From IMG/VR virus record IMGVR_UViG_2681813225_000010, positions 1 through 14,560 of that record: a stretch of 14,560 nucleotides of DNA; one strand, given 5' to 3'. The notes below the pieces were generated by a model. The model did not search any database. It was not told the origin of the DNA and saw nothing but the letters and a program-made list of their open reading frames with translations. This DNA comes from a virus. Taxonomy: Duplodnaviria; Heunggongvirae; Uroviricota; Caudoviricetes. Both the position numbers and the translations under genes were made by a program. Positions 1 to 14,560 of the stretch are shown in pieces. Positions within the stretch are counted from its first letter, which is position 1, and the number at the start of each line of letters is the position of its first letter.

Positions 1-24
1 AGTCTCCAGGATTCCCGGGGCGGT

Positions 25-3852
<3,828 letters not shown>

Positions 3853-4042
3853 GCTTACCTTCCCTGAACGAGCTAACATAAATGCGCCCTTTCTAGCACA
3901 GCGAAAAAATGTAAATCCTGATAGCAATATGATTGAAAATTAATAACTTTTCGTTAGGCAGTTTTGGGTGTGAGTTGCAAGAGGGGAGACTACTGAATAA
4001 CTCAAGTTTTATAATCGAGGGGAAAATGGTGATGGCGTTCAT

Positions 4043-4075
4043 AGCAAAACGCCCTCAACCATAAAGGTCGAGGGC
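4043..4075 (-). terminator. Rho-independent terminator downstream of tRNA-Asn
   Basis: On the minus strand a 7-bp GC-rich stem (CGCCCTC/GAGGGCG, 4050-4056 and 4069-4075) with a 12-nt loop is followed by TTTTGCT (complement of 4043-4049). Confidence 0.5.
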
Positions 4076-4165
4076 GCTTAAGATGTTAAAAACCCGCTAT
4101 CCGTTAAAAAACAATGTTCAACTAAGGTCAGTGACATTGCGCTAAAAAAGCGAATTTTTAGAATT

Positions 4166-4241
4166 TGGCTCCTCTGACTGGACTCGAACCAGTGACATAC
4201 GGATTAACAGTCCGCCGTTCTACCGACTGAACTACAGAGGA
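4166..4241 (-). tRNA. asnT: tRNA-Asn (anticodon GUU)
   Basis: The reverse complement reads UCCUCUGUAGUUCAGUCGGUAGAACGGCGGACUGUUAAUCCGUAUGUCACUGGUUCGAGUCCAGUCAGAGGAGCCA, a 76-nt cloverleaf with GUU anticodon and CCA end. The paralog name is from context (next to mtfA and yeeJ), since E. coli tRNA-Asn copies are identical. Confidence 0.93.
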
Positions 4242-4259
4242 ATCGTGTGAACGGGGCGC

Positions 4260-4288
4260 ATATTACTTAGCGGTACCTTGTCTGTCAA
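4260..4288 (-). promoter_or_regulatory. Putative sigma70 promoter of the tRNA-Asn gene
   Basis: Minus strand shows -35 TTGACA (complement of 4283-4288), a 17-bp spacer, -10 TAATAT (complement of 4260-4265), then a GC-rich discriminator (GCGCCCCG) about 11 nt before the mature tRNA 5' end, typical of stringently controlled tRNA promoters. Confidence 0.5.
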
Positions 4289-4341
4289 CACTAAATTTCA
4301 TAAGTCATTTCAATTGGTTAATTAATCTGCAAAGTTGTTAA

Positions 4342-5139
4342 TTAATGAACATTCGTCGCCGAAAACGAGTCTGTATCATTAGTGCGATGCAGTCTCTGCA
4401 AAGGATCTTGTTGATAAAATTGGCAGAAACGTTGCCACAATGAAGGGAAACGAGGAGCAAAAAGTTCTGGGGCGCTAAAGAAATATTCAGAAAGTACGGC
4501 AAAACATTCAGCAGGATCACTGGCAGCATAAGCATCAATGCTCGCCGCATTCTCGCCAACCAATTCGATTTCTTCCTGAATGTTGTTCATTGCAGCATGA
4601 AGATCGTGTTCCCAGCCAGCAACCTCACGCAACGGAATAAAGGGAACTCCGCTGGCGCGATCGCCGTTACGGGTGTCCAGCTTATGAGCGACTTCATGAA
4701 TAATCAGGTTAAAACCAGAAGCATCAAAAGAATCTTGTATATCCAACCAGTTCAAAACGATAGGCCCTTGCTGCCAGCTCTGACCTGACTGAACAATACG
4801 TTGGTTATGCACCAGACCGATATCGTCTTCCCATTCATCATCGACCACAAATGGCGCAGGATAAATTAAGACTTCATGAAAACCATCCAGCCATTCCAGT
4901 CCTAACTCCAGAACGGGTAGGCAAAATAGAAGTGCTATCCGGCAGCTTCTTAATGAATCCAGTTCAAAGCCCTGTAAAGGAACAAGCCGCTTTTGCTGTA
5001 AAAAACGTTCGGCAAGAGTGACTAATTTGCTTTGTTCCTGTTCCGTCAGACCCGTTAAAAGGGGGATCGATAGTGCTTCCTGCCAGGGAAGGGCAGTTTG
5101 ATGTGCTGATTCTTGTACTTTCCAGGGCCACTTAATCAT
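4342..5139 (-). CDS. mtfA: MtfA (Mlc titration factor A), zinc-dependent peptidase family, 265 aa
   Basis: ORF track 4342..5178(-). Start trimmed to the ATG giving [11 protein letters not shown] (complement 5137-5139). Contains the HEVAH zinc-binding motif ([10 protein letters not shown]). Sits between tRNA-Asn and serU as in E. coli. Confidence 0.9.
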
Positions 5140-5188
5140 CGTTTTGCTCGCAAACTCGTCACTTGAACAAAATTGCACGGACAGGGAC

Positions 5189-5197
5189 TGTTAAAAT
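5189..5197 (+). promoter_or_regulatory. Putative extended -10 element (TGtTAAAAT) of a serU promoter
   Basis: TGTTAAAAT at 5189-5197 lies about 35 nt upstream of the mature tRNA-Ser 5' end. No convincing -35 found. Confidence 0.3.
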
Positions 5198-5232
5198 GCC
5201 AAATTTCCTGGCATCATGGCAACCATCTGAAC

Positions 5233-5322
5233 GGAGAGATGCCGGAGCGGCTGAACGGACCGGTCTCGAAAACCGGAGTGGGGGCAACTCCACCGGGGGT
5301 TCAAATCCCCCTCTCTCCGCCA
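5233..5322 (+). tRNA. serU: tRNA-Ser (anticodon CGA), 90 nt including long variable arm and CCA
   Basis: GGAGAGAUGCCGGAGCGGCUGAACGGACCGGUCUCGAAAACCGG... with anticodon loop CUCGAAA (anticodon CGA), long variable arm, T-arm GGGGGUUCAAAUCCCCC, and CCA at 5320-5322. Prophage-type genes begin immediately 3'. Confidence 0.93.
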
Positions 5323-5367
5323 AAATTCAATCACTTATACATCATTAAGTCAGTGACAAAAATCACA

Positions 5368-5404
5368 CTTGGAATTACTTGGAATATTTTCTTGGAATAT
5401 TTTC
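5368..5404. repeat. Three direct CTTGGAAT repeats, the last two inside an exact 13-bp tandem repeat (TTGGAATATTTTC x2); candidate integrase arm-type binding sites in attL
   Basis: CTTGGAAT at 5368-5375, 5378-5385 and 5391-5398. TTGGAATATTTTC at 5379-5391 and 5392-5404. The first copy sits on the last integrase-fragment codons and the other two lie downstream of its stop, between that fragment and the tRNA 3' end. Confidence 0.3.
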
Positions 5405-5845
5405 AGGTAACGGGACATCAAGTGTCGGTGAAACTTTAACCTTCCTGTCATAGATTAGCACTTGCCCCTCGGTTTTGTGACCAGAGAAAAGTTGCTTATC
5501 CCGACTGCTTCCTTCATAGTCTGAAATTCCTTTCGCCTTCAGATCATGAAAGGTGAAGTCGGTTAAAATACCTGAAATTTTGCCTGCGCGATTTCTTGCT
5601 TCTACCCACATTTCGTTAAAGCCTTTGTACATATATCGGTTGCCGTATTGATTACTGATTACATAGGCGGATGTTGGTAACTGTTTTGCTTTTTCGATCG
5701 CCGCCTGTAATCGTGGACTCCATGCTTTTATCTGTTTTTTTCCTGTTTTCCCTTGCTGGATAAAGATTCCGTCGTTTCCAATCTGCTCCCATTTCAGCGA
5801 TAACACATCGGAAACCCTCGCTGCACACAGATAGGCAATTTCCAT
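5375..5845 (-). pseudogene. Tyrosine recombinase (phage integrase) C-terminal catalytic-domain fragment only (156 codons); N-terminal half absent
   Basis: The translation carries the C-terminal catalytic signature of lambda-family integrases (FTFHDLKAKG..., LFSGHKTEGQVLIYDRK with the presumed catalytic Tyr). It reads toward the tRNA 3' end. No upstream minus-strand ORF of 60 aa or more continues it (5846-6078), and full-length enzymes are roughly 330-400 aa. Confidence 0.75.
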
Positions 5846-6078
5846 TGCGATAAAAACAGGAAGAGGTGCAACGCTTAATACTGGTGTACGTCAGTTGCCT
5901 GCTGAGAGATGTCCTGCGATTGAACGAGCAACAAAAGGTGGTGTCCTGTGTGAAGAACTTCGTCCTGATGTTGATTGGACATACTTACGACGCTCGTCAT
6001 GTTATTCGCAGAATATGTCGATGAAGCAACCAAATGACGAAAACGATCATACCCGAAGCATCAAGAGGCAAATGATTC

Positions 6079-6504
6079 ATGAAAATCAAGCATGAACACA
6101 TCCGCATGGCGATGAATGCCTGGGCGCGTCCTGATGGCGAAAAAGTTCCAGCAGCTGGAATAACCCAGGCTTATTTTGAGTTGGGGATGACGTTTCCTGA
6201 ACTGTATGACGACAGCCATCCGGAAGCCCTGGCTCGCAATACCCAGAAAATTTTCCGCTGGGTAGAGAAAGACACCCCTGATGCAGTTGAAAAAATTCAG
6301 GCGTTGTTACCAGCGATCGAAAAGGCAATGCCACCTTTGCTGGTGGCCAGAATGCGCAGCCACAGTTCAGCTTATTTTCGGGAGCTGGTGGAGACGCGGG
6401 AGCGACTGGTGAGAGACGCTGATGATTTTGTCGCAGTGGCAATCGCCGGTTTCAATCAGATGAACCGTGGTGGCCCGGCAGGAAATGCTGTGGCAGTACA
6501 TTGA
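6079..6504 (+). CDS. YdaT-family prophage protein (141 aa)
   Basis: ORF track. N-terminus MKIKHEHI... is as I recall for YdaT-like proteins of Rac-type prophages. It sits immediately upstream of the O-like and DnaC-like genes (ydaT-ydaU-ydaV order). AAGAGG SD-like motif 11 nt upstream. Confidence 0.65.
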   Translation: MKIKHEHIRMAMNAWARPDGEKVPAAGITQAYFELGMTFPELYDDSHPEALARNTQKIFRWVEKDTPDAVEKIQALLPAIEKAMPPLLVARMRSHSSAYFRELVETRERLVRDADDFVAVAIAGFNQMNRGGPAGNAVAVH

Positions 6505-6575
6505 CTGACAATAGCCGTATCGAATCGCTTCCGGCAACTCGTGAGTAAAAAGATTCGGTATCAGAAGAGGTGAGT

Positions 6576-7658
6576 ATGGCTAACGCCTGGCTCAGATTAT
6601 GGCATGACATGCCAAATGACCCTAAGTGGCGAACAATTGCCAGGGTGTCAGGGCAGCCAATTGCAACAGTGATGGCAGTGTATATCCACCTCCTGGTGAG
6701 CGCGTCACGAAATGTCACGCGAGGTCACATTGATGTCACGACAGAAGATTTGGCAAGTGCGCTCGACGTGACAGAAGAGGTAATTGATTCAATTTTGCAG
6801 ACGATGCAGGGGCGGGTACTTGATGGTGATTTAATCACTGGATGGGAAAAACGCCAGGTGCTTAAAGAGGACAACGGCAATATTTCGCAAACCGCAAAAT
6901 CTCCTGCAGAGCGCAAGAGGGCGCAGCGAGAGAGGGAAAGAAAGCGGGAACAAAATGGCGATTGTCACGGCGCGTCACGAAATGTCACGCACATGTCACG
7001 ACGAGTCACGACAGATAAAGATACAGATAAAGATACAGATAAAGATACAGATCAAGAAGATCAAAACACTATGGTCCATGGCGTAAAAAACGCCACGAAC
7101 CAGGCAGGGGATGTTCAGACCGTCAATCCTGGTCAGCCAGCAGGCACGACACCGGAAGCCGATTCAGCGTATGCGCTGAAAGCCGATTCGGGCGCTGTGC
7201 AGCAGGTGATGACCGCAAGGCCGGAGCAATCACACCAACTGCAGCAGCCTGAAGCCGATTCCGCCATTCAGCGGGAAGCCGATCGGGTAGTCCCGGAAAA
7301 CACCGGGCAGCCTGTGGGACGAGTGGATTATCCGGATGTGTTCGAACAGGTCTGGCGGGAATACCCGTTGCGTGCTGGGGCAAACCCGAAGAAATCCGCT
7401 TTCAGTGCCTGGAAGGCCAGATTACGCGAGGGGGTGCCACCAGAGGCCATACTGGATGGTGTGAGGCGTTACGCAAGATACCTGGCGGCTACCGGGAAAA
7501 CGGGAACGGAATTTGTTCAGCGAGCGACGACGTTTTTTGGGCCGGACCGGAATTTTGAAAACCCCTGGTTGCTCCCGGTAAGCGGCACGAACAACCAGCG
7601 TTGTGTGAATCATATTTCTGAACCGGATACCGAAATTCCGCCGGGATTCAGGGGGTGA
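6576..7658 (+). CDS. Phage replication initiation protein (lambda O-like / YdaU-like) containing the replication origin
   Basis: ORF track 6570..7658. I favour the ATG at 6576 (MANAWLRLWHD...), which has AGAAGAGG upstream. The gene contains two iteron arrays and a tandem repeat (see repeat features), like lambda ori inside O. It directly precedes a DnaC-like loader gene. Confidence 0.8.
   Translation: MANAWLRLWHDMPNDPKWRTIARVSGQPIATVMAVYIHLLVSASRNVTRGHIDVTTEDLASALDVTEEVIDSILQTMQGRVLDGDLITGWEKRQVLKEDNGNISQTAKSPAERKRAQRERERKREQNGDCHGASRNVTHMSRRVTTDKDTDKDTDKDTDQEDQNTMVHGVKNATNQAGDVQTVNPGQPAGTTPEADSAYALKADSGAVQQVMTARPEQSHQLQQPEADSAIQREADRVVPENTGQPVGRVDYPDVFEQVWREYPLRAGANPKKSAFSAWKARLREGVPPEAILDGVRRYARYLAATGKTGTEFVQRATTFFGPDRNFENPWLLPVSGTNNQRCVNHISEPDTEIPPGFRG
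6701..6745. repeat. Iteron array 1: four GTCAC(G) repeats phased at 10-11 bp
   Basis: GTCAC at 6704, 6714, 6724 and 6735. The 20-mer CGCGTCACGAAATGTCACGC (6701-6720) recurs exactly at 6971-6990. Confidence 0.6.
6961..7052. repeat. Iteron array 2 (five GTCAC repeats) followed by an A+T-rich 12-bp tandem repeat (ACAGATAAAGAT x3.5); candidate ori core
   Basis: GTCAC at 6964, 6974, 6984, 6995 and 7005 (spacing 10, 10, 11, 10). Then ACAGATAAAGAT at 7011-7022, 7023-7034 and 7035-7046, plus a partial copy to 7052. In the protein this region reads DKDTDKDTDKDTD. Confidence 0.6.
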
Positions 7659-7664
7659 TGTGGC

Positions 7665-8411
7665 ATGAAAAACATTGCGGCAGCCGGGGTTCTTGAACGT
7701 ATTCGCAGACTTGCACCACAGGCGTCGGTTCCACCGTACCGGACGGTGGAGGAGTGGCGGGAATGGCAACTTGTTGAAGGACGAAAACGCAGCGAGGAGA
7801 TTAACCGCCAGAATCACCAGTTGCGGGTGGAAAAAATCCTGAATCGTTCGGGCATCCAGCCTCTGCACAGCAAATGCTCGTTTGCGAATTATCAGGTGCA
7901 GAACGACGGGCAAAAATACGCGCTGAGCCAGGCCAAATCCATAGCTGACGAACTGATGACCGGGTGCACGAATTTTGTGTTCAGCGGTAAAACCGGCACC
8001 GGGAAAAATCACCTTGCAGCGGCGATGGGTAACCGGCTGATGGCGAAGGGGCGCAGCGTGATTATCGTCACCGTGTCTGATGTCATGAGCGTGTTGCATG
8101 ACAGCTACGACAACGGCAAATCCGGGGAAAAATTTTTACAGGAGCTTTGCAGTGTTGATTTGCTGGTCCTGGATGAAATAGGCGTTCAGCGGGAGACGAA
8201 AAACGAGCAGGTGGTATTACACCAGATAATTGATCGCCGGACAGCATCACTGTGCAGTGTCGGGATGTTAACAAACCTGAATCATGCCGCAATGAGCACG
8301 CTTCTTGGTGAGAGGATTATGGACCGCATGACCATGAACGGTGGTCGGTGGGTGACGTTTAACTGGGATAGCTGGCGTCCAAATGTCAGCAATCAGAGGG
8401 TTGTGAAGTAA
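7665..8411 (+). CDS. DnaC-like replicative helicase loader (AAA+ ATPase, IstB/DnaC family; YdaV-like)
   Basis: Walker A FSGKTGTGKNHLAAAMG and Walker B LLVLDEIG. The ATG lies 6 nt after the O-like stop, with AGGGGGTGA upstream. Confidence 0.85.
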   Translation: MKNIAAAGVLERIRRLAPQASVPPYRTVEEWREWQLVEGRKRSEEINRQNHQLRVEKILNRSGIQPLHSKCSFANYQVQNDGQKYALSQAKSIADELMTGCTNFVFSGKTGTGKNHLAAAMGNRLMAKGRSVIIVTVSDVMSVLHDSYDNGKSGEKFLQELCSVDLLVLDEIGVQRETKNEQVVLHQIIDRRTASLCSVGMLTNLNHAAMSTLLGERIMDRMTMNGGRWVTFNWDSWRPNVSNQRVVK

Positions 8412-8432
8412 TTTTTGTTGGAGGACGTTTTA

Positions 8433-9149
8433 ATGGAAACTGTATTTGACGCACTGAAAGCACTGAAAAAAGCCTCTTCACAGGTAGTGGCATCGCGCCT
8501 TGGAATCAGCCGCGAAGATGCTGTCAACGAACTGTGGAAACTGAAGCGCCGTGGTGAAGCGGATAACAAGGGTTCGATGTGGTGGCTGATTCAGGCTGGT
8601 GAAAGTGAACCAGTGTCACCGGTACCGAAAGTGACAGCGCAAATGCTGACTGAGGCGATTGAACATCATGGCCCACAAACGGCGGATGAGCTGGCACTGA
8701 TGTTCGGGATTACCTCCCGCCGGGCGAATTCATCACTGGCCATGGCAATCAGCAAAGGGCGTCTGATTCGCGTGAATCAGGGCGGTAAATTTCGGTACTG
8801 CATACCGGGCGCTGATTTACCGGCTGAGCCGAAAGCCGCATCCATAGCGGAAACGGATGGTAAAGCCTTTCCTCAGCCAGCAGGTGTTGCGTTACCAGTC
8901 GGGGAAGCGGAAACACAGGAAGAAATAAAAACGGAAAGTGTGGCGGTCACAGTGCAGTCACAGCCGTCGTTCACCAGAAAGCATCCGGATGGTCTGATTT
9001 TACCATCGCTGCATGTGGCTAACCGCGAGCTGCGCCGGGCAAAAGGTCAGGTTCAGAAGTGGGAGCGAGTCTGCGCCGCGCTGCGGGAGCTGAACAAGTG
9101 CCGGGATATTCTCCGGGATATTACCGCCACCAGAGAACAGCAGCGGTGA
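8433..9149 (+). CDS. Prophage protein with two N-terminal winged-helix-like segments and a C-terminal coiled-coil-like tail; function unknown
   Basis: ORF track 8415..9149 begins at an alternative start codon. I prefer the ATG at 8433 (METVFDALK...), with GGAGGA 8 nt upstream. It follows the DnaC-like gene, as ydaW-type genes do. Confidence 0.65.
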
Positions 9150-9181
9150 GTGGGTGGAAGACGTGGTGCCGGGCGGAAATC

Positions 9182-9463
9182 ATGATACTCCGGCAGTGTG
9201 CGGGAACGATGAAGGTAAAAAGCGTTGGCGCACTTATCGGACGAACTGAAGCGGCAGTGAGAACGAAGGCACGGGAGCTGGGCATCAGCATGATGTTACG
9301 TGGTGATTTTCACCCGTCGGCAAAATATTCTCAGCGTGATATTGAGCTGGCGCGGCAACTGCATCAGAGAGGCATGCAAAGAAGGGAAATTGCCAGAAAA
9401 TTAGGCATGCCGCTGCGCATAGTGAATAACTACGTTTATTTCGACAGGAGGGTGTCTGCGTGA
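9182..9463 (+). CDS. Small basic protein with HTH-like segments; putative DNA-binding regulator
   Basis: In-frame ATG at 9182 (MILRQCAG...), with an alternative ATG at 9209 (MKVKS...). The C-terminal QRREIARKLGMPLRIVNNYV looks like a helix-turn-helix. ORF 9059..9463 in the track is an extension overlapping the upstream gene. Confidence 0.5.
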   Translation: MILRQCAGTMKVKSVGALIGRTEAAVRTKARELGISMMLRGDFHPSAKYSQRDIELARQLHQRGMQRREIARKLGMPLRIVNNYVYFDRRVSA

Positions 9464-9687
9464 AAATCCTGTATCAGGATTACGGCCCGGTGGGGCAGGT
9501 GGTTATCAGCAGTACTGTAATGGAGTTTCGGAAGCATAACCGTGTGGTGGATGCTGTGCTGTTAACCTGTCCGGGGATATCGGCGAGTCGTGCAGGTGTG
9601 TTTATTATGAAGACGAAATTATATGGCAGTAAGGCGTGGATAAAGAAGGCGTATCGTGTAGCGTTGCAGGAGGTTAACAGTGAGTGA
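9460..9687 (+). CDS. Hypothetical small basic phage protein (75 aa)
   Basis: GTG start overlaps the upstream stop (GTGA, 9460-9463). AGGAGGG lies 9 nt upstream. No recognisable motif. Confidence 0.45.
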   Translation: MKILYQDYGPVGQVVISSTVMEFRKHNRVVDAVLLTCPGISASRAGVFIMKTKLYGSKAWIKKAYRVALQEVNSE

Positions 9688-9991
9688 AATTAAAGAAATG
9701 CCGGTAGTTCGTGACGGATATGGCTACTGGACACATCCTGAATATGAAAAATTCTGTGATGGTCGGGAATATATTTCAACGGAAGAGTTTAACGCCTGGA
9801 TGGAGGAAAATAATCTTCAATACGTCCTCTGCTTCAGAGATGAAGGATGTGCTGACCTTGATGCGTGTGATGCTGATATTTCTGCATGGGAACCGGAACG
9901 ACCAGAGGGCGATGGCTGGTTTATTGGTTCCATTCATGATACGGAAGATGGCCCGGTTTGTGTCTGGTTGCGAAATAAGGCTGAAGCATAA
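9680..9991 (+). CDS. Hypothetical strongly acidic small protein (103 aa); possible DNA-mimic-type anti-restriction/anti-defence candidate
   Basis: GTG start at 9680 with AGGAGG 6 nt upstream; overlaps the previous gene by 8 nt. By my hand count about 25 of 103 residues are Asp/Glu and about 8 are Lys/Arg. Confidence 0.5.
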   Translation: MSEIKEMPVVRDGYGYWTHPEYEKFCDGREYISTEEFNAWMEENNLQYVLCFRDEGCADLDACDADISAWEPERPEGDGWFIGSIHDTEDGPVCVWLRNKAEA

Positions 9992-10337
9992 AGGCGATAA
10001 ACCAACTAACAACTAAATACTGAAGATTTAAATCAGAAACGATTTTTATTAAATCCTTAACCGGAGGGATTCCTGCACCCTCAGAACATCAGGAGGCCGC
10101 CCGAAAGGGCGGTAAGAAATGAAACATTATTTAGAAAAAATTACCCACGAAAGAGCAGAACAACAGAGTTTCTGTTTTTCATTCTGTTTATAGTGTTGAT
10201 GATACCGATATCCCCGCTATTACTGGTCTGGATAATTGGAAGGACATTTGAACCAGTTATTGAGCTATATACCGATGTGACATGGGAATCATTCAGCGCA
10301 CTGCACAATAAAATTAATCCGTATAAGGAAAACTGAT

Positions 10338-10895
10338 ATGAGCACTATTACCAGAGAACGCGCGGAGATTAAATCATACATCACAGGCTTCCTGAGCGAC
10401 TCGGCGCACGATAACAAGTCTTCAGACAGCCTGCTGGCTAATGTGTTTCGTATCGCGCTGGCATCACTGGAAGCAGAGCCGATAGCAATGGTAGTGCCTG
10501 ATGAAATGGATTTGCTTACCTGCCATCTCGACGGTGTAACTAAAACATATGCTGATGGCTGGAACGCCTGCCGCGTCGCCATGCTTCAGGCCGGAAACTT
10601 TCGGGAAAATAAGAATTCGTCAACCAACAATTTTCGGGAAATCTCGGAAACGTCAACCAGATCTCCGATAACTCTGGATGGCTGGATAAGCTGTACTGAG
10701 CGAATGCCTGAAAAGAGCCAGAACGTGCTTATTTCGATGAATATCGATAGCGAGGCTGGGCCATTAATATATTCCGCACGCTATCTCGGAGGCACGTTCC
10801 GGCGCGGAGGTATAGCAGTTAGTCCGGGTAATGATCTTAGGCAAGCAACCCACTGGATGTCGCTACCAGAACCGCCGCAGGAGGTGAATCAATGA
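10338..10895 (+). CDS. Phage protein with an N-terminal domain of unknown function and a C-terminal DUF551-like domain
   Basis: ORF track. The C-terminus (DGWISCTERMPE...THWMSLPEPP) matches the DUF551 signature as I recall it. No search was run. Confidence 0.65.
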   Translation: MSTITRERAEIKSYITGFLSDSAHDNKSSDSLLANVFRIALASLEAEPIAMVVPDEMDLLTCHLDGVTKTYADGWNACRVAMLQAGNFRENKNSSTNNFREISETSTRSPITLDGWISCTERMPEKSQNVLISMNIDSEAGPLIYSARYLGGTFRRGGIAVSPGNDLRQATHWMSLPEPPQEVNQ

Positions 10896-10975
10896 CCTGG
10901 CCTGAAGCATTCACAACGGTAGGAATTGCGATGGCGGTGGCGCTGGTGGTGTATTCGATTTGCCGCTGGGGATAA
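10892..10975 (+). CDS. 27-codon ORF for a hydrophobic (single predicted TM) peptide, translationally coupled to the upstream gene
   Basis: The ATG at 10892 overlaps the upstream stop (ATGA). A strong SD (AGGAGGTGA, 10880-10888) lies 3-4 nt upstream. Product MTWPEAFTTVGIAMAVALVVYSICRWG. Below the 60-aa cutoff of the ORF track. Confidence 0.4.
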   Translation: MTWPEAFTTVGIAMAVALVVYSICRWG

Positions 10976-10982
10976 AAACGGT

Positions 10983-11010
10983 TTGCGGGAAAAGGATAGT
11001 TAAGTAGAAT
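10983..11010 (+). promoter_or_regulatory. Putative promoter of the hok/mok mRNA
   Basis: -35 TTGCGG (10983-10988), 16-bp spacer, -10 TAGAAT (11005-11010). The predicted start near 11015-11017 coincides with the 5' element that pairs with the transcript 3' end. Confidence 0.4.
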
Positions 11011-11062
11011 TGCAGCGGGTGCTTGAGGCTATCTGCCTCGGGCATGAACACCAACGGCAGAT

Positions 11063-11137
11063 AGAGAAAAGCCCCAGTTAACATTACGCGTCCTGCAAGA
11101 CGCTTAACATTAATCTGAGGCTCAATCCATGCTGAAC
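11063..11137 (-). ncRNA. sok: Putative Sok-like antisense RNA overlapping the mok translation initiation region; ends approximate
   Basis: Minus-strand promoter-like elements: -35 TTGCCT (complement of 11167-11172), 17-bp spacer, -10 TAACCT (complement of 11144-11149). The predicted transcript would be antisense to the mok SD and start codon. A U-run (complement of 11061-11066) could mark the 3' end, but I found no clean terminator hairpin. Confidence 0.3.
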
Positions 11138-11341
11138 ACATGTAGGTTAGCCTCTTACGTGCCGAAAGGCAAGGAGAAGCAGGCTATGAAGCAGCAAAAG
11201 GCGATGTTAATCGCCCTGATCGTCATCTGTTTAACCGTCATAGTGACGGCACTGGTAACGAGGAAAGACCTCTGCGAGGTGCGAATCCGAACCGGTCAGA
11301 CGGAGGTCGCTGTCTTCGTAGACTACGAATCTGAGAAGTAA
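11129..11341 (+). CDS. mok: Mok (modulation of killing) reading frame, an in-frame N-terminal extension of hok
   Basis: ATG at 11129 with GAGG 8 nt upstream. The N-terminus MLNTCR... resembles chromosomal mokC as I recall it; the frame continues through hok. Confidence 0.55.
   Translation: MLNTCRLASYVPKGKEKQAMKQQKAMLIALIVICLTVIVTALVTRKDLCEVRIRTGQTEVAVFVDYESEK
11186..11341 (+). CDS. hok: Hok/Gef-family type I toxin (51 aa membrane peptide)
   Basis: MKQQKAMLIALIVICLTVIVTALVTRKDLCEVRIRTGQTEVAVFVDYESEK has a TM segment followed by the conserved TRK(D/S)LCE...REVAAF-like C-terminal region of Hok/Gef toxins. AAGGAG lies 9 nt upstream of the ATG. Confidence 0.85.
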   Translation: MKQQKAMLIALIVICLTVIVTALVTRKDLCEVRIRTGQTEVAVFVDYESEK

Positions 11342-11348
11342 GAGACCA

Positions 11349-11407
11349 GGCGGGGGAGTAATCTCCCGCCACCTCTGATGTGTCAGGCATCCTCAACGCA
11401 CCCGCGC
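11349..11407 (+). promoter_or_regulatory. hok mRNA 3' structure: GC-rich terminal stem-loop plus an fbi-like element complementary to the mRNA 5' end
   Basis: Stem-loop GGCGGGGG-AGUAAU-CUCCCGCC at 11349-11370. The 3' segment CCTCAACGCACCCGC (11391-11405) is complementary to GCGGGTGCTTGAGG (11015-11028), giving 8 bp + 6 bp with one bulge. Confidence 0.55.
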
Positions 11408-11460
11408 TTTACCATACTGAAAATGCTGTTTGAATGTTCATCTCTGAAAGAGGACTATGA

Positions 11461-11805
11461 ATGAAAAAGGTATTGATTGCAGCACTTATTTCCGGTGTGT
11501 CTTTTGGCGCTTTTGCACAGCAGGGTGGTTTCCAGGGGCCAGAAGCAGAGCGTTCAACAGTAGCGCAGGCAAAAGAACTGAAGGATGATGCATGGGTTAT
11601 CCTTGAAGGGAGCATCGTTAAAAAAGTGGGTGATGAACGTTATGAGTTTCGTGACAATAGCGGGACAATTGTCACGGATATTGATGACAGCGTATGGGCC
11701 GGGCAGAATGTTTCTCCGAAAGACAAAGTAAGAATTGAGGGTGAAATTGATAAAGACCTGAGCAGTGTTGAAGTTGATGTAAAGGCACTGAAATTATTAA
11801 AGTAA
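11461..11805 (+). CDS. YgiW/YdeI-family (BOF, bacterial OB-fold, DUF388) periplasmic protein with signal peptide
   Basis: Signal peptide MKKVLIAALISGVSFGAFAQQ and clear similarity to YgiW-type proteins (QGGFQGP..., TIVTDIDD..., VEVDVK). AAAGAGGA lies 6 nt upstream. Followed by its own terminator. Confidence 0.85.
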   Translation: MKKVLIAALISGVSFGAFAQQGGFQGPEAERSTVAQAKELKDDAWVILEGSIVKKVGDERYEFRDNSGTIVTDIDDSVWAGQNVSPKDKVRIEGEIDKDLSSVEVDVKALKLLK

Positions 11806-11821
11806 CCGCCCCTGCTTGTTA

Positions 11822-11848
11822 AGCCCGTCTTACTGACGGGTTTTCTGT
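11822..11848 (+). terminator. Rho-independent terminator after the BOF gene
   Basis: Stem CCCGTC/GACGGG (11824-11829 and 11835-11840) with a 5-nt loop, followed by TTTTCTGTTT. Confidence 0.6.
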
Positions 11849-11926
11849 TTGTACATTCCGGCGTATTGCCTTACAATTCGCGCAGTCAGCCTGAACAACT
11901 GACACCTGCTGTCACCGGAGAATCCG

Positions 11927-12199
11927 ATGACACAACACATAAAATCCCACAATTCTGAAGCCGACCCGGAAATTAAGCAGGGGAGGCGTTTTCGTGCGCC
12001 TCAGTATGGCTGGTTTCACTATCTGTTCTGTACGATCGATGAGGCAGATATGCTTCAAGAGGCGTATCTGCGTCGCGGTGTCCGTGTGGAGCTGAGTCTG
12101 AACGCTGATCGTCTGACCTGGACCGTTTCTGTATATCTTCCTGTTCGTGCACATTTGCCACGGACACATGCCTGCTACCGTCAGCGCGTCTGGAGGTAA
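11927..12199 (+). CDS. Hypothetical phage protein (90 aa), first gene of a coupled pair
   Basis: ATG at 11927 with GGAG 6 nt upstream. Its stop TAA (12197-12199) sits just upstream of the GTG start of the next gene. Confidence 0.5.
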   Translation: MTQHIKSHNSEADPEIKQGRRFRAPQYGWFHYLFCTIDEADMLQEAYLRRGVRVELSLNADRLTWTVSVYLPVRAHLPRTHACYRQRVWR

Positions 12200-12200
12200 T

Positions 12201-13250
12201 GTGCGGGTATTACTTCGACCTGTTCTGGTTCCGGAACTCGGGCTGGTGGTCCTTAAGCCCGGTCGTGAATCATTGCCAGTTTTTCATCGCGGCAGGGTGC
12301 TGGTGGAGCCGGAACCGAAAAACATGCGGGCGCTGCCATCTGGAGCGGTTCCTACTGTTCGCCAGCCGCTGGCGGAAGATAAATCACTGCTGCCATTTTT
12401 CAGCGATGAGCGGGTGATTCGTGCAGCTGGCGGCGCTGGTGCACTGTCTGACTGGTTATTACGTCACGTGAAATCCTGCCAGTGGCCACACGGCGATTAT
12501 CATCACAGCGAAACCGTTATTCACAGTTACGGTGCTGGCGCAATGGTGTTGTGCTGGCACTGCGACAACCAGCTGCGCGACCAGACCTCCGAATCACTTG
12601 AGCAACTTACTCAACAAAATCTGACAGCCTGGATGATTGACGTCATACGCCATGTAATGAATGGCACGCAGGAGCGGGAATTATCGCTGGCTGAATTATC
12701 CTGGTGGGCAGTCTGCAATCAGGTGGTGGACGCATTACCTGAGGCAGTATCGCGTCGCTCTCTGGGATTACCGGCGGAAAAAATCCGCTCCGTATACCGT
12801 GAAAGCGACATCATACCGGGAGAACAGACCGCCACCAGCATACTGAAGCAGCGCACAAAAAATATTGCGCTACCGCCTCACACCCACCAGCAACAGAACC
12901 CACCACAGGAAAAGACGGTGGTCAGCATTGCCGTTGATCCGGAGTCTCCGGAATCCTTCATGAAACGACCTAAACGTCGCCGCTGGGTAAATGAGAAATA
13001 CACACGCTGGGTAAAGACACAGCCGTGTGCGTGTTGTGGTAAGCCAGCGGACGATCCTCATCATCTGATTGGTCATGGTCAGGGCGGAATGGGAACAAAA
13101 TCCCACGATATTTTCACGCTACCGCTGTGTCGGGAGCATCACAACGAGCTTCATGCGGATCCGCTGGCGTTCGAAGAAAAGCATGGTTCCCAGGTTGATT
13201 TAATTTTTCGTTTTCTTGATCACGCCTTTGCAACCGGCGTGCTCGGGTAA
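12201..13250 (+). CDS. DUF968-like phage protein with a C-terminal zinc-finger/HNH-like motif (nin-region protein)
   Basis: ORF track gives 12147..13250. I favour the GTG at 12201, 4 nt after a GGAGG motif and just past the upstream stop. C-terminus: CACCGKPADDPHHLIGHG...LCREHHNELH (Cys pairs and HH pairs as in HNH-type folds). Immediately precedes rusA. Confidence 0.65.
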   Translation: MRVLLRPVLVPELGLVVLKPGRESLPVFHRGRVLVEPEPKNMRALPSGAVPTVRQPLAEDKSLLPFFSDERVIRAAGGAGALSDWLLRHVKSCQWPHGDYHHSETVIHSYGAGAMVLCWHCDNQLRDQTSESLEQLTQQNLTAWMIDVIRHVMNGTQERELSLAELSWWAVCNQVVDALPEAVSRRSLGLPAEKIRSVYRESDIIPGEQTATSILKQRTKNIALPPHTHQQQNPPQEKTVVSIAVDPESPESFMKRPKRRRWVNEKYTRWVKTQPCACCGKPADDPHHLIGHGQGGMGTKSHDIFTLPLCREHHNELHADPLAFEEKHGSQVDLIFRFLDHAFATGVLG

Positions 13251-13262
13251 AAGAGGTTACTG

Positions 13263-13622
13263 ATGCGTATAGAGTTTGTTTTGCCTTACCCGCCGACGGT
13301 GAACACCTACTGGCGACGTCGTGGCAGCACATATTTTGTATCAAAAGCCGGTGAGCGTTATCGCCGGGATGTGGCACTTATTGTTCGCCAGCAGCGGCTG
13401 AAATTAAACCTGTCCGGAAGGCTGGCGATAAAGATTATTGCAGAGCCACCGGATAAGCGCCGTCGTGACCTGGACAATATCCTGAAAGCACCACTGGATG
13501 CGCTGACGCATGCCGGACTTCTCATAGACGACGAGCAGTTTGATGAAATCAATATTGTGCGCGGCCAGCTCGTTTCTGGTGGGCGGCTGGGCGTGAAGAT
13601 TTACAAAATTGAAAGTGAGTGA
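13263..13622 (+). CDS. rusA: RusA Holliday-junction resolvase (crossover junction endodeoxyribonuclease)
   Basis: Similarity to RusA as I recall it: PDRRRRDLDNLQKA in the reference versus PDKRRRDLDNILKA here, plus a GGRL motif near the C-terminus. AAAGAGG lies 5 nt upstream of the ATG. Confidence 0.9.
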   Translation: MRIEFVLPYPPTVNTYWRRRGSTYFVSKAGERYRRDVALIVRQQRLKLNLSGRLAIKIIAEPPDKRRRDLDNILKAPLDALTHAGLLIDDEQFDEINIVRGQLVSGGRLGVKIYKIESE

Positions 13623-13630
13623 GCATAAAT

Positions 13631-14185
13631 ATGATATACTCGGAAATTACAGGCAAAAGCGGTGAGCATTTACGCCTGAAAACGCTGGAAAGTGTCTGGA
13701 TCCAGGGGAAACTGCGTATGTGGGGGCGTTGGTCGTATATTGGCGACGGTAAGACGGGAAATATGTTCAACCAATTACTGACCTCTAAAAAGCTGACAAA
13801 AACGGCAATTAACGAGGCGCTCCGGAGGATGAAAAAAGCGGGTCTGGACAAACCTGAACTTGAGGCTTTTTTGTGGGATATGATCAACGGCAATCAAAAA
13901 AGCTGGCTGGCACATTGTACCGATTCAGAGGCGTTAATAATCGACAGGGTTATTGGTGAAGTACTGGCAGGTTATCCCGGGCTGCTCAATGTTCTGAGTC
14001 AGCGTTATGTGGGGCGGGGGATGACTAAGCGCAAAATGGCTGAACTGCTGAATGATGCACATCCGGAATGGAGTTTAAGAACCTGTGAAAGACGCATTGA
14101 GCATTGGCTAAAGGTGGCAGAATTTATTTTGTACAAACCAATGGTTATGGCTTTTGGTATAGATAAAAAAGTTATTGCTTTTTGA
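13631..14185 (+). CDS. Putative late-gene antiterminator Q-like protein (phage 82 / QuuD-type family)
   Basis: Position after rusA and immediately before a promoter-like region and a strong terminator (the PR'-tR' arrangement). Weak motif resemblance to QuuD-type proteins from memory (W-G-x-W, LLTSK, YVGRGMT). The start is ambiguous: the GTG at 13619 overlaps the rusA stop, the ATG at 13631 is in frame. Confidence 0.55.
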   Translation: MIYSEITGKSGEHLRLKTLESVWIQGKLRMWGRWSYIGDGKTGNMFNQLLTSKKLTKTAINEALRRMKKAGLDKPELEAFLWDMINGNQKSWLAHCTDSEALIIDRVIGEVLAGYPGLLNVLSQRYVGRGMTKRKMAELLNDAHPEWSLRTCERRIEHWLKVAEFILYKPMVMAFGIDKKVIAF

Positions 14186-14263
14186 CGTAAAAACTGCTTC
14201 AATTCCGGTACGCTTCGCAAAGCTGTACCGCGAGGCGAATAGCAGACATGGACATTTGAAAGA

Positions 14264-14288
14264 GCCCGCTTTTTGCGGGTTTTTTTAT
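14264..14288 (+). terminator. Strong Rho-independent terminator (tR'-like) downstream of the Q-like gene
   Basis: Stem GCCCGC/GCGGGT (14264-14269 and 14275-14280) with a TTTTT loop, followed by a 6-7 T run (14280-14286). Confidence 0.65.
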
Positions 14289-14409
14289 GACTGAAAAACG
14301 GCACGGGGCGTTAAATGCGCTGGTGGTTGCGAATACCGGTCTTTCTGCTTGCTGGCTTTTTGGACAAGAGTTATTGGTGTGTCACGTTAACCGGAAAGGG
14401 TAAAAAGAC

Positions 14410-14560
14410 ATGCTGAAACAGCAGGATATGACAGAAACCGCCAGAGTTGTGTTTGATGAATTAAGTGCCACCGAACCGGCGACAGTCGGGGAGATTGCAC
14501 AGAATACGTACCTTTCACGCGAACGCTGCCAGCTAATACTGACCCAGCTTGTTATGGCGG
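14410..14560 (+). CDS. 5' part of an ORF running off the window end; product has a winged-helix-like segment
   Basis: ATG at 14410 with a GGAAAGGG purine tract about 9 nt upstream. Translation MLKQQDMTETARVVFDELSATEPATVGEIAQNTYLSRERCQLILTQLVMA... is open to the window edge. Confidence 0.3.
   Translation, partial: MLKQQDMTETARVVFDELSATEPATVGEIAQNTYLSRERCQLILTQLVMA

Follow-up and report, generated by a model that had tools for sequence, protein, structure and literature searches.

What kind of element lies behind the tRNA gene serU in the window (the whole stretch of 14,560 nt analysed here), and can it still leave the chromosome? We consider it very probable that window positions 5261-14560 represent a defective lambdoid prophage, namely the left arm of a member of the Sp14/CP-933U family, with a history of integration, a deletion of about 5 kb and decay as proposed below. 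Along the window yeeJ', asnT, mtfA and serU are followed by phage DNA, in which an integrase (int) fragment, 'ydaS, ydaT, an O-like initiator gene, the gene of a DnaC-type loader, small early genes, hok/sok, a YgiW-type gene, DUF968/HNH, RusA, a DUF1133 Q-like gene and a terminator succeed each other. The int fragment lies on the minus strand and every gene from 'ydaS rightward on the plus strand. The window belongs to an E. coli chromosome; strain 2014C-3011 matches all of it with 99.79% identity over 14,560 nt, and the differences between the window and the near-identical genomes (99.8%) come to 19 substitutions and one 12-nt repeat unit. Since annotated prophage DNA in RefSeq genomes is 99.6-99.8% identical to the whole stretch, this assembly of genes is not due to chance; the element type is already known, with near-identical copies annotated in RefSeq. 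All the elements listed in a first-pass annotation of this DNA were recovered with Pfam, PHROGs, Rfam and ARAGORN at the same or close coordinates, and the lambdoid order claimed there was borne out by Pfam and PHROG families throughout. The element is colinear with the lambdoid plan (int/recombination/immunity/replication/nin/Q/lysis/head/tail), with the immunity and recombination segment deleted here and the lysis, head and tail genes located downstream in relatives occupying the same site. Its similarity to several lambdoid prophages is mosaic.

The boundary between host and phage DNA comprises the following features:

5233-5322, plus strand: serU, tRNA-Ser(CGA), an intact tRNA (ARAGORN, Rfam)
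5261..5338, plus strand: attL core region, 62 nt common to attR and attB up to the CCA end, then about 16 nt of partial similarity
5368..5398, plus strand: P' arm with three direct repeats of CTTGGAAT (repeat count)

serU is listed among the insertion sites of lambdoid/Stx phages (PMC8065619). Phage DNA had at first been placed directly after the CCA end of the tRNA; the 3' flank of serU is indeed phage DNA, but the junction lies inside the gene, at 5261-5279, and not at 5323. Here serU is a hybrid gene, whose 5' part is bacterial and whose 3' part, from about 5261-5279, was supplied by the phage attP and is marked by a compensatory pair in the variable arm, G5280-C5291. The pair is G/C in all five attL copies examined and A/T in the K-12 attB and in four of four attR copies. 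When attL and attB were aligned with two attR copies, the att repeat measured 62 nt or more, and this alignment requires the strand-exchange zone to fall within 5261-5279, which is the anticodon stem-loop. K-12 homology to the window extends to 5338, and the Sakai attR matches window positions 5262-5338 at 91%. The first-pass annotation had proposed a downstream search for attR: a copy of the serU 3' part was searched for within the window and not found, but in related genomes (2014C-3011, OkiPb01679, O111 E2863 and O157 Sakai) one adjoins yodB, in each case with an A/T pair and a flank of bacterial type, whereas every attL examined has the G/C pair and the phage flank.

Comparison with an empty site, proposed in the same annotation, showed that serU of K-12 directly adjoins the yodB intergenic region. 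The uninterrupted serU-yodB junction is present in about 4,131 complete-genome records and the attL of this element in 1,155 of 5,426 genomes. Because the K-12 site is empty and attL is found in only part of the genomes, the element is inserted and polymorphic and not ancestral; insertion at serU was thus upheld, and a gene order ancestral to all relatives was not seen. The 62-nt repeat, the empty K-12 site and the intact tRNA, with attR taken from related genomes, are those of a tRNA-integrating element with a rebuilt tRNA. An ancestral chromosomal segment or a non-phage genomic island, with no insertion at serU, would account for the stable presence of the DNA in a clade of strains and for nothing more. 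Such an origin is next to impossible, as the site is empty in most E. coli as well as in K-12, the att duplication shows phage-type versus host-type variants and strong PHROG and Pfam phage families occur throughout; the attB/attL/attR comparison refutes it.

We propose instead that a temperate phage integrated when its tyrosine integrase recombined attP with the anticodon stem-loop of serU. The attP would duplicate serU from its anticodon stem up to the CCA end, so that the tRNA gene would be rebuilt at attL with the phage 3' part, and the displaced bacterial 3' part would end up at attR, next to yodB. The window contains four copies of CTTGGAAT versus 0.63 expected, three of the four being those clustered in the P' arm, and in O111 E2863 the P arm next to attR has two copies of this 8-mer. 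These copies are candidate arm-type Int binding sites.

Whether the inserted phage is still functional is decided by the next segment, which holds:

5375-5881, minus strand: integrase pseudogene (Pfam Phage_integrase PF00589, E=2e-11)
5883/5884, no strand: deletion joint, int codon 174 fused to ydaS codon 38
5883-6095, plus strand: 'ydaS, Cro-like fragment of 213 nt (PF15943 positions 32-64 of 65)
6072..6089, plus strand: inverted repeat ATGATTCATGAAAATCAA at the ydaS/ydaT boundary
6079-6504, plus strand: ydaT, CII-equivalent regulator (PF06254)

The int fragment reads toward attL and the tRNA; 53 nt separate its stop codon from the end of serU. It consists of the C-terminal 168 of 341 codons (49%), without a start codon or the N-terminal arm-/core-binding part, and 166 of the 168 residues are identical to residues 174-341 of the 341-aa ON470583 integrase. 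Truncation of int had been recognised before, but the statement that most of the gene is lacking goes too far, given the share of codons kept. At the joint, which is read directly from the DNA, microhomology is at most 1 nt. Identity to more than 300 genomes ends at query position 651, that is window position 5883, and the Blast breakpoints against L002 are 5883 and 6073. Compared with O111 prophages approximately 5.0 kb is missing, comprising the 5' half of int, a remnant of the gene for exonuclease VIII, ydfD and dicB as well as the repressor and the divergent early promoters; the early-left genes found in relatives at the deleted position are a xis-like gene, exonuclease VIII and dicB with its neighbours. 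The size of the deletion, about 5 kb, is estimated. Relatives that keep the missing segment have a different ydaS allele or a different repressor, and no direct ancestor of the deleted form was found. The joint is common to only 5 of 5,426 complete genomes, in all five of which int and ydaS are annotated as pseudogenes.

On the other side of the joint, 'ydaS retains the C-terminal 70 of 107 codons, with the helix-turn-helix part deleted, and is 100% identical to part of the full gene that adjoins racR in other prophages. A repressor/Cro switch with divergent early promoters is absent from the window, where these 70 codons of YdaS are all that is left of it. The earlier view that the whole cI/cro region is gone holds for the repressor and the divergent promoters but not for the cro-like ydaS, of which a stub remains. 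Since the switch is present in undeleted relatives, its loss is secondary. As to the order of events, we infer that int and ydaS were joined after the integration by one illegitimate deletion, about 5 kb long, which would have taken the N-terminal half of Int, the early-left genes, the repressor of RacR/CI type with the divergent early promoters, and the Cro-like helix-turn-helix.

An intact inducible prophage, incomplete only through the window boundary, would agree with the full-length open reading frames of the O-like, loader, RusA and Q-like genes, the presence of an ori-like array and the complete late regions of close same-site relatives. In int, however, the first 173 codons are gone, the interval between int and ydaT holds neither xis nor a repressor nor early promoters, and the YdaS helix-turn-helix is deleted; in addition, the five joint-sharing genomes carry the pseudogene annotations and the two examined in full have no head or tail genes. 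Contradicted by the sequence at the joint, an intact prophage is hardly credible. With no complete Int and no Xis the element cannot excise, and because the internal deletion took half of int and the whole repressor switch, we regard it as an ordinary immobilised phage remnant, in agreement with the cryptic remnant of the first-pass annotation.

Rightward of ydaT the window contains the following genes and signals:

6570-7658, plus strand: O-like replication initiator/replisome organizer (phrog_3729 'replication initiation protein', E=1e-255)
6962-7057, plus strand: ori-like array inside the O-like gene, five GTCACG (6962-7010), then (ACAGATAAAGAT)x4 (7011-7057)
7665-8411, plus strand: DnaC-type helicase loader, YdaV-like (PF01695 IstB_IS21/DnaC; NF009043, 508 bits)
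8433..10895, plus strand: small early genes, namely DUF1627 (YdaW-like), a helix-turn-helix protein, two unknowns, DUF4014 and DUF551 (Pfam, PHROGs)
11017-11341, plus strand: hok/sok-type type I toxin-antitoxin locus (Rfam RF01794, PF01848)
11461..11843, plus strand: YgiW/YdeI-family OB-fold stress protein gene (PF04076, NF033674)
11927..13622, plus strand: nin-type region with a small gene, DUF968/HNH and RusA (Pfam, PHROGs)
12201-13250, plus strand: DUF968/HNH-like, YdfU-like gene (PF06147; phrog_96 'HNH endonuclease')
13263-13622, plus strand: RusA resolvase (Pfam/PHROGs)
13631-14185, plus strand: Q-like late antiterminator, DUF1133 (PF06576 E=1e-102 and PF06530, DUF1133 + Phage_antitermQ; phrog_753)
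about 14257-14287, plus strand: tR'-like intrinsic terminator, AAAGAGCCCGC-UUUUU-GCGGGUUUUUUU (hairpin + U-run)
14410..14560, plus strand: 5' part of a small phage gene, truncated at the window end (phrog_331; TrmB-family annotation in RefSeq)

PADLOC gave no defence matches in the small early gene block. The hok/sok locus comprises a leader with the sok region (11017-11191) and hok (11186-11341); RF01794 is matched over the full model with 113.5 bits versus a gathering score of 59, the match ending 6 nt into hok (11186-11191), and Hok matches PF01848 with E=4e-23. Judged by its sequence, the locus has the hok/sok organisation of a Hok reading frame after a conserved folded leader. The YgiW-type gene has its own terminator-like hairpin (11821-11843) and the layout of a moron-type cargo gene. 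The first-pass annotation had mentioned neither the hok/sok locus nor the 'ydaS fragment nor the start of phage sequence inside the tRNA gene. The small gene of the nin region matches Qin weakly, at 35% identity on the protein level, immediately past the annotated rem gene. Behind the Q-like gene a 115-nt stretch (14186-14300) folds at -39.2 kcal/mol (z=-4.26), and a strong terminator starts 72 nt past the Q-like stop; no convincing pR' or qut site was identified near this gene.

The early-right operon (ydaT, O, the dnaC-like gene, the nin genes and Q) has no promoter of its own and is probably silent. A scan for consensus promoters yielded fewer promoter-like sites than shuffled sequences did, a result that is hardly informative in either direction. 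The hok/sok locus and the YgiW-type gene, having their own signals, could still act. No convincing terminator was found between 5323 and 6079, and ATGATTCATGAAAATCAA has one mismatch to the YdaT operator consensus, the consensus and its position being those of PMC9986795. Read-through from the strongly expressed serU gene on the same strand, or a YdaT-controlled promoter at the repeat, might conceivably give low constitutive expression of ydaT, O, the loader and Q, possibly with in-situ replication or trans-activation of the late genes of other lambdoid prophages in the same genome, but we consider this improbable; if it were true, the intact ori-like array would permit local in-situ replication.

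Beyond position 14560, the right arm and attR of the source genome can be judged only through the 99.8%-identical genomes, which suggest that the decay went further. In the complete genomes nearest to the window, the right arm has decayed as well: it contains a Mu-like prophage, its attR core is cut, and a deletion that stops at an IS3-family element within attR has taken the head/tail genes. Both joint-sharing genomes examined in full lack these genes. An int gene beside a tRNA, a replication module and the want of structural genes in the nearest genomes would also be expected of a phage satellite (PICI-type island) at serU that never was a full phage. Against this, the nin region, Q antiterminator, tR'-like terminator, tRNA cluster and lysis genes follow the order typical of lambdoid phages, in O111 the 99.6%-identical DNA is continued by complete terminase, head and tail regions, and the deletion ending at the IS3-family element explains the absence of structural genes, so that a satellite is highly improbable. 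A defective prophage might, moreover, be a remnant kept by selection, either because hok/sok penalises its loss or through a benefit of the YgiW-type gene, and the deletion itself might have been selected, since loss of the repressor would be tolerable only together with loss of the ydaS-ydaT promoter. The intact hok/sok locus and YgiW-type gene, the latter with its own terminator, the joint removal of repressor, promoters and YdaS helix-turn-helix, and the persistence of the layout in strains from the USA and Japan are consistent with selection; the restriction of the joint to 5 of 5,426 complete genomes is fitted equally well by a young clonal event, and we hold a role of selection to be doubtful.

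Prophages of the lambdoid type at serU are already documented, and the defective prophage described here matters little beyond its correct annotation. The useful outcome is its precise anatomy, with a host/phage junction within a tRNA gene and an element locked in place, where one deletion joint accounts for the loss of half of int and the entire immunity switch. The joint 5883/5884 is a clade marker for strain typing. Furthermore, the common loss of repressor, promoters and YdaS helix-turn-helix is a natural case for studies of RacR/YdaS/YdaT toxicity.

Among known systems, Rac of K-12 shares the RacR/YdaS/YdaT-type immunity layout and a DnaC-type loader, with identities of 80% between 'ydaS and YdaS, 80% between the loader and YdaV and 57% between DUF1627 and YdaW. 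On the other hand, Rac sits at ttcA with an unrelated intR, identity to its YdaT is no higher than 31%, YdaU and the O-like gene do not match, and Rac keeps racR, absent here, and lacks the nin/Q region of the window. The designation Rac-like therefore applies to 'ydaS, the loader and DUF1627 but not to the O-like and Q-like genes, and the nin region is Qin-like; the element is Rac-like in its immunity and replication modules only and is not a copy of Rac. Qin of K-12 has a 92% identical hokD and an 84% identical YdfU (DUF968), and Qin-like dicB/ydfD-type early-left genes are present in undeleted relatives of the element, but Qin differs in attachment site, int and dicA/dicC immunity, and its Q-type gene ydfT has no match to the DUF1133 gene.

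Prophages linked to serU in O111 share 99.6% DNA identity over 5100-5883 and 6073-14560. Those of O111 (e.g. E2863), ON470583 and ON470580 keep 4,974 nt missing in the window and have a different ydaS allele; ON470583 encodes a full 341-aa Int, 99% identical to the fragment, and E2863 retains a complete late region and nleC at the same site.

The nearest named relative is Sp14 of the O157:H7 strain Sakai, of which we take CP-933U of EDL933 to be the counterpart; sharing att site and integrase, the element is of the Sp14/CP-933U type. Located at the same site, between yodB and serU and with its int beside serU, Sp14 has the same attL sequence and G/C tRNA variant, and its Int is 99.4% identical to the int fragment over 168 residues, while the chromosomal flank, serU, attL and int fragment (window 3494-5883) are 99.5% identical in Sakai. 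Annotated there as 'prophage Sp14, lambda-like phage', it has a full late region at the same site and an order like that of the element: int, exonuclease VIII, dicB, repressor, cro, ydaT-like, O, loader, hok, DUF968, RusA, Q, ileZ-argN-argO, lysis, head and tail. The YdaT homolog is 82% identical, but outside int the DNA identity is only 82-92% and patchy, and the Q gene does not match the Q-like gene of the window. The Sp14 loader is of the lambda-P type (PMC2669165), whereas that of the window is of the DnaC type. Unlike the window, Sp14 retains a full int, a xis-like gene, exonuclease, cI and cro, and its circular form was detected at a low level after mitomycin C treatment (PMC2669165).

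The window is E. coli chromosome; over its full length it aligns with strain 2014C-3011 (NZ_CP027591.1) at 99.79% identity, the two differing by 19 substitutions and a single 12-nt repeat unit. The left third is host DNA, and the features up to the insertion site are:

28-3927, minus strand: 5' part of yeeJ
4166-4241: asnT
4342-5178: mtfA
5233-5322, plus strand: serU, tRNA-Ser(CGA)

The window begins with AGTCTCCAGGATTCCCGGGGCGGTTCA, the terminal inverted repeat belonging to an IS3-family element (IS629/IS1203-like), and the inverse-autotransporter adhesin gene yeeJ is interrupted at 27/28 by the end of such an element. As homology to K-12 begins only at position 28, yeeJ is a pseudogene in the window, in agreement with the 2014C-3011 annotation.

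The first-pass annotation placed a degraded lambdoid (Rac-like) prophage directly after the CCA end of serU and proposed comparison with an empty site, which gave no refutation: K-12 is colinear with window 28-5338 (99.2% identity), and its serU runs straight on to the yodB intergenic region and not to phage DNA. To the alternative, that this gene order is ancestral at the locus, speak the counts of two probes, both scored at a coverage of at least 80%. A 130-nt empty-site probe from K-12 (serU plus 40 nt downstream) was covered in 4,131 records and a 188-nt attL probe for the occupied site in 1,155 of 5,426 genomes. The site is thus polymorphic; on these junction sequences the element at serU is inserted, not ancestral. 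According to the Sakai RefSeq annotation, our source for the link between Sp14 and serU, 'prophage Sp14, lambda-like phage' of the O157 strain sits exactly here, between yodB and serU, and serU is among the Stx-phage insertion sites in a review (PMC8065619). Furthermore, in O111 E2863 a left arm of 99.6% identity leads into lysis, terminase, head, tail, lom, tail fibre and nleC genes, with attR after them.

The attachment sites were compared by aligning attL of the window, attB of K-12 and attR from two genomes, together with a pattern scan of nine loci. Phage and host share 62 nt of serU (5261-5322), starting at CGGTCTCG within the anticodon stem and reaching the CCA end, past which the similarity is only partial for about 16 nt more. 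Thus the expected direct repeat of the serU 3' end was found at attR of relatives, at 62 nt instead of the anticipated 15-25 nt, and the boundary drawn at 5323 was too conservative. All five attL copies examined carry G5280 and C5291 followed by the phage flank, whereas K-12 attB and all four attR copies have A and T at these positions followed by the yodB-side flank. Because of this split, strand exchange must, as the alignment reads, have been located within 5261-5279, in the anticodon stem-loop, and by the same reading the 3' part of the present serU is phage-supplied. Judged from the sequence, 5280 and 5291 lie opposite one another in the stem of the variable arm, which makes the A-T to G-C change compensatory; since the G-C pair is found in every occupied attL examined and not in attB or attR, lysogens would express a slightly different tRNA-Ser(CGA). 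A search of the window for attR with the last 25 nt of serU, allowing up to three mismatches, matched serU itself only. The attR of 2014C-3011 has one extra C in a C-run, to which a mismatch-only search is blind, and was found by direct reading of the sequence.

Just right of attL, CTTGGAAT occurs in three direct copies (5368-5398), with four copies in the window versus 0.63 expected. It is also present twice, once per orientation, in the P arm beside attR of O111 E2863 (~16628 and ~16690 of that locus), and the copies look like candidate arm-type Int sites. Tyrosine recombinases that target tRNA genes are an established mechanism, and the mode of integration follows from the att anatomy together with the known behaviour of these enzymes at tRNA genes.

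All elements named by the first-pass annotation (integrase fragment, YdaT, O-like, DnaC-like, HNH-like, RusA, Q-like and tR'-like) are present. The genes concerned, with a stress-protein gene lying among them, are:

5375-5881, minus strand: integrase fragment, C-terminal catalytic part of a tyrosine integrase (PF00589)
6079-6504: YdaT
6570-7658: replication initiator, O-like (phrog_3729, E=1e-255)
7665-8411: DnaC/IstB-type loader
11461-11843: YgiW/YdeI-family OB-fold stress-protein gene with its own terminator-like hairpin, between hok and the nin genes
12201-13250: DUF968 protein with HNH-type signature
13263-13622: RusA
13631-14185: DUF1133/Q-type antiterminator

The integrase fragment matches residues 174-341 of a protein of 341 aa at 166/168 positions; roughly half of int survives, and the N-terminal half with the arm-binding and core-binding parts is missing. 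The match to hundreds of genomes ends at 5883, and from 5884 onward the window matches, at 100% identity, the last two-thirds of a ydaS-type gene of 107 codons, an allele located beside racR in other prophages, entering it at codon 38, past the predicted helix-turn-helix. The two sides of the joint share at most one nucleotide, so the recombination was illegitimate, and the joint is common to only five complete genomes. Relative to O111, 4,974 nt are missing from the window and are replaced by 189 nt belonging to another ydaS allele; owing to this allelic difference, O111 ydaS did not align as the counterpart of the right side of the joint. In undeleted layouts, which vary by relative, the lost segment holds a xis-like gene, the exonuclease VIII gene, ydfD, dicB, small genes, the repressor and the divergent early promoters. 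The element has no functional Int, Xis, repressor, Cro or early promoters, and is predicted to be unable to be induced or to excise by itself. The ydaT-O-loader-nin-Q operon is probably silent, and the hok/sok locus and the YgiW-type gene are plausibly units that are still active.

The replication module looks intact in sequence, and within it the O-like gene contains an ori-like array (6962-7057): five GTCACG motifs spaced 10-11 nt apart, then four ACAGATAAAGAT units, which encode a DKDT repeat; the 12-nt unit at 7011-7022 is the one extra in the window relative to 2014C-3011. Of the substitutions against that strain, 18 of 19 fall in 6090-8356, across the ydaT, O-like and DnaC-like genes, versus one in the preceding 6.1 kb (at 3405) and none in the following 6.2 kb; the cluster resembles a patch brought in from another prophage by recombination or gene conversion. 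At the end of ydaS and overlapping the ydaT start, the inverted repeat ATGATTCATGAAAATCAA (6072-6089) differs by a single mismatch from the YdaT operator as published, TTGATTN6AATCAA, and this candidate operator has the same position, at the ydaS/ydaT boundary, as operator OM of CP-933P (PMC9986795). The stretch from the replication block to the nin block holds DUF1627, an HTH protein, two unknowns, DUF4014 and DUF551; next come a locus of hok/sok type (Rfam RF01794, 113 bits; PF01848) and the YgiW/YdeI gene, whose layout with a terminator-like hairpin of its own is typically moron-like. PADLOC gave no matches on ten early and cargo proteins, and thus no evidence of defence-system cargo.

Just after the Q-like gene, two hairpins form in the fold of 14186-14300 (z=-4.3). 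The second (~14257-14287; GCCCGC/GCGGGU, then seven U) is a textbook intrinsic terminator, tR'-like; it was revealed by folding, and a consensus terminator scan made no call there. Inspection by eye for pR' after Q found TTGACG at 14182-14187 without an acceptable -10 at 16-18 nt spacing.

The state of the right arm, outside the window, we infer from relatives. In 2014C-3011 the lambdoid element runs on through a tRNA cluster, and in this strain and OkiPb01679 its last genes are the lysis genes and one of the PerC family; genes for terminase, head and tail are absent. In both, a Mu-like prophage of ~39 kb lies downstream of the window within the TerB-like gene of the remnant, a prophage within a prophage (2014C-3011, L001 30797-49449 plus L004 1-22058; OkiPb01679, L011 23141-49901). 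In 2014C-3011 an IS3-family element lies between the PerC-family gene and a truncated attR, abutting 2 nt inside the core (L004 28150-29480). OkiPb01679 has no IS, and the PerC flank is fused directly to CGAAAACC of the att core (L011 16990-17060); along with the IS, a few bases next to it are gone, and the joint has 2-nt microhomology, suggesting that the IS was excised together with a small deletion. Neither strain retains the P arm, and part of the exchange zone is also lost in both.

The degraded lambdoid prophage at serU is thus real and was correctly interpreted, with several details now refined; objects of this kind are ordinary and already known, and near-identical copies are annotated in public genomes. 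The label 'Rac-like' holds for the ydaS, loader and DUF1627 module (80, 80 and 57% identity) but not for int, site, O-like gene or Q. The nin block and hok resemble those of Qin (YdfU 84%, HokD 92%). By site and integrase (99.4% identity to Sp14 Int) the element is a member of the Sp14/CP-933U serU group, whereas elsewhere it is mosaic relative to Sp14, 82-92% where alignable, and Sp14 differs from it in helicase loader type and Q.

Follow-up and report, generated by a model that had tools for sequence, protein, structure and literature searches.

The window, by which we mean the whole stretch of 14,560 nucleotides analyzed here, is E. coli chromosome that carries a lambdoid prophage from ~5338 onwards, and it is at ~5338 that the match to prophage-free E. 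coli genomes stops. The host portion contains the following features.

25-3927, minus strand: 5' part of yeeJ, an inverse autotransporter adhesin gene.
4166-4241, minus strand: tRNA-Asn.
4342-5178, minus strand: mtfA (Pfam Peptidase_M90).
5233-5322, plus strand: tRNA-Ser(CGA), serU (ARAGORN and Rfam tRNA), the integration site, with attL starting just 3' of the gene.

An Rfam scan of the window returned the two tRNAs together with a distant sok RNA, and no other structured RNA. In the closest genome (L001), the element lies between serU and yodB, both of which are native neighbors. The yeeJ gene of that genome is a pseudogene without its C terminus, interrupted by an IS3-family element that sits immediately beyond the left end of the window.

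The left end of the prophage consists of the end of an integrase gene joined directly to the rear of a ydaS (Cro-like) gene, with the junction at a single shared base.

5350-5883, minus strand: integrase pseudogene remnant, the C-terminal 168 codons (residues 173-340 of 340) of a serU-type tyrosine recombinase.
5375-5845, minus strand: ORF inside the integrase remnant, 156 aa, beginning at an internal ATG.
5883, no strand: deletion junction, defined by blastn end points and by a three-way comparison in which the window was set against L002/L004 for the integrase side and L003 for the ydaS side.
5883-6095, plus strand: ydaS (Cro-like) pseudogene remnant, residues 38-107 of 107, the 3' two-thirds of the gene.

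Full-length serU integrases have 340 aa (copies in L002 and L004), and the window matches the DNA of these two copies at 98.8-99.7% identity (blastn) from 5200 up to exactly 5883 and nothing further. The original prediction of an integrase reduced to its catalytic C terminus holds for the 156-aa ORF, which matches the catalytic domain only (Pfam Phage_integrase PF00589, profile positions 28-165 of 172), but the integrase DNA itself is longer than that ORF. The arm-binding and core-binding domains are absent, residues 1-172 having been lost. The remnant aligns to lambda Int residues ~196-338 and begins at ~191-196, within the catalytic domain; this alignment places R (CAARVSD), K (QGKTGKK), H (FHDL), and H (GHK) at R212, K235, H308, and H333, while the catalytic Tyr (LIYDRK) lies outside the aligned stretch and was assigned by eye. 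NCBIfam gave no match for the remnant, and both the three-frame translation and blastn end integrase homology at 5883, which rules out a complete integrase in another frame. On its sequence the remnant is a pseudogene, predicted to yield no functional tyrosine recombinase.

Several further observations concern this gene. The position of lambda R311, the second arginine in the catalytic set of tyrosine recombinases, is occupied by K in the remnant (FHDLK, window 5462-5476, minus strand), and the same K is found in the full-length L002 and L004 copies. Two 13-nt direct repeats TTnCTTGGAATAT and a partial third (window 5375-5400) lie in the interval from the att core to the catalytic Tyr and overlap the integrase stop; these repeats at the integrase 3' end are also present in full-length serU prophages, and we speculate that they are candidate P'-arm integrase-binding sites. 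Every serU integrase that we inspected is flagged "frameshifted" by RefSeq, yet the 340-codon frame is open, with differences from the reference confined to the last few residues.

The 233 bp between the integrase ORF and ydaT had been described as containing no repressor or Cro-like ORF. There is indeed no intact repressor or Cro gene, but 5883-6095 is a remnant of ydaS, matching Pfam YdaS_toxin (PF15943) at positions 32-64 of 65 (E = 2e-14). Its protein is identical at 69 of 70 positions to residues 38-107 of the intact 107-aa protein encoded by an O157:H7 prophage (L003), in which YdaS_toxin is matched at 2-64 of 65 and P22_Cro and HTH_3 over residues 12-57. The helix-turn-helix (HTH) is incomplete in the remnant, as residues 1-37 are absent, and with them the start codon and the HTH (residues ~18-37); the first start in the ydaS frame is a TTG at 5895 without a Shine-Dalgarno sequence, and no canonical start restores the frame. 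RefSeq annotates this gene in L001 as "YdaS family HTH protein, missing N-terminus," directly after an integrase likewise labeled "missing N-terminus." The ydaS remnant had no NCBIfam match, and two small ORFs in the gap (5866-6024, plus strand; 5875-6033, minus strand) had no Pfam match. No small HTH repressor gene was found within 5846-6078, the sole family match there being the ydaS remnant without its HTH. The ydaT gene is not left directly beside the integrase remnant, as a truncated ydaS still precedes and overlaps it.

The proposal that a deletion had fused the integrase remnant to the replication module, with loss of the immunity region, is borne out by comparison with intact relatives, the approach that the original prediction had suggested. 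At the junction, the sequence of the integrase parent runs up to ...TTAATACTG and that of the ydaS parent starts with GGTGTACGTC..., and one G (5883) is common to both; by sequence, the junction is an illegitimate joint with 1-nt microhomology. To its right, 5883-14560 (8.7 kb) is collinear at 99.4% with the intact L007 prophage of strain B1_2, whose order is intR-xisR-...-recE-dicB-racR-ydaS-ydaT-O-DnaC-like, and the match begins 111 nt into ydaS. A fusion ORF over the junction is ruled out by an in-frame stop at 5832 and by the lack of any ATG or GTG before the TTG at 5895. Among 5,426 complete E. coli genomes, 5 share the identical junction, strains 2014C-3011 and SMN013SH2 being examples; these genomes come from cattle and human sources in different countries and were assembled independently, and the junction is therefore real and clonal. 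An error of assembly or sequencing has a negligible probability as the source of the truncated integrase and the missing immunity region, since the same junction recurs in these five independently assembled genomes. INPHARED phage records match the ydaT-O arm at 95-98%, and none contains the junction. RefSeq already annotates both the integrase and the ydaS remnants as pseudogenes where the junction is present.

Downstream of the junction, the first intact gene is ydaT, which is followed by the replication genes.

6062-6067: ydaT Shine-Dalgarno sequence (AAGAGG), the gene's own site, retained.
6079-6504, plus strand: ydaT, intact, 141 codons (Pfam YdaT_toxin PF06254), a CII-like POU-type HTH tetrameric transcription factor.
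6570-7658, plus strand: O-like replication initiator with internal repeats, a RefSeq "phage replisome organizer" in L001.
7665-8411, plus strand: DnaC-like helicase loader, the P analogue (Pfam IstB_IS21 and Bac_DnaA; NCBIfam PRK12377, 508 bits, and DnaC equivalog, 298 bits).

NCBIfam returned no match for YdaT, and the O-like gene had no match in Pfam or NCBIfam. Residues 1-141 of YdaT align end to end with PDB 3c4r (~96% identity, E = 8e-89), and residues 2-141 align with PDB 8bt1, the YdaT of CP-933P (~85% identity, E = 4e-79). The POU-like HTH and the C-terminal tetramerization helix are covered over their full length. As read from the alignment, the recognition helix carries R60-W61, and Arg60 is the one fully conserved recognition-helix residue (PMC9986795). 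By these alignments, the YdaT of the window is of the CP-933P type, with only 33% identity to the YdaT of Rac. L001 encodes exactly the same protein (100% identity) from a gene with 5 synonymous differences, a perfect conservation within the deleted lineage that could reflect use or merely youth and recombination.

This classification bears on toxicity. Rac YdaT is toxic on induction (PMC5700377, PMC11879457), and no toxicity was detected for CP-933P YdaT, a CII analogue that activates a PRE-type promoter (PMC8630535). Toxin-antitoxin behavior was not found for YdaS/YdaT (PMC8630535, PMC5917428), so the literature argues against the type II toxin-antitoxin reading implied by the "YdaS/YdaT toxin" naming in Pfam and RefSeq, and the "toxin" framing appears dated.

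GTCACG motifs with ~10-bp spacing occur within the O-like gene at 6704-6742 and 6964-7012 and are probably origin iterons. They are followed at 7011-7057 by a 12-bp tandem repeat ACAGATAAAGAT in about four copies, of which L001 has one fewer. Over 12.6 kb, the window and L001 differ by 19 substitutions, of which 18, together with a 12-bp indel, fall in 6090-8356 (2.3 kb covering ydaT and the O-like and DnaC-like genes), and the window over 6186-8356 matches L007, a prophage at ttcA, and not L001. On these sequence differences, 6090-8356 looks like a recombination or gene-conversion patch between sister prophages that postdates the deletion.

Farther into the prophage, there is a hok/sok type I toxin-antitoxin locus at 11017-11191 and ~11174-11329, both on the plus strand (Rfam sok, 113 bits; a Hok/Gef gene is annotated in L001), with a YgiW/YdeI-family gene on its 3' side. 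In the closest complete genome, NZ_CP027591.1, a whole Mu-like prophage lies inside a TerB-family gene of the serU prophage (L005 4299-44058, L009 1218-3634). Head and tail genes belonging to the serU prophage itself are absent from that genome, and on the right the prophage breaks off at an IS3 element adjoining yodB; the element there is therefore eroded at both ends.

Regulatory sequences were mapped by aligning the window with K-12 Rac and L003, with promoter boxes taken from Wons et al. 2025 (PMC11879457). In K-12 Rac, the strong promoter PydaST (-35 TTGACA, -10 TAATAT), located in the racR-ydaS intergenic region, drives ydaS-ydaT, ydaT is without a promoter of its own, and the reverse promoter PracR4, the PRE analogue (-35 TTGACG, -10 TACGCT), lies within ydaS (PMC11879457). 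The element in the window shares with Rac the gene order ydaS-ydaT-replication genes, and its ydaS remnant has ~84% DNA identity to K-12 ydaS. Unlike Rac, which is at ttcA, it sits at serU, has a YdaT of the other type, and is without racR, the intergenic operators, PydaST and its boxes, ydaS codons 1-37, and the -10 box of the reverse promoter. Two regulatory sites survive.

5889-5894, minus strand: -35-like hexamer CTGACG of the PRE-equivalent reverse promoter (K-12 Rac/L003/window alignment and boxes from PMC11879457).
6072-6089, no strand: YdaT-box operator ATGATTCATGAAAATCAA, overlapping the ydaT start codon and the end of ydaS.

The -10 partner of CTGACG falls left of the junction, in deleted DNA, and re-creation of a PRE-type promoter at the junction is ruled out, with no acceptable -10 at 15-21 nt from the surviving -35. 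We infer that the PRE-equivalent reverse promoter is dead. The YdaT-box has one mismatch to TTGATTN6AATCAA, is identical at 18 of 18 positions to the YdaT-box that was mutated experimentally in K-12 Rac (PMC11879457), and occupies the position of OM in CP-933P (PMC9986795). The target of YdaT, a PRE analogue directed towards the repressor gene, is absent, since both its -10 box and the repressor gene are deleted. The element thus resembles CP-933P (Sp12 of O157:H7; PaaR2-YdaS-YdaT) in its YdaT over the full length and in an OM-type operator at the ydaS/ydaT boundary, and differs from it in lacking a repressor, a Cro analogue, and a working PRE-type promoter, and in an ancestral repressor of the racR type and not paaR2-paaA2-parE2.

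No site within 5200-6700 reached 9/12 in a sigma-70 consensus scan of either strand, and a looser scan gave only weak 8/12 sites, on the plus strand at or below 5547, more than 500 bp upstream of ydaT. The serU gene, a strong tRNA transcription unit, lies ~560 bp upstream on the same strand as ydaT. A search for intrinsic terminators between serU and ydaT gave nothing convincing: 5712-5724 could form a weak 5-bp stem, and 5323-5460 has nothing significant; the prophage-free locus has no convincing terminator after serU either. Judged from the missing promoter motifs, ydaT is most likely silent and not unregulated, because the deletion also took the ydaS-ydaT promoter and ydaT has none of its own in Rac. 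The original prediction of an unregulated and possibly toxic YdaT is thus unlikely, given the loss of that promoter and the 85% identity of the protein to one without detected toxicity.

Full-length serU prophages indicate what has been lost. One of these is L004, in O157:H7 strain 2159, which we take to be CP-933U/Sp14. These prophages share the attachment site and the integrase DNA up to 5883 but, unlike the element in the window, keep the 340-codon integrase, a DUF4224 excisionase-like gene, an exonuclease, dicB, a repressor, and cro; their ydaT is only ~82% identical in DNA. In intact relatives, the interval from the integrase break point to cro/ydaS holds the integrase 5' half, the DUF4224 excisionase-like gene, an exonuclease, dicB-type genes, and a repressor. 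It measures ~5.4 kb in L004, from the integrase break point to the cro/ydaS gene, and ~7.3 kb in L007, from the integrase gene end to the ydaS break point.

We consider it very probable that one deletion fused a serU integrase remnant to a Rac-type right arm and took the immunity region and the early promoter, leaving ydaT, O, and P as silent passengers. The ancestor would have been a lambdoid prophage at serU with a serU-type integrase left arm and a Rac-type immunity/replication arm (racR-ydaS-ydaT-O-DnaC-like), and a single illegitimate deletion of roughly 5-8 kb would have run from integrase codon 172 to ydaS codon 37. Such an event would have removed the arm-binding and core-binding domains of the integrase, the excisionase-like gene, the early-left operon (exonuclease and dicB/kil-type genes), the repressor racR with its operators, the rightward early promoter of ydaS-ydaT-O-P, and the front of ydaS with its start and HTH. 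The -10 box of the reverse promoter activated by YdaT would have been lost as well. We found no intact serU-integrated ancestor with the exact racR/ydaS arm, the closest intact right arms being at ttcA and potC, so that the deleted length and a simple in situ deletion are deduced from mosaic relatives; the native flanks serU and yodB in the closest genome favor a deletion in situ.

Under this scenario, the element would be unable to excise and its immunity switch would be gone, and the early-right operon would be promoterless, leaving ydaT and the O-like and DnaC-like genes untranscribed and not derepressed. YdaT, if made or if supplied by a sister prophage, could bind the box at 6072-6089 but would have no promoter to activate. 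Deletion of racR in K-12 succeeds only when ydaST is deleted as well (PMC11879457, PMC5700373). The position of the right end point inside ydaS is probably a matter of survivorship, in that a viable loss of the repressor had to take the promoter along, because repressor-less deletions that kept the promoter would probably not survive.

In the chief rival reading, the same deletion would have a different outcome if ydaT, with O and P, were expressed through read-through from the strong, constitutive serU promoter, moved by the deletion to a distance of ~560 bp, or from a weak cryptic promoter, in which case YdaT could act as an orphan regulator of its own box and possibly of host targets. The shared strand of serU and ydaT, with one weak terminator-like hairpin between them, would permit this, and both the Shine-Dalgarno sequence and the start codon of ydaT are retained, as is an exact YdaT-box. 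tRNA precursors are usually processed and terminated near the gene, however, and the O-like and DnaC-like proteins, if coexpressed with an origin present, would cause harmful replication in situ. The synonymous-only differences between two deletion strains with a fully conserved YdaT are compatible with selection for use, but are equally explained by a recombination patch from a functional phage allele. Likewise, Rac YdaT activates host rcsA (PMC11879457), but at 33% identity its host targets need not carry over. Taken together, we regard expression as unlikely, and the more specific proposal that YdaT is made at a low constant level by serU read-through and has been domesticated as a host transcription factor as very unlikely. 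If serU read-through did occur, these strains would represent a natural repressor-less, ydaT-positive genotype, and this type of YdaT would be tolerated without RacR.

Alternatively, the fusion could have arisen by recombination between a serU prophage and a Rac-type prophage or incoming phage, with an illegitimate crossover at 5883 and a homologous crossover further right that replaced the right arm. That ttcA and potC, and not serU, are the sites of the prophages with the nearest intact right arms fits such an origin, as do the other immunity types (dicA/dicC or LexA-like cI/cro) of the full-length serU prophages that we inspected, and the 2.2-kb patch at 6186-8356, in which the window departs from L001 and follows L007, testifies to ongoing exchange between sister prophages. 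Yet lambdoid phages are mosaic, so that Rac-type immunity in a prophage with a serU integrase is nothing out of the ordinary; native host sequence flanks the element left and right; and the outcome would be the same, with identical parts lost and kept. We therefore see this origin as quite unlikely, and a single deletion in a serU prophage as the better account.

As a single deletion, the event is a routine instance of cryptic-prophage erosion that is already annotated, and its importance is small beyond correct annotation. One practical consequence is that the database label "toxin YdaT" should not be taken literally, as the protein is a CII-type regulator. For the biology of the prophage, the locus offers a precisely mapped case of erosion in which one deletion would immobilize the element, through the loss of integrase and excisionase, and would at the same time remove the repressor together with the promoter that would make loss of the repressor lethal, consistent with what is known of racR in K-12.

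What the first reader, a model, noticed from the sequence alone, without database searches (positions are those of the whole stretch)
6701..7052. Two iteron arrays plus an A+T-rich tandem repeat inside the O-like gene: embedded origin
GTCAC(G) repeats occur at helical phasing (10-11 bp) in two arrays about 270 bp apart (4 and 5 copies), which share an exact 20-mer. The second array runs straight into ACAGATAAAGAT x3.5. Iterons followed by an A+T-rich unwinding element inside the initiator gene is the lambda ori architecture. A duplicated array is less usual and may reflect repeat expansion or two initiator-binding clusters.
Basis: partly seen in the sequence, partly recalled or inferred. Interest (0 to 1): 0.5.

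Follow-up and report, generated by a model that had tools for sequence, protein, structure and literature searches.

The report
Two-part replication origin inside prophage initiator gene
The repeats are real and are very probably the replication origin of an E. coli prophage, written inside the gene for its own initiator protein; the unexpected part is that the two-cluster layout recurs in related elements from many proteobacteria.

Summary
GTCAC(G) occurs on the + strand at 6704/6714/6724/6735 and at 6964/6974/6984/6995/7005. The second array runs straight into ACAGATAAAGAT x3.9 (7011-7057). All of it lies inside a 360-aa replication initiator gene (6576-7658), upstream of a DnaC-like loader gene.

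The repeats are selected as DNA, not as peptide:
- The hexamers fall in all three reading frames.
- In 20 diverged relatives (42-68% GC) synonymous codons are nearly fixed inside the hexamers (0.975 against 0.54 elsewhere).
- The junction GTCACnnnAGATAAAGA is conserved.
- The A-rich repeat is the second least stable 51-mer in the 14.5-kb window.

The duplicated array is not a recent expansion. About 40 relatives from gamma-, beta- and alpha-proteobacteria carry both arrays, 252±31 bp apart, usually with the same core in both (GTCACG, GTAACG or CGAACGC). Two or three other N-terminal domain types joined to the same C-terminal module carry their own iterons in the same two-array layout.

The arrays travel with the N-terminal domain while the helicase partner varies. 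The initiator is not a lambda O homologue. The nearest studied analogue is SPP1 oriL in gene 38.

Verdict: an embedded, bipartite origin, a new variant of a known kind. No experiment has tested it.

The parts
6576..7658 (+). Replication initiator gene (360 aa). It has an N-terminal helix-turn-helix-like (HTH) DNA-binding domain (about aa 1-127), a disordered linker (aa 128-247) and a C-terminal helical domain (aa 250-336).
   Evidence: phrog_3729 'replication initiation protein', E 1e-255. Weaker matches to 'replisome organizer' PHROGs (phrog_4880, E 1.6e-7). No Pfam hit above threshold. Phage_rep_org_N aligns over its full length only at sub-threshold scores: PF09681 E 0.13, TIGR01714 E 0.016. 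AF2 model and domain limits. NCBI names close relatives 'phage replisome organizer'.
6704..6740 (+). Iteron array 1: four GTCAC(G) cores at 6704, 6714, 6724 and 6735 (10/10/11-bp phase). It encodes the loop aa 44-55 just before the HTH.
   Evidence: Synonymous codons are nearly fixed inside the hexamers in 20 diverged loci (top-codon fraction 0.975 against 0.54 elsewhere, Mann-Whitney p 6e-6).
6767..6772 (-). A single inverted iteron copy (CGTGAC on the + strand), 32 bp downstream of array 1.
   Evidence: Present at the same gene position (nt 192-193) in many relatives. Val65 is GTG in all 16 of the 20 loci that have Val there.
6964..7010 (+). Iteron array 2: five GTCACG cores at 6964, 6974, 6984, 6995 and 7005. 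This is the proposed origin-proximal initiator-binding cluster.
   Evidence: Three to five copies in 10-bp phase are conserved in the 20 non-redundant GTCAC-class loci, while the spacers and the encoded peptide vary and the hexamers fall in all three frames.
7011..7065 (+). A+T-rich tandem repeat with a purine-rich + strand (ACAGATAAAGAT x3.9, then CAAGAAGATCAAA). This is the proposed DNA unwinding element. It contains GATC at 7050 and 7059.
   Evidence: TRF. 7015-7065 is the second least stable 51-mer of the 14.5-kb window (z +3.45). In 40 relatives the 60 nt after array 2 are 62% A+T against 44% for the gene (Wilcoxon p 4e-12). AGATAAAGATAAAGA is kept even in genes of 65-68% GC. GATC pair. 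Copy number varies between 4 and 9 hexamer units among near-identical prophages.
7072..7102 (.). Inverted repeat GGTCCATGGCG-TAAAAAA-CGCCACGAACC just beyond the A-rich element. It is a possible third origin element, or a terminator for antisense transcription.
   Evidence: Flagged as terminator-like on the minus strand. Present in all 8 loci that carry this C-terminal module, with T-A/C-G changes that keep pairing while the encoded residues change. The sample is small.
7665..8411 (+). DnaC/IstB-like AAA+ helicase loader gene, the presumed partner of the initiator's C-terminal domain.
   Evidence: PF01695, E 2.8e-19. NF009043, E 5e-153. phrog_50 'DnaC-like helicase loader'.
5895..6504 (+). Upstream YdaS-like (Cro-type) and YdaT/CII-like regulator genes in the same orientation. 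Early rightward transcription would run through the origin.
   Evidence: PF15943 and PF06254; phrog_35 and phrog_163. The same gene order (repressor, cro-like, ydaT-like, initiator) occurs in phage Tritos and in L140 and L145-L147.

Best explanation
Region 6700-7105 is the prophage's origin of replication, embedded in the 5' half of its own initiator gene.

Shown by sequence comparison:
- The GTCACG cores are cis-acting DNA elements under strong purifying selection.
- They are inherited together with the initiator's N-terminal domain.
- They are arranged as two clusters about 250 bp apart.
- The second cluster abuts, at a conserved distance, an A+T-rich, strand-asymmetric and thermodynamically weak repeat.

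Inferred mechanism:
- Monomers of the N-terminal HTH-like domain bind the cores head to tail on one face of the helix (10-11-bp phase).
- The array 2 complex strains and melts the adjacent (AGATAA)n element.
- The C-terminal domain recruits the DnaC-like loader (7665-8411) with host DnaB onto the opened strands.
- Array 1 (four direct copies plus one inverted) is a second binding cluster. It either joins array 2 in one higher-order looped or wrapped complex, or tunes initiation or initiator expression.

The elements sit in the parts of the coding sequence with the least protein constraint: a surface loop and a disordered linker.
For: (1) The repeats are non-random and in helical phase.
(2) Selection acts on the DNA. 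The hexamers occupy all three reading frames. In 20 non-redundant relatives (mean 69% nt identity, 42-68% GC) codons inside the array 1 hexamers are nearly fixed (for example Val47 GTC 20/20, Thr48 ACG 20/20, Gly50 GGT 20/20). Equally conserved residues elsewhere use 3-6 codons.
(3) Array 2 is conserved in a linker whose peptide otherwise varies, with the junction GTCACnnnAGATAAAGA kept.
(4) The A-rich element is the second least stable 51-mer of the window. In 40 loci it is A+T-enriched relative to its gene, including high-GC hosts.
(5) Core and domain change together. GTCACG, GTAACG(C) and CGAACGC lineages have the same core in both arrays: 36 of 48 by independent strict calling, most of the remainder being register shifts of one longer core. 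Random pairing gives 15.6 on average.
(6) The pieces recombine as modules. The N-terminal domain and both arrays occur with a DnaC-like loader, a lambda-P-like loader, a DnaB-family helicase, or no adjacent loader. The recombination breakpoint lies at 7033-7063, in the A-rich repeat.
(7) Other N-terminal domain types fused to the same C-terminal module carry different iterons in the same layout: AAGGGGCTT at 11 bp and AAGCCTT at 12 bp, in two arrays 251-256 bp apart, followed by a purine-rich repeat.
(8) Deposited phage genomes such as Tritos and Evi carry the gene at about 98% identity. In Tritos the 4+5 arrays were checked and are identical.
(9) SPP1 oriL, shown experimentally, has the same array 2 plus DUE layout at the domain linker of gene 38 (PMC5737612, PMC6316719; sequence checked).
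Against: Nothing here shows protein binding, unwinding or origin activity. All the evidence is comparative.

The N-terminal domain could not be placed confidently. The Foldseek search of the AF2 model found nothing significant. The hhalign comparison with G38P was negative. Pfam and TIGRFAM matches are sub-threshold.

DNA-level selection on array 1 would fit an operator or another cis-element equally well.

No DnaA box lies in or near the gene, although lambda and SPP1 origins do not need one.

This particular prophage looks degraded: the integrase is truncated and no repressor gene lies between it and the ydaS-like gene. Its origin may therefore never fire in this strain.
Confidence: 0.8

Rival explanations
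1. Only array 2 with the A-rich repeat is the origin. Array 1 is a regulatory site where the initiator binds to repress or block transcription and translation of its own gene, or to pair ('handcuff') with array 2 and limit initiation. This would resemble the second iteron arrays of P1 (incA) and F (incC).
For: SPP1 oriL has the array 2 plus DUE arrangement but no detectable array 1. Lambda needs only the iterons nearest its A+T-rich region in vitro (as discussed in PMC7466680). Array 1 lies about 130 nt into the coding sequence with an inverted copy nearby. In POCJ13 (L004) array 1 is inverted relative to array 2, so its orientation is not fixed.
Against: The array spacing is similar (252±31 bp within the family, 251-256 bp in two other N-terminal domain types), and both arrays are kept almost everywhere. 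This suggests they work as one unit. Sequence alone cannot separate the two models.
Confidence: 0.3
2. The repeats reflect peptide repeats (ASRNVT..., TDKD...) selected at the protein level, or plain slippage or duplication, with no function as DNA.
For: The shared 21-mer is in frame and encodes ASRNVT twice. The 12-bp repeat encodes (TDKD)n in a linker. Its copy number varies among close relatives as slippage would produce.
Against: The 10-11-bp period puts the hexamers in all three frames. Synonymous positions are frozen only inside the hexamers. GAT-AAA codons persist in genes of 65-68% GC. The arrays are conserved across three proteobacterial classes.
Confidence: 0.03
3. The arrays are binding sites for a host factor or another phage protein, for example the upstream YdaT/CII-like regulator, and not for the initiator.
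For: In the closest E. coli mosaics the ydaT-like gene and the N-terminal half of the initiator are inherited as one block (query positions 1-634).
Against: In the distant relatives sampled that keep both arrays, the upstream proteins tested gave no Pfam match, YdaT included. Within E. coli and Shigella, three different iteron sequences go with different N-terminal domain types. This argues against a shared host factor.
Confidence: 0.05

Closest known systems
Bacillus phage SPP1 oriL in gene 38 (replisome organizer G38P)
   Same: The origin is embedded in the initiator gene. Short direct repeats lie at the end of the N-terminal DNA-binding domain and are followed at once by an A+T-rich, purine-strand-biased tandem repeat that acts as the DUE (PMC5737612, PMC6316719; SPP1 sequence read). 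The initiator has a DNA-binding N-terminal domain and a C-terminal domain that engages a helicase loader. PHROG and NCBI naming place the window protein among 'replisome organizers'.
   Different: No significant direct similarity to G38P (BLASTP E 0.23; hhalign probability below 1%). The SPP1 boxes differ in sequence and spacing. SPP1 gene 38 has no detectable upstream array inside the N-terminal domain coding region. The partner here is a DnaC/IstB-type AAA+ loader, not a G39P-type loader. The hosts are proteobacteria.
Lambda ori within gene O, and the Stx-phage variants with six iterons
   Same: The origin sits in the middle of the initiator gene, at the boundary between the origin-binding N-terminal half and the loader-binding C-terminal half. 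Iterons are followed by an A+T-rich tract (PMC7466680), and by a palindrome further right (own recollection of the lambda literature, not checked in the papers read here). The N-terminal half and the origin recombine as a unit separately from the C-terminal half, which is classical lambdoid behaviour. Transcription from the early rightward operon runs through it.
   Different: No Phage_rep_O domain. The iterons are 6-bp cores at 10-11 bp rather than about 19-bp dyad-symmetric repeats. There are two arrays about 260 bp apart rather than one. In this window the loader is DnaC-like, although relatives L001 and L002 pair the same N-terminal domain with a lambda-P-like protein.
Replicons with two separate initiator-binding clusters (P1 incC/incA, F ori2/incC, satellite phage P4 ori/crr)
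   Same: Two clusters of the same iteron are bound by one initiator. One cluster lies next to the unwinding region and the other at a distance. This rests on established knowledge and was not tested here.
   Different: Those clusters flank the initiator gene or lie kilobases away, use about 19-22-bp (P1, F) or 8-bp (P4) repeats, and involve unrelated initiators. Here both clusters are inside the coding sequence, about 250 bp apart.

Membership tests
Lambdoid O/ori-lambda family | The initiator carries the lambda O N-terminal origin-binding domain (Pfam Phage_rep_O, PF04492). | tested here: not met
   Pfam scans at E <= 0.01 and E <= 10 returned no Phage_rep_O match.
Lambdoid O/ori-lambda family | The origin lies inside the initiator gene at the junction of the N- and C-terminal domains, with iterons followed by an A+T-rich tract. 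| tested here: met
   Array 2 (6964-7010) and the A-rich repeat (7011-7065) lie at aa 130-163, the start of the disordered linker. The mosaic breakpoint is at 7033-7063.
Lambdoid O/ori-lambda family | Four or more iterons of about 19 bp with internal dyad symmetry, in a single array. | tested here: not met
   The cores are 6 bp, direct, and at 10-11 bp spacing, in two arrays.
SPP1 G38P-type replisome organizer with embedded oriL | N-terminal domain of the Phage_rep_org_N family (PF09681 / TIGR01714). | tested here: inconclusive
   Alignments cover the full model length but score below threshold: PF09681 E 0.13 (12.7 bits against a cut-off of 23.3) and TIGR01714 E 0.016 (15.4 against 49.8). PHROG 'replisome organizer' families match at E 1.6e-7 and 1.3e-5. 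hhalign against G38P was negative. The Foldseek search was uninformative.
SPP1 G38P-type replisome organizer with embedded oriL | Direct repeats inside the initiator gene, immediately followed by an A+T-rich DUE. | tested here: met
   Window. The SPP1 gene 38 sequence shows the same order, GAAACGACA/GAAAAAGACAC repeats followed by AACAATGAT x3. PMC5737612 describes the function.
SPP1 G38P-type replisome organizer with embedded oriL | The initiator binds the repeats specifically and the fragment supports initiator-dependent theta replication. | not testable with these tools
   Needs EMSA or footprinting and a plasmid replication assay.
Iteron-regulated plasmid-type origins (P1/F class) | DnaA box or boxes next to iterons of about 19-22 bp. 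| tested here: not met
   No TTATCCACA match with one mismatch or fewer between 4418 and 9013. The iteron cores are 6 bp at 10-11 bp spacing.
Iteron-regulated plasmid-type origins (P1/F class) | A second iteron array exerts negative control by handcuffing. | not testable with these tools
   A second array exists (6704-6740), but its effect on initiation cannot be read from sequence.

The most novel reading that the evidence does not exclude
The two arrays form an obligate bipartite origin that follows a general design rule for a large class of proteobacterial prophage initiators, whatever the sequence family of the N-terminal domain. One initiator-binding cluster is written into the coding sequence of the DNA-binding domain itself. 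A second lies about 250 bp downstream at the domain linker. The two are brought together by looping or wrapping about 24 helical turns of DNA to open the adjacent (AGATAA)n element. The binding sites and the protein segment they encode would then be forced to evolve together.
Probability: 0.3. Interest if true: 0.6.

Novelty: new variant of a known kind. Interest (0 to 1): 0.45.

Why it matters
This initiator gene matches DNA in about 47% of complete E. coli genomes (2562 of 5426; 1647 of them with at least 80% of the query), and also in deposited phage genomes. In the literature I could search I found no description of its origin. A defined origin gives a testable handle on which 'cryptic' prophages can still replicate after induction, which bears on the amplification of prophage-borne virulence genes. 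It also gives a simple sequence rule for locating origins in similar modules: two phased arrays of the same core about 250 bp apart, the second abutting a purine-rich A+T repeat. The family is a clean natural example of overlapping codes, where synonymous sites are frozen by a DNA-binding requirement and the iteron sequence switches in step in both arrays. That makes it a useful system for studying how initiator and origin specificity evolve together.

Tried and rejected
- **Fold search.** The AF2 model of the whole protein has mean pLDDT 60; the N-terminal domain is moderate and the C-terminal domain good. Foldseek against the PDB found nothing with E below 1, only faint MarR-like and sigma-region-4-like HTH resemblances. 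The fold class of the N-terminal domain is therefore unsettled.
- **Link to G38P.** A profile-sequence comparison of the family alignment with SPP1 G38P was negative. The PDB sequence search gave only E of about 0.8 to DnaT.
- **Known RNA families.** An Rfam scan of 5800-7800 found no credible family.
- **Promoters.** The sigma-70 scan gave no more sites than shuffled sequence.
- **DnaA boxes.** None in or near the gene.
- **Second origin.** I looked for a second, SPP1-oriR-like GTCACG cluster elsewhere in the window. There is only a pair at 11650/11671, not an array.
- **Literature.** Four full-text searches found descriptions of lambda/Stx and SPP1 origins but none of this family. The Weigel & Seitz 2006 review of phage replication modules was not available and may contain predictions for such modules.
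- **Hypotheses rejected.** Peptide-level repeats, a recent duplication, and host-factor sites.
- **Not attempted.** I did not try to link iteron core changes to specific HTH residues, because by eye the alignment gave no clear signal.

Full report
**1. The observation**

- Array 1: GTCAC(G) on the + strand at 6704, 6714, 6724 and 6735.
- Array 2: GTCACG at 6964, 6974, 6984, 6995 and 7005.
- One inverted copy lies at 6767-6772.
- The arrays share an exact 21-mer, GCGCGTCACGAAATGTCACGC, at 6700 and 6970.
- Tandem Repeats Finder reports ACAGATAAAGAT x3.9 at 7011-7057, starting one base after the last hexamer.

This is not chance. GTCACG occurs 19 times in the window against 6.8 expected, and 0 of 200 shuffles reach 19. 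A run of 5 or more GTCAC within 45 nt never arose in 2000 Markov-1 simulations, and a run of 4 or more arose once.

**2. Gene context**

All elements lie inside ORF 6576-7658 (+), 360 aa.
- The protein matches phrog_3729 'replication initiation protein' (E 1e-255). It also matches 'replisome organizer' and 'DnaD-like helicase loader' PHROGs more weakly.
- It has no Pfam domain above threshold and no lambda O domain.
- Phage_rep_org_N aligns over its whole length only at sub-threshold scores: PF09681 E 0.13, TIGR01714 E 0.016.
- The next gene, 7665-8411, is a DnaC/IstB-type AAA+ loader.
- Upstream are YdaS-like (Cro-type) and YdaT/CII-like genes. Further left are a truncated integrase, mtfA and a 1300-aa inverse autotransporter. 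The window is therefore an E. coli prophage, apparently decayed on its left side.
- The initiator gene is about 98% identical in phage genome records such as Tritos and Evi. It matches DNA in 2562 of 5426 complete E. coli genomes. Tritos has the same 4+5 arrays.

**3. The repeats are DNA elements, not peptide repeats**

The 10-11-bp period puts the hexamers in all three reading frames.

I collected 55 genome loci that encode relatives of the N-terminal domain (motif WLRLWHDMPNDPKWRTIAR) from gamma-, beta- and alpha-proteobacteria. I then compared codon use in 20 non-redundant GTCAC-class genes, with mean nucleotide identity 69% and GC 42-68%.
- Invariant residues elsewhere use 3-6 synonymous codons.
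- Inside the array 1 hexamers the codon is nearly fixed: Ser44 TCA 19/20, Val47 GTC 20/20, Thr48 ACG 20/20, Gly50 GGT 20/20, His51 CAC 19/19, Val54 GTC 20/20, Thr55 ACG 19/20.
- The spacer codon Arg49 uses four codons.
- The mean top-codon fraction is 0.975 inside the hexamers against 0.54 outside (Mann-Whitney p 6e-6).

In array 2 the encoded peptide varies, but three to five GTCAC(G) cores in 10-bp phase are kept in all 20 genes. The junction GTCACnnnAGATAAAGA is conserved.

**4. The A-rich element**

7015-7065 is the second least stable 51-mer of the whole 14.5-kb window by nearest-neighbour energy (z +3.45). It is the least stable within this gene.

Across 40 relatives the 60 nt after array 2 are 62% A+T against 44% for the gene (Wilcoxon p 4e-12), and 68% purine on the coding strand. 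GAT-AAA codons persist even in genes of 65-68% GC.

Among 78 near-identical viral contigs with a recognisable gene start, 76 have the 4+5 arrays and two have 3+5. The A-rich repeat varies between 4 and 9 hexamer units.

Two GATC sites, at 7050 and 7059, sit in its distal end. Similar GATC-containing sequence recurs in enterobacterial relatives.

**5. The two-array layout is conserved**

About 40 of the 55 loci have both arrays. Array 1 lies at gene nt ~129-160 and array 2 at ~350-430, with starts 252±31 bp apart.

The core differs between lineages (GTCACG, GTAACG(C), CGAACGC) but is the same in both arrays of a gene.
- When the best phased 5-mer was called independently in each region, 36 of 48 genes matched strictly.
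- Most of the remaining 12 are register shifts of the same longer core.
- Random pairing gives 15.6 on average and at most 25.

Other N-terminal domain types fused to the same C-terminal module carry their own iterons in the same layout.
- L003 (E. coli 28RC1) has AAGGGGCTT at 11-bp phase in two arrays 256 bp apart. The second runs into AAGAACAGGAGCAGGAGA x2.
- L004 (Shigella phage POCJ13) has the same motif, with the two arrays inverted relative to each other.
- L140 has AAGCCTT/AAGGCTT at 12-bp phase in two arrays 251 bp apart, followed by CAGGAACAGGAA x2.
- The window's N-terminal domain shows no pairwise similarity to the L003 type (E 1.2). The L003 and L140 types are only marginally similar to each other (E 0.026).

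**6. The arrays travel with the N-terminal domain**

E. coli genome matches split at query positions 634/664, that is 7033-7063, inside the A-rich repeat.
- L001 and L002 have the same N-terminal domain and both GTCAC arrays. Array 1 is expanded to six copies by a 21-nt insertion. They carry a DnaT-like C-terminal half and a lambda-P-like partner.
- L003 and L004 have a different N-terminal domain and different iterons, with the window's C-terminal half and a DnaC-like partner.
- In distant relatives the downstream partner is a DnaB-family helicase (L018, L036, L051) or an IstB-like loader (L043). The upstream proteins tested have no Pfam match, YdaT included.
- Tritos has no adjacent loader.

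**7. Placement relative to the protein**

The AF2 model (mean pLDDT 60; N-terminal domain moderate, C-terminal domain above 90) places the elements as follows.
- Array 1 encodes a loop (aa 46-55) between helix 29-45 and the helix-turn-helix at 56-77. Relatives carry 7-14-aa insertions here, which are extra iterons.
- Array 2 and the A-rich repeat encode the start of a disordered linker (aa 128-247).

The origin elements therefore occupy the coding segments with the least structural constraint.

**8. A possible third element**

An inverted repeat lies at 7072-7102: GGTCCATGGCG-TAAAAAA-CGCCACGAACC. The scan flags it as terminator-like on the minus strand. It is present in all 8 loci with this C-terminal module. 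Its outer stem varies as GGTTCA/TGAACC, GGTCC/GGACC and GGTTC/GAACC, while the encoded residues change (TN, TD, SE). The sample is small, so this is only a lead.

**9. Comparison with known systems**

- **SPP1.** oriL is embedded in gene 38. It consists of direct repeats bound by G38P plus an adjacent A+T-rich DUE, and it supports reconstituted theta replication (PMC5737612, PMC6316719). Reading the SPP1 sequence shows the same order at the domain linker: GAAACGACA/GAAAAAGACAC repeats and then AACAATGAT x3. There is no upstream array in the N-terminal domain coding region.
- **Lambda and Stx phages.** Their origins lie in the middle of O, with 4-6 iterons and an A+T-rich tract (PMC7466680).
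- **This element.** It works like these origins. It is not a lambda O family member, because the defining domain and the iteron type were tested and not met. Its membership of the G38P family is inconclusive.

**10. Verdict**

This is an embedded phage origin with high probability (about 0.8). It is bipartite, and that layout is ancient and recurs across the family rather than being a local expansion. The role of array 1 is unresolved: it may be part of one looped initiation complex, or a control or autoregulatory site. No description of this family's origin was found in four literature searches. I rate it a new variant of a known kind, of moderate interest.

Noticed in passing
window 5375-5845 (-) and 5895-6095 (+): The integrase ORF is only a C-terminal fragment (156 aa). 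It lies about 50 bp from the ydaS-like gene, with no repressor gene or left-operon genes between them. Related prophages have a CI-like repressor there. This copy therefore looks like a deletion remnant beside mtfA (4342-5178) and an inverse-autotransporter gene (25-3927).
   Followed up: partly
window 5367-5404: Short tandem repeats (ACTTGGAATT x1.9 and CTTGGAATATTTT x2.1) lie at the end of the truncated integrase ORF. They could be an att or arm-site remnant.
   Followed up: no
window 7155-7283: GAAGCCGAT occurs four times, at 7155, 7179 (one mismatch), 7251 and 7275. The spacing is 24/72/24, in frame, and the copies encode PEADSA-like peptide repeats in the disordered linker. The same motif is repeated in L003, L004 and L140. 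With in-frame spacing, peptide-level and DNA-level selection cannot be told apart.
   Followed up: partly
window 7072-7102: A conserved inverted repeat lies just beyond the A-rich element. On the minus strand it is followed by a T-rich run and so looks like a terminator. Pair-preserving changes are seen across 8 loci. It recalls the palindrome to the right of the lambda origin's A+T-rich region (own recollection of the lambda literature).
   Followed up: partly
window 7033-7063: The recombination breakpoint between the N-terminal and C-terminal modules of the initiator, seen across E. coli genomes, falls within the A-rich tandem repeat. The repeat may therefore also act as a module-shuffling junction.
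   Followed up: partly
protein P0019 (302 aa, E. coli): This is a natural in-frame deletion variant of the initiator. It lacks most of array 2, the whole A-rich repeat and the hairpin region (sequence ...NGDCHGAS|PEADSAY...). It is a candidate natural origin deletion in some prophages.
   Followed up: no
L144 (phage Tritos) 3788-4210: In Tritos, and in most E. coli copies whose match ends at query position 1257, the initiator is followed by an unrelated 140-aa protein and not by a DnaC-like gene. The same initiator and origin are therefore used with and without a dedicated loader.
   Followed up: no
window 7050-7062, and relatives L140, L145, L146 and L148: A closely spaced GATC pair lies at the distal end of the A-rich element, in a prophage segment otherwise poor in GATC. 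Similar GATC-containing sequence recurs in enterobacterial relatives. This hints at Dam/SeqA control.
   Followed up: partly

Follow-up and report, generated by a model that had tools for sequence, protein, structure and literature searches.

Few variable accessory proteins of phages have a known sensor, and those of the orf184 family, sensed by the gop-beta-cII system, are among them. The studied member is orf184 (UDP0184) of phage mEp213, which corresponds to gp45 (AFM76385.1). Expressed alone, orf184 makes ECOR59 undergo programmed cell death (Silas et al., bioRxiv 10.1101/2023.04.06.535777). Transposon suppressors of this killing map to 'protein beta' and 'protein gop', that is, to the P4-hotspot system gop-beta-cII, and the killing was reconstituted in a laboratory strain (10.1101/2023.04.06.535777; preprint). 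The orf184 region of mEp213 was described there as the same accessory region as that of ral. orf184 was not among the counter-defence matches of the screen, and Ocr, ArdA and Ral scored in other assays (10.1101/2023.04.06.535777). gop-beta-cII itself confers protection from lambda and P1, and it has been interpreted as an abortive-infection system that resembles toxin-antitoxin systems (PMC9122126). What orf184 binds, and what triggers gop-beta-cII, are questions that the literature has already posed.

Two other groups of phage proteins are relevant for comparison. Ocr (T7 gp0.3) and ArdA are small, strongly acidic, early-expressed phage or plasmid proteins, and Ocr is in addition a trigger of abortive infection, of PARIS and of EcoR22I. 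The second group consists of ral of lambda and lar/ralR of Rac, whose positions after N and after recT, respectively, are taken in related phages by genes of the family treated here.

The orf184 family is thus known and mechanistically unsolved, and we describe a new member of it, gC, the last of three small overlapping genes (gA, gB and gC) in an E. coli prophage remnant. gC and orf184 are homologous over their full length (BLASTP 43% identity over 103 amino acids, E 3e-29; tblastn E 6e-20), have the same size and the same net charge of -17, and share the tryptophan-rich pattern GYWTHP...W.P..P.G.GWF.GSIHDTEDGP.C.W.R. Each gene stands alone within a variable accessory region of its lambdoid phage; orf184, however, belongs to the PL operon, directly after N, and gC to the nin region of the PR operon. 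Triggering of gop-beta-cII was demonstrated for the mEp213 protein only, and gC is placed beside it by sequence; that gC itself also triggers gop-beta-cII is a plausible extension by analogy, which we hold tentatively. The first-pass annotation had recognised none of the three proteins and had regarded the genes as a candidate uncharacterised module. gC is indeed biochemically uncharacterised, but it has a studied homologue, and gA is a predicted helix-turn-helix (HTH) DNA-binding protein. We are confident that gC belongs to the orf184 family and is not part of a three-gene module.

Gene structure and prophage context

The window, by which we mean the whole stretch of 14,560 nucleotides that was analysed, matches an annotated prophage region of E. 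coli with 100% identity; yeeJ, mtfA and tRNA-Ser flank this region. Its counterpart in NZ_CP027591 adjoins yeeJ, tRNA-Asn, mtfA and tRNA-Ser, and the tRNAs of the window were confirmed separately. For the 1.4 kb around the trio, annotated chromosomes of E. coli of the Shiga-toxigenic type show 100% identity. The element that carries the trio is a defective, lambdoid, Rac-like prophage remnant of E. coli. According to the RefSeq annotation of NZ_CP027591, its genes lie on one strand throughout, in the order integrase fragment, truncated ydaS, ydaT, replisome organiser, DnaC-like ATPase, DUF1627, gA, gB, gC, DUF4014, DUF551, hok, YgiW-family gene, DUF968, RusA and the Q-like DUF1133. By this gene order, gA, gB and gC lie in the equivalent of the lambda nin region. 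The trio is packed inside a long rightward delayed-early unit that runs from replication through the nin region to Q. The xis gene, the leftward operon, the repressor/immunity region and PR appear to have been deleted from the remnant, so expression of the trio in this strain is uncertain.

Table 1 Coordinates of the trio, its ribosome-binding sites and the gene upstream, in window positions.
Feature	Position	Strand	Description
DUF1627 gene	8415..9149	+	PF07789, E 9e-79; RefSeq; same transcription unit, upstream of gA
DUF1627 TGA stop	9147-9149	+	overlaps the probable gA start, GTG 9146
gA	9146..9463 (annotated ATG 9182)	+	small basic protein, predicted HTH DNA-binding; probable GTG start; WP_000603384 'DNA-binding protein'
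gB Shine-Dalgarno AGGAGG	9446..9451	+	read from the sequence; 8 nt before GTG
gB	9460..9687	+	75-aa basic protein, phrog_1001, GTG start; WP_000699809 'hypothetical protein'
gC Shine-Dalgarno AGGAGG	9668..9673	+	read from the sequence; 6 nt before GTG
gC	9680..9991	+	103-aa acidic protein, GTG start, orf184 / phrog_1372 family; WP_001289673 'hypothetical protein'

The three open reading frames had been called from the sequence with gA opening at its ATG, and RefSeq annotates identical coding sequences in NZ_CP027591. They are real genes, since their proteins are conserved in other genera; open reading frames that overlap the trio in alternative frames or antisense were without family support, and no Rfam family was found within the trio region. 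The stop of gA and the start of gB overlap in GTGA (9460-9463) and those of gB and gC in GTGAGTGA (9680-9687), as had been claimed. At both junctions the Shine-Dalgarno sequence of the downstream gene lies inside the upstream gene, an arrangement that indicates translational coupling. The earlier statement that each gene has a good Shine-Dalgarno sequence holds for gB and gC; the annotated ATG of gA is preceded only by a weak GGCGGA-like box.

Homologues of gA share a conserved N-terminal extension, SGWK.WCRAEI (MSGWKRWCRAEIM...), and start 9-12 residues earlier than the annotated gA. The extension can also be read in frame in this sequence, and GTG 9146 is therefore the probable real start; it would give a protein of 105 amino acids, which the annotated ATG (93 amino acids) would then truncate. 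With this start the chain of overlaps runs further upstream, as the stop of the DUF1627 gene and GTG 9146 form another GTGA. Such packing by overlap is usual in phage early operons. On the plus strand of positions 8300-10500, neither a sigma-70-like promoter nor an intrinsic terminator was found, and the trio is not delimited there by a promoter and a terminator of its own. The term operon, used for the trio previously, is therefore apt only in the sense that the trio is part of a much longer co-directional unit.

The first two proteins are basic, as had been noted: gA has 19 K/R against 7 D/E (pI 11.3) and gB 11 K/R against 5 D/E (pI 9.8). For gC the earlier hand count was exact, with 25 D/E against 8 K/R, and gives a pI of 4.12.

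Identity of gA and gB and assortment of the trio

gA, previously called HTH-like, matches phrog_323 'transcriptional regulator' (E 5e-23), and its family is named 'DNA-binding protein' in the sources. The window copy scores slightly under the Pfam gathering cut-offs (HTH_7 22.3 against 23.8 bits; Sigma70_r4_2 16.7 against 25.7), and HTH_23 is also sub-threshold. Close homologues pass the cut-offs: P0288, 83% identical to gA, reaches 26.6 with both Sigma70_r4_2 and HTH_23, and P0348 reaches 29.9. gA resembles small phage HTH regulators (phrog_323; Sigma70_r4_2 / HTH_23-type) in a putative C-terminal HTH to which several Pfam models point, with scores of the window copy that stay just short of the cut-offs. 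Its sequence points to a small DNA-binding protein with the HTH in the C-terminal half; the N-terminal half (W...E...L / GRT..AV..K...LG) looks like a second HTH of the Myb/GcrA-like kind. Matches of gA to TPR/LGN proteins in a phmmer search of PDB sequences were rejected as compositional (0-1 stretches).

gB is an orphan small alpha/beta protein of enterobacterial temperate phages. Scans of Pfam, NCBIfam and PADLOC gave no match to it, and the accessory-gene library of Silas et al. contains neither a gA-like nor a gB-like sequence. In Fels-1, Stx phages and phi191, homologues with 40-56% identity lie at the distal end of the leftward operon, close to xis/int. The Fels-1 gene directly 3' of the gB homologue, STM0895, encodes 102 amino acids and was considered as a homologue of gC; it was rejected (E 4.1).

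Within E. coli, gC-like DNA was found at 1202 places in 780 of 5426 complete genomes, often twice per genome, and gB in 529; the contiguous trio is present in only 518 genomes and is at least 99% identical in 501 of these. The trio is one near-clonal DNA segment that has spread recently in E. coli, and the recombination breakpoints at this segment coincide with gene boundaries (matches H136, H137).

Outside this segment the association vanishes. Among 52 loci from other species, retrieved with a profile of gC homologues, gB adjoined gC in none, and gA was near gC in two (Pantoea and Erwinia), where it lay downstream of gC and hence in a different order. The neighbours of gC in the other-species loci, upstream as well as downstream, fall into many unrelated clusters. 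In D6 and related plasmid prophages, a gA homologue has a DUF4406 gene as its neighbour and is separated by 2 kb from the homologue of gC. Open reading frames of 60-90 amino acids upstream of gC in many loci had suggested a conserved small upstream partner. This idea was rejected, as those frames (including the 74-75-aa frames in mEp213 and D6, and one in PY54) are unrelated to each other and to gB.

The possibility that the trio works as a unit, with for instance an HTH regulator (gA) over a toxin-antitoxin-like or defence pair (gB/gC), must be weighed against this distribution. The start/stop overlaps and strong Shine-Dalgarno boxes imply tight co-expression, a small basic protein beside an equally small acidic partner has a superficial likeness to a type II toxin-antitoxin pair, and the genes are contiguous in the 518 genomes. 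However, that co-occurrence is confined to one near-clonal segment, and in other phages each of the genes has different neighbours. The same style of overlap extends to the DUF1627 gene, no PADLOC defence-system model matches gA, gB or gC, and orf184 alone sufficed in the published assay. We regard a three-gene unit as highly improbable. gA, gB and gC are independently assorting accessory genes that form no functional unit, and what had been put forward as a module is ordinary lambdoid mosaic packing.

The gC family and its possible function

gC matches phrog_1372 (E 4e-56). At 90% identity the family forms 228 clusters in Enterobacterales, and at 50% identity it has 765 representatives overall; together with its frequency in E. 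coli and its presence in a very common Salmonella prophage, this makes it very common. It was found in 83 phage records, including phages of Escherichia, Klebsiella, Erwinia, Pseudomonas, Burkholderia and Vibrio, Yersinia phage PY54, the P1-like D6 and mEp213. Both temperate phages and some virulent ones, of Gammaproteobacteria and Burkholderia, carry it, and a phage of the Rac-SA53 type has a copy 92% identical to gC. The Pfam, NCBIfam and PADLOC scans returned no match for gC. No publication was found by accession, PHROG number or phage name, and the EVADES anti-defence compendium (268 proteins) holds no gC-like sequence.

An AF2 model of gC (pLDDT 82.5) combines a three-stranded sheet with two helices; a phmmer search of PDB sequences produced chance matches only, and the confidently predicted fold has no solved relative. 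Family members are predicted to share one acidic alpha/beta domain, about 100 residues long, whose conserved core is rich in Trp and His. Conserved positions are mostly aromatic or structural (W17, H19, P20, W40, W70, P72, P75, G77, G79, W80, F81, G91, C94 and W96), joined by R11, R98 and a hairpin turn D87-T-E-D-G. His19 is conserved in 98% of sequences, Arg11 in 85-89% and Arg98 in 85-87%, together with five Trp. Single-domain members are uniformly acidic (median net charge -14 and pI 4.05-5.8 in 45 representatives); no more than about ten positions carry an acidic residue in 60% or more of the sequences, and acidity is highest in a variable loop, residues 53-69. A zinc site formed by H19, C26, H86 and C94 was considered and rejected, as C26 is less than 70% conserved in distant members and H86 barely 70%.

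About 65 of the 148 family representatives listed carry extra domains of at least 50 residues. The partners include Ea22-like coiled coils at the N-terminus, DUF551-family (phrog_60) segments, Lar zinc ribbons (three representatives), an Rv2179c-like exonuclease (two), RdgC and DHH/DHHA1; P0155, P0216 and P0255 are representatives noted for such fusions, and a further fusion lies in locus L059 (2773-3705). C-terminal extensions of unassigned kind are present in PY54 ORF48 (L055, 3998-4525), in Klebsiella phage LASTA and in a Burkholderia phage. Artefacts of gene calling on metagenome contigs may account for some of the fusions. Owing to their heterogeneity, the fusion partners were set aside as a functional clue. 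The fusions link gC to the other lambdoid early and nin-region proteins (Ead/Ea22-like, DUF551, DUF4014, DUF1627), which are likewise encoded by small overlapping genes, recombine at gene boundaries and shuffle as domains. gC differs from these in that it has no Pfam model and in that an experimental phenotype is available through orf184; to our knowledge no phenotype of that kind has been reported for the others.

The gene occupies several kinds of slot: the nin region here, and PL, int-proximal and other accessory positions elsewhere, in each case as a stand-alone gene in a variable region. In mEp213 its neighbourhood includes Erf/Abc2. A homologue with 60% identity lies directly after recE-recT and before xis-int in a Rac-like prophage that is very common in Salmonella (L063-L067, 5001-5321). 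The slot after recT is held in the Rac prophage of E. coli K-12 by ralR/lar, with the RalA sRNA (L073, 2734-2928), so the gC homologue and ralR/lar look like positional replacements. The link between gC and ral or lar/ralR is only positional; there is no sequence relationship, and gC lacks the CxxC zinc ribbon of Lar. In PY54 the surroundings of the gene include a Lar-like gene, exonucleases, a methyltransferase and dinI. The copies in Providencia and Pseudomonas phages lie beside DNA methyltransferases near int, and that of the Providencia phage is in an RdgC-HD hydrolase-methyltransferase operon. Such slots are typical of counter-defence and host-takeover genes, a resemblance of position only.

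The reading that we favour, and hold to be somewhat probable, is that of three independent accessory genes, with gC an orf184-family protein-binding effector sensed by gop-beta-cII. gC would be made early in infection as a stoichiometric protein-binding effector. It would bind and disable, or redirect, a host protein or one of a rival element, and gop-beta-cII would sense either this action on the target or gC itself. Taken separately, the proposal that gC is a counter-defence or host-takeover binder is credible but falls somewhat short of probable. Restriction alleviation is one candidate for the process targeted, because the family occupies the ral and lar/ralR slots and is sometimes fused to Lar zinc ribbons. 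Acidity and location in an accessory slot are in themselves weak, non-specific indicators of gC function.

A narrower version of the favoured reading would make the orf184/gC family small acidic phage inhibitors of a new fold that disable a conserved host complex handling nucleic acids. The complex would be a restriction/modification enzyme, as for Ral and Lar, or a repair nuclease, and the gop-beta-cII of the P4 satellite would be a guard that fires when it is inhibited. If true, this would also explain the restriction of lambda and P1 by gop-beta-cII; we consider it rather unlikely in this specific form. Whichever form applies, the binding partner of the gC family would explain both the benefit to the phage and what gop-beta-cII actually detects, and the prophages of Shiga-toxigenic E. 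coli supply natural variants (43-100% identity) that bear on the specificity of recognition.

Alternatively, gC could be an accessory or targeting domain of phage DNA metabolism that binds RecBCD, SSB or RecA or assists RecET/Erf-type recombination, in which case gop-beta-cII would sense the disturbance of that pathway. The positions directly downstream of recE-recT in Salmonella, near Erf/Abc2 in mEp213, near the exonuclease genes of PY54 and in the RdgC operon of the Providencia phage agree with this, as do the fusions to the Rv2179c-like 3'-5' exonuclease, RdgC and DHH/DHHA1. In addition, gop-beta-cII restricts lambda and P1, yet neither is among the 40 phage matches listed for gC, which include only the P1-like D6; this hints that what is sensed is a state of the host and not a protein. 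On the other hand, the support is positional throughout, the gene in the window is in the nin region, far from recombination genes, and the fusion partners form a small and mixed set, with 1-3 representatives each. We judge a role of this kind unlikely.

The acidity of gC had been taken as a sign of a DNA mimic that inhibits host defences. A protein of the Ocr/ArdA kind would imitate the DNA backbone with its carboxylates and block type I restriction-modification or other DNA-binding defences. The net charge of gC (-17 over 103 amino acids, -0.165 per residue) lies between those of Arn (-0.10) and Ocr (-0.24), acidity is kept across the family, and the ral/lar slots and the three fusions to Lar would suit an anti-restriction function. 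The conservation pattern does not fit, as the most acidic stretch is the variable loop. gC shows no sequence or fold similarity to a solved DNA mimic, and its model is compact, an alpha/beta domain built round an aromatic core rather than an elongated array of charges. Moreover, anti-restriction activity has been reported for Ocr and ArdA and for no member of the gC family, and inhibition of such defences was not reported for orf184 in the screen in which Ocr, ArdA and Ral scored. Nothing supports DNA mimicry by gC and we find it quite improbable; the more general expectation that the acidic protein takes part in defence interplay was borne out to the extent that a gC homologue triggers an abortive-infection system. 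Binding or modification of a small molecule through His19, Arg11 and the Trp residues, by an immune-nucleotide sponge or a small enzyme, is very improbable: gC is similar in size to known sponge proteins and these residues and Arg98 are well conserved, but no solved sponge or enzyme matches it, the aromatics may equally well form the core of a small domain, and C26, H86 and C94 of the putative metal site are not kept in distant members.

Other features of the window

Several features outside the trio were observed in the window. The large inverse-autotransporter adhesin gene yeeJ (25-3927, minus strand) extends to the edge of the window; the annotation of the identical reference genome gives it as a pseudogene, truncated by an IS3 element. 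At 5362-6107 a C-terminal integrase fragment, near tRNA-Ser (5233-5322), abuts the N-terminally truncated ydaS.

Downstream of gC, a gap of about 100 nt contains a G+C-rich hairpin at 10096-10113 (GGCCGCC-CGAA-GGGCGGU, 7 bp, no U tract). The gap as a whole folds only slightly better than shuffled sequences (z -1.9), and the hairpin is not a canonical intrinsic terminator. The DUF4014 coding sequence (10088-10336; phrog_1832, 'released from the phage upon host infection') has a non-canonical ATC as its RefSeq start. The profile match starts at residue 13, and the sole nearby ATG (10119) is out of frame and opens a frame of 24 codons; the sequence suggests a frameshift or an unusual start codon.

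Further along the nin region there is a complete hok/sok type I toxin-antitoxin locus, with an Rfam sok match of 113.5 bits at 11017-11191 and a Hok/Gef coding sequence that extends to 11341. It is followed on its 3' side by a YgiW/NirD-family stress-tolerance gene with a signal peptide, at 11461-11805.

Follow-up and report, generated by a model that had tools for sequence, protein, structure and literature searches.

A conserved 27-codon gene probably encoding a single-span membrane peptide in lambdoid and Shiga toxin prophages

Within a decayed lambdoid prophage of E. coli we found an open reading frame of 27 codons (10892..10975, plus strand; product MTWPEAFTTVGIAMAVALVVYSICRWG; stop codon TAA at 10973-10975) that is absent from the RefSeq annotation and that, judged from the sequences of related phages, is very likely a real gene for a translated and membrane-inserted peptide. 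The frame, start codon, ribosome-binding site (RBS), overlap with the preceding gene and length are conserved, the substitutions are of the coding type, and the unit is kept independently of its flanking genes. The conserved frame, RBS and overlap together with the coding-type substitutions support the co-translated small membrane peptide that an earlier note on this DNA had suggested for this site; translation, membrane insertion and topology of the product are inferred. A role as a helix-packing modulator might apply with about even chances, and the statement as a whole, i.e. a genuine gene for a single-span inner-membrane micro-protein that is made by coupled translation and acts as a helix-packing modulator, appears probable to us.

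Genomic context

In the window, which is the whole analysed stretch of 14,560 nucleotides, the E. coli chromosomal genes yeeJ, tRNA-Asn, mtfA and tRNA-Ser precede a lambdoid, Rac-like prophage in a decayed state. In this prophage an integrase fragment abuts an N-terminally truncated ydaS, after which come replication genes and then a nin-like block with DUF4014, DUF551, hok/sok, a BOF/YgiW-like gene, DUF968, rusA and DUF1133. With the integrase a fragment and ydaS truncated, the immunity region and presumably also the early promoter are gone, and the window's own copy of the ORF may therefore be silent. The 1.1 kb around the ORF are 100% identical to the intact Rac-like prophage of O26, O145 and other STEC strains.

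The gene directly upstream (10338..10895, plus strand) encodes a mosaic Ead/Ea22-like protein of 185 aa with a C-terminal DUF551 domain (WP_000104474.1, 'DUF551 domain-containing protein'; Pfam PF04448, E=5.3e-20, residues 115-181). Its final codons, CAG GAG GTG AAT CAA TGA, contain both the RBS and the overlapped start of the peptide frame. The Shine-Dalgarno (SD) sequence AGGAGGTGA (10879-10887, plus strand) lies inside the upstream coding sequence and ends 4 nt before the peptide ATG, with the GGAGG core 7 nt before it, and the stop/start overlap ATGA (10892..10895, plus strand) is formed by the ATG at 10892-10894 and the upstream TGA at 10893-10895. We could thus verify both the near-consensus SD and the ATG overlapping the DUF551 stop codon as they had been described earlier. 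The predicted duplex of AGGAGGTGA with the 16S rRNA 3' end has an energy of -16.2 kcal/mol, a value reached by 0.1% of the sampled window positions and matched at only one other gene start. We take the overlap to be a site of termination-reinitiation coupling. By itself, a lone open frame of 27 codons at such an ATGA overlap is near chance expectation and statistically unremarkable, and whether the frame is a gene was therefore decided by comparison with other sequences.

Conservation and selection

Family members were gathered by degenerate DNA patterns and by means of a 31-aa translation from the window. A pattern scan of viral contigs, which required both ends to be in frame, returned 119 loci, all of them family members; these make up 119 of the 125 copies in the set used for junctions and alleles. 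All 56 DNA alleles are 27 codons long without an internal stop, and they encode 33 distinct translations, 31 of which start with M or V, while the other two forward frames contain stops in 55 of the 56. For codons 7-24, which were unconstrained by the search pattern, mean column entropy was 0.51, 0.27 and 0.93 at codon positions 1, 2 and 3, and this excess of variation at third positions was matched by none of 20000 column permutations. Column shuffling left every allele free of stops in only 14 of 3000 trials. Overall the Nei-Gojobori dN/dS was 0.27, compared with 0.33 when codons 7-24 were taken alone. In comparisons between clades pS reached 0.75, i.e. near saturation, with pN at 0.19-0.29 and pN/pS at 0.3-0.7 (0.56 between the window and 933W). 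The substitution pattern thus points to purifying selection on the peptide that is only moderate. The same SD-ATGA-27-codon unit was also found in 933W, VT1-Sakai, PhiR12, PhiR5 and POCJ13, where synonymous changes are numerous and peptide identity falls as low as 59-67%.

Since the pattern scan had demanded in-frame ends, we re-sampled the family without reference to frame, anchored on the 19-nt upstream junction alone. This gave 117 evaluable loci with 32 distinct downstream sequences, and the intact 27-codon frame was present in 116 of them; in the remaining copy codon 3 is TGA instead of TGG. Close homologues with a stop or frameshift, which would have spoken against a gene according to the earlier note, are therefore rare, and the comparison of synonymous with nonsynonymous changes that it had proposed came out in favour of coding (dN/dS ~0.3 with the third-position excess). 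Further disrupted copies have TAG at codon 3 (POCJ13 and viral contig L147, which share the same sequence) or a 1-nt deletion in codon 2 giving 'DDWPEAF' translations (2 of the 125 copies and one further contig), and one copy among the E. coli matches listed carries a likely 1-nt deletion. With tblastn, 92 of 94 phage records gave matches that covered the peptide over its full length and without gaps.

Some of these observations would also be expected of a non-functional linker, hitch-hiking through recombination among lambdoid phages and too young for its incidentally open frame to have been lost. The family is narrow, being confined to phages of Escherichia, Shigella and Salmonella, many copies are near-identical, pseudogenised copies with TAG or TGA at codon 3 or a 1-nt deletion do occur, and in 933W the junction GGTGAAtcaATGA stands on both sides of an inserted gene, much like a recombination linker. 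We nevertheless give this explanation very little weight: synonymous sites are close to saturation between clades, yet frame, length, start and end residues persist, the periodicity and openness tests both reject a non-coding model, and disrupted copies amount to only ~1%.

Other readings of the same 84 nt were also considered. A structured RNA was rejected (fold z=-0.46, no overlapping Rfam family). The antisense frame that shares third positions with the peptide frame showed the same dN/dS and was open in 55 of 56 alleles; it was excluded as a gene on the sole grounds that in the window it lacks a start covering 10915-10975 and that its flanks vary with the context. A minus-strand ORF of 76 aa (10911-11141) was rejected, as it crosses the hok promoter and sok region and is context-specific.

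Upstream partner genes

The arrangement with the DUF551 gene that had been noted before is present at this locus, with overlap and SD, but it is not specific to DUF551, as several unrelated genes precede the peptide ORF elsewhere and most DUF551 genes are not followed by it. Among the 125 copies we distinguished at least six unrelated types of upstream gene ends, namely the DUF551 end ...HWMPLPEPPQEVNQ, a truncated DUF551 end, ...KLPDKAMDYLKRNGLISVEDVLR, ...NIEQEVNR, ...WERGGHEEGDK and ...CVIAGIGVEVK. In O103:H2 12009 the ORF follows a hypothetical 114-aa gene, itself located after an HNH endonuclease, which may not be a separate end type. Most partners are mosaic Ead/Ea22-like proteins with a common N-terminal '...ARIALASLEAEP' module and differing C-terminal domains, and the module '...IALASLEAEP...' is common to the 185-aa DUF551 protein and other upstream partners. 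A Pfam search of these other partners gave no match. In 933W the DUF551-type gene is separated from the peptide ORF by an extra gene of ~131 aa, and the peptide start overlaps the stop codon of this inserted gene with the same GGTGAATCAATGA junction. The 4-nt overlap (ATGA, or GTGA in 2 loci) was found in all junction classes apart from the frameshifted 'DD' copies, and a GGAGG-type motif lies 6-9 nt upstream in nearly all 38 junction variants, including those behind unrelated upstream genes.

Conversely, 109 of 115 DUF551-type HWMPLPEPP gene ends in viral contigs, mostly of metagenomic phages, precede something else; the peptide family follows the other six (four detected intact, one intact variant and one with a stop). 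Small membrane ORFs follow 4 of 102 DUF551 genes and 22 of 1813 control ORFs (p=0.046, with a crude control set), a difference that we considered too weak for a general rule that such an ORF follows a DUF551 gene. At the K-12 CPS-53 locus yfdS (DUF551) is followed by yfdT, and the peptide ORF was not found there.

An internal SD a few nt before a stop codon recalls the SD-stimulated frameshift sites of prfB and dnaX, and the peptide might accordingly be thought of as a C-terminal membrane anchor that a programmed -1 frameshift before the TGA adds to the upstream DUF551/Ea22-like protein. In the peptide frame there is no stop for some codons 5' of the ATG, and longer fusions are called in some database entries (P0019, P0022, P0041). 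These fused entries, however, retain the internal Met and resemble longest-ORF calls, and AAT CAA TGA contains no slippery heptamer. The position of the ATG (GTG in two loci) is moreover constant even behind unrelated genes, and VT1-type copies preserve the ATGA overlap by means of a second Met, all of which makes a frameshift product extremely improbable.

Downstream contexts

In every comparison homology ended at the stop codon of the peptide ORF, and at least six downstream contexts were found. In the window and in 933W a hok/sok element begins 41 nt after the peptide stop (hok leader/sok element at 11017-11191 in the window, Rfam, 113.5 bits). TTGCGG-16 nt-TAGAAT at 10983-11010, just past the peptide stop, is a plausible candidate for the hok promoter, judged from its sequence, and is a site that the promoter scan does not list. 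In most of its contexts the ORF occurs without hok/sok; these include a DUF4222 gene 4 nt past the stop followed by xis/int, an IS3-family transposase, an antirepressor-like gene, a relE/parD pair on the opposite strand, and hypothetical genes on the opposite strand. In the VT1-Sakai, PhiR12 and PhiR5 types the ORF belongs to the early-left operon, with Ea22-like genes on one side and xis/int on the other, unlike the window copy, which lies in the early-right nin-like region.

About 40 loci have the DUF4222 gene at 4 nt, and nothing in the whole unit is better conserved than the overlap and the strong SD. Both would fit a relay or spacer ORF of which only the act of translation counts, be it to avert Rho-dependent polarity or to set downstream expression, with a functionless peptide. 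The amino acids are under selection, however, with invariant W3, P4, A6, R25 and W26, near-invariant G11, A15 and G27, a fixed length of 27 and dN/dS ~0.3, and the downstream contexts are unrelated to each other and include opposite-strand genes and promoters. A mere relay function therefore seems very unlikely.

What is conserved and mobile is the unit of SD, ATGA, 27 codons and stop. As it is kept amid unrelated upstream and downstream contexts, the peptide depends neither on DUF551 nor on hok/sok as a neighbour, and this mobility gives the unit, on the sequence level, the look of a gene.

Predicted product

In addition to the five invariant residues named above, positions [E/D]5, G11, A15, Y21/F, I23, C24 and G27 are near-invariant, Ala is the usual residue at 13 and 17, and the other positions are interchangeable hydrophobics. 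Residues 6-24 have a mean Kyte-Doolittle hydrophobicity of 2.1 in the window and 2.1-2.3 across clades, and a single-sequence AlphaFold2 model placed residues 3-26 in one helix (mean pLDDT 87.6), which bears out the earlier description of a 27-codon frame with a mostly hydrophobic helical product. The predicted helix of ~24 residues has a Trp at both ends and a small-residue face, G11xxxA15 / A13xxxA17. Arg25 is the sole basic residue, and the positive-inside rule suggests an N-out/C-in topology, in which almost no part of the peptide would protrude beyond the membrane. A simple sum puts the insertion energy at about 0 to +1.6 kcal/mol, which is borderline.

The peptide has neither a charged tail, ending in RWG, nor an amphipathic face. 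A lipobox, which is [LVI][ASTVI][GAS]C followed by the mature chain, was not found: C24 is preceded by Y-S-I and followed only by R-W-G, and it is replaced by F in 2 of 31 alleles. With no lipobox and no mature chain after C24, a lipoprotein or signal peptide was rejected. Holin, antiholin and spanin were rejected likewise, because the ORF lies away from the lysis cassette (in a related prophage the lysis genes are ~7 kb downstream of it) and the product lacks a charged C-terminal tail.

DinQ, ShoB and TisB are small toxins of comparable size and hydrophobicity, and the peptide falls within their range. It might thus be a membrane-inserted toxin or lysis-timing factor, type-I-toxin-like or holin-like, that depolarises or permeabilises the host upon induction; toxicity would be tolerable in lysogens, since the early operons are controlled by repressor, and a killer locus, hok/sok, adjoins the ORF in the window and in 933W. 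Several observations make this unlikely. The helix is uniformly apolar, Ala/Val/Gly-rich and Trp-ended without a charged or amphipathic face. There is no sign of an antisense RNA or an occluded start: the strong SD is exposed, a stable fold is missing, and the promoter scan gave no minus-strand promoter-like site over the peptide ORF. The lysis cassette is again ~7 kb distant in the related prophage, the hok/sok neighbourhood is one among many, and as many as 7 copies occur per genome. On these features the sequence would favour a helix-packing modulator over a pore-forming toxin, although this preference is speculative.

Annotation status and distribution

The earlier remark that standard ORF callers miss this frame holds for RefSeq, from which the ORF is missing in each record inspected (including Sakai Sp5, O103:H2 12009 and a P1-like plasmid); at the 100%-identical locus the DUF551 gene and hok are annotated and the 27-codon ORF is left out. 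It is likewise unannotated in the GenBank records of 933W and Stx2 phage I. A few submitter-annotated genomes contain the identical peptide as 'hypothetical protein' or 'bacteriophage protein', and in fragmentary assemblies the peptide gene is mislabelled 'DUF551 domain-containing protein, partial'.

No significant match to the peptide was found in Pfam (and hence none to the Hok/Gef family PF01848), NCBIfam, PHROG, PADLOC or, with phmmer, PDB sequences. The PADLOC defence-system models also gave no match for the DUF551 protein, Hok or the BOF protein. One allele alone reached 14.7 bits with the KdpF model TIGR02115 (cut-off 26.85) and a kdp operon context is lacking; this faint resemblance is one of composition only. 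When 1.84 billion representatives were searched exhaustively with HMMER, 24 matches were obtained, and all 17 that were inspected by sequence belong to the peptide family. These include (AM)n or (AV)n expansions of the helix, stop-loss extensions and over-long calls entering from upstream. The over-extended 45-aa entry P0019 as query returned only three proteins. An apparent fusion, in which the exact peptide clustered with 121-aa Shigella DUF551 proteins, was dismissed as an artefact, as the latter end in ...PQEVNQ and share no sequence with it.

The peptide sequence was not found in any paper of the searchable literature. The ORF is also absent, by sequence and coordinate, from the text supplements of a Ribo-seq small-gene catalogue of Sakai (Sp5 copy at NC_002695.2 1305785-1305868) and, by sequence, from those of an Enterobacteriaceae micro-proteome survey, two negative results of little weight for an ORF that is multi-copy and, as a prophage gene, repressed.

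Among complete E. coli genomes the 84 nt were found in 1634 of 5426 (~30%) with a total of 3110 copies, many of them near-identical; the median was 1 and the maximum 7 per genome. Plasmids carry 163 of these copies. Those among the matches listed are ~89-100 kb in size, and we take them to be P1-like phage-plasmids. Phages with the ORF include 933W, VT2-Sakai, VT1-Sakai, BP-4795, Min27, ArgO145, many Stx1a/Stx2a phages and a few Shigella and Salmonella phages. A pattern scan of genome contigs, in which chance matches in high-GC genomes predominated, is little informative on taxonomic range; among the matches listed only E. coli/Shigella and two likely contaminant contigs were real.

Proposed function and significance

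In the mechanism that we propose for the helix-packing modulator, an early phage transcript would carry the upstream Ead/Ea22-like/DUF551 gene and the peptide gene together. Ribosomes ending at the upstream TGA would restart at the overlapping ATG, aided by the near-perfect SD, and the peptide would thus be made together with whichever gene precedes it. Speculatively, the G11xxxA15 face, with A13 and A17, might then pack against a host or phage membrane protein or against itself. The peptide would in this way be an accessory modulator of a membrane function in the manner of AcrZ, KdpF and MgtS, and non-essential for the phage.

A more specific and rather doubtful version regards the peptide as an unnamed but widespread phage effector, the G11xxxA15 face of which binds a specific host inner-membrane protein and tunes lysogeny, induction or superinfection exclusion in Stx/lambdoid prophages. 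Its target could, purely as a guess, be a protease or transporter with a part in DNA entry or in the choice between lysis and lysogeny. If this version were true, a membrane-acting member would join the exo-xis/ea genes, which are already known to influence the induction of Stx prophages.

Should the peptide be made, it represents an overlooked gene in much-studied phages of medical importance such as 933W, VT1/VT2-Sakai and other Stx phages. Genes of these accessory regions (exo-xis/ea, nin-like) are reported to shift the balance of lysogeny and induction and thereby Shiga toxin release. The ORF is also a well-documented case of a conserved gene that is systematically dropped by current RefSeq annotation. 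Its phenotype should be easy to test, as a start codon change from ATG to ATA leaves the upstream stop as TAA and a clean knock-out is thus possible.

Comparison with known systems

The described modulators AcrZ, KdpF, MgtS, CydX, PmrR and SgrT have about 29-49 aa, compared to 27 aa for the peptide described here. Like them it is predicted to be one hydrophobic helix with hardly any soluble portion, has small-xxx-small motifs and was overlooked by gene callers. Unlike them it is phage-borne, with no sequence relationship (no match at curated threshold) and no membrane complex encoded nearby, and lambdoid prophages and P1-like plasmids carry it in accessory regions.

With type I toxins (Hok/Gef of the hokW type, DinQ, ShoB, TisB, Ibs) the peptide has in common that it is short, hydrophobic and encoded on a mobile element. 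It differs from them in that Hok homology, antisense RNA and fold-back mRNA are lacking and that it has an exposed strong SD and a probable upstream coupling. Phages also encode small membrane proteins for superinfection exclusion or host modification, such as HK97 gp15 and T4 Imm. The peptide resembles these as an accessory phage product that would be dispensable for growth, with the inner membrane as its predicted location, but they are larger and have soluble parts, and no homology to the peptide was found.

With the exo-xis/ea genes (ea22, ea8.5, orf60a, orf61, orf63, orf73) the ORF shares its genomic position in VT1-Sakai, PhiR12 and PhiR5 types, and it has an Ea22-like upstream partner. 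The exo-xis proteins described so far include no membrane peptide, however, nor do the genes named in this region include the 27-codon ORF; in a modelling review of the region the word 'transmembrane' is absent (PMC8614690). The exo-xis region has been linked to the lysis-lysogeny decision (PMC10834534, PMC7093339). Small membrane proteins as a kind are already known and one more is unsurprising in principle; what is new is this particular peptide gene.

Possible gene exchange at the junction

In 933W (locus L002, 2329-2850, compared with window 10851-10978), the DUF551-type gene and the peptide ORF are separated by an extra gene of about 131 aa, inserted precisely between the two. The SD-containing junction was identical at both edges of this insert, reading GAGGTGAAC TGATG... 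at one and ...AAGGTGAATCAATGA at the other, and because both edges bear it, the sequence comparison suggests that this short junction serves as a recombination linker for gene-cassette exchange. For L0139, the start given in GenBank (2295) seems to lie too far upstream, and the ATG at 2370, which overlaps the preceding TGA, is a better fit.

Small hydrophobic ORFs were also seen after the DUF551-type ends of unrelated metagenomic phage genes (L132/L200, L133, L150, L162 and L166). Their starts overlap or adjoin the upstream gene and their sequences differ from that of the peptide; the small ORF of L162 looks like a lipoprotein signal. Such ORFs followed 4 of the 102 DUF551-type ends versus 22 of 1813 other ORFs of the same loci, a marginal difference (p=0.046) against a crude control.

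Variation and database labelling of the peptide ORF

In three database proteins (P0028, P0030 and P0033) and two rows of the scan of complete E. coli genomes (H148 and H151), the helix was longer or shorter by multiples of 6 nt. These variants consist of (AM)n or (AV)n runs that originate from an imperfect GCGRTG repeat (window 10928-10942), and result in peptides of 31-35 aa or in a 78-nt ORF. Because a 6-nt repeat that slips preserves the frame by itself, the length variants are not independent evidence for coding.

Three further entries (P0012, P0018 and P0021) come from fragmentary assemblies in which a contig end truncates the peptide frame, and were deposited as "DUF551 domain-containing protein, partial", with no sequence in common with DUF551. 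As a consequence, the 27-aa peptide was pulled into a 90% cluster whose representative is a 121-aa DUF551 protein from Shigella.

Prophage state and flanking genes

The prophage in the window is decayed. Within window 5350-6095 a frameshifted integrase fragment on the minus strand directly abuts an N-terminally truncated ydaS-like gene, and the immunity region, the entire early-left arm and probably the early promoters are therefore absent. The genes downstream of this decayed junction, including the DUF551/peptide pair, showed 100% identity to an intact Rac-like prophage of other STEC strains. On the host side, the inverse-autotransporter adhesin gene yeeJ (window 25-3927, minus strand) is marked incomplete, with its C-terminus missing, in the matching genome. 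It is followed by mtfA between a tRNA-Asn (about 4166-4241, in coordinates of locus L356, before the 12-nt indel) and a tRNA-Ser (about 5233-5322), and the prophage remnant begins immediately past the tRNA-Ser.

The replisome-organizer gene contains a 12-nt tandem repeat, ACAGATAAAGAT (window 7011-7057, 3.9 copies, 97% matches), adjoined by 10-11-nt repeats (window 6963-7013), both sets being probable origin iterons. The window and its best genome match differ in length by 12 nt, a difference probably explained by one repeat unit.

A hok/mok/sok-type locus downstream of the peptide ORF

A complete hok/mok/sok-type locus was encoded at window 10983-11341, comprising sok (11017-11191; Rfam match, 113.5 bits), mok (11129-11341) and hok (11186-11341). 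A likely hok promoter, TTGCGG-16-TAGAAT, starts 8 nt past the stop codon of the peptide ORF. This locus is the same module as hokW/mokW/sokW in 933W.

Follow-up and report, generated by a model that had tools for sequence, protein, structure and literature searches.

Positions 10983-11413 of the window (the whole 14,560-nucleotide stretch of viral DNA analyzed here) contain an intact hok/mok/sok type I toxin-antitoxin locus. We assign it, with a probability of about 0.92, to the hokW/mokW/sokW allele of the Stx phages 933W and Sp5, carried in this case by a degraded lambdoid prophage at tRNA-Ser and acting, by homology, through a mechanism like that of plasmid R1 hok/sok. The hokW/mokW/sokW system is already known and is not a discovery. 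The identification made in the original prediction is correct: the hok/mok/sok identity, the tac-fbi fold-back, the antisense Sok over the mok start, and the carriage by a prophage agreed with all tests run, and every sequence feature that it listed was found where it had been placed. For the present copy, sequence elements, homology, predicted folds, and covariation were computed, and the useful outcome is a coordinate-level annotation of every regulatory element.

Identity and elements of the locus

The Rfam family RF01794 matches the window at full length at 11017-11191 (model positions 1-157), where its 113.5 bits (E = 1.1e-25) exceed the gathering score of 59. Compared to the 933W locus annotated as mokW/hokW/sokW, the sequence is 99.2% identical, with 4 differences in 478 nt (10983-11460), and over the whole 976-bp cassette (10877-11852), identity is 97.2%. 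The substitutions, at 10997, 11014, 11094, and 11349, do not hit any hexamer or predicted pair (0 of 4): three fall in the promoter spacer, in the stretch from the -10 hexamer to the RNA start, and within a hairpin loop, and the fourth, at 11349, amounts to one extra base pair in the 3' hairpin. The window is also matched by the primers and probes with which Takada et al. 2021 (PMC8621323) studied hokW-sokW of Sp5. In that study, HokW was toxic, SokW was active as an antitoxin, and both RNAs were seen by northern blot, along with two shorter hokW RNAs, and a partial dependence on RNase III and Hfq was noted; after prophage induction, SokW was lost and HokW production was RecA-dependent, and hokW-sokW assisted lysis and Sp5 phage release, with a twofold effect (PMC8621323). 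Hence, the northern blots and toxicity assays proposed along with the original prediction are already published for a hokW-sokW locus with 99.2% identity.

The toxin gene hokW (11186-11341, plus strand) encodes 51 amino acids and is preceded by the Shine-Dalgarno (SD) sequence AAGGAG (11171-11176). Its product was recognized by Pfam PF01848 HOK_GEF (79.8 bits, cut-off 22, E = 1.1e-22), by PHROG 251 “MokW-like host killing” (E = 1e-32), and by RefSeq as WP_000813258.1, “Hok/Gef family protein”; the NCBIfam Hok subfamily model gave 53.6 bits, under its strict cut-off of 73. The protein has the hallmarks of the family, namely, a length of about 50 aa, an N-terminal transmembrane helix, and the conserved TRKxLCE core, and the cloning primers YO-357 and YO-369 (PMC8621323) match the ends of hokW exactly. 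Near the 3' end of the gene, MFE folding predicts a hairpin (11314-11338, plus strand) with the 7-nt loop CUACGAA (11323-11329), in which the Tyr47 codon TAC (11324-11326) is part of a TACG motif. The stem of this hairpin covaries (CG 16/UA 16 and GC 23/AU 7 at two pairs). The pattern of TadA-edited hok genes is present: at the equivalent of HokB Cys46, the Tyr47 codon TAC precedes a G within a hairpin loop, and Cys30 is hard-coded; editing at the equivalent position has been described for hokC, hokD, and hokE (PMC5630033, PMC12214031; motif pattern in PMC5630033). Position 11325 is, judging from the motif and its predicted loop, a candidate site of TadA A-to-I editing, which would recode Tyr to Cys.

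The leader frame mokW (11129-11341, plus strand; found in the open reading frame list and annotated as mokW in 933W) encodes 70 aa. As the original prediction had it, Mok is in frame with the 51-aa Hok, and its ATG at 11129 lies 19 codons upstream of the hok start. Among the homologues, the position of the mok start is conserved and the frame varies, being in frame in most loci and +1 in four. The mok SD, GAGG (11117-11120, plus strand), is located 8 nt upstream of the ATG, is invariant in the 33-sequence alignment, and is sequestered in the full-length consensus fold. The Rfam alignment places the Sok-target hairpin CAUG-CUGAACA-CAUG at 11128-11142 (plus strand); its loop contains the YUNR motif (CUGA) and is complementary to the SokW 5' end GUUCAG. 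The role of such a U-turn loop in Sok targeting comes from R1 hok/sok.

SokW itself is a predicted 71-nt antisense RNA (11067-11137, minus strand; coordinates transferred from the sokW misc_RNA of 933W) that overlies the mok SD and start, with the predicted start at 11137. Its fold comprises a long terminator hairpin, with a U tract behind it, and a single-stranded 5' tail. The northern probe YO-592 (PMC8621323) matches 11110-11139. The sokW promoter (11144-11172, minus strand) consists of the -10 hexamer TAACCT (11149-11144), a 17-nt spacer, and the -35 hexamer TTGCCT (11172-11167), of which TTGCC is invariant in the alignment; the mutagenic primer YO-421, used for the promoter-less sokW construct (PMC8621323), alters exactly 11144-11150. 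The original prediction had antisense promoter-like elements overlying the mok start; it is the SokW RNA that does so, whereas its promoter hexamers lie slightly downstream. These features point to an antisense Sok that is encoded in cis, has a promoter and a terminator of its own, and is complementary to the mok initiation region.

The hok promoter combines a -35-like hexamer TTGCGG (10983-10988, plus strand; 3 of 6 consensus positions, under the scan threshold) with a -10 hexamer TAGAAT (11005-11010, plus strand; 5 of 6) across a 16-nt spacer. In nearly all of the 33 homologues, a -10-like hexamer is found 6 nt upstream of the conserved GGG at the RNA start, whereas TTGCGG is common to the closest relatives only and is not conserved family-wide. 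Thus, both hexamers of the proposed promoter are present and the position of the -10 is conserved, but with 8 of 12 consensus positions, the pair failed the consensus scan, and the -35 is not conserved. The same promoter and terminator consensus scan found nothing across 10850-11550, so that the case for the hok and sok promoters is built on positional conservation and published mutagenesis and not on consensus strength.

Conservation of the fold-back pairing

The element names used here follow PMC9841398. The mRNA 5' end and the tac element (GGGUGCUUGAGG) correspond to 11017-11028 (plus strand), with position 1 of RF01794 at 11017, and tac pairs with fbi in both the MFE fold and the RNAalifold prediction. 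Next to tac is the 5' leader hairpin (11029-11064, plus strand; CUAUCUGCC...GGCAGAUAG), which is present in the Rfam consensus structure, in MFE folding, and in RNAalifold, which pairs columns 13-20 with columns 42-49 and shows two-sided changes at some of the pairs. The ucb or anti-SD box (11067-11075, plus strand; AAAAGCCCC) has two possible partners, tac and the mok SD: the Rfam consensus structure pairs it with the 5' end (tac-ucb), whereas RNAalifold on the full-length alignment pairs the anti-SD GCC.C with the mok SD, and the stem below covaries (e.g., AU 22/GC 11). Directly after the hok stop codon, MFE folding shows a GC-rich 3' stem-loop (11349-11370, plus strand) that is conserved in the alignment and that, by analogy with R1 (PMC9841398), may protect the 3' end of the processed mRNA. 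The fold-back element fbi, CCUCAA-C-GCACCC, occupies 11391-11403 (plus strand) and pairs with 11017-11028.

The 14-bp complementarity with one bulge that had been proposed between the two ends of the mRNA is present: GCGGGTGCTTGAGG (11015-11028) pairs with CCTCAACGCACCCGC (11391-11405), and the C at 11397 is left as a single bulge. The twelve pairs between 11017-11028 and 11391-11403 are inside the family-conserved RNA, whose 5' end is at 11017. On its own, the tac-fbi duplex is only moderately unusual. When the 3' region was dinucleotide-shuffled, 15 of 2000 versions (~0.75%) did as well as the -21.5 kcal/mol of this duplex, and energies of -22 to -24 kcal/mol occur for unrelated tiles at other places in the window. 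What makes the fold-back convincing is that the full-length MFE structure uses it, that RNAalifold predicts it independently, and that 31 of the 33 homologues keep it. The MFE fold of the full-length RNA closes the 5' end on the 3' end, with z = -7.4. RNAalifold, run on the 33 non-redundant loci that make up the homologue set, predicts the tac-fbi pairing, the hairpin that sequesters the SD, and long-range stems; at 16 pairs, both partners are changed.

Absence of the 5'-3' complementarity from homologous loci would have spoken against the original prediction; the pairing is instead kept at the same place in these 31 loci, with compensatory changes. Position 4 of the tac-fbi helix is UA in 18, CG in 10, and UG in 2 sequences, and position 12 is GC in 20 and AU in 11. 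Over the 33-homologue alignment, 98.4% of the cells are paired compared to ~40% when the partner is slid, and the observed covariation score was reached by none of 500 shuffles. Covariation of the fold-back is thus confirmed across Escherichia, Kluyvera, Citrobacter, Pantoea, Erwinia, and Photorhabdus loci. Cross-clade duplex energies were discarded as a covariation test: an Escherichia 5' end with a Photorhabdus 3' end is as stable as the cognate pair because of U-G wobble and an absent bulge, so that this comparison does not demonstrate covariation, and per-position pair counts were used instead. The MFE folds of RNAs ending at 11388, 11375, and 11345 contain a local 5' hairpin and not the textbook tac-ucb stem.

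On the model of the homologous hok/sok of plasmid R1, synthesis of a mok-hok mRNA would begin at ~11017 under a constitutive promoter whose -10 is at 11005-11010. In the full-length RNA, tac (11017-11028) and fbi (11391-11403) would lock a closed fold, with the mok SD (11117-11120) sequestered by the anti-SD box (11067-11075), and this closed RNA would be neither translated nor bound by Sok. Once the 3' part with fbi has been removed as far as the stable hairpin at 11349-11370, tac would be able to pair with the anti-SD box, and this pairing would free the mok SD together with the target loop at 11132-11138. For as long as the cell contains SokW (11137 to 11067, minus strand), the target loop would be paired with the 5' tail of SokW; the duplex would block translation of mok and, therefore, the coupled translation of hok, and would then be degraded. 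Upon loss of SokW, Mok and Hok would be translated, and the 51-aa Hok would insert into the inner membrane and damage it. We only infer this refolding pathway, the processing step, and the role of the locus in the degraded prophage.

The 3' junction and the YgiW-like gene

Homology to other hok loci stops at 11413, within a junction (11404-11460, plus strand) that was delineated from blastn boundaries and direct comparison and is devoid of the terminator of the relatives. The scan detected no terminator-like site in 11404-11460, and local structure across this junction is not significant (z = +0.4). Close homologues and the R1-type plasmid locus contain an intrinsic terminator 8-15 nt past the fold-back element; it is present in the R1-type locus and in the homologous loci L004, L006, L007, L010, L013, L020, and L021, whereas after 11413, the CCCGCUUCGGCGGGUUUUUU terminator is absent. 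The locus had been described as complete, which holds for the hok/mok/sok elements but not for the intrinsic terminator after fbi, kept by all close relatives. An intrinsic terminator directly after fbi, giving an mRNA of ~360-400 nt, is accordingly not a feature of the hokW type. Given that the functional hokW of 933W is also without a terminator after fbi, we consider this a variant that does not exclude membership in the family.

Downstream of hokW, and fused to it, is a gene for a YgiW/YdeI-like periplasmic OB-fold (BOF) protein (11461-11805, plus strand; Pfam BOF, E = 2e-33; NCBIfam stress_OB_fold, E = 3e-40). The same arrangement is found in 933W, where this gene is L0136. The YgiW-like gene was also considered as a general hok partner, and this was rejected as tblastn matches were confined to hokW-type loci. 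The first intrinsic terminator downstream of the hok promoter, a 9-bp stem followed by UUUUCUGUUUG, was detected by the terminator scan at 11821-11853 (plus strand; fold z = -3.2), and the cassette common with 933W ends at 11852.

As the terminator after fbi is missing, the sense RNA of ~390 nt expected in the original prediction is doubtful, and the primary transcript would run through the YgiW-like gene to 11821-11853. Our tentative suggestion is that the hok promoter might drive an RNA of ~835 nt over mok, hok, and the YgiW-like gene, in which fbi would be internal and not 3'-terminal. If so, the R1 route, slow 3' exonucleolytic trimming from a nearby terminator, would be excluded for hok activation, which would need an endonucleolytic cut or much longer trimming, and expression of a periplasmic stress protein would be tied to the toxin transcript. 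The R1 processing scheme may not carry over unchanged to the hokW mRNA. The methods and results of PMC8621323 give neither a size nor a 3' end for this mRNA, the other papers on hokW that were examined add no data on it, and none of the papers examined describes the hok-YgiW-like read-through arrangement. The hok-YgiW-like junction is present in 550 of 5426 complete E. coli genomes; a hokW subtype without the canonical terminator in ~10% of these genomes bears on the reach of the R1 processing model.

Prophage context, biological role, and comparison with known systems

According to the RefSeq annotation, the host element is a lambdoid prophage, now degraded, that occupies tRNA-Ser in the chromosome of a STEC-type E. 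coli, and the cassette (10877-11852) is inserted between the replication genes and the DUF968/RusA region. The prophage integrase is frameshifted and partial, and ydaS is partial. With a broken integrase and a truncated ydaS, the induction-linked role seen for Sp5 may not apply here, and the same degradation is in line with the locus being an intact but functionless remnant, that is, a hitchhiking selfish cassette silenced by paralogous Sok RNAs, with no consequence for cell or phage. The multiplicity of copies fits this possibility, with a median of 2 and a maximum of 11 related places per E. coli genome and 8 in the closest complete genome, and so does the earlier finding that chromosomal hokA, hokB, and hokC failed to bring about post-segregational killing. 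The regulatory elements, however, are all intact, only 4 neutral-looking substitutions separate the present copy from a functional hokW-sokW, and a 601-base query around the locus retrieved 505 records at 99% identity or higher. Moreover, the Sok 5' tail and the target loop differ between paralogues, even in one genome (L004 versus L007), which argues against general cross-silencing. A functionless remnant seems to us rather unlikely.

Addiction, or post-segregational killing, is the established role of plasmid R1 hok/sok: upon loss of the prophage, Sok would be gone before the stable hok mRNA, and the cell would die, so that the element would be stabilized in the population. The 933W record labels the mokW/hokW/sokW genes “prophage maintenance,” and a survey found hok to be four-fold enriched in prophages, but Takada et al. 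(PMC8621323) observed a role after induction and not in maintenance, and a near-identical Sok from another copy would cancel the effect. As the main role of the present locus, addiction is possible but doubtful. The least probable main role, in our view, is abortive-infection defense against superinfecting phages, whereby infection would shut off host transcription, the unstable Sok would decay, and Hok would kill the cell ahead of the end of the invader's cycle. It derives from the observation that, with R1 hok/sok present on a high-copy plasmid, T4 plating fell by 42% and plaques were ~85% smaller, and from the frequent carriage of defense genes by prophages. The measured effect of hokW-sokW, in contrast, favors the resident phage (PMC8621323), and in a large survey, hok was not enriched near defense systems (12% observed versus 9.4% expected).

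The assignment to the hokW/mokW/sokW allele can be set against the better known relatives. The R1-type parB locus resembles hokW in the promoter, tac, 5' hairpin, anti-SD, mok SD, Sok loop, hok, 3' hairpin, and fbi; in both, the mok start is located ~112 nt into the RNA, the Sok promoter lies inside mok, and mok is in frame with hok. Nevertheless, the two Hok proteins are only 44% identical, the R1-type locus has its intrinsic terminator directly after fbi whereas hokW has none, and the R1 carrier is a plasmid in contrast to the prophage that harbors the present copy. The hokW Sok also has a longer terminator hairpin because of an 18-20 nt insertion relative to the Rfam consensus. The chromosomal hokC (gef)/mokC/sokC locus of E. 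coli encodes a Hok 78-80% identical to that of hokW, with mok in frame and starting at the same position and with tac-fbi conserved in intact versions; its Sok hairpin is shorter than that of hokW, and the K-12-type copy (L016) has lost the 3' region, including fbi. The closest Hok subfamily is that of the hokD (relF)-like loci of lambdoid prophages and P1-like plasmids. In prophage loci of E. coli, Shigella, and E. albertii, hokD-like Hok proteins are 92-98% identical and share the same leader with the extended Sok hairpin; plasmid relatives are named hokD by PGAP. Unlike hokW, these loci keep a CCCGC-UUCG-GCGGG-U6 terminator 8 nt after fbi and are without a YgiW-like gene downstream. In 933W (AF125520) and Sp5, finally, the locus agrees with the present copy in the coordinates of Hok, Mok, and Sok, in the YgiW-like gene fused downstream, and in the missing terminator after fbi; 933W carries the cassette near the genome end, whereas the present copy resides in a different prophage and at a different position.

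The hok and mok frames and their prophage setting

The list of open reading frames (ORFs) contains a 70-aa frame at 11129-11341, the final 51 codons of which begin at the ATG at 11186. The predicted 51-aa Hok toxin with an upstream Mok frame is thus borne out, also by database matches: Pfam HOK_GEF matches residues 25-66 of the 70-aa frame (E = 1.1e-22), the 51-aa protein matches PHROG 251, “MokW-like host killing” (E = 1e-32), and Rfam RF01794, the model of the sense-strand hok leader, has a full-length match at 11017-11191 (113.5 bits; gathering score 59). The promoter hexamers are present as predicted (TTGCGG, 10983-10988; TAGAAT, 11005-11010; 16-nt spacer) and are not called by a simple consensus promoter scan. 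Nearly all homologues have a -10-like hexamer (TAGAAT, TATAAT, TATATT, or TACAAT) 6 nt upstream of a conserved GGG start; the -35 region is not conserved among them. The position of the mok start is conserved across loci, in most of them in frame with hok and 19 codons upstream, whereas in four of the fetched loci (L013, L014, L025, and L026) a one-base displacement puts it in the +1 frame relative to hok. The variable frame agrees with the published view that mok translation, not the Mok product, is what matters (PMC9841398), and is consistent with the Mok sequence being unimportant.

The window is a segment of the Escherichia coli chromosome that several complete STEC-type genomes match end to end (99.8% identity). 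In the RefSeq annotation of the best match, a truncated yeeJ, tRNA-Asn, mtfA, and tRNA-Ser are followed by a lambdoid prophage with a frameshifted partial integrase and a partial ydaS; then come ydaT, replication genes, and DUF1627, DUF4014, and DUF551 genes, and, finally, “Hok/Gef family protein,” “NirD/YgiW/YdeI family stress tolerance protein,” DUF968, RusA, and later genes. This gene order places the hok locus in the DNA of a degraded prophage. With nothing but a frameshifted fragment of the integrase left and the neighboring ydaS truncated, the prophage has lost its early-left region by deletion. The tRNA-Ser gene (5233-5319) adjoins the prophage (noted region, 5233-5845). Upstream of hok, a hydrophobic 27-aa ORF (10892-10975, plus strand; MTWPEAFTTVGIAMAVALVVYSICRWG), which begins at an ATG that shares bases with the DUF551 stop codon (ATGA), lacks annotation in the RefSeq and 933W records; the protein is 100% conserved in prophage loci L007 and L012 and 81% in 933W and L023, and may be a real small membrane protein.

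Conservation of the fold-back pairing

The original prediction held that the ends of the hok mRNA pair in the fold-back arrangement that keeps the full-length message translationally inert. Segments 11015-11028 and 11391-11405 are complementary apart from a single bulged C, in exact agreement with that prediction, and 12 of the pairs fall inside the RNA if its first base is 11017, the position matched by the start of the Rfam model. The strength of this duplex (-21.5 kcal/mol) was reached by 15 of 2,000 shuffled 3' regions and, on its own, is suggestive only. In the fold of the complete 394-nt RNA, the ends are paired, and the energy lies 7.4 standard deviations below that of shuffles.

For comparison, 47 loci encoding Hok relatives were fetched from contigs, one genome per species, with the RNA 5' ends placed using RF01794, and 33 non-redundant full-length regions were aligned (Escherichia, Shigella, Kluyvera, Citrobacter, Pantoea, Erwinia, Photorhabdus, and two unclassified enterobacterial genomes). 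Absence of the complementarity from homologous loci had been named as the outcome that would speak against the prediction; in 31 of the 33 loci, the initial 12-16 nt of the RNA are paired with a stretch lying about 45 nt past the hok stop, and the two loci without this pairing both have disrupted 3' flanks. RNAalifold predicted the closing helix from the alignment without any hint. Position 4 of this helix is U-A in 18 loci, C-G in 10, and U-G in 2, and at position 12, 20 loci have G-C and 11 have A-U. Across six helices (the pairing of the 5' element tac, 11017-11028, with the fold-back element fbi, 11391-11403; two segments of the hairpin sequestering the mok Shine-Dalgarno sequence; two long-range stems; and the editing hairpin), 98.4% of the cells are paired, compared with about 40% after a shift of the partner by 1-3 columns, and a covariation score as high as the observed one did not arise in any of 500 shuffles. 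Complementarity of the two ends is therefore conserved throughout the family and covaries; the predicted observation is confirmed, and its interpretation is supported.

Several of the fetched loci stand out individually. In an E. coli hokC-type locus (L016:1365-1428), homology to intact relatives stops right after the 3' hairpin and fbi is missing, in agreement with reports of disrupted K-12 chromosomal hok loci. A Photorhabdus temperata contig (L030:1056-2406) carries three tandem hok leaders spaced by about 620-630 nt (RF01794 matches at 1056, 1685, and 2303). The leader with the top RF01794 score of all loci (133 bits), from an Erwinia genome (L045:750-1140), starts 95 nt past three CRISPR-DR4 repeats, so that this hok locus adjoins a CRISPR array. 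Two very short contigs labelled Acinetobacter idrijaensis (L015, 275 nt) and Xanthomonas pisi (L023, 431 nt) encode Hok proteins that share 91-100% identity with that of the E. coli prophage and most likely represent contamination of these assemblies.

The antisense RNA and a candidate editing site

On the minus strand, the sok promoter (-35 TTGCCT, 11172-11167; 17-nt spacer; -10 TAACCT, 11149-11144) precedes a predicted start at 11137, from which the 71-nt Sok RNA extends down to 11067, with a free 5' tail, a long hairpin, and then a U tract. The complement of the Sok 5' end, GUUCAG, lies in the loop CUGAACA (11132-11138), which carries a YUNR motif and belongs to a small hairpin containing the mok ATG. 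Among close paralogues, this tail and target-loop region (11121-11138; alignment columns 107-125) varies more than any other part of the hok leader and differs even between two loci of the same genome (L004 and L007, both from CP178302.1), with the flanking stems conserved; such variation could insulate co-resident hok/sok copies against cross-repression.

In the Hok protein, Cys30 is DNA-encoded, and Tyr47 is specified by TAC inside a TACG motif that lies in a 7-nt hairpin loop, CUACGAA (11323-11329, plus strand), on a stem that covaries across the family. At the corresponding position of hokC, hokD, and hokE, A-to-I editing by TadA changes Tyr to Cys (PMC5630033, PMC12214031). The hairpin fits this described pattern, making the window copy a candidate editing site.

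Relationship to hokW-sokW and the terminator region

A search of phage genomes showed that 933W and many other Stx phages carry the region with 99.2% identity. The annotated 933W genes map to the window as sokW (11067-11137, minus strand), mokW (11129-11341), hokW (11186-11341), and a YgiW-like ORF (11461-11805), and only four bases differ over 10983-11460: in the promoter spacer (10997), between the -10 hexamer and the RNA start (11014), in a hairpin loop (11094), and at an extra base pair in the 3' hairpin (11349). The hokW-sokW pair of the Sakai prophage Sp5 was studied by Takada et al. (2021; PMC8621323). The window contains matches to their primers and probes, with one deletion primer showing the base of 933W at 11349; 11144-11150 is exactly the target of the mutagenic primer that destroys the sokW -10. 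In Sp5, both RNAs were detected by northern blot, and HokW causes growth arrest that is prevented by SokW expressed from its own promoter, with partial contributions of RNase III and Hfq; upon mitomycin C treatment, SokW disappears and HokW is produced RecA-dependently and located in the inner membrane, and deletion of hokW-sokW halves phage release (PMC8621323). The regulatory model (tac, fbi, the anti-SD box ucb, and dcb; 3' processing; metastable folding) is summarized in PMC9841398. The window locus is a further copy of this named, experimentally characterized, and already known system. A 2026 preprint reports a four-fold enrichment of hok in prophages and no enrichment close to defence systems. 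In the degraded prophage, the candidates are addiction, induction-linked lysis, defence, or no role at all.

Homology of the window to other hok loci stops at 11413, ten bases past fbi. At that point, the relatives have an intrinsic terminator: CCCGC-UUCG-GCGGG with a U run after it in five loci (L004, L006, L007, L010, and L021), and different GC hairpins, likewise ahead of a U run, in L013 and L020. In the window, 11372-11465 folds no better than shuffles and no terminator-like site was found there; the first terminator downstream (11821-11853) lies past a gene for a YgiW/YdeI-like periplasmic OB-fold protein that, with this terminator, occupies the exact place of the hok terminator of other loci (11404-11853, plus strand). 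The flank beyond the hok terminator in L010 and L008 is homologous to 11885-11911 and, judged against this arrangement, the hok terminator has been replaced by about 420 nt with the YgiW-like gene and its terminator. Of 5,426 complete E. coli genomes, 550 contain the fbi-to-YgiW junction; the YgiW-like gene is not linked to other hok loci. The segment common to 933W (10877-11852, 976 bp) ends just after the terminator of the YgiW-like gene and, being located at a different genomic position there, behaves like a mobile “moron” cassette.

By inference, transcription from hokW continues as far as about 11850, on an RNA that is probably shared with the YgiW-like gene; the published hokW northern blots give no RNA sizes. 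Loss of the terminator, together with this probable co-transcription, is the only element of the locus for which we could not find a description. The R1-type plasmid locus has its well-known terminator at this point, whereas the window and 933W lack such a structure; the terminator loss with the probable co-transcription is a modest variant, common to 933W and the Sp5 locus.

Follow-up and report, generated by a model that had tools for sequence, protein, structure and literature searches.

A small phrog_1212 gene, probably translationally coupled to a DUF968 gene, in the nin-type module of a degraded lambdoid prophage of Escherichia coli

The segment between positions 11800 and 13700 of the 14,560-nt viral sequence analyzed here (the window) belongs to an ordinary nin-type module of a decayed lambda-like (lambdoid) prophage in E. 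coli. The best explanation of the whole, and a probable one, is that this module contains a small gene coupled in translation to a gene for a DUF968 protein with a His-Me finger, and that the small protein is not specific to DUF968 as a partner. Because modules of this kind are standard in lambdoid prophages and present in most E. coli genomes, little new biology is expected from the locus, and because the prophage is degraded, its genes may not be expressed.

The 1.9-kb interval is 100% identical to the chromosome of E. coli 2014C-3011, in whose record the prophage lies beside a tRNA-Ser gene and has a broken integrase; the NCBI annotation pipeline, PGAP, calls exactly the same genes there. 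The interval would be the nin-type, promoter-distal part of a lambdoid early-right operon; the prophage that carries it is degraded and lies in an E. coli chromosome of the Shiga-toxin type. The order, all on the + strand, is terminator-like hairpin, small gene, DUF968, RusA, and Q. The hairpin and its T-run (11821 to 11853) lie 3' of a BOF/YgiW-family gene and 5' of the small gene, and the stem has 9 pairs (5 of them G-C) with TCTGTTTGT after it. This putative nin-type terminator is a consensus match only, with 5 such sites observed against 3.8 expected in shuffled sequence.

At the other end of the interval, the gene for a 119-aa RusA-family Holliday-junction resolvase (13263 to 13622) begins 12 nt past the DUF968 stop codon, with AAGAGG at 13251 to 13256. 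As an earlier note on this DNA had claimed, RusA follows DUF968, and its assignment is supported by Pfam RusA (PF05866; E value of 5e-16, 59.9 bits where the gathering threshold is 22.8), phrog_34 (1e-55), and PGAP; acidic residues in RRRDLDN...IDDEQF were judged by eye only. Next comes a Q-like late antiterminator gene (13631 to 14185), which matches Pfam DUF1133 (1e-102), Phage_antitermQ (1.5e-7), and phrog_753. PGAP starts this gene at 13631, and the ORF is open from a GTG at 13619 that overlaps the RusA stop codon. The proximity of DUF968 or YbcO genes to RusA and Q has already been published (PMC5714182), so the tandem of candidate nucleases described in the earlier note holds but is not new.

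The small gene has 90 codons (11927 to 12199, with ATG at 11927 and TAA at 12197 to 12199), and a Shine-Dalgarno-like GGAG (11917 to 11920), recognized from the sequence, lies 6 nt 5' of its ATG. PGAP lists the product as a hypothetical protein (WP_062882007.1). It is a long-form member of phrog_1212 (E value of 2.5e-33, residues 26 to 90 on profile positions 2 to 66 of 66), a narrow enterobacterial phage family with 28 representatives among 1.84 billion proteins; 49 distinct intact small proteins were found across DUF968-linked loci. In the AF2 model, residues 27 to 72 form a beta-alpha-beta-beta core (pLDDT of ~95), and the N-terminal ~25 residues, variable among members, are predicted to be disordered (pLDDT below 50). 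Ratios of dN/dS were 0.11 to 0.18 in the core and 0.38 to 0.52 at the N terminus. The low core ratio and the confident core fold mark the small ORF as a genuine gene, and the antisense ORF at this site showed no conservation. A Pfam search across 22 members of the small family matched no family. Candidate identities as NinD, NinE, NinF, NinH, YlcG, YlcH, or Rem were rejected, with hmmsearch E values of at least 0.35 and hhalign probabilities of at most 0.2% for all; rem is, in addition, a separate gene further upstream in Qin. PADLOC matched nothing in the small protein, and its match to DUF968 was at chance level; a literature search returned no biochemical data on YdfU/DUF968 or phrog_1212.

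The junction between the two genes (12192 to 12203) reads GGAGG-TAA-T-GTG. The GGAGG at 12192 to 12196 falls within the two codons that precede the small-gene stop, codons 89 and 90 (TGG AGG, encoding W-R), and a single base (12200) separates the TAA from the DUF968 GTG at 12201, which lies 4 nt downstream of the GGAGG. Both spacings, as well as the 349-codon length of the second gene, agree with what the earlier note had read from the sequence. Among IMG/VR loci encoding DUF968 at 89% identity or more, a small-family ORF ended 1 nt 5' of the GTG in 80 of 80, every one of the 80 carried TGGAG(G/A)TAA(C/T)GTG, and RusA was the next gene after DUF968 in 78. An analogous TGGGGGTGAnn(A/G)TG was present in 160 of the 163 loci with short forms of the family.

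The K-12 Qin prophage provides an independent comparison. Its YdfU (b1560) is also 349 aa, is 85% identical to the DUF968 protein described here, and has Q downstream, but no RusA gene lies between ydfU and Q. An upstream ORF of about 90 aa shares the GGAGGTAA-n-GTG junction yet is only 33% identical to the small protein and is unannotated in NC_000913.3; the K-12 reference annotation lacks this orthologous 92-codon ORF, at complement(1644306..1644584), upstream of ydfU. Because the junction occurs in 80 of 80 loci and again in Qin despite this low identity, the placement of the small gene against DUF968 is not due to chance. Ribosomes completing the small ORF would most likely reinitiate at the weak DUF968 GTG, and to judge from the geometry of the junction, DUF968 synthesis is thereby most likely linked to that of the small protein. 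Members of phrog_1212 carry the ribosome-binding site of the downstream nuclease gene in their last two codons and would be a case of translational coupling.

The earlier note had presented the small protein as a partner of the tandem nucleases. One reading makes this 90-aa product a regulatory subunit or immunity-like inhibitor dedicated to DUF968, with its N-terminal extension adapted to that partner. In favor of this, linkage in the YdfU lineage is complete at a junction fixed at 1 nt, coupling would favor co-synthesis, and all DUF968-linked forms (89 to 92 aa) have about 25 N-terminal residues more than the short forms (66 to 68 aa) found beside other nucleases. Single-protein scans for the short form, however, yielded 163 loci in which the next gene 3' encoded RusA (77 loci), NinG/Rap (59), YbcO (24), or something else or nothing (3), so that genes with this core also stand before nucleases of three further families, some of them unrelated to one another. 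Co-conservation, which the earlier note had proposed as a check, is seen at the 80 loci with close DUF968 relatives, but most DUF968 lineages lack the small gene: those at 58% identity or less (in a Stx2k phage, Klebsiella, Pantoea, Vibrio, and P1) do without it. In phage records, full-length DUF968 occurs in 173, and the full-length long-form small gene in only 22.

Small-gene alleles are also shuffled relative to DUF968 alleles. For example, the small protein of this record is 52 to 54% identical to some short forms, well above its identity to the K-12 long form, even though the K-12 DUF968 is closely related. The extension itself is weakly constrained and predicted to be disordered, and its presence can be explained by the differing 5' context: the gene 5' of the short form belongs to the DUF1367/Orf family in 155 of 163 loci, and short forms are coupled to that upstream gene, whereas the long form is directly preceded by an intergenic region. 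A search for a nuclease paired with a cognate immunity protein or inhibitor revealed no specific co-occurrence of the small family and DUF968. A dedicated partnership is thus unlikely. Because the family fills the slot before RusA, NinG/Rap, YbcO, or DUF968, the small protein is best regarded as not a dedicated subunit, inhibitor, or partner of DUF968, and the specific partnership suggested by the earlier note is not upheld. It is instead a positional fixture just 5' of whichever branch nuclease the phage carries. Its most likely role is to assist the recombination module in a general way while its gene also brings ribosomes to that of the nuclease.

The constant placement before a nuclease could be more than synteny, and phrog_1212 is a possible accessory of phage recombination. 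A more elaborate proposal, which we consider improbable, is that phrog_1212 is a nuclease-agnostic factor conferring junction- or single-stranded-DNA-binding specificity or limiting toxicity, that its gene meters nuclease translation through the embedded Shine-Dalgarno sequence, and that the long tail of DUF968-linked forms is a partner-specific adaptation.

The second gene of the pair (12201 to 13250; PGAP WP_001265233.1) encodes a 349-aa DUF968/YdfU-family protein. The earlier note had named it DUF968 with an HNH-like Cys/His motif at the C terminus and had pointed to Pfam for confirmation. DUF968 (PF06147) was matched over the whole model at residues 160 to 346 (2.2e-77, 259.4 bits where the gathering threshold is 27.8). 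The protein also matched phrog_96 (5e-174), and HNHc_6 was detected at an E value of 1.4e-4, under the Pfam cut-off. Among seven DUF968 homologs, five matched HNHc_6, with a best value of 1.3e-6. Alignment to the YbcO family by hhalign gave an E value of 2.1e-5 and a probability of 77%, and a weak profile relationship to the Ref nuclease family was also found.

The C-terminal motif (13026 to 13154) is complete, comprising C276, C279, H287, H288, H292, H302, D303, C310, H313, H314, N315, and H318 with the spacing C276-x2-C279...H287-H288...D303...C310-x2-H313-H314-x3-H318. The H287-H288 pair occupies the position of the catalytic His, at the end of the first beta-strand of the superfamily. H287 matches the conserved YbcO His in alignments and is invariant in 7 homologs, with Vibrio and P1 as the most distant sources and E. 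coli as the nearest. D303, at the metal-ligand position, is invariant among the compared homologs. C276, C279, C310, and H313 form a putative structural zinc site of the treble-clef type, the three cysteines being invariant in 25 close homologs. The residues needed for metal binding are therefore present in the alignments. H314, N315, and H318 occur here and in the E. coli, Klebsiella, and Pantoea homologs; P1 PdcB has other residues at these positions, and Vibrio keeps only some of the three.

Residues ~265 to 349 were modeled by AF2 at pLDDT values of 61 to 92, as short strands followed by a helix (311 to 319), but the model is poor elsewhere (mean pLDDT of 48.6) because its alignment contained close homologs only. 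The poorly modeled part includes a second Cys/His-rich stretch in the N-terminal half (12477 to 12569; C93-Q94...C118-W-H120-C121-D122-N123), where the homologs compared (E. coli, Klebsiella, Pantoea, Vibrio, and P1) all keep C93, Q94, C118, D122, N123, and R126. Residues 1 to 160 had no Pfam match even at E values up to 1. Foldseek found no significant fold match for this poor model, the best being HNH domains at E values of 0.8 to 2.4, and profile searches of the PDB with DUF968 recovered only 3g27, at a nonsignificant 0.55, so that no solved chain was matched significantly by sequence.

The C-terminal ~85 residues probably fold as a His-Me finger that is stabilized by zinc at a CCCH site and belongs with YbcO, HNHc_6, and Ref-like proteins. 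This is consistent with earlier work, in which DUF968 and DUF1364 make up group 7 of the His-Me finger superfamily, with RusA and Q as neighbors (PMC5714182), and YbcO is related to Ref and HNHc_6 (PMC4999995). The DUF968 protein could act as a metal-dependent DNA nuclease, or as a DNA-binding module, on recombination or replication intermediates alongside RusA, which would resolve Holliday junctions before late gene expression. Because the zinc and metal ligands are partly lost in Vibrio and P1, nuclease activity may not be a property of the whole family.

That same loss could also fit a different function, in which DUF968 is a zinc-finger DNA- or RNA-binding regulator working with the adjacent Q antiterminator rather than a nuclease. 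DUF968 lies directly 5' of Q, or one gene away, in all lambdoid contexts seen, several contigs encode a natural DUF968-Q fusion protein, and some phage records label DUF968 as "antitermination protein Q," although this label is probably annotation carry-over. Such a role is nonetheless unlikely: the full HH...D...H-x3-H plus CCCH pattern is kept in the enterobacterial proteins, the profile relationships lead to YbcO and HNHc_6 and weakly to Ref, the published classification is as a His-Me finger, and RusA linkage occurs on either side of DUF968.

The layout is the long-form counterpart of two known arrangements, NinE-YbcO-RusA-YlcG-Q of DLP12 and small-YbcO-RusA-YlcG-Q of mEp237. The DLP12 or phage 82-type cluster (ybcN-ninE-ybcO-rusA-ylcG-quuD) and mEp237 gp50 to gp55 share the slot order of small gene, group 7 His-Me finger gene, RusA, and Q. 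As here, a phrog_1212 member fills the small-gene slot in mEp237 and phiES15, but the small protein has no relationship to the NinE of DLP12 and lambda, and in the window no Orf-family gene lies upstream. YbcO (96 aa) is no more than the nuclease motif, to which DUF968 adds ~260 residues on the N-terminal side; the two are related across the HNH motif (hhalign; PMC5714182). HNH nucleases with a CCCH or CCCC zinc site (YbcO, PDB 3g27; P1 Ref; HNHc_6) have in common with DUF968 a CxxC, an HH on the first strand, a D, a CxxH-H, and a distal H, and profile matches are weak to moderate.

More distant relatives show how the family varies. Phage P1 PdcB is a full-length DUF968 homolog (26% identity across 91% of the protein) with a YbcO-like motif (CxxC...CxxC) that does not have the HH-x3-H set, and its gene lies in a different context, 3' of phd-doc and 5' of lpa; the small protein is not related to PdcA. 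The DUF968 proteins of Gram-positive bacteria, reported to combine an Orf-like domain with HNH (Curtis et al. 2014, PMC4118853), belong to the same Pfam family and have the C-terminal zinc-finger HNH motif, but no similarity to Orf, NinB, or DUF1367 was detectable in the DUF968 protein here (hhalign probability of 0.3% against Orf/NinB/DUF1367/YbcN, with both alignments shallow enough to miss a very remote relationship).

The idea left open by the earlier note, that a sequencing error splits a single gene or that a programmed +1 frameshift joins the two frames in vivo, is very improbable: the DUF968 frame continues without a stop for 18 codons 5' of its GTG, back to a GTG at 12147, and one 438-aa database protein fuses both ORFs, but this fusion was found once and is accounted for by a 13-nt deletion, the stop-1 nt-GTG layout recurs across very divergent sequences in all 80 loci and K-12, clusters with thousands of members hold DUF968 proteins of 348 to 352 aa, and small-family members elsewhere are free-standing 66-aa proteins. 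The small ORF and DUF968 are thus two separate conserved genes, whose homologs do not run together as one continuous ORF. The comparisons remove the frameshift concern and confirm the GTG at 12201 as the DUF968 start, since homologs from Klebsiella, Pantoea, Vibrio, and P1 begin at the equivalent position and distant homologs encoded without a small gene share the start MR(V/A)LL.

The interval carries a lambdoid nin-type module of an ordinary kind, equivalent in long form to the NinE-YbcO-RusA-YlcG-Q module in DLP12. On the plus strand, a small 90-codon ORF (11927-12199) is followed by a 349-codon DUF968 gene of the YdfU family with a GTG start (12201-13250), RusA (13263-13622), and a Q-like DUF1133 gene (13631-14185). 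Upstream on the same strand lie a complete hok/sok toxin-antitoxin locus (11017-11341; Rfam sok match of 113.5 bits at 11017-11191, Hok/Gef ORF with a Pfam E value of 1e-22 and a PGAP start at about 11186) and a BOF/YgiW/YdeI-family gene (11461-11805; OB-fold, "stress tolerance"), which the prophage carries as cargo after hok and ahead of the small gene. On its 3' side is a terminator-like hairpin (11821-11843, +) and then a T-run. Several Shiga-toxin-type E. coli chromosomes match positions 11800-13700 at 100% identity, and PGAP called the same five genes in the matching chromosome. The setting in that record is a degraded lambdoid prophage adjoining tRNA-Ser, with a truncated, frameshifted integrase and a neighboring yeeJ annotated as partial. 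In the window, tRNA-Asn (4166-4241, −) and tRNA-Ser(cga) (5233-5322, +) lie on either side of mtfA, the prophage starts directly after tRNA-Ser, and its first ORF (5375-5845, −) is the counterpart of the truncated integrase.

The small ORF is a genuine coding sequence. Its product matches phrog_1212 (E value of 2.5e-33), and Nei-Gojobori dN/dS among distinct long-form genes (89 to 92 aa, DUF968 linked) was 0.11 to 0.18 for the 64-codon core and 0.38 to 0.52 for the N-terminal ~25 codons. AlphaFold2 predicted a beta-alpha-beta-beta core at residues 27 to 72 (pLDDT of ~95) with a disordered N terminus. No conservation was found for an antisense ORF at 11912-12169. The family is narrow, with 28 representatives at 50% clustering among 1.84 billion proteins, and phage relatives found by tblastn were all from enterobacterial phages and mostly short forms of 66 to 68 aa. 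The protein had no match in Pfam, NCBIfam, PADLOC, or PDB, and comparison with NinD, NinE, NinF, NinH, YlcG, YlcH, and Rem showed it to be unrelated to any of them. Codon 57 (12095-12097) encodes Leu in the window (VELSLNA), where Arg occupies this position in the database cluster representative and Arg or Lys in 20 of 22 family members; the prophage is decaying, and the substitution may be mildly damaging.

The earlier description of a coupled pair, with its coordinates, 1-nt gap, GGAGG, GTG start, and RusA next, proved exact when the sequence was reread. The junction reads TGG AGG TAA T GTG, so that GGAGG (12192-12196) lies in the final two codons before the small ORF's stop, which ends at 12199, and the DUF968 GTG follows at 12201. 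Among the 80 top-ranking IMG/VR loci whose DUF968 is ≥89% identical, a small-family ORF ended exactly 1 nt before GTG in all 80 (consensus TGGAG(G/A)TAA(C/T)GTG), and RusA came next in 78. These loci encode 49 distinct small proteins, 47 of them intact 89- to 92-aa ORFs with ATG starts; the other 2 had no in-frame ATG. The earlier note had left open a single frameshifted gene, which is excluded by the split in 80/80 loci, by DUF968 database clusters of thousands of members at 348 to 352 aa, and by the sole small-DUF968 fusion (P0049, 438 aa) being a singleton that a 13-nt deletion spanning the junction explains. Even where the small gene is missing upstream, as for the full-length homologues in Klebsiella, Pantoea, Vibrio, and P1, DUF968 starts at the residue matching GTG 12201, confirming that start. 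The DUF968-frame extension upstream to 12147 is noncoding for DUF968.

Of the earlier proposal that the small protein is a partner of the DUF968 protein, the positional association stands. The small protein is not, however, a DUF968-specific partner, as short forms precede other genes and DUF968 occurs without it. At 163 IMG/VR loci with short-form relatives, the gene directly downstream was RusA (77), NinG/Rap (59), YbcO (DUF1364; 24), or other or none (3), and a DUF1367/Orf-family gene lay upstream in 155. Annotated orders include small-NinG in Gifsy-2, small-YbcO-RusA-Q in mEp237 and phiES15, and small-Dcm methylase in an Erwinia phage. One short-form locus (L103, 2704-3120) has a 139-aa Cys-rich protein (MAKSAKCLFCGKPATLLCDG...) of no Pfam family in the usual nuclease's place. 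In 160/163 loci the small ORF ends in TGG GGG/GGT, a stop, and 2 nt before ATG or GTG; a Shine-Dalgarno sequence in the last two codons is therefore a family trait regardless of the next gene. Conversely, the small gene was absent upstream of DUF968 at ≤58% identity to the query in the Stx2k, Klebsiella, Pantoea, Vibrio, and P1 phages examined, where the upstream gene was KilA-N (Stx2k), an unannotated RusA (Klebsiella), RusA (Pantoea AH07), a deoxyribosyltransferase (Vibrio Cla), or PdcA, 66 aa and unrelated to the small family (P1). The RusA-like ORF of Klebsiella phage 1 LV-2017 (KY271401.1; L251 1357-1734) encodes 125 aa (MKLTLPFPPSVNSYWRAP...) and lies between a Dam methylase and the DUF968 gene. 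Across the phage collection, full-length DUF968 occurred in 173 records and the full-length long-form small gene in 22.

In its core, the small protein of the window is 52 to 54% identical to some short forms versus 33% to the K-12 long form, indicating that exchange of small-gene alleles has been independent of DUF968. The N-terminal extension of DUF968-linked forms is disordered and under weak constraint. At DUF968-linked loci the small gene comes first after an intergenic region, without coupling to an Orf-family gene, a simpler explanation of the different 5' end of long forms. What remains of interest is the constant placement of phrog_1212 before four different branch-nuclease genes.

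In the K-12 Qin prophage, the same junction precedes ydfU; the small proteins of K-12 and the window are 33% identical and the DUF968 proteins 85% identical. The MG1655 orthologue is an intact 92-codon ORF that immediately precedes ydfU and shares the GGAGGTAAcGTG junction (NC_000913.3 complement(1644306..1644584); L002 2306-2585, −), where NC_000913.3 carries no annotated CDS. The Qin gene rem is a different gene, farther upstream.

Alongside the observed gene order, junction geometry, conservation, and intact motif, a likely mechanism can be proposed. Early-operon transcription would pass through the hairpin, and ribosomes ending on the small ORF would restart at the weak GTG that lies 1 nt beyond, so that DUF968 output would track small-gene translation. 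The DUF968 protein is probably a zinc-stabilized, metal-dependent nuclease (or DNA-binding protein) that works with RusA on intermediates of recombination or replication, and the small protein is probably a generic accessory of the recombination module. A search of the literature found no experimental work on YdfU/DUF968 or phrog_1212.

Pfam DUF968 spans residues 160 to 346, and the Cys/His-rich, HNH-like C-terminal motif noted earlier was borne out as complete: C276-x2-C279, H287-H288, H292, H302-D303, C310-x2-H313-H314-N315, and H318. The full set is retained in enterobacterial lineages, and C276, H287, H292, H302, and D303 stay unchanged from E. coli as far as Vibrio and P1. Of 7 homologues, 5 matched HNHc_6 (best, 1.3e-6) and 2 weakly matched the Ref-type RecA_dep_nuc family, and profile-profile comparison aligned the motif with YbcO proteins (E value of 2.1e-5, probability of 77%). 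These similarities agree with published classifications placing DUF968 with DUF1364/YbcO (PDB 3g27) in His-Me finger superfamily group 7, with RusA and Q as typical neighbors (PMC5714182), and Ref and HNHc_6 as relatives of YbcO (PMC4999995). The structure model was reliable only for residues ~265 to 349, and its fold matches were nonsignificant, with HNH domains at the top.

The N-terminal half contains a second Cys/His-rich stretch (12477-12569, residues 93 to 123; C93-QWPH...LC118-WH-C121-DN), several residues of which stay unchanged between E. coli and P1; the invariant pattern in this half reads C93-Q...C118-x-(H)-(C/H)-D-N...R126. The stretch matched no family or fold; the model tentatively hints at a beta-hairpin plus helix. 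An Orf-HNH fusion has been proposed for Gram-positive DUF968 proteins (PMC4118853); Orf/NinB/DUF1367 similarity was looked for in the window's protein and not found, leaving that proposal without support here, given the shallow alignments. P1 PdcB (L254 1705-2748, downstream of phd-doc) is a full-length homologue with 26% identity over 91%, and its motif is YbcO-like (CxxC...CxxC). Rare database fusions join DUF968 to RusA (P0019, 447 aa, a singleton) and to Q (P0050/P0051, 607 aa, on several contigs).

Follow-up and report, generated by a model that had tools for sequence, protein, structure and literature searches.

The 14,560-nucleotide stretch of DNA analysed here (the window) ends in what we read, with a probability of roughly 0.85, as the late-gene regulatory cassette of a defective lambdoid prophage built on the plan of phage 21. 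It is an ordinary late-gene switch, with nothing surprising for a lambdoid prophage. Every element described in the first-pass annotation is present in the sequence, some with coordinates one base off, and its interpretation as a late switch proved essentially right by comparison with relatives. The features of the locus are as follows.

13631–14185, + strand: Q-like antiterminator gene, ATG to TGA, 184 aa; DUF1133 family, Q21 superfamily
14165–14180, + strand: A-tract (14165–14170) and putative −35 hexamer TTGCTT (14175–14180), within the last codons of the Q-like gene
14181–14188, + strand: octamer TTTGACGT at the phage 21 QBEu offset; holds TTGACG and the Q stop codon
14195–14203, + strand: putative extended −10 element TGcTTCAAT (TG 14195–14196; hexamer 14198–14203)
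14206–14230, + strand: bulged hairpin of the first-pass annotation, from folding (DNA inverted repeat, 10 pairs, bulged T14224)
14209–14214, + strand: −10-like hexamer TACGCT, candidate sigma-dependent pause element; predicted start A14210 (range 14208–14211)
14211–14237, + strand: alternative 5′ RNA hairpin from the predicted fold, CGCUUCGC / GCGAGGCG, 8 bp, with the 11-nt loop AAAGCUGUACC
14238–14256, + strand: unstructured leader linker, single-stranded in the predicted fold of 14210–14290 and poorly conserved across lineages
14257–14287, + strand: intrinsic terminator (tR′-equivalent); G+C core 14264–14279, loop 14270–14274, T-run 14280–14286
14410–14560, + strand: first downstream gene, encoding a 65-aa winged-helix protein; runs past the window end

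In the proposed mechanism, the DUF1133 protein would act as a Q-type antiterminator related to Q21. A sigma-70 promoter (−35 TTGCTT, 17-nt spacer, extended −10 TGcTTCAAT) would start transcription at about A14210, where TACGCT would hold the sigma-bound RNA polymerase in a promoter-proximal pause, and Q would load at this pause, probably from DNA in the promoter spacer. When Q is lacking, the polymerase would stop at the terminator at 14257–14287 and release an RNA of about 76 nt that consists of a 5′ hairpin, a single-stranded middle and the terminator hairpin; when Q is present, it would read through into the downstream genes. What we infer for this locus is that the promoter is active and starts at the predicted site, that the polymerase pauses, that Q loads and that the terminator is read through.

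The Q-like protein and its prophage setting

The homology and fold of the protein and its position in phages are direct observations. The gene at 13631–14185 is labelled a DUF1133 family protein in RefSeq, and its product matches Pfam DUF1133 (PF06576) at 341.4 bits against a cut-off of 23.1, over profile positions 1–176 of 176. It also matches Phage_antitermQ (PF06530; 31.8 bits against a cut-off of 26), its sole Q-family match in Pfam, and PHROG 753, ‘anti-termination protein Q-like’. In a search of solved structures, the DUF1133 family profile matched chains of the Q21 structure (E = 9.1 × 10−8) in two co-linear stretches, namely the N-terminal W..G.L..WG.W motif and the C-terminal DNA-binding region. 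The structural model of the Q-like protein is of moderate confidence (mean pLDDT 68, low in the N-terminal half and 84–96 in the C-terminal half); when this predicted fold was compared with the PDB using Foldseek, the best 12 matches were all Q21 (E = 1.2 × 10−4 to 1.9 × 10−2, target-normalised TM 0.60–0.70), and the next match, to a structure other than Q21, had E = 1.9.

The gene occupies the place expected of a Q gene in intact phages: in Rac-SA53, vB_EcoS-683R6 and KpF5, it is the last early gene, ahead of toxin, tRNA and lysis genes, and no further Q gene is annotated between it and these genes. The window itself has the order DUF968, RusA, Q-like gene, followed by cargo genes and tRNAs. 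The initial recognition of the gene as Q-like is thus borne out by the DUF1133 and PF06530 scores, the Q21 profile match, the Q21 fold and the place of the gene in phages, and both sequence and predicted fold support its assignment to the Q-type antiterminators as a relative of Q21, with predicted antitermination activity. A CII site inside the Q gene, like paQ of phage 21, was considered and dropped: TTGYN6TTGY does not occur within 13631–14185, and its count over the whole window is at chance level.

The host is E. coli, and the prophage, which lies beside a tRNA-Ser gene, has a frameshifted integrase, a truncated immunity region and no late genes; given this decay, the switch may be idle here. 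The first downstream gene is labelled ‘TrmB family transcriptional regulator’ in RefSeq, matches Pfam TrmB weakly (18.8 bits) and falls in PHROG 331, a family with no assigned function. It is followed by a gene for an AraC-like regulator and by tRNA-Ile/Arg/Arg; with the late genes of the prophage lost, the downstream region amounts to two regulator genes and three tRNAs. A look-up of the downstream proteins yielded generic names only. Of 5426 complete E. coli genomes, 2638 have a match to the region from 13600 to 14560 (961 nt), and 801 hold at least 80% of it.

The conserved module of putative promoter, start-site hexamer and terminator

Comparison of 47 related loci and about 65 viral contigs reveals one conserved module, the geometry of which matches the phage 21 site. 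In most of the 47 loci, a putative sigma-70 promoter abuts or overlaps the Q stop codon and the leader is roughly 65–85 nt long; in 43 of them, across Enterobacterales, an intrinsic terminator of the form CCCGC-loop-GCGGG-T-run lies at the equivalent place, 23–93 nt past the Q stop. The promoter, the start-site hexamer and the leader length are kept in relatives whose Q proteins are only 35–60% identical. Among the 71 viral contigs that carry the block GCTTCGCRAAGCTRTAY with enough upstream DNA, DUF1133 is directly upstream in 59 and about 0.9 kb upstream in 6 more, and the remainder comprise chance matches within coding sequence and a single locus preceded by IS elements. Where an antirepressor cassette follows Q, a window-type module still comes next (in locus L109, it is identical to the window's leader), so that the module stands as an independent unit. 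These comparisons, together with the phage 21 geometry, corroborate the earlier proposal of a short terminated leader, i.e. a PR′-tR′ module.

The strong terminator reported after the Q-like gene is real. Its stem pairs 14257–14269 with 14275–14287, its G+C core is followed by seven T (14280–14286), and it folds at −18.2 kcal/mol (z = −5.9); the predicted fold of the leader of about 76 nt has z = −4.1. A consensus scan missed this terminator, likely because the A-rich left flank pairs with the T-run and hides any free T tail. A second terminator-like hairpin from the scan, at 14319–14340, is not significant (z = −0.4), and an antisense STnc370-like match at 14254–14328 (22.6 bits against 54) reflects the terminator only.

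At the promoter, TTGCTT and TTCAAT are separated by a 17-nt spacer. TTGCTT aligns with TTGACT, TTGCAA or TTGATT in the 47 related loci and in viral contigs, and the AAAAAAGTT-TTGC stretch precedes the module even when a different gene lies upstream; across some 40 distinct E. coli-type variants, AAACTGCTTCAAT is almost constant while the adjacent octamer varies. The hexamers of the window match 7 of 12 consensus positions, which by themselves are not above chance, plus the TG of an extended −10, and a consensus scan of 12500–14560 called no promoter. Support for the window promoter therefore comes from its conservation in relatives, where aligned promoters reach 10 of 12 consensus positions in several cases, e.g. 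TTGACT-16-TATAGT. These sequence comparisons point to a predicted sigma-70 promoter that overlaps the end of the Q-like gene. The promoter elements proposed initially are all present, TTGACG exactly where it was placed (14182–14187), TTGCTT and TTCAAT each shifted by one base (14175–14180 rather than 14176–14181, and 14198–14203 rather than 14199–14204). TTGACG does not hold up as a −35 element: it lies 10 nt from TTCAAT, so that the two cannot form a promoter together, and 17 nt from CCGGTA, and it sits at the offset of the phage 21 Q-binding element.

The octamer that contains it, TTTGACGT, starts 28 nt upstream of the TAnGCT hexamer, like QBEu in phage 21. At this offset, and at almost no other, 12 of the 47 relatives carry an octamer within two mismatches of the Q21 subsites ATTGAGCA/AATGAGCA, and exact ATTGAGCA and AATGAGCA are present in two relatives. 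In the window, TTTGACGT matches the Q21 subsites at only 4 of 8 positions and is, for this reason, put forward as a candidate Q-binding position. Phage 21 has two direct 8-bp repeats, QBEu and QBEd (ATTGAGCA, AATGAGCA), between −35 and −10, whereas such a pair is absent from the window, and a second repeat is not evident in the 12 relatives with the Q21-like octamer either.

The start at A14210 was predicted from the −10 spacing and the conserved T-A step. When the modules were anchored on the start-site hexamer, it read TAnnnT in 45 of 47 and TAnGCT in 41 of 47; in phage 21, the pause element is annotated as TAAGCT(G), immediately after the start site. TACGCT spans −1 to +5, compared with +2 to +7 for the phage 21 hexamer, and it overlaps the predicted start because the −10 lies 2 nt nearer to it than in phage 21. 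A second copy, AAGCTG, is located 11 nt downstream (14220–14225). By analogy, TACGCT is a candidate sigma-dependent pause element, the putative counterpart of phage 21 TAAGCT, at which pausing is predicted.

The likeness to phage 21 (record OL657228; structures 6P18, 6P19 and 6JNX) extends to the whole arrangement. The Q proteins belong to the same superfamily, the late promoter, putative in the window, begins a few bases at most from the Q stop in each, and in both, a TAnGCT hexamer at the start site is followed by an intrinsic terminator less than 100 nt on and then by tRNAs and cargo; the position of QBEu, 28 nt upstream, carries Q21-like subsites in relatives of the window. The two differ in that Q21 and the window protein are only about 18% identical over the structural alignment, with the latter filed separately by Pfam as DUF1133, and in that the predicted leader measures about 76 nt, against about 50 nt in phage 21, and includes a separate 5′ hairpin that is absent from phage 21.

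The same data bear on a simpler reading, in which the terminator merely closes the early-right operon and no transcript begins at this site, with the promoter-like sequences and the hairpin as incidental features. The 7 of 12 hexamer matches and the empty promoter scan fit this reading, and the terminator would indeed stop upstream transcription too. However, incidental hexamers would not account for a promoter, hexamer and leader length kept alongside Q proteins of 35–60% identity, with several promoters at 10 of 12; moreover, the module persists downstream of a non-Q gene in L099, L109 and others, and its geometry equals that of the mapped phage 21 late promoter. We regard a bare operon-end terminator as very unlikely.

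The start-site dyad, the 5′ hairpin and the predicted short RNA

The first-pass annotation described a 10-bp stem with one bulge at the place of a qut or pause element. The stem is real, but its left edge, set at 14207, fell one base short: C14206 is needed for the ten pairs, which join 14206–14215 to 14220–14223 and 14225–14230, with U14224 bulged. Taken as a 25-mer, the sequence has a folding energy of −11.0 kcal/mol (z = −3.9), which none of 200 shuffles equals. The 4 outermost bp precede the predicted start, and trimming to A14210 leaves a 4-bp stem of −2.4 kcal/mol (z = −0.4). Across 24 relatives, the inner pairs are kept but mostly invariant, and the outermost pairs (14206–14208 with 14228–14230) form in half or fewer. 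Thus, the proposed location is correct in substance, the 5′ arm containing TACGCT, but the hairpin as drawn takes in 4 nt upstream of the start; it is best read as the DNA dyad symmetry of the conserved start-site block.

Such symmetry raises the prospect that the dyad (core GCTTCGCAAAGC, perfect GCTTCGCGAAGC in relatives) serves a dimeric protein as a DNA operator; this protein, for which the downstream winged-helix protein or a repressor are candidates, would tune or block the late promoter at its start. The inner palindrome arms are near-invariant across genera, which fits a DNA site as well as an RNA stem, and the block is kept even where the RNA hairpin is weak. Nevertheless, the match to the phage 21 pause element already explains the most conserved bases (T, A, G, C and T at 14209–14214), the Klebsiella/Enterobacter type has the hexamer but no palindrome, and the downstream gene differs among loci that share the block. 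An operator at this site is therefore, in our assessment, unlikely.

For the RNA, folding favours the hairpin at 14211–14237 over the overlapping bulged one: the predicted transcript adopts it as its minimum-energy fold (−12.7 kcal/mol, z = −2.3), and shuffles of the 3′ arm only equal the native energy in 0.6% of trials. Equivalent stems are found in the Klebsiella/Enterobacter type (0.3% of shuffles) and are marginal in several other lineages; in Serratia, Yersinia and Edwardsiella, the same tests gave no support. A universal, covarying 5′ RNA hairpin was rejected, given that RNAalifold on the 24 relatives yielded only 3 invariant pairs, that the stem register varies by lineage and that stability is significant in some lineages only. 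Good support for the 14211–14237 hairpin is thus confined to some lineages. It does not belong to the switch in general, and it most likely serves to protect or shape the short RNA.

The RNA of about 76 nt might, in addition to its place in the late switch, act in trans as an Hfq-type sRNA with host targets. Late-promoter leaders that act as sRNAs have a precedent in StxS, an Hfq-binding sRNA that derives from the terminated PR′ transcript of Shiga-toxin phages and is processed from a 258-nt precursor (PMC7547250). Like the predicted window RNA, StxS is a short product of constitutive termination past a Q-controlled late promoter, before cargo genes and tRNAs; no sequence relation between the two was found. 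The 5′ hairpin, the single-stranded stretch of about 20–25 nt, the terminator with seven U and the wide occurrence of the locus (801 of 5426 complete E. coli genomes) are all compatible with such a function. On the other hand, conservation within the module is lowest in the single-stranded middle, which argues against a conserved sRNA seed, and the RNA of about 76 nt has no Rfam family match. A literature search did not find the leader sequence. We consider a trans-acting role rather unlikely.

A different function was suggested by a weak full-length match of 14212–14285 to Rfam isrK (RF01394), namely that the leader is an E. coli version of IsrK, a short RNA of Salmonella that pairs with its own read-through transcript and enables downstream translation within an immI-like C4/antirepressor system. 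In agreement with this, isrK directly follows DUF1133 in L008 and L012. However, the match scores 19.8 bits, far below the gathering score of 50, compared with 67–81 bits for genuine isrK copies in L008, L012, L099 and L109. Rfam detected no C4 RNA or c4-a1b1 element in the window or in positions 14000–18000 of L001; duplex energies between the leader and the downstream mRNA did not surpass those obtained with shuffled leaders (z = +0.5 to +1.6), and the read-through fold contained no leader-RBS pairing. Furthermore, true isrK, C4 and the antirepressor gene form a separate cassette, present also in the nin region of Stx phages, which in L012, L099 and L109 sits between Q and the window-type module. 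On this low score and the separate cassette, we rejected an IsrK homologue, a reading that we hold to be extremely improbable: judged by its sequence, the window leader is not IsrK.

The comparison also clarifies Gifsy-1 of Salmonella, where expression of AntQ, encoded immediately upstream of isrK, disturbs termination (PMC4825925). A DUF1133 gene occupies this position in L008, L012, L099 and L109, and the proteins of L008 and L012 are 74–79% identical to that of the window; by this analogy, the studied AntQ of Gifsy-1 is very probably a DUF1133 family member. The Gifsy-1 order antQ-isrK-orf45-anrP-isrJ (PMC4825925) thus resembles the window in having, very probably, a DUF1133-type gene at the AntQ position, whereas its IsrK belongs to an inserted immI-like cassette and the window has neither C4 RNA nor antirepressor. 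In Gifsy-1, isrJ is drawn after the antirepressor gene (PMC4825925), where cassette-bearing loci have a window-type module. The equation of the module with isrJ found no support in Rfam: there was no match to isrJ or a further Rfam family at E ≤ 10 on the window leader or on the L012 module that follows the antirepressor gene, and the L099 and L109 leaders had no match that reached any Rfam gathering score.

Place among late switches and biological meaning

In lambda and phage 82, a constitutive late promoter, a promoter-proximal −10-like pause and a short terminated RNA are combined with Q-dependent read-through to the late genes. The Q proteins of these two phages belong to other Q families, not related to the Q21 type, and no Q-family similarity of the window protein to them was found in Pfam. 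This logic of Q, PR′ and a 6S-type short RNA, familiar from lambdoid phages (summarised in PMC7547250 and bioRxiv 10.1101/651190), is the same as that proposed for the window. In the DUF1133 branch, promoter, binding-site position and pause hexamer are arranged as in phage 21. More tentatively, this branch may use a loading site of its own, made up of TAnGCT over +1, the second AAGCTG at 14220–14225 and a lineage-dependent 5′ hairpin around this second copy; such a site could give a second pause or an RNA-level step that has no counterpart among the lambda, 21 and 82 Q proteins, and the RNA might be a constitutive sRNA in hundreds of E. coli genomes.

The widespread DUF1133 family gains from this analysis a probable role and a candidate cis-acting site. 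The IsrK/antirepressor cassette is set apart from the true late promoter module, which matters for the Gifsy-1 literature. Genes that follow such switches, including toxins, regulators and tRNAs, turn on with phage induction, and the AraC-like regulator and the tRNAs downstream of the window may, therefore, be under Q control.

The DUF1133 product and its affinity to Q21

For the 184-aa product of the gene at 13631-14185 (plus strand), a full-length match to Pfam DUF1133 (341 bits) was obtained, PF06530 (Phage_antitermQ) scored above its curated cut-off (31.8 bits against 26), and the PHROGs family label is 'anti-termination protein Q-like'. In a single-sequence search, the PDB chains of Q21, the phage 21 antiterminator, were matched weakly (E = 0.0026); an eight-member family profile matched them in two co-linear stretches (E = 9e-8). 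The AlphaFold model of the product has a mean pLDDT of 68, with 84-96 in the C-terminal half, and its top 12 matches among solved structures were all Q21, the next match having E ~2. DUF1133 proteins of Stx phages were previously labelled Q antiterminators by HHpred in a genome survey (PMC8136144). In phage records, the DUF1133 gene is the last early gene ahead of toxin genes, tRNAs and lysis genes, and no other annotated Q gene lies between it and these genes in the records examined.

The promoter-leader module and the phage 21 late promoter

An alignment scan that took a single genome from each species yielded 51 loci across Enterobacterales. Pooled with five phage records and the window, these gave the set compared here, 47 loci in which the gene is intact and the DNA downstream of it could be read. 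In 43 of the 47, the Q stop codon is followed, at a distance of 23-93 nt, by an intrinsic terminator of the CCCGC-loop-GCGGG type, and in most loci a predicted sigma-70 promoter abuts or overlaps this codon, with a leader of roughly 65-85 nt. Distant genera have a near-consensus promoter (e.g. TTGACT-16-TATAGT or TATGAT, 10/12), and the E. coli and Klebsiella types have TTGCnn-17-TGcTT(C/G)AAT; across the aligned loci, nearly every predicted start is an A with a T before it. In phage Rac-SA53 (4038-4491), TTGATT-17-TATCTT and the hexamer TAAGAT follow the DUF1133 gene; no clear CCCGC-type terminator was found between this gene and the pertussis-like toxin genes, which makes this a leader of another type.

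All elements proposed in the first-pass annotation are present in the window, with TTGCTT and TTCAAT each located one base further to the left (14175-14180 and 14198-14203; spacing 17 nt). TGcTTCAAT is an extended -10 because of the TG at 14195-14196. TTGACG, which had been listed among the -35/-10-like elements, is indeed at 14182-14187 but lies only 10 nt from TTCAAT; it occupies the position of a Q-binding element and does not serve as a -35. Taken alone, the promoter hexamers match at 7/12 positions, which is not above chance, and a consensus scan of the window called no promoter at the module. The terminator was confirmed (stem 14257-14269 with 14275-14287, -18.2 kcal/mol, z = -5.9; seven T at 14280-14286), and the fold of 14186-14300 as a whole has z = -4.3. 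A consensus terminator scan missed this strong terminator at 14257-14287, a caveat regarding the tool, likely due to the A-rich left flank that prolongs the stem into the T-run. Directly 5' of the terminator, the leader contains a three-codon mini-ORF, ATG GAC ATT TGA (14248-14259), which lacks an obvious ribosome-binding site and is not kept in relatives.

In the annotated phage 21 record (OL657228), the Q stop codon is followed by the -35 TTGACA, the Q-binding subsites QBEu ATTGAGCA and QBEd AATGAGCA, the -10 AACACT, the start A, the pause element TAAGCT(G), the terminator, tRNAs and holin. When the 47 DUF1133 modules were lined up by the hexamer that is conserved at their predicted start, TAnnnT was found in 45 and TAnGCT in 41 (TAAGCT 16, TAGGCT 12, TATGCT 7, TACGCT 6).

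Start-site hexamer of the window
14209-14214: TACGCT

At offset -28, the QBEu offset in phage 21, 12 of the 47 modules have an octamer with at most two mismatches from the Q21 subsites, compared to only a handful at other tested offsets. The hexamer and these octamers thus indicate that the module shares its geometry with the phage 21 late promoter. Exact ATTGAGCA and AATGAGCA occur at the phage 21 offset in Enterobacter and Citrobacter prophage modules (L032 and L028); the Q proteins of both loci are DUF1133 and not classic Q21. The window octamer at the QBEu offset, TTTGACGT (14181-14188), matches at 4/8 positions and includes TTGACG and the Q stop codon. Phage 21 has two subsites, whereas in the window-type module a second repeat is not evident and the leader is longer; in modules of the E. 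coli type, the -10 is 2 nt nearer the hexamer, which therefore spans -1 to +5 of the predicted transcript, compared to +2 to +7 in phage 21.

Scanning viral contigs for the block GCTTCGCRAAGCTRTAY returned at least 119 stretches, of which 80 were read. Of the 71 stretches with 650 nt or more of upstream DNA, the DUF1133 gene was directly upstream in 59 and ~0.9 kb upstream, with another gene between, in six more; one had IS elements upstream, and the other matches were chance occurrences inside unrelated coding DNA.

Start-site hairpins and the IsrK cassette

The bulged stem noted in the first pass exists (14206-14230; 10 pairs, U14224 bulged, -11.0 kcal/mol, z = -3.9). However, with the predicted start at A14210, its four outer pairs would be untranscribed, leaving a 4-bp stem (-2.4 kcal/mol, z = -0.4), and a more stable predicted RNA fold, CGCUUCGC/GCGAGGCG (14211-14218 with 14230-14237, -12.7 kcal/mol, z = -2.3), competes with it. 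Across 24 relatives, the original scheme is 74% paired, compared to 28-50% in slid controls; its well-kept pairs are nearly invariant, and the three outermost form in at most half of the sequences. In the alternative hairpin, one 5' arm is paired by differing 3'-arm sequences in differing registers. Shuffles of the 3' arm alone reached the native energy in 0.6% of cases for the window, 0.3% for the Klebsiella type, 2-6% for several other types, and 20-50% for Serratia, Yersinia, Edwardsiella and some E. coli variants. Sense folds exceeded antisense folds in mean stability (24/41, Wilcoxon p = 0.011). A second AAGCTG copy (14220-14225) lies inside the loop of the alternative hairpin. In our reading, the universally conserved feature is the start-site DNA block, i.e. 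the hexamer plus CGCRAAGCTGTA, and the RNA hairpin, which varies among lineages, is an addition that is not core to Q loading and most plausibly shapes or stabilises the short RNA.

The window leader was also considered as a counterpart of Salmonella IsrK, prompted by a full-length but weak Rfam isrK match (19.8 bits vs. a gathering score of 50), which pointed to the Gifsy-1 locus antQ-isrK-orf45-anrP-isrJ (PMC4825925). The window contains no C4 RNA by Rfam, the leader has no excess complementarity to the downstream mRNA, and the module leaders of 20 further loci matched no Rfam family. Genuine isrK (67-81 bits) lies directly 3' of the DUF1133 gene in four loci (L008, L012, L099 and L109), followed in each by a C4-type antisense RNA and an antirepressor-like gene.

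immI-like cassettes (isrK, C4, antirepressor-like gene) between the DUF1133 gene and the module
L012 (Salmonella prophage), 3588-4378
L099, 6372-7210
L109, 4399-4597, minus strand

Many Stx phages carry the same cassette alone in their nin region, and the window-type module is found 3' of the antirepressor gene in L012, L099, L109 and others, the L109 leader being identical to that of the window. Therefore, IsrK belongs to an inserted immI-like cassette, and the window leader is not an IsrK counterpart; judged from these arrangements, the window-type module behaves as an independent unit. By position, the AntQ studied by experiment is a DUF1133 protein, and our comparison suggests that the Q-controlled late promoter of Gifsy-1 is a different one from the published IsrK promoter. 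L012 carries a second isrK (81 bits) and C4 copy at 290-476, ~3 kb upstream of the first.

The prophage remnant and the genes beyond the terminator

Five complete E. coli chromosomes (e.g. NZ_CP027591) contain the last 961 bases of the window with 100% identity. This stretch is matched in 2638 of 5426 complete E. coli genomes, 801 of which hold at least 80% of it. The RefSeq order begins with truncated yeeJ, tRNA-Asn, mtfA, tRNA-Ser and a frameshifted integrase, continues through a lambdoid early-right region (YdaS fragment, YdaT, replication genes, hok/sok, DUF968, RusA) to the DUF1133 gene and, past the window end, comprises a 65-aa winged-helix gene, an AraC-like regulator, tRNA-Ile/Arg/Arg, a pseudogene and an oppositely oriented Mu-like prophage. 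By this gene order, the lambdoid element is a remnant without lysis or morphogenesis genes.

Features of the remnant and its surroundings
4166-4241, minus strand: tRNA-Asn
5233-5322: tRNA-Ser(CGA)
~5362-5893: frameshifted integrase, marking the prophage attachment end
11017-11341: hok/sok toxin-antitoxin locus, prophage early region
11017-11191: sok RNA (Rfam sok, 113.5 bits)
~11186-11341: Hok/Gef gene (annotated)
L001 (chromosomal copy extending beyond the window) 15811-17132, window 14410 onward: post-terminator genes (65-aa winged-helix protein, 237-aa AraC-like regulator, tRNA-Ile/Arg/Arg)

The chromosomal context at 25-5900 includes the truncated yeeJ, an inverse autotransporter adhesin gene, and an IS3 element lies past the left end of the window. 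The AraC-like regulator is most similar to the NCBIfam YdeO/GadX models, under their cut-offs; its cluster has 2285 members, and its exact sequence occurs on at least 1000 contigs. The genes 3' of the terminator occupy the usual cargo position of lambdoid phages.

The initial account stands overall, with corrections to the role of TTGACG, the extent of the hairpin and the genes controlled. In this decayed prophage, the locus is a late-gene switch of the Q21 superfamily, for which we infer promoter activity, pausing, Q loading and read-through. The genes under the proposed control are now only the winged-helix gene, the AraC-like regulator and three tRNAs.
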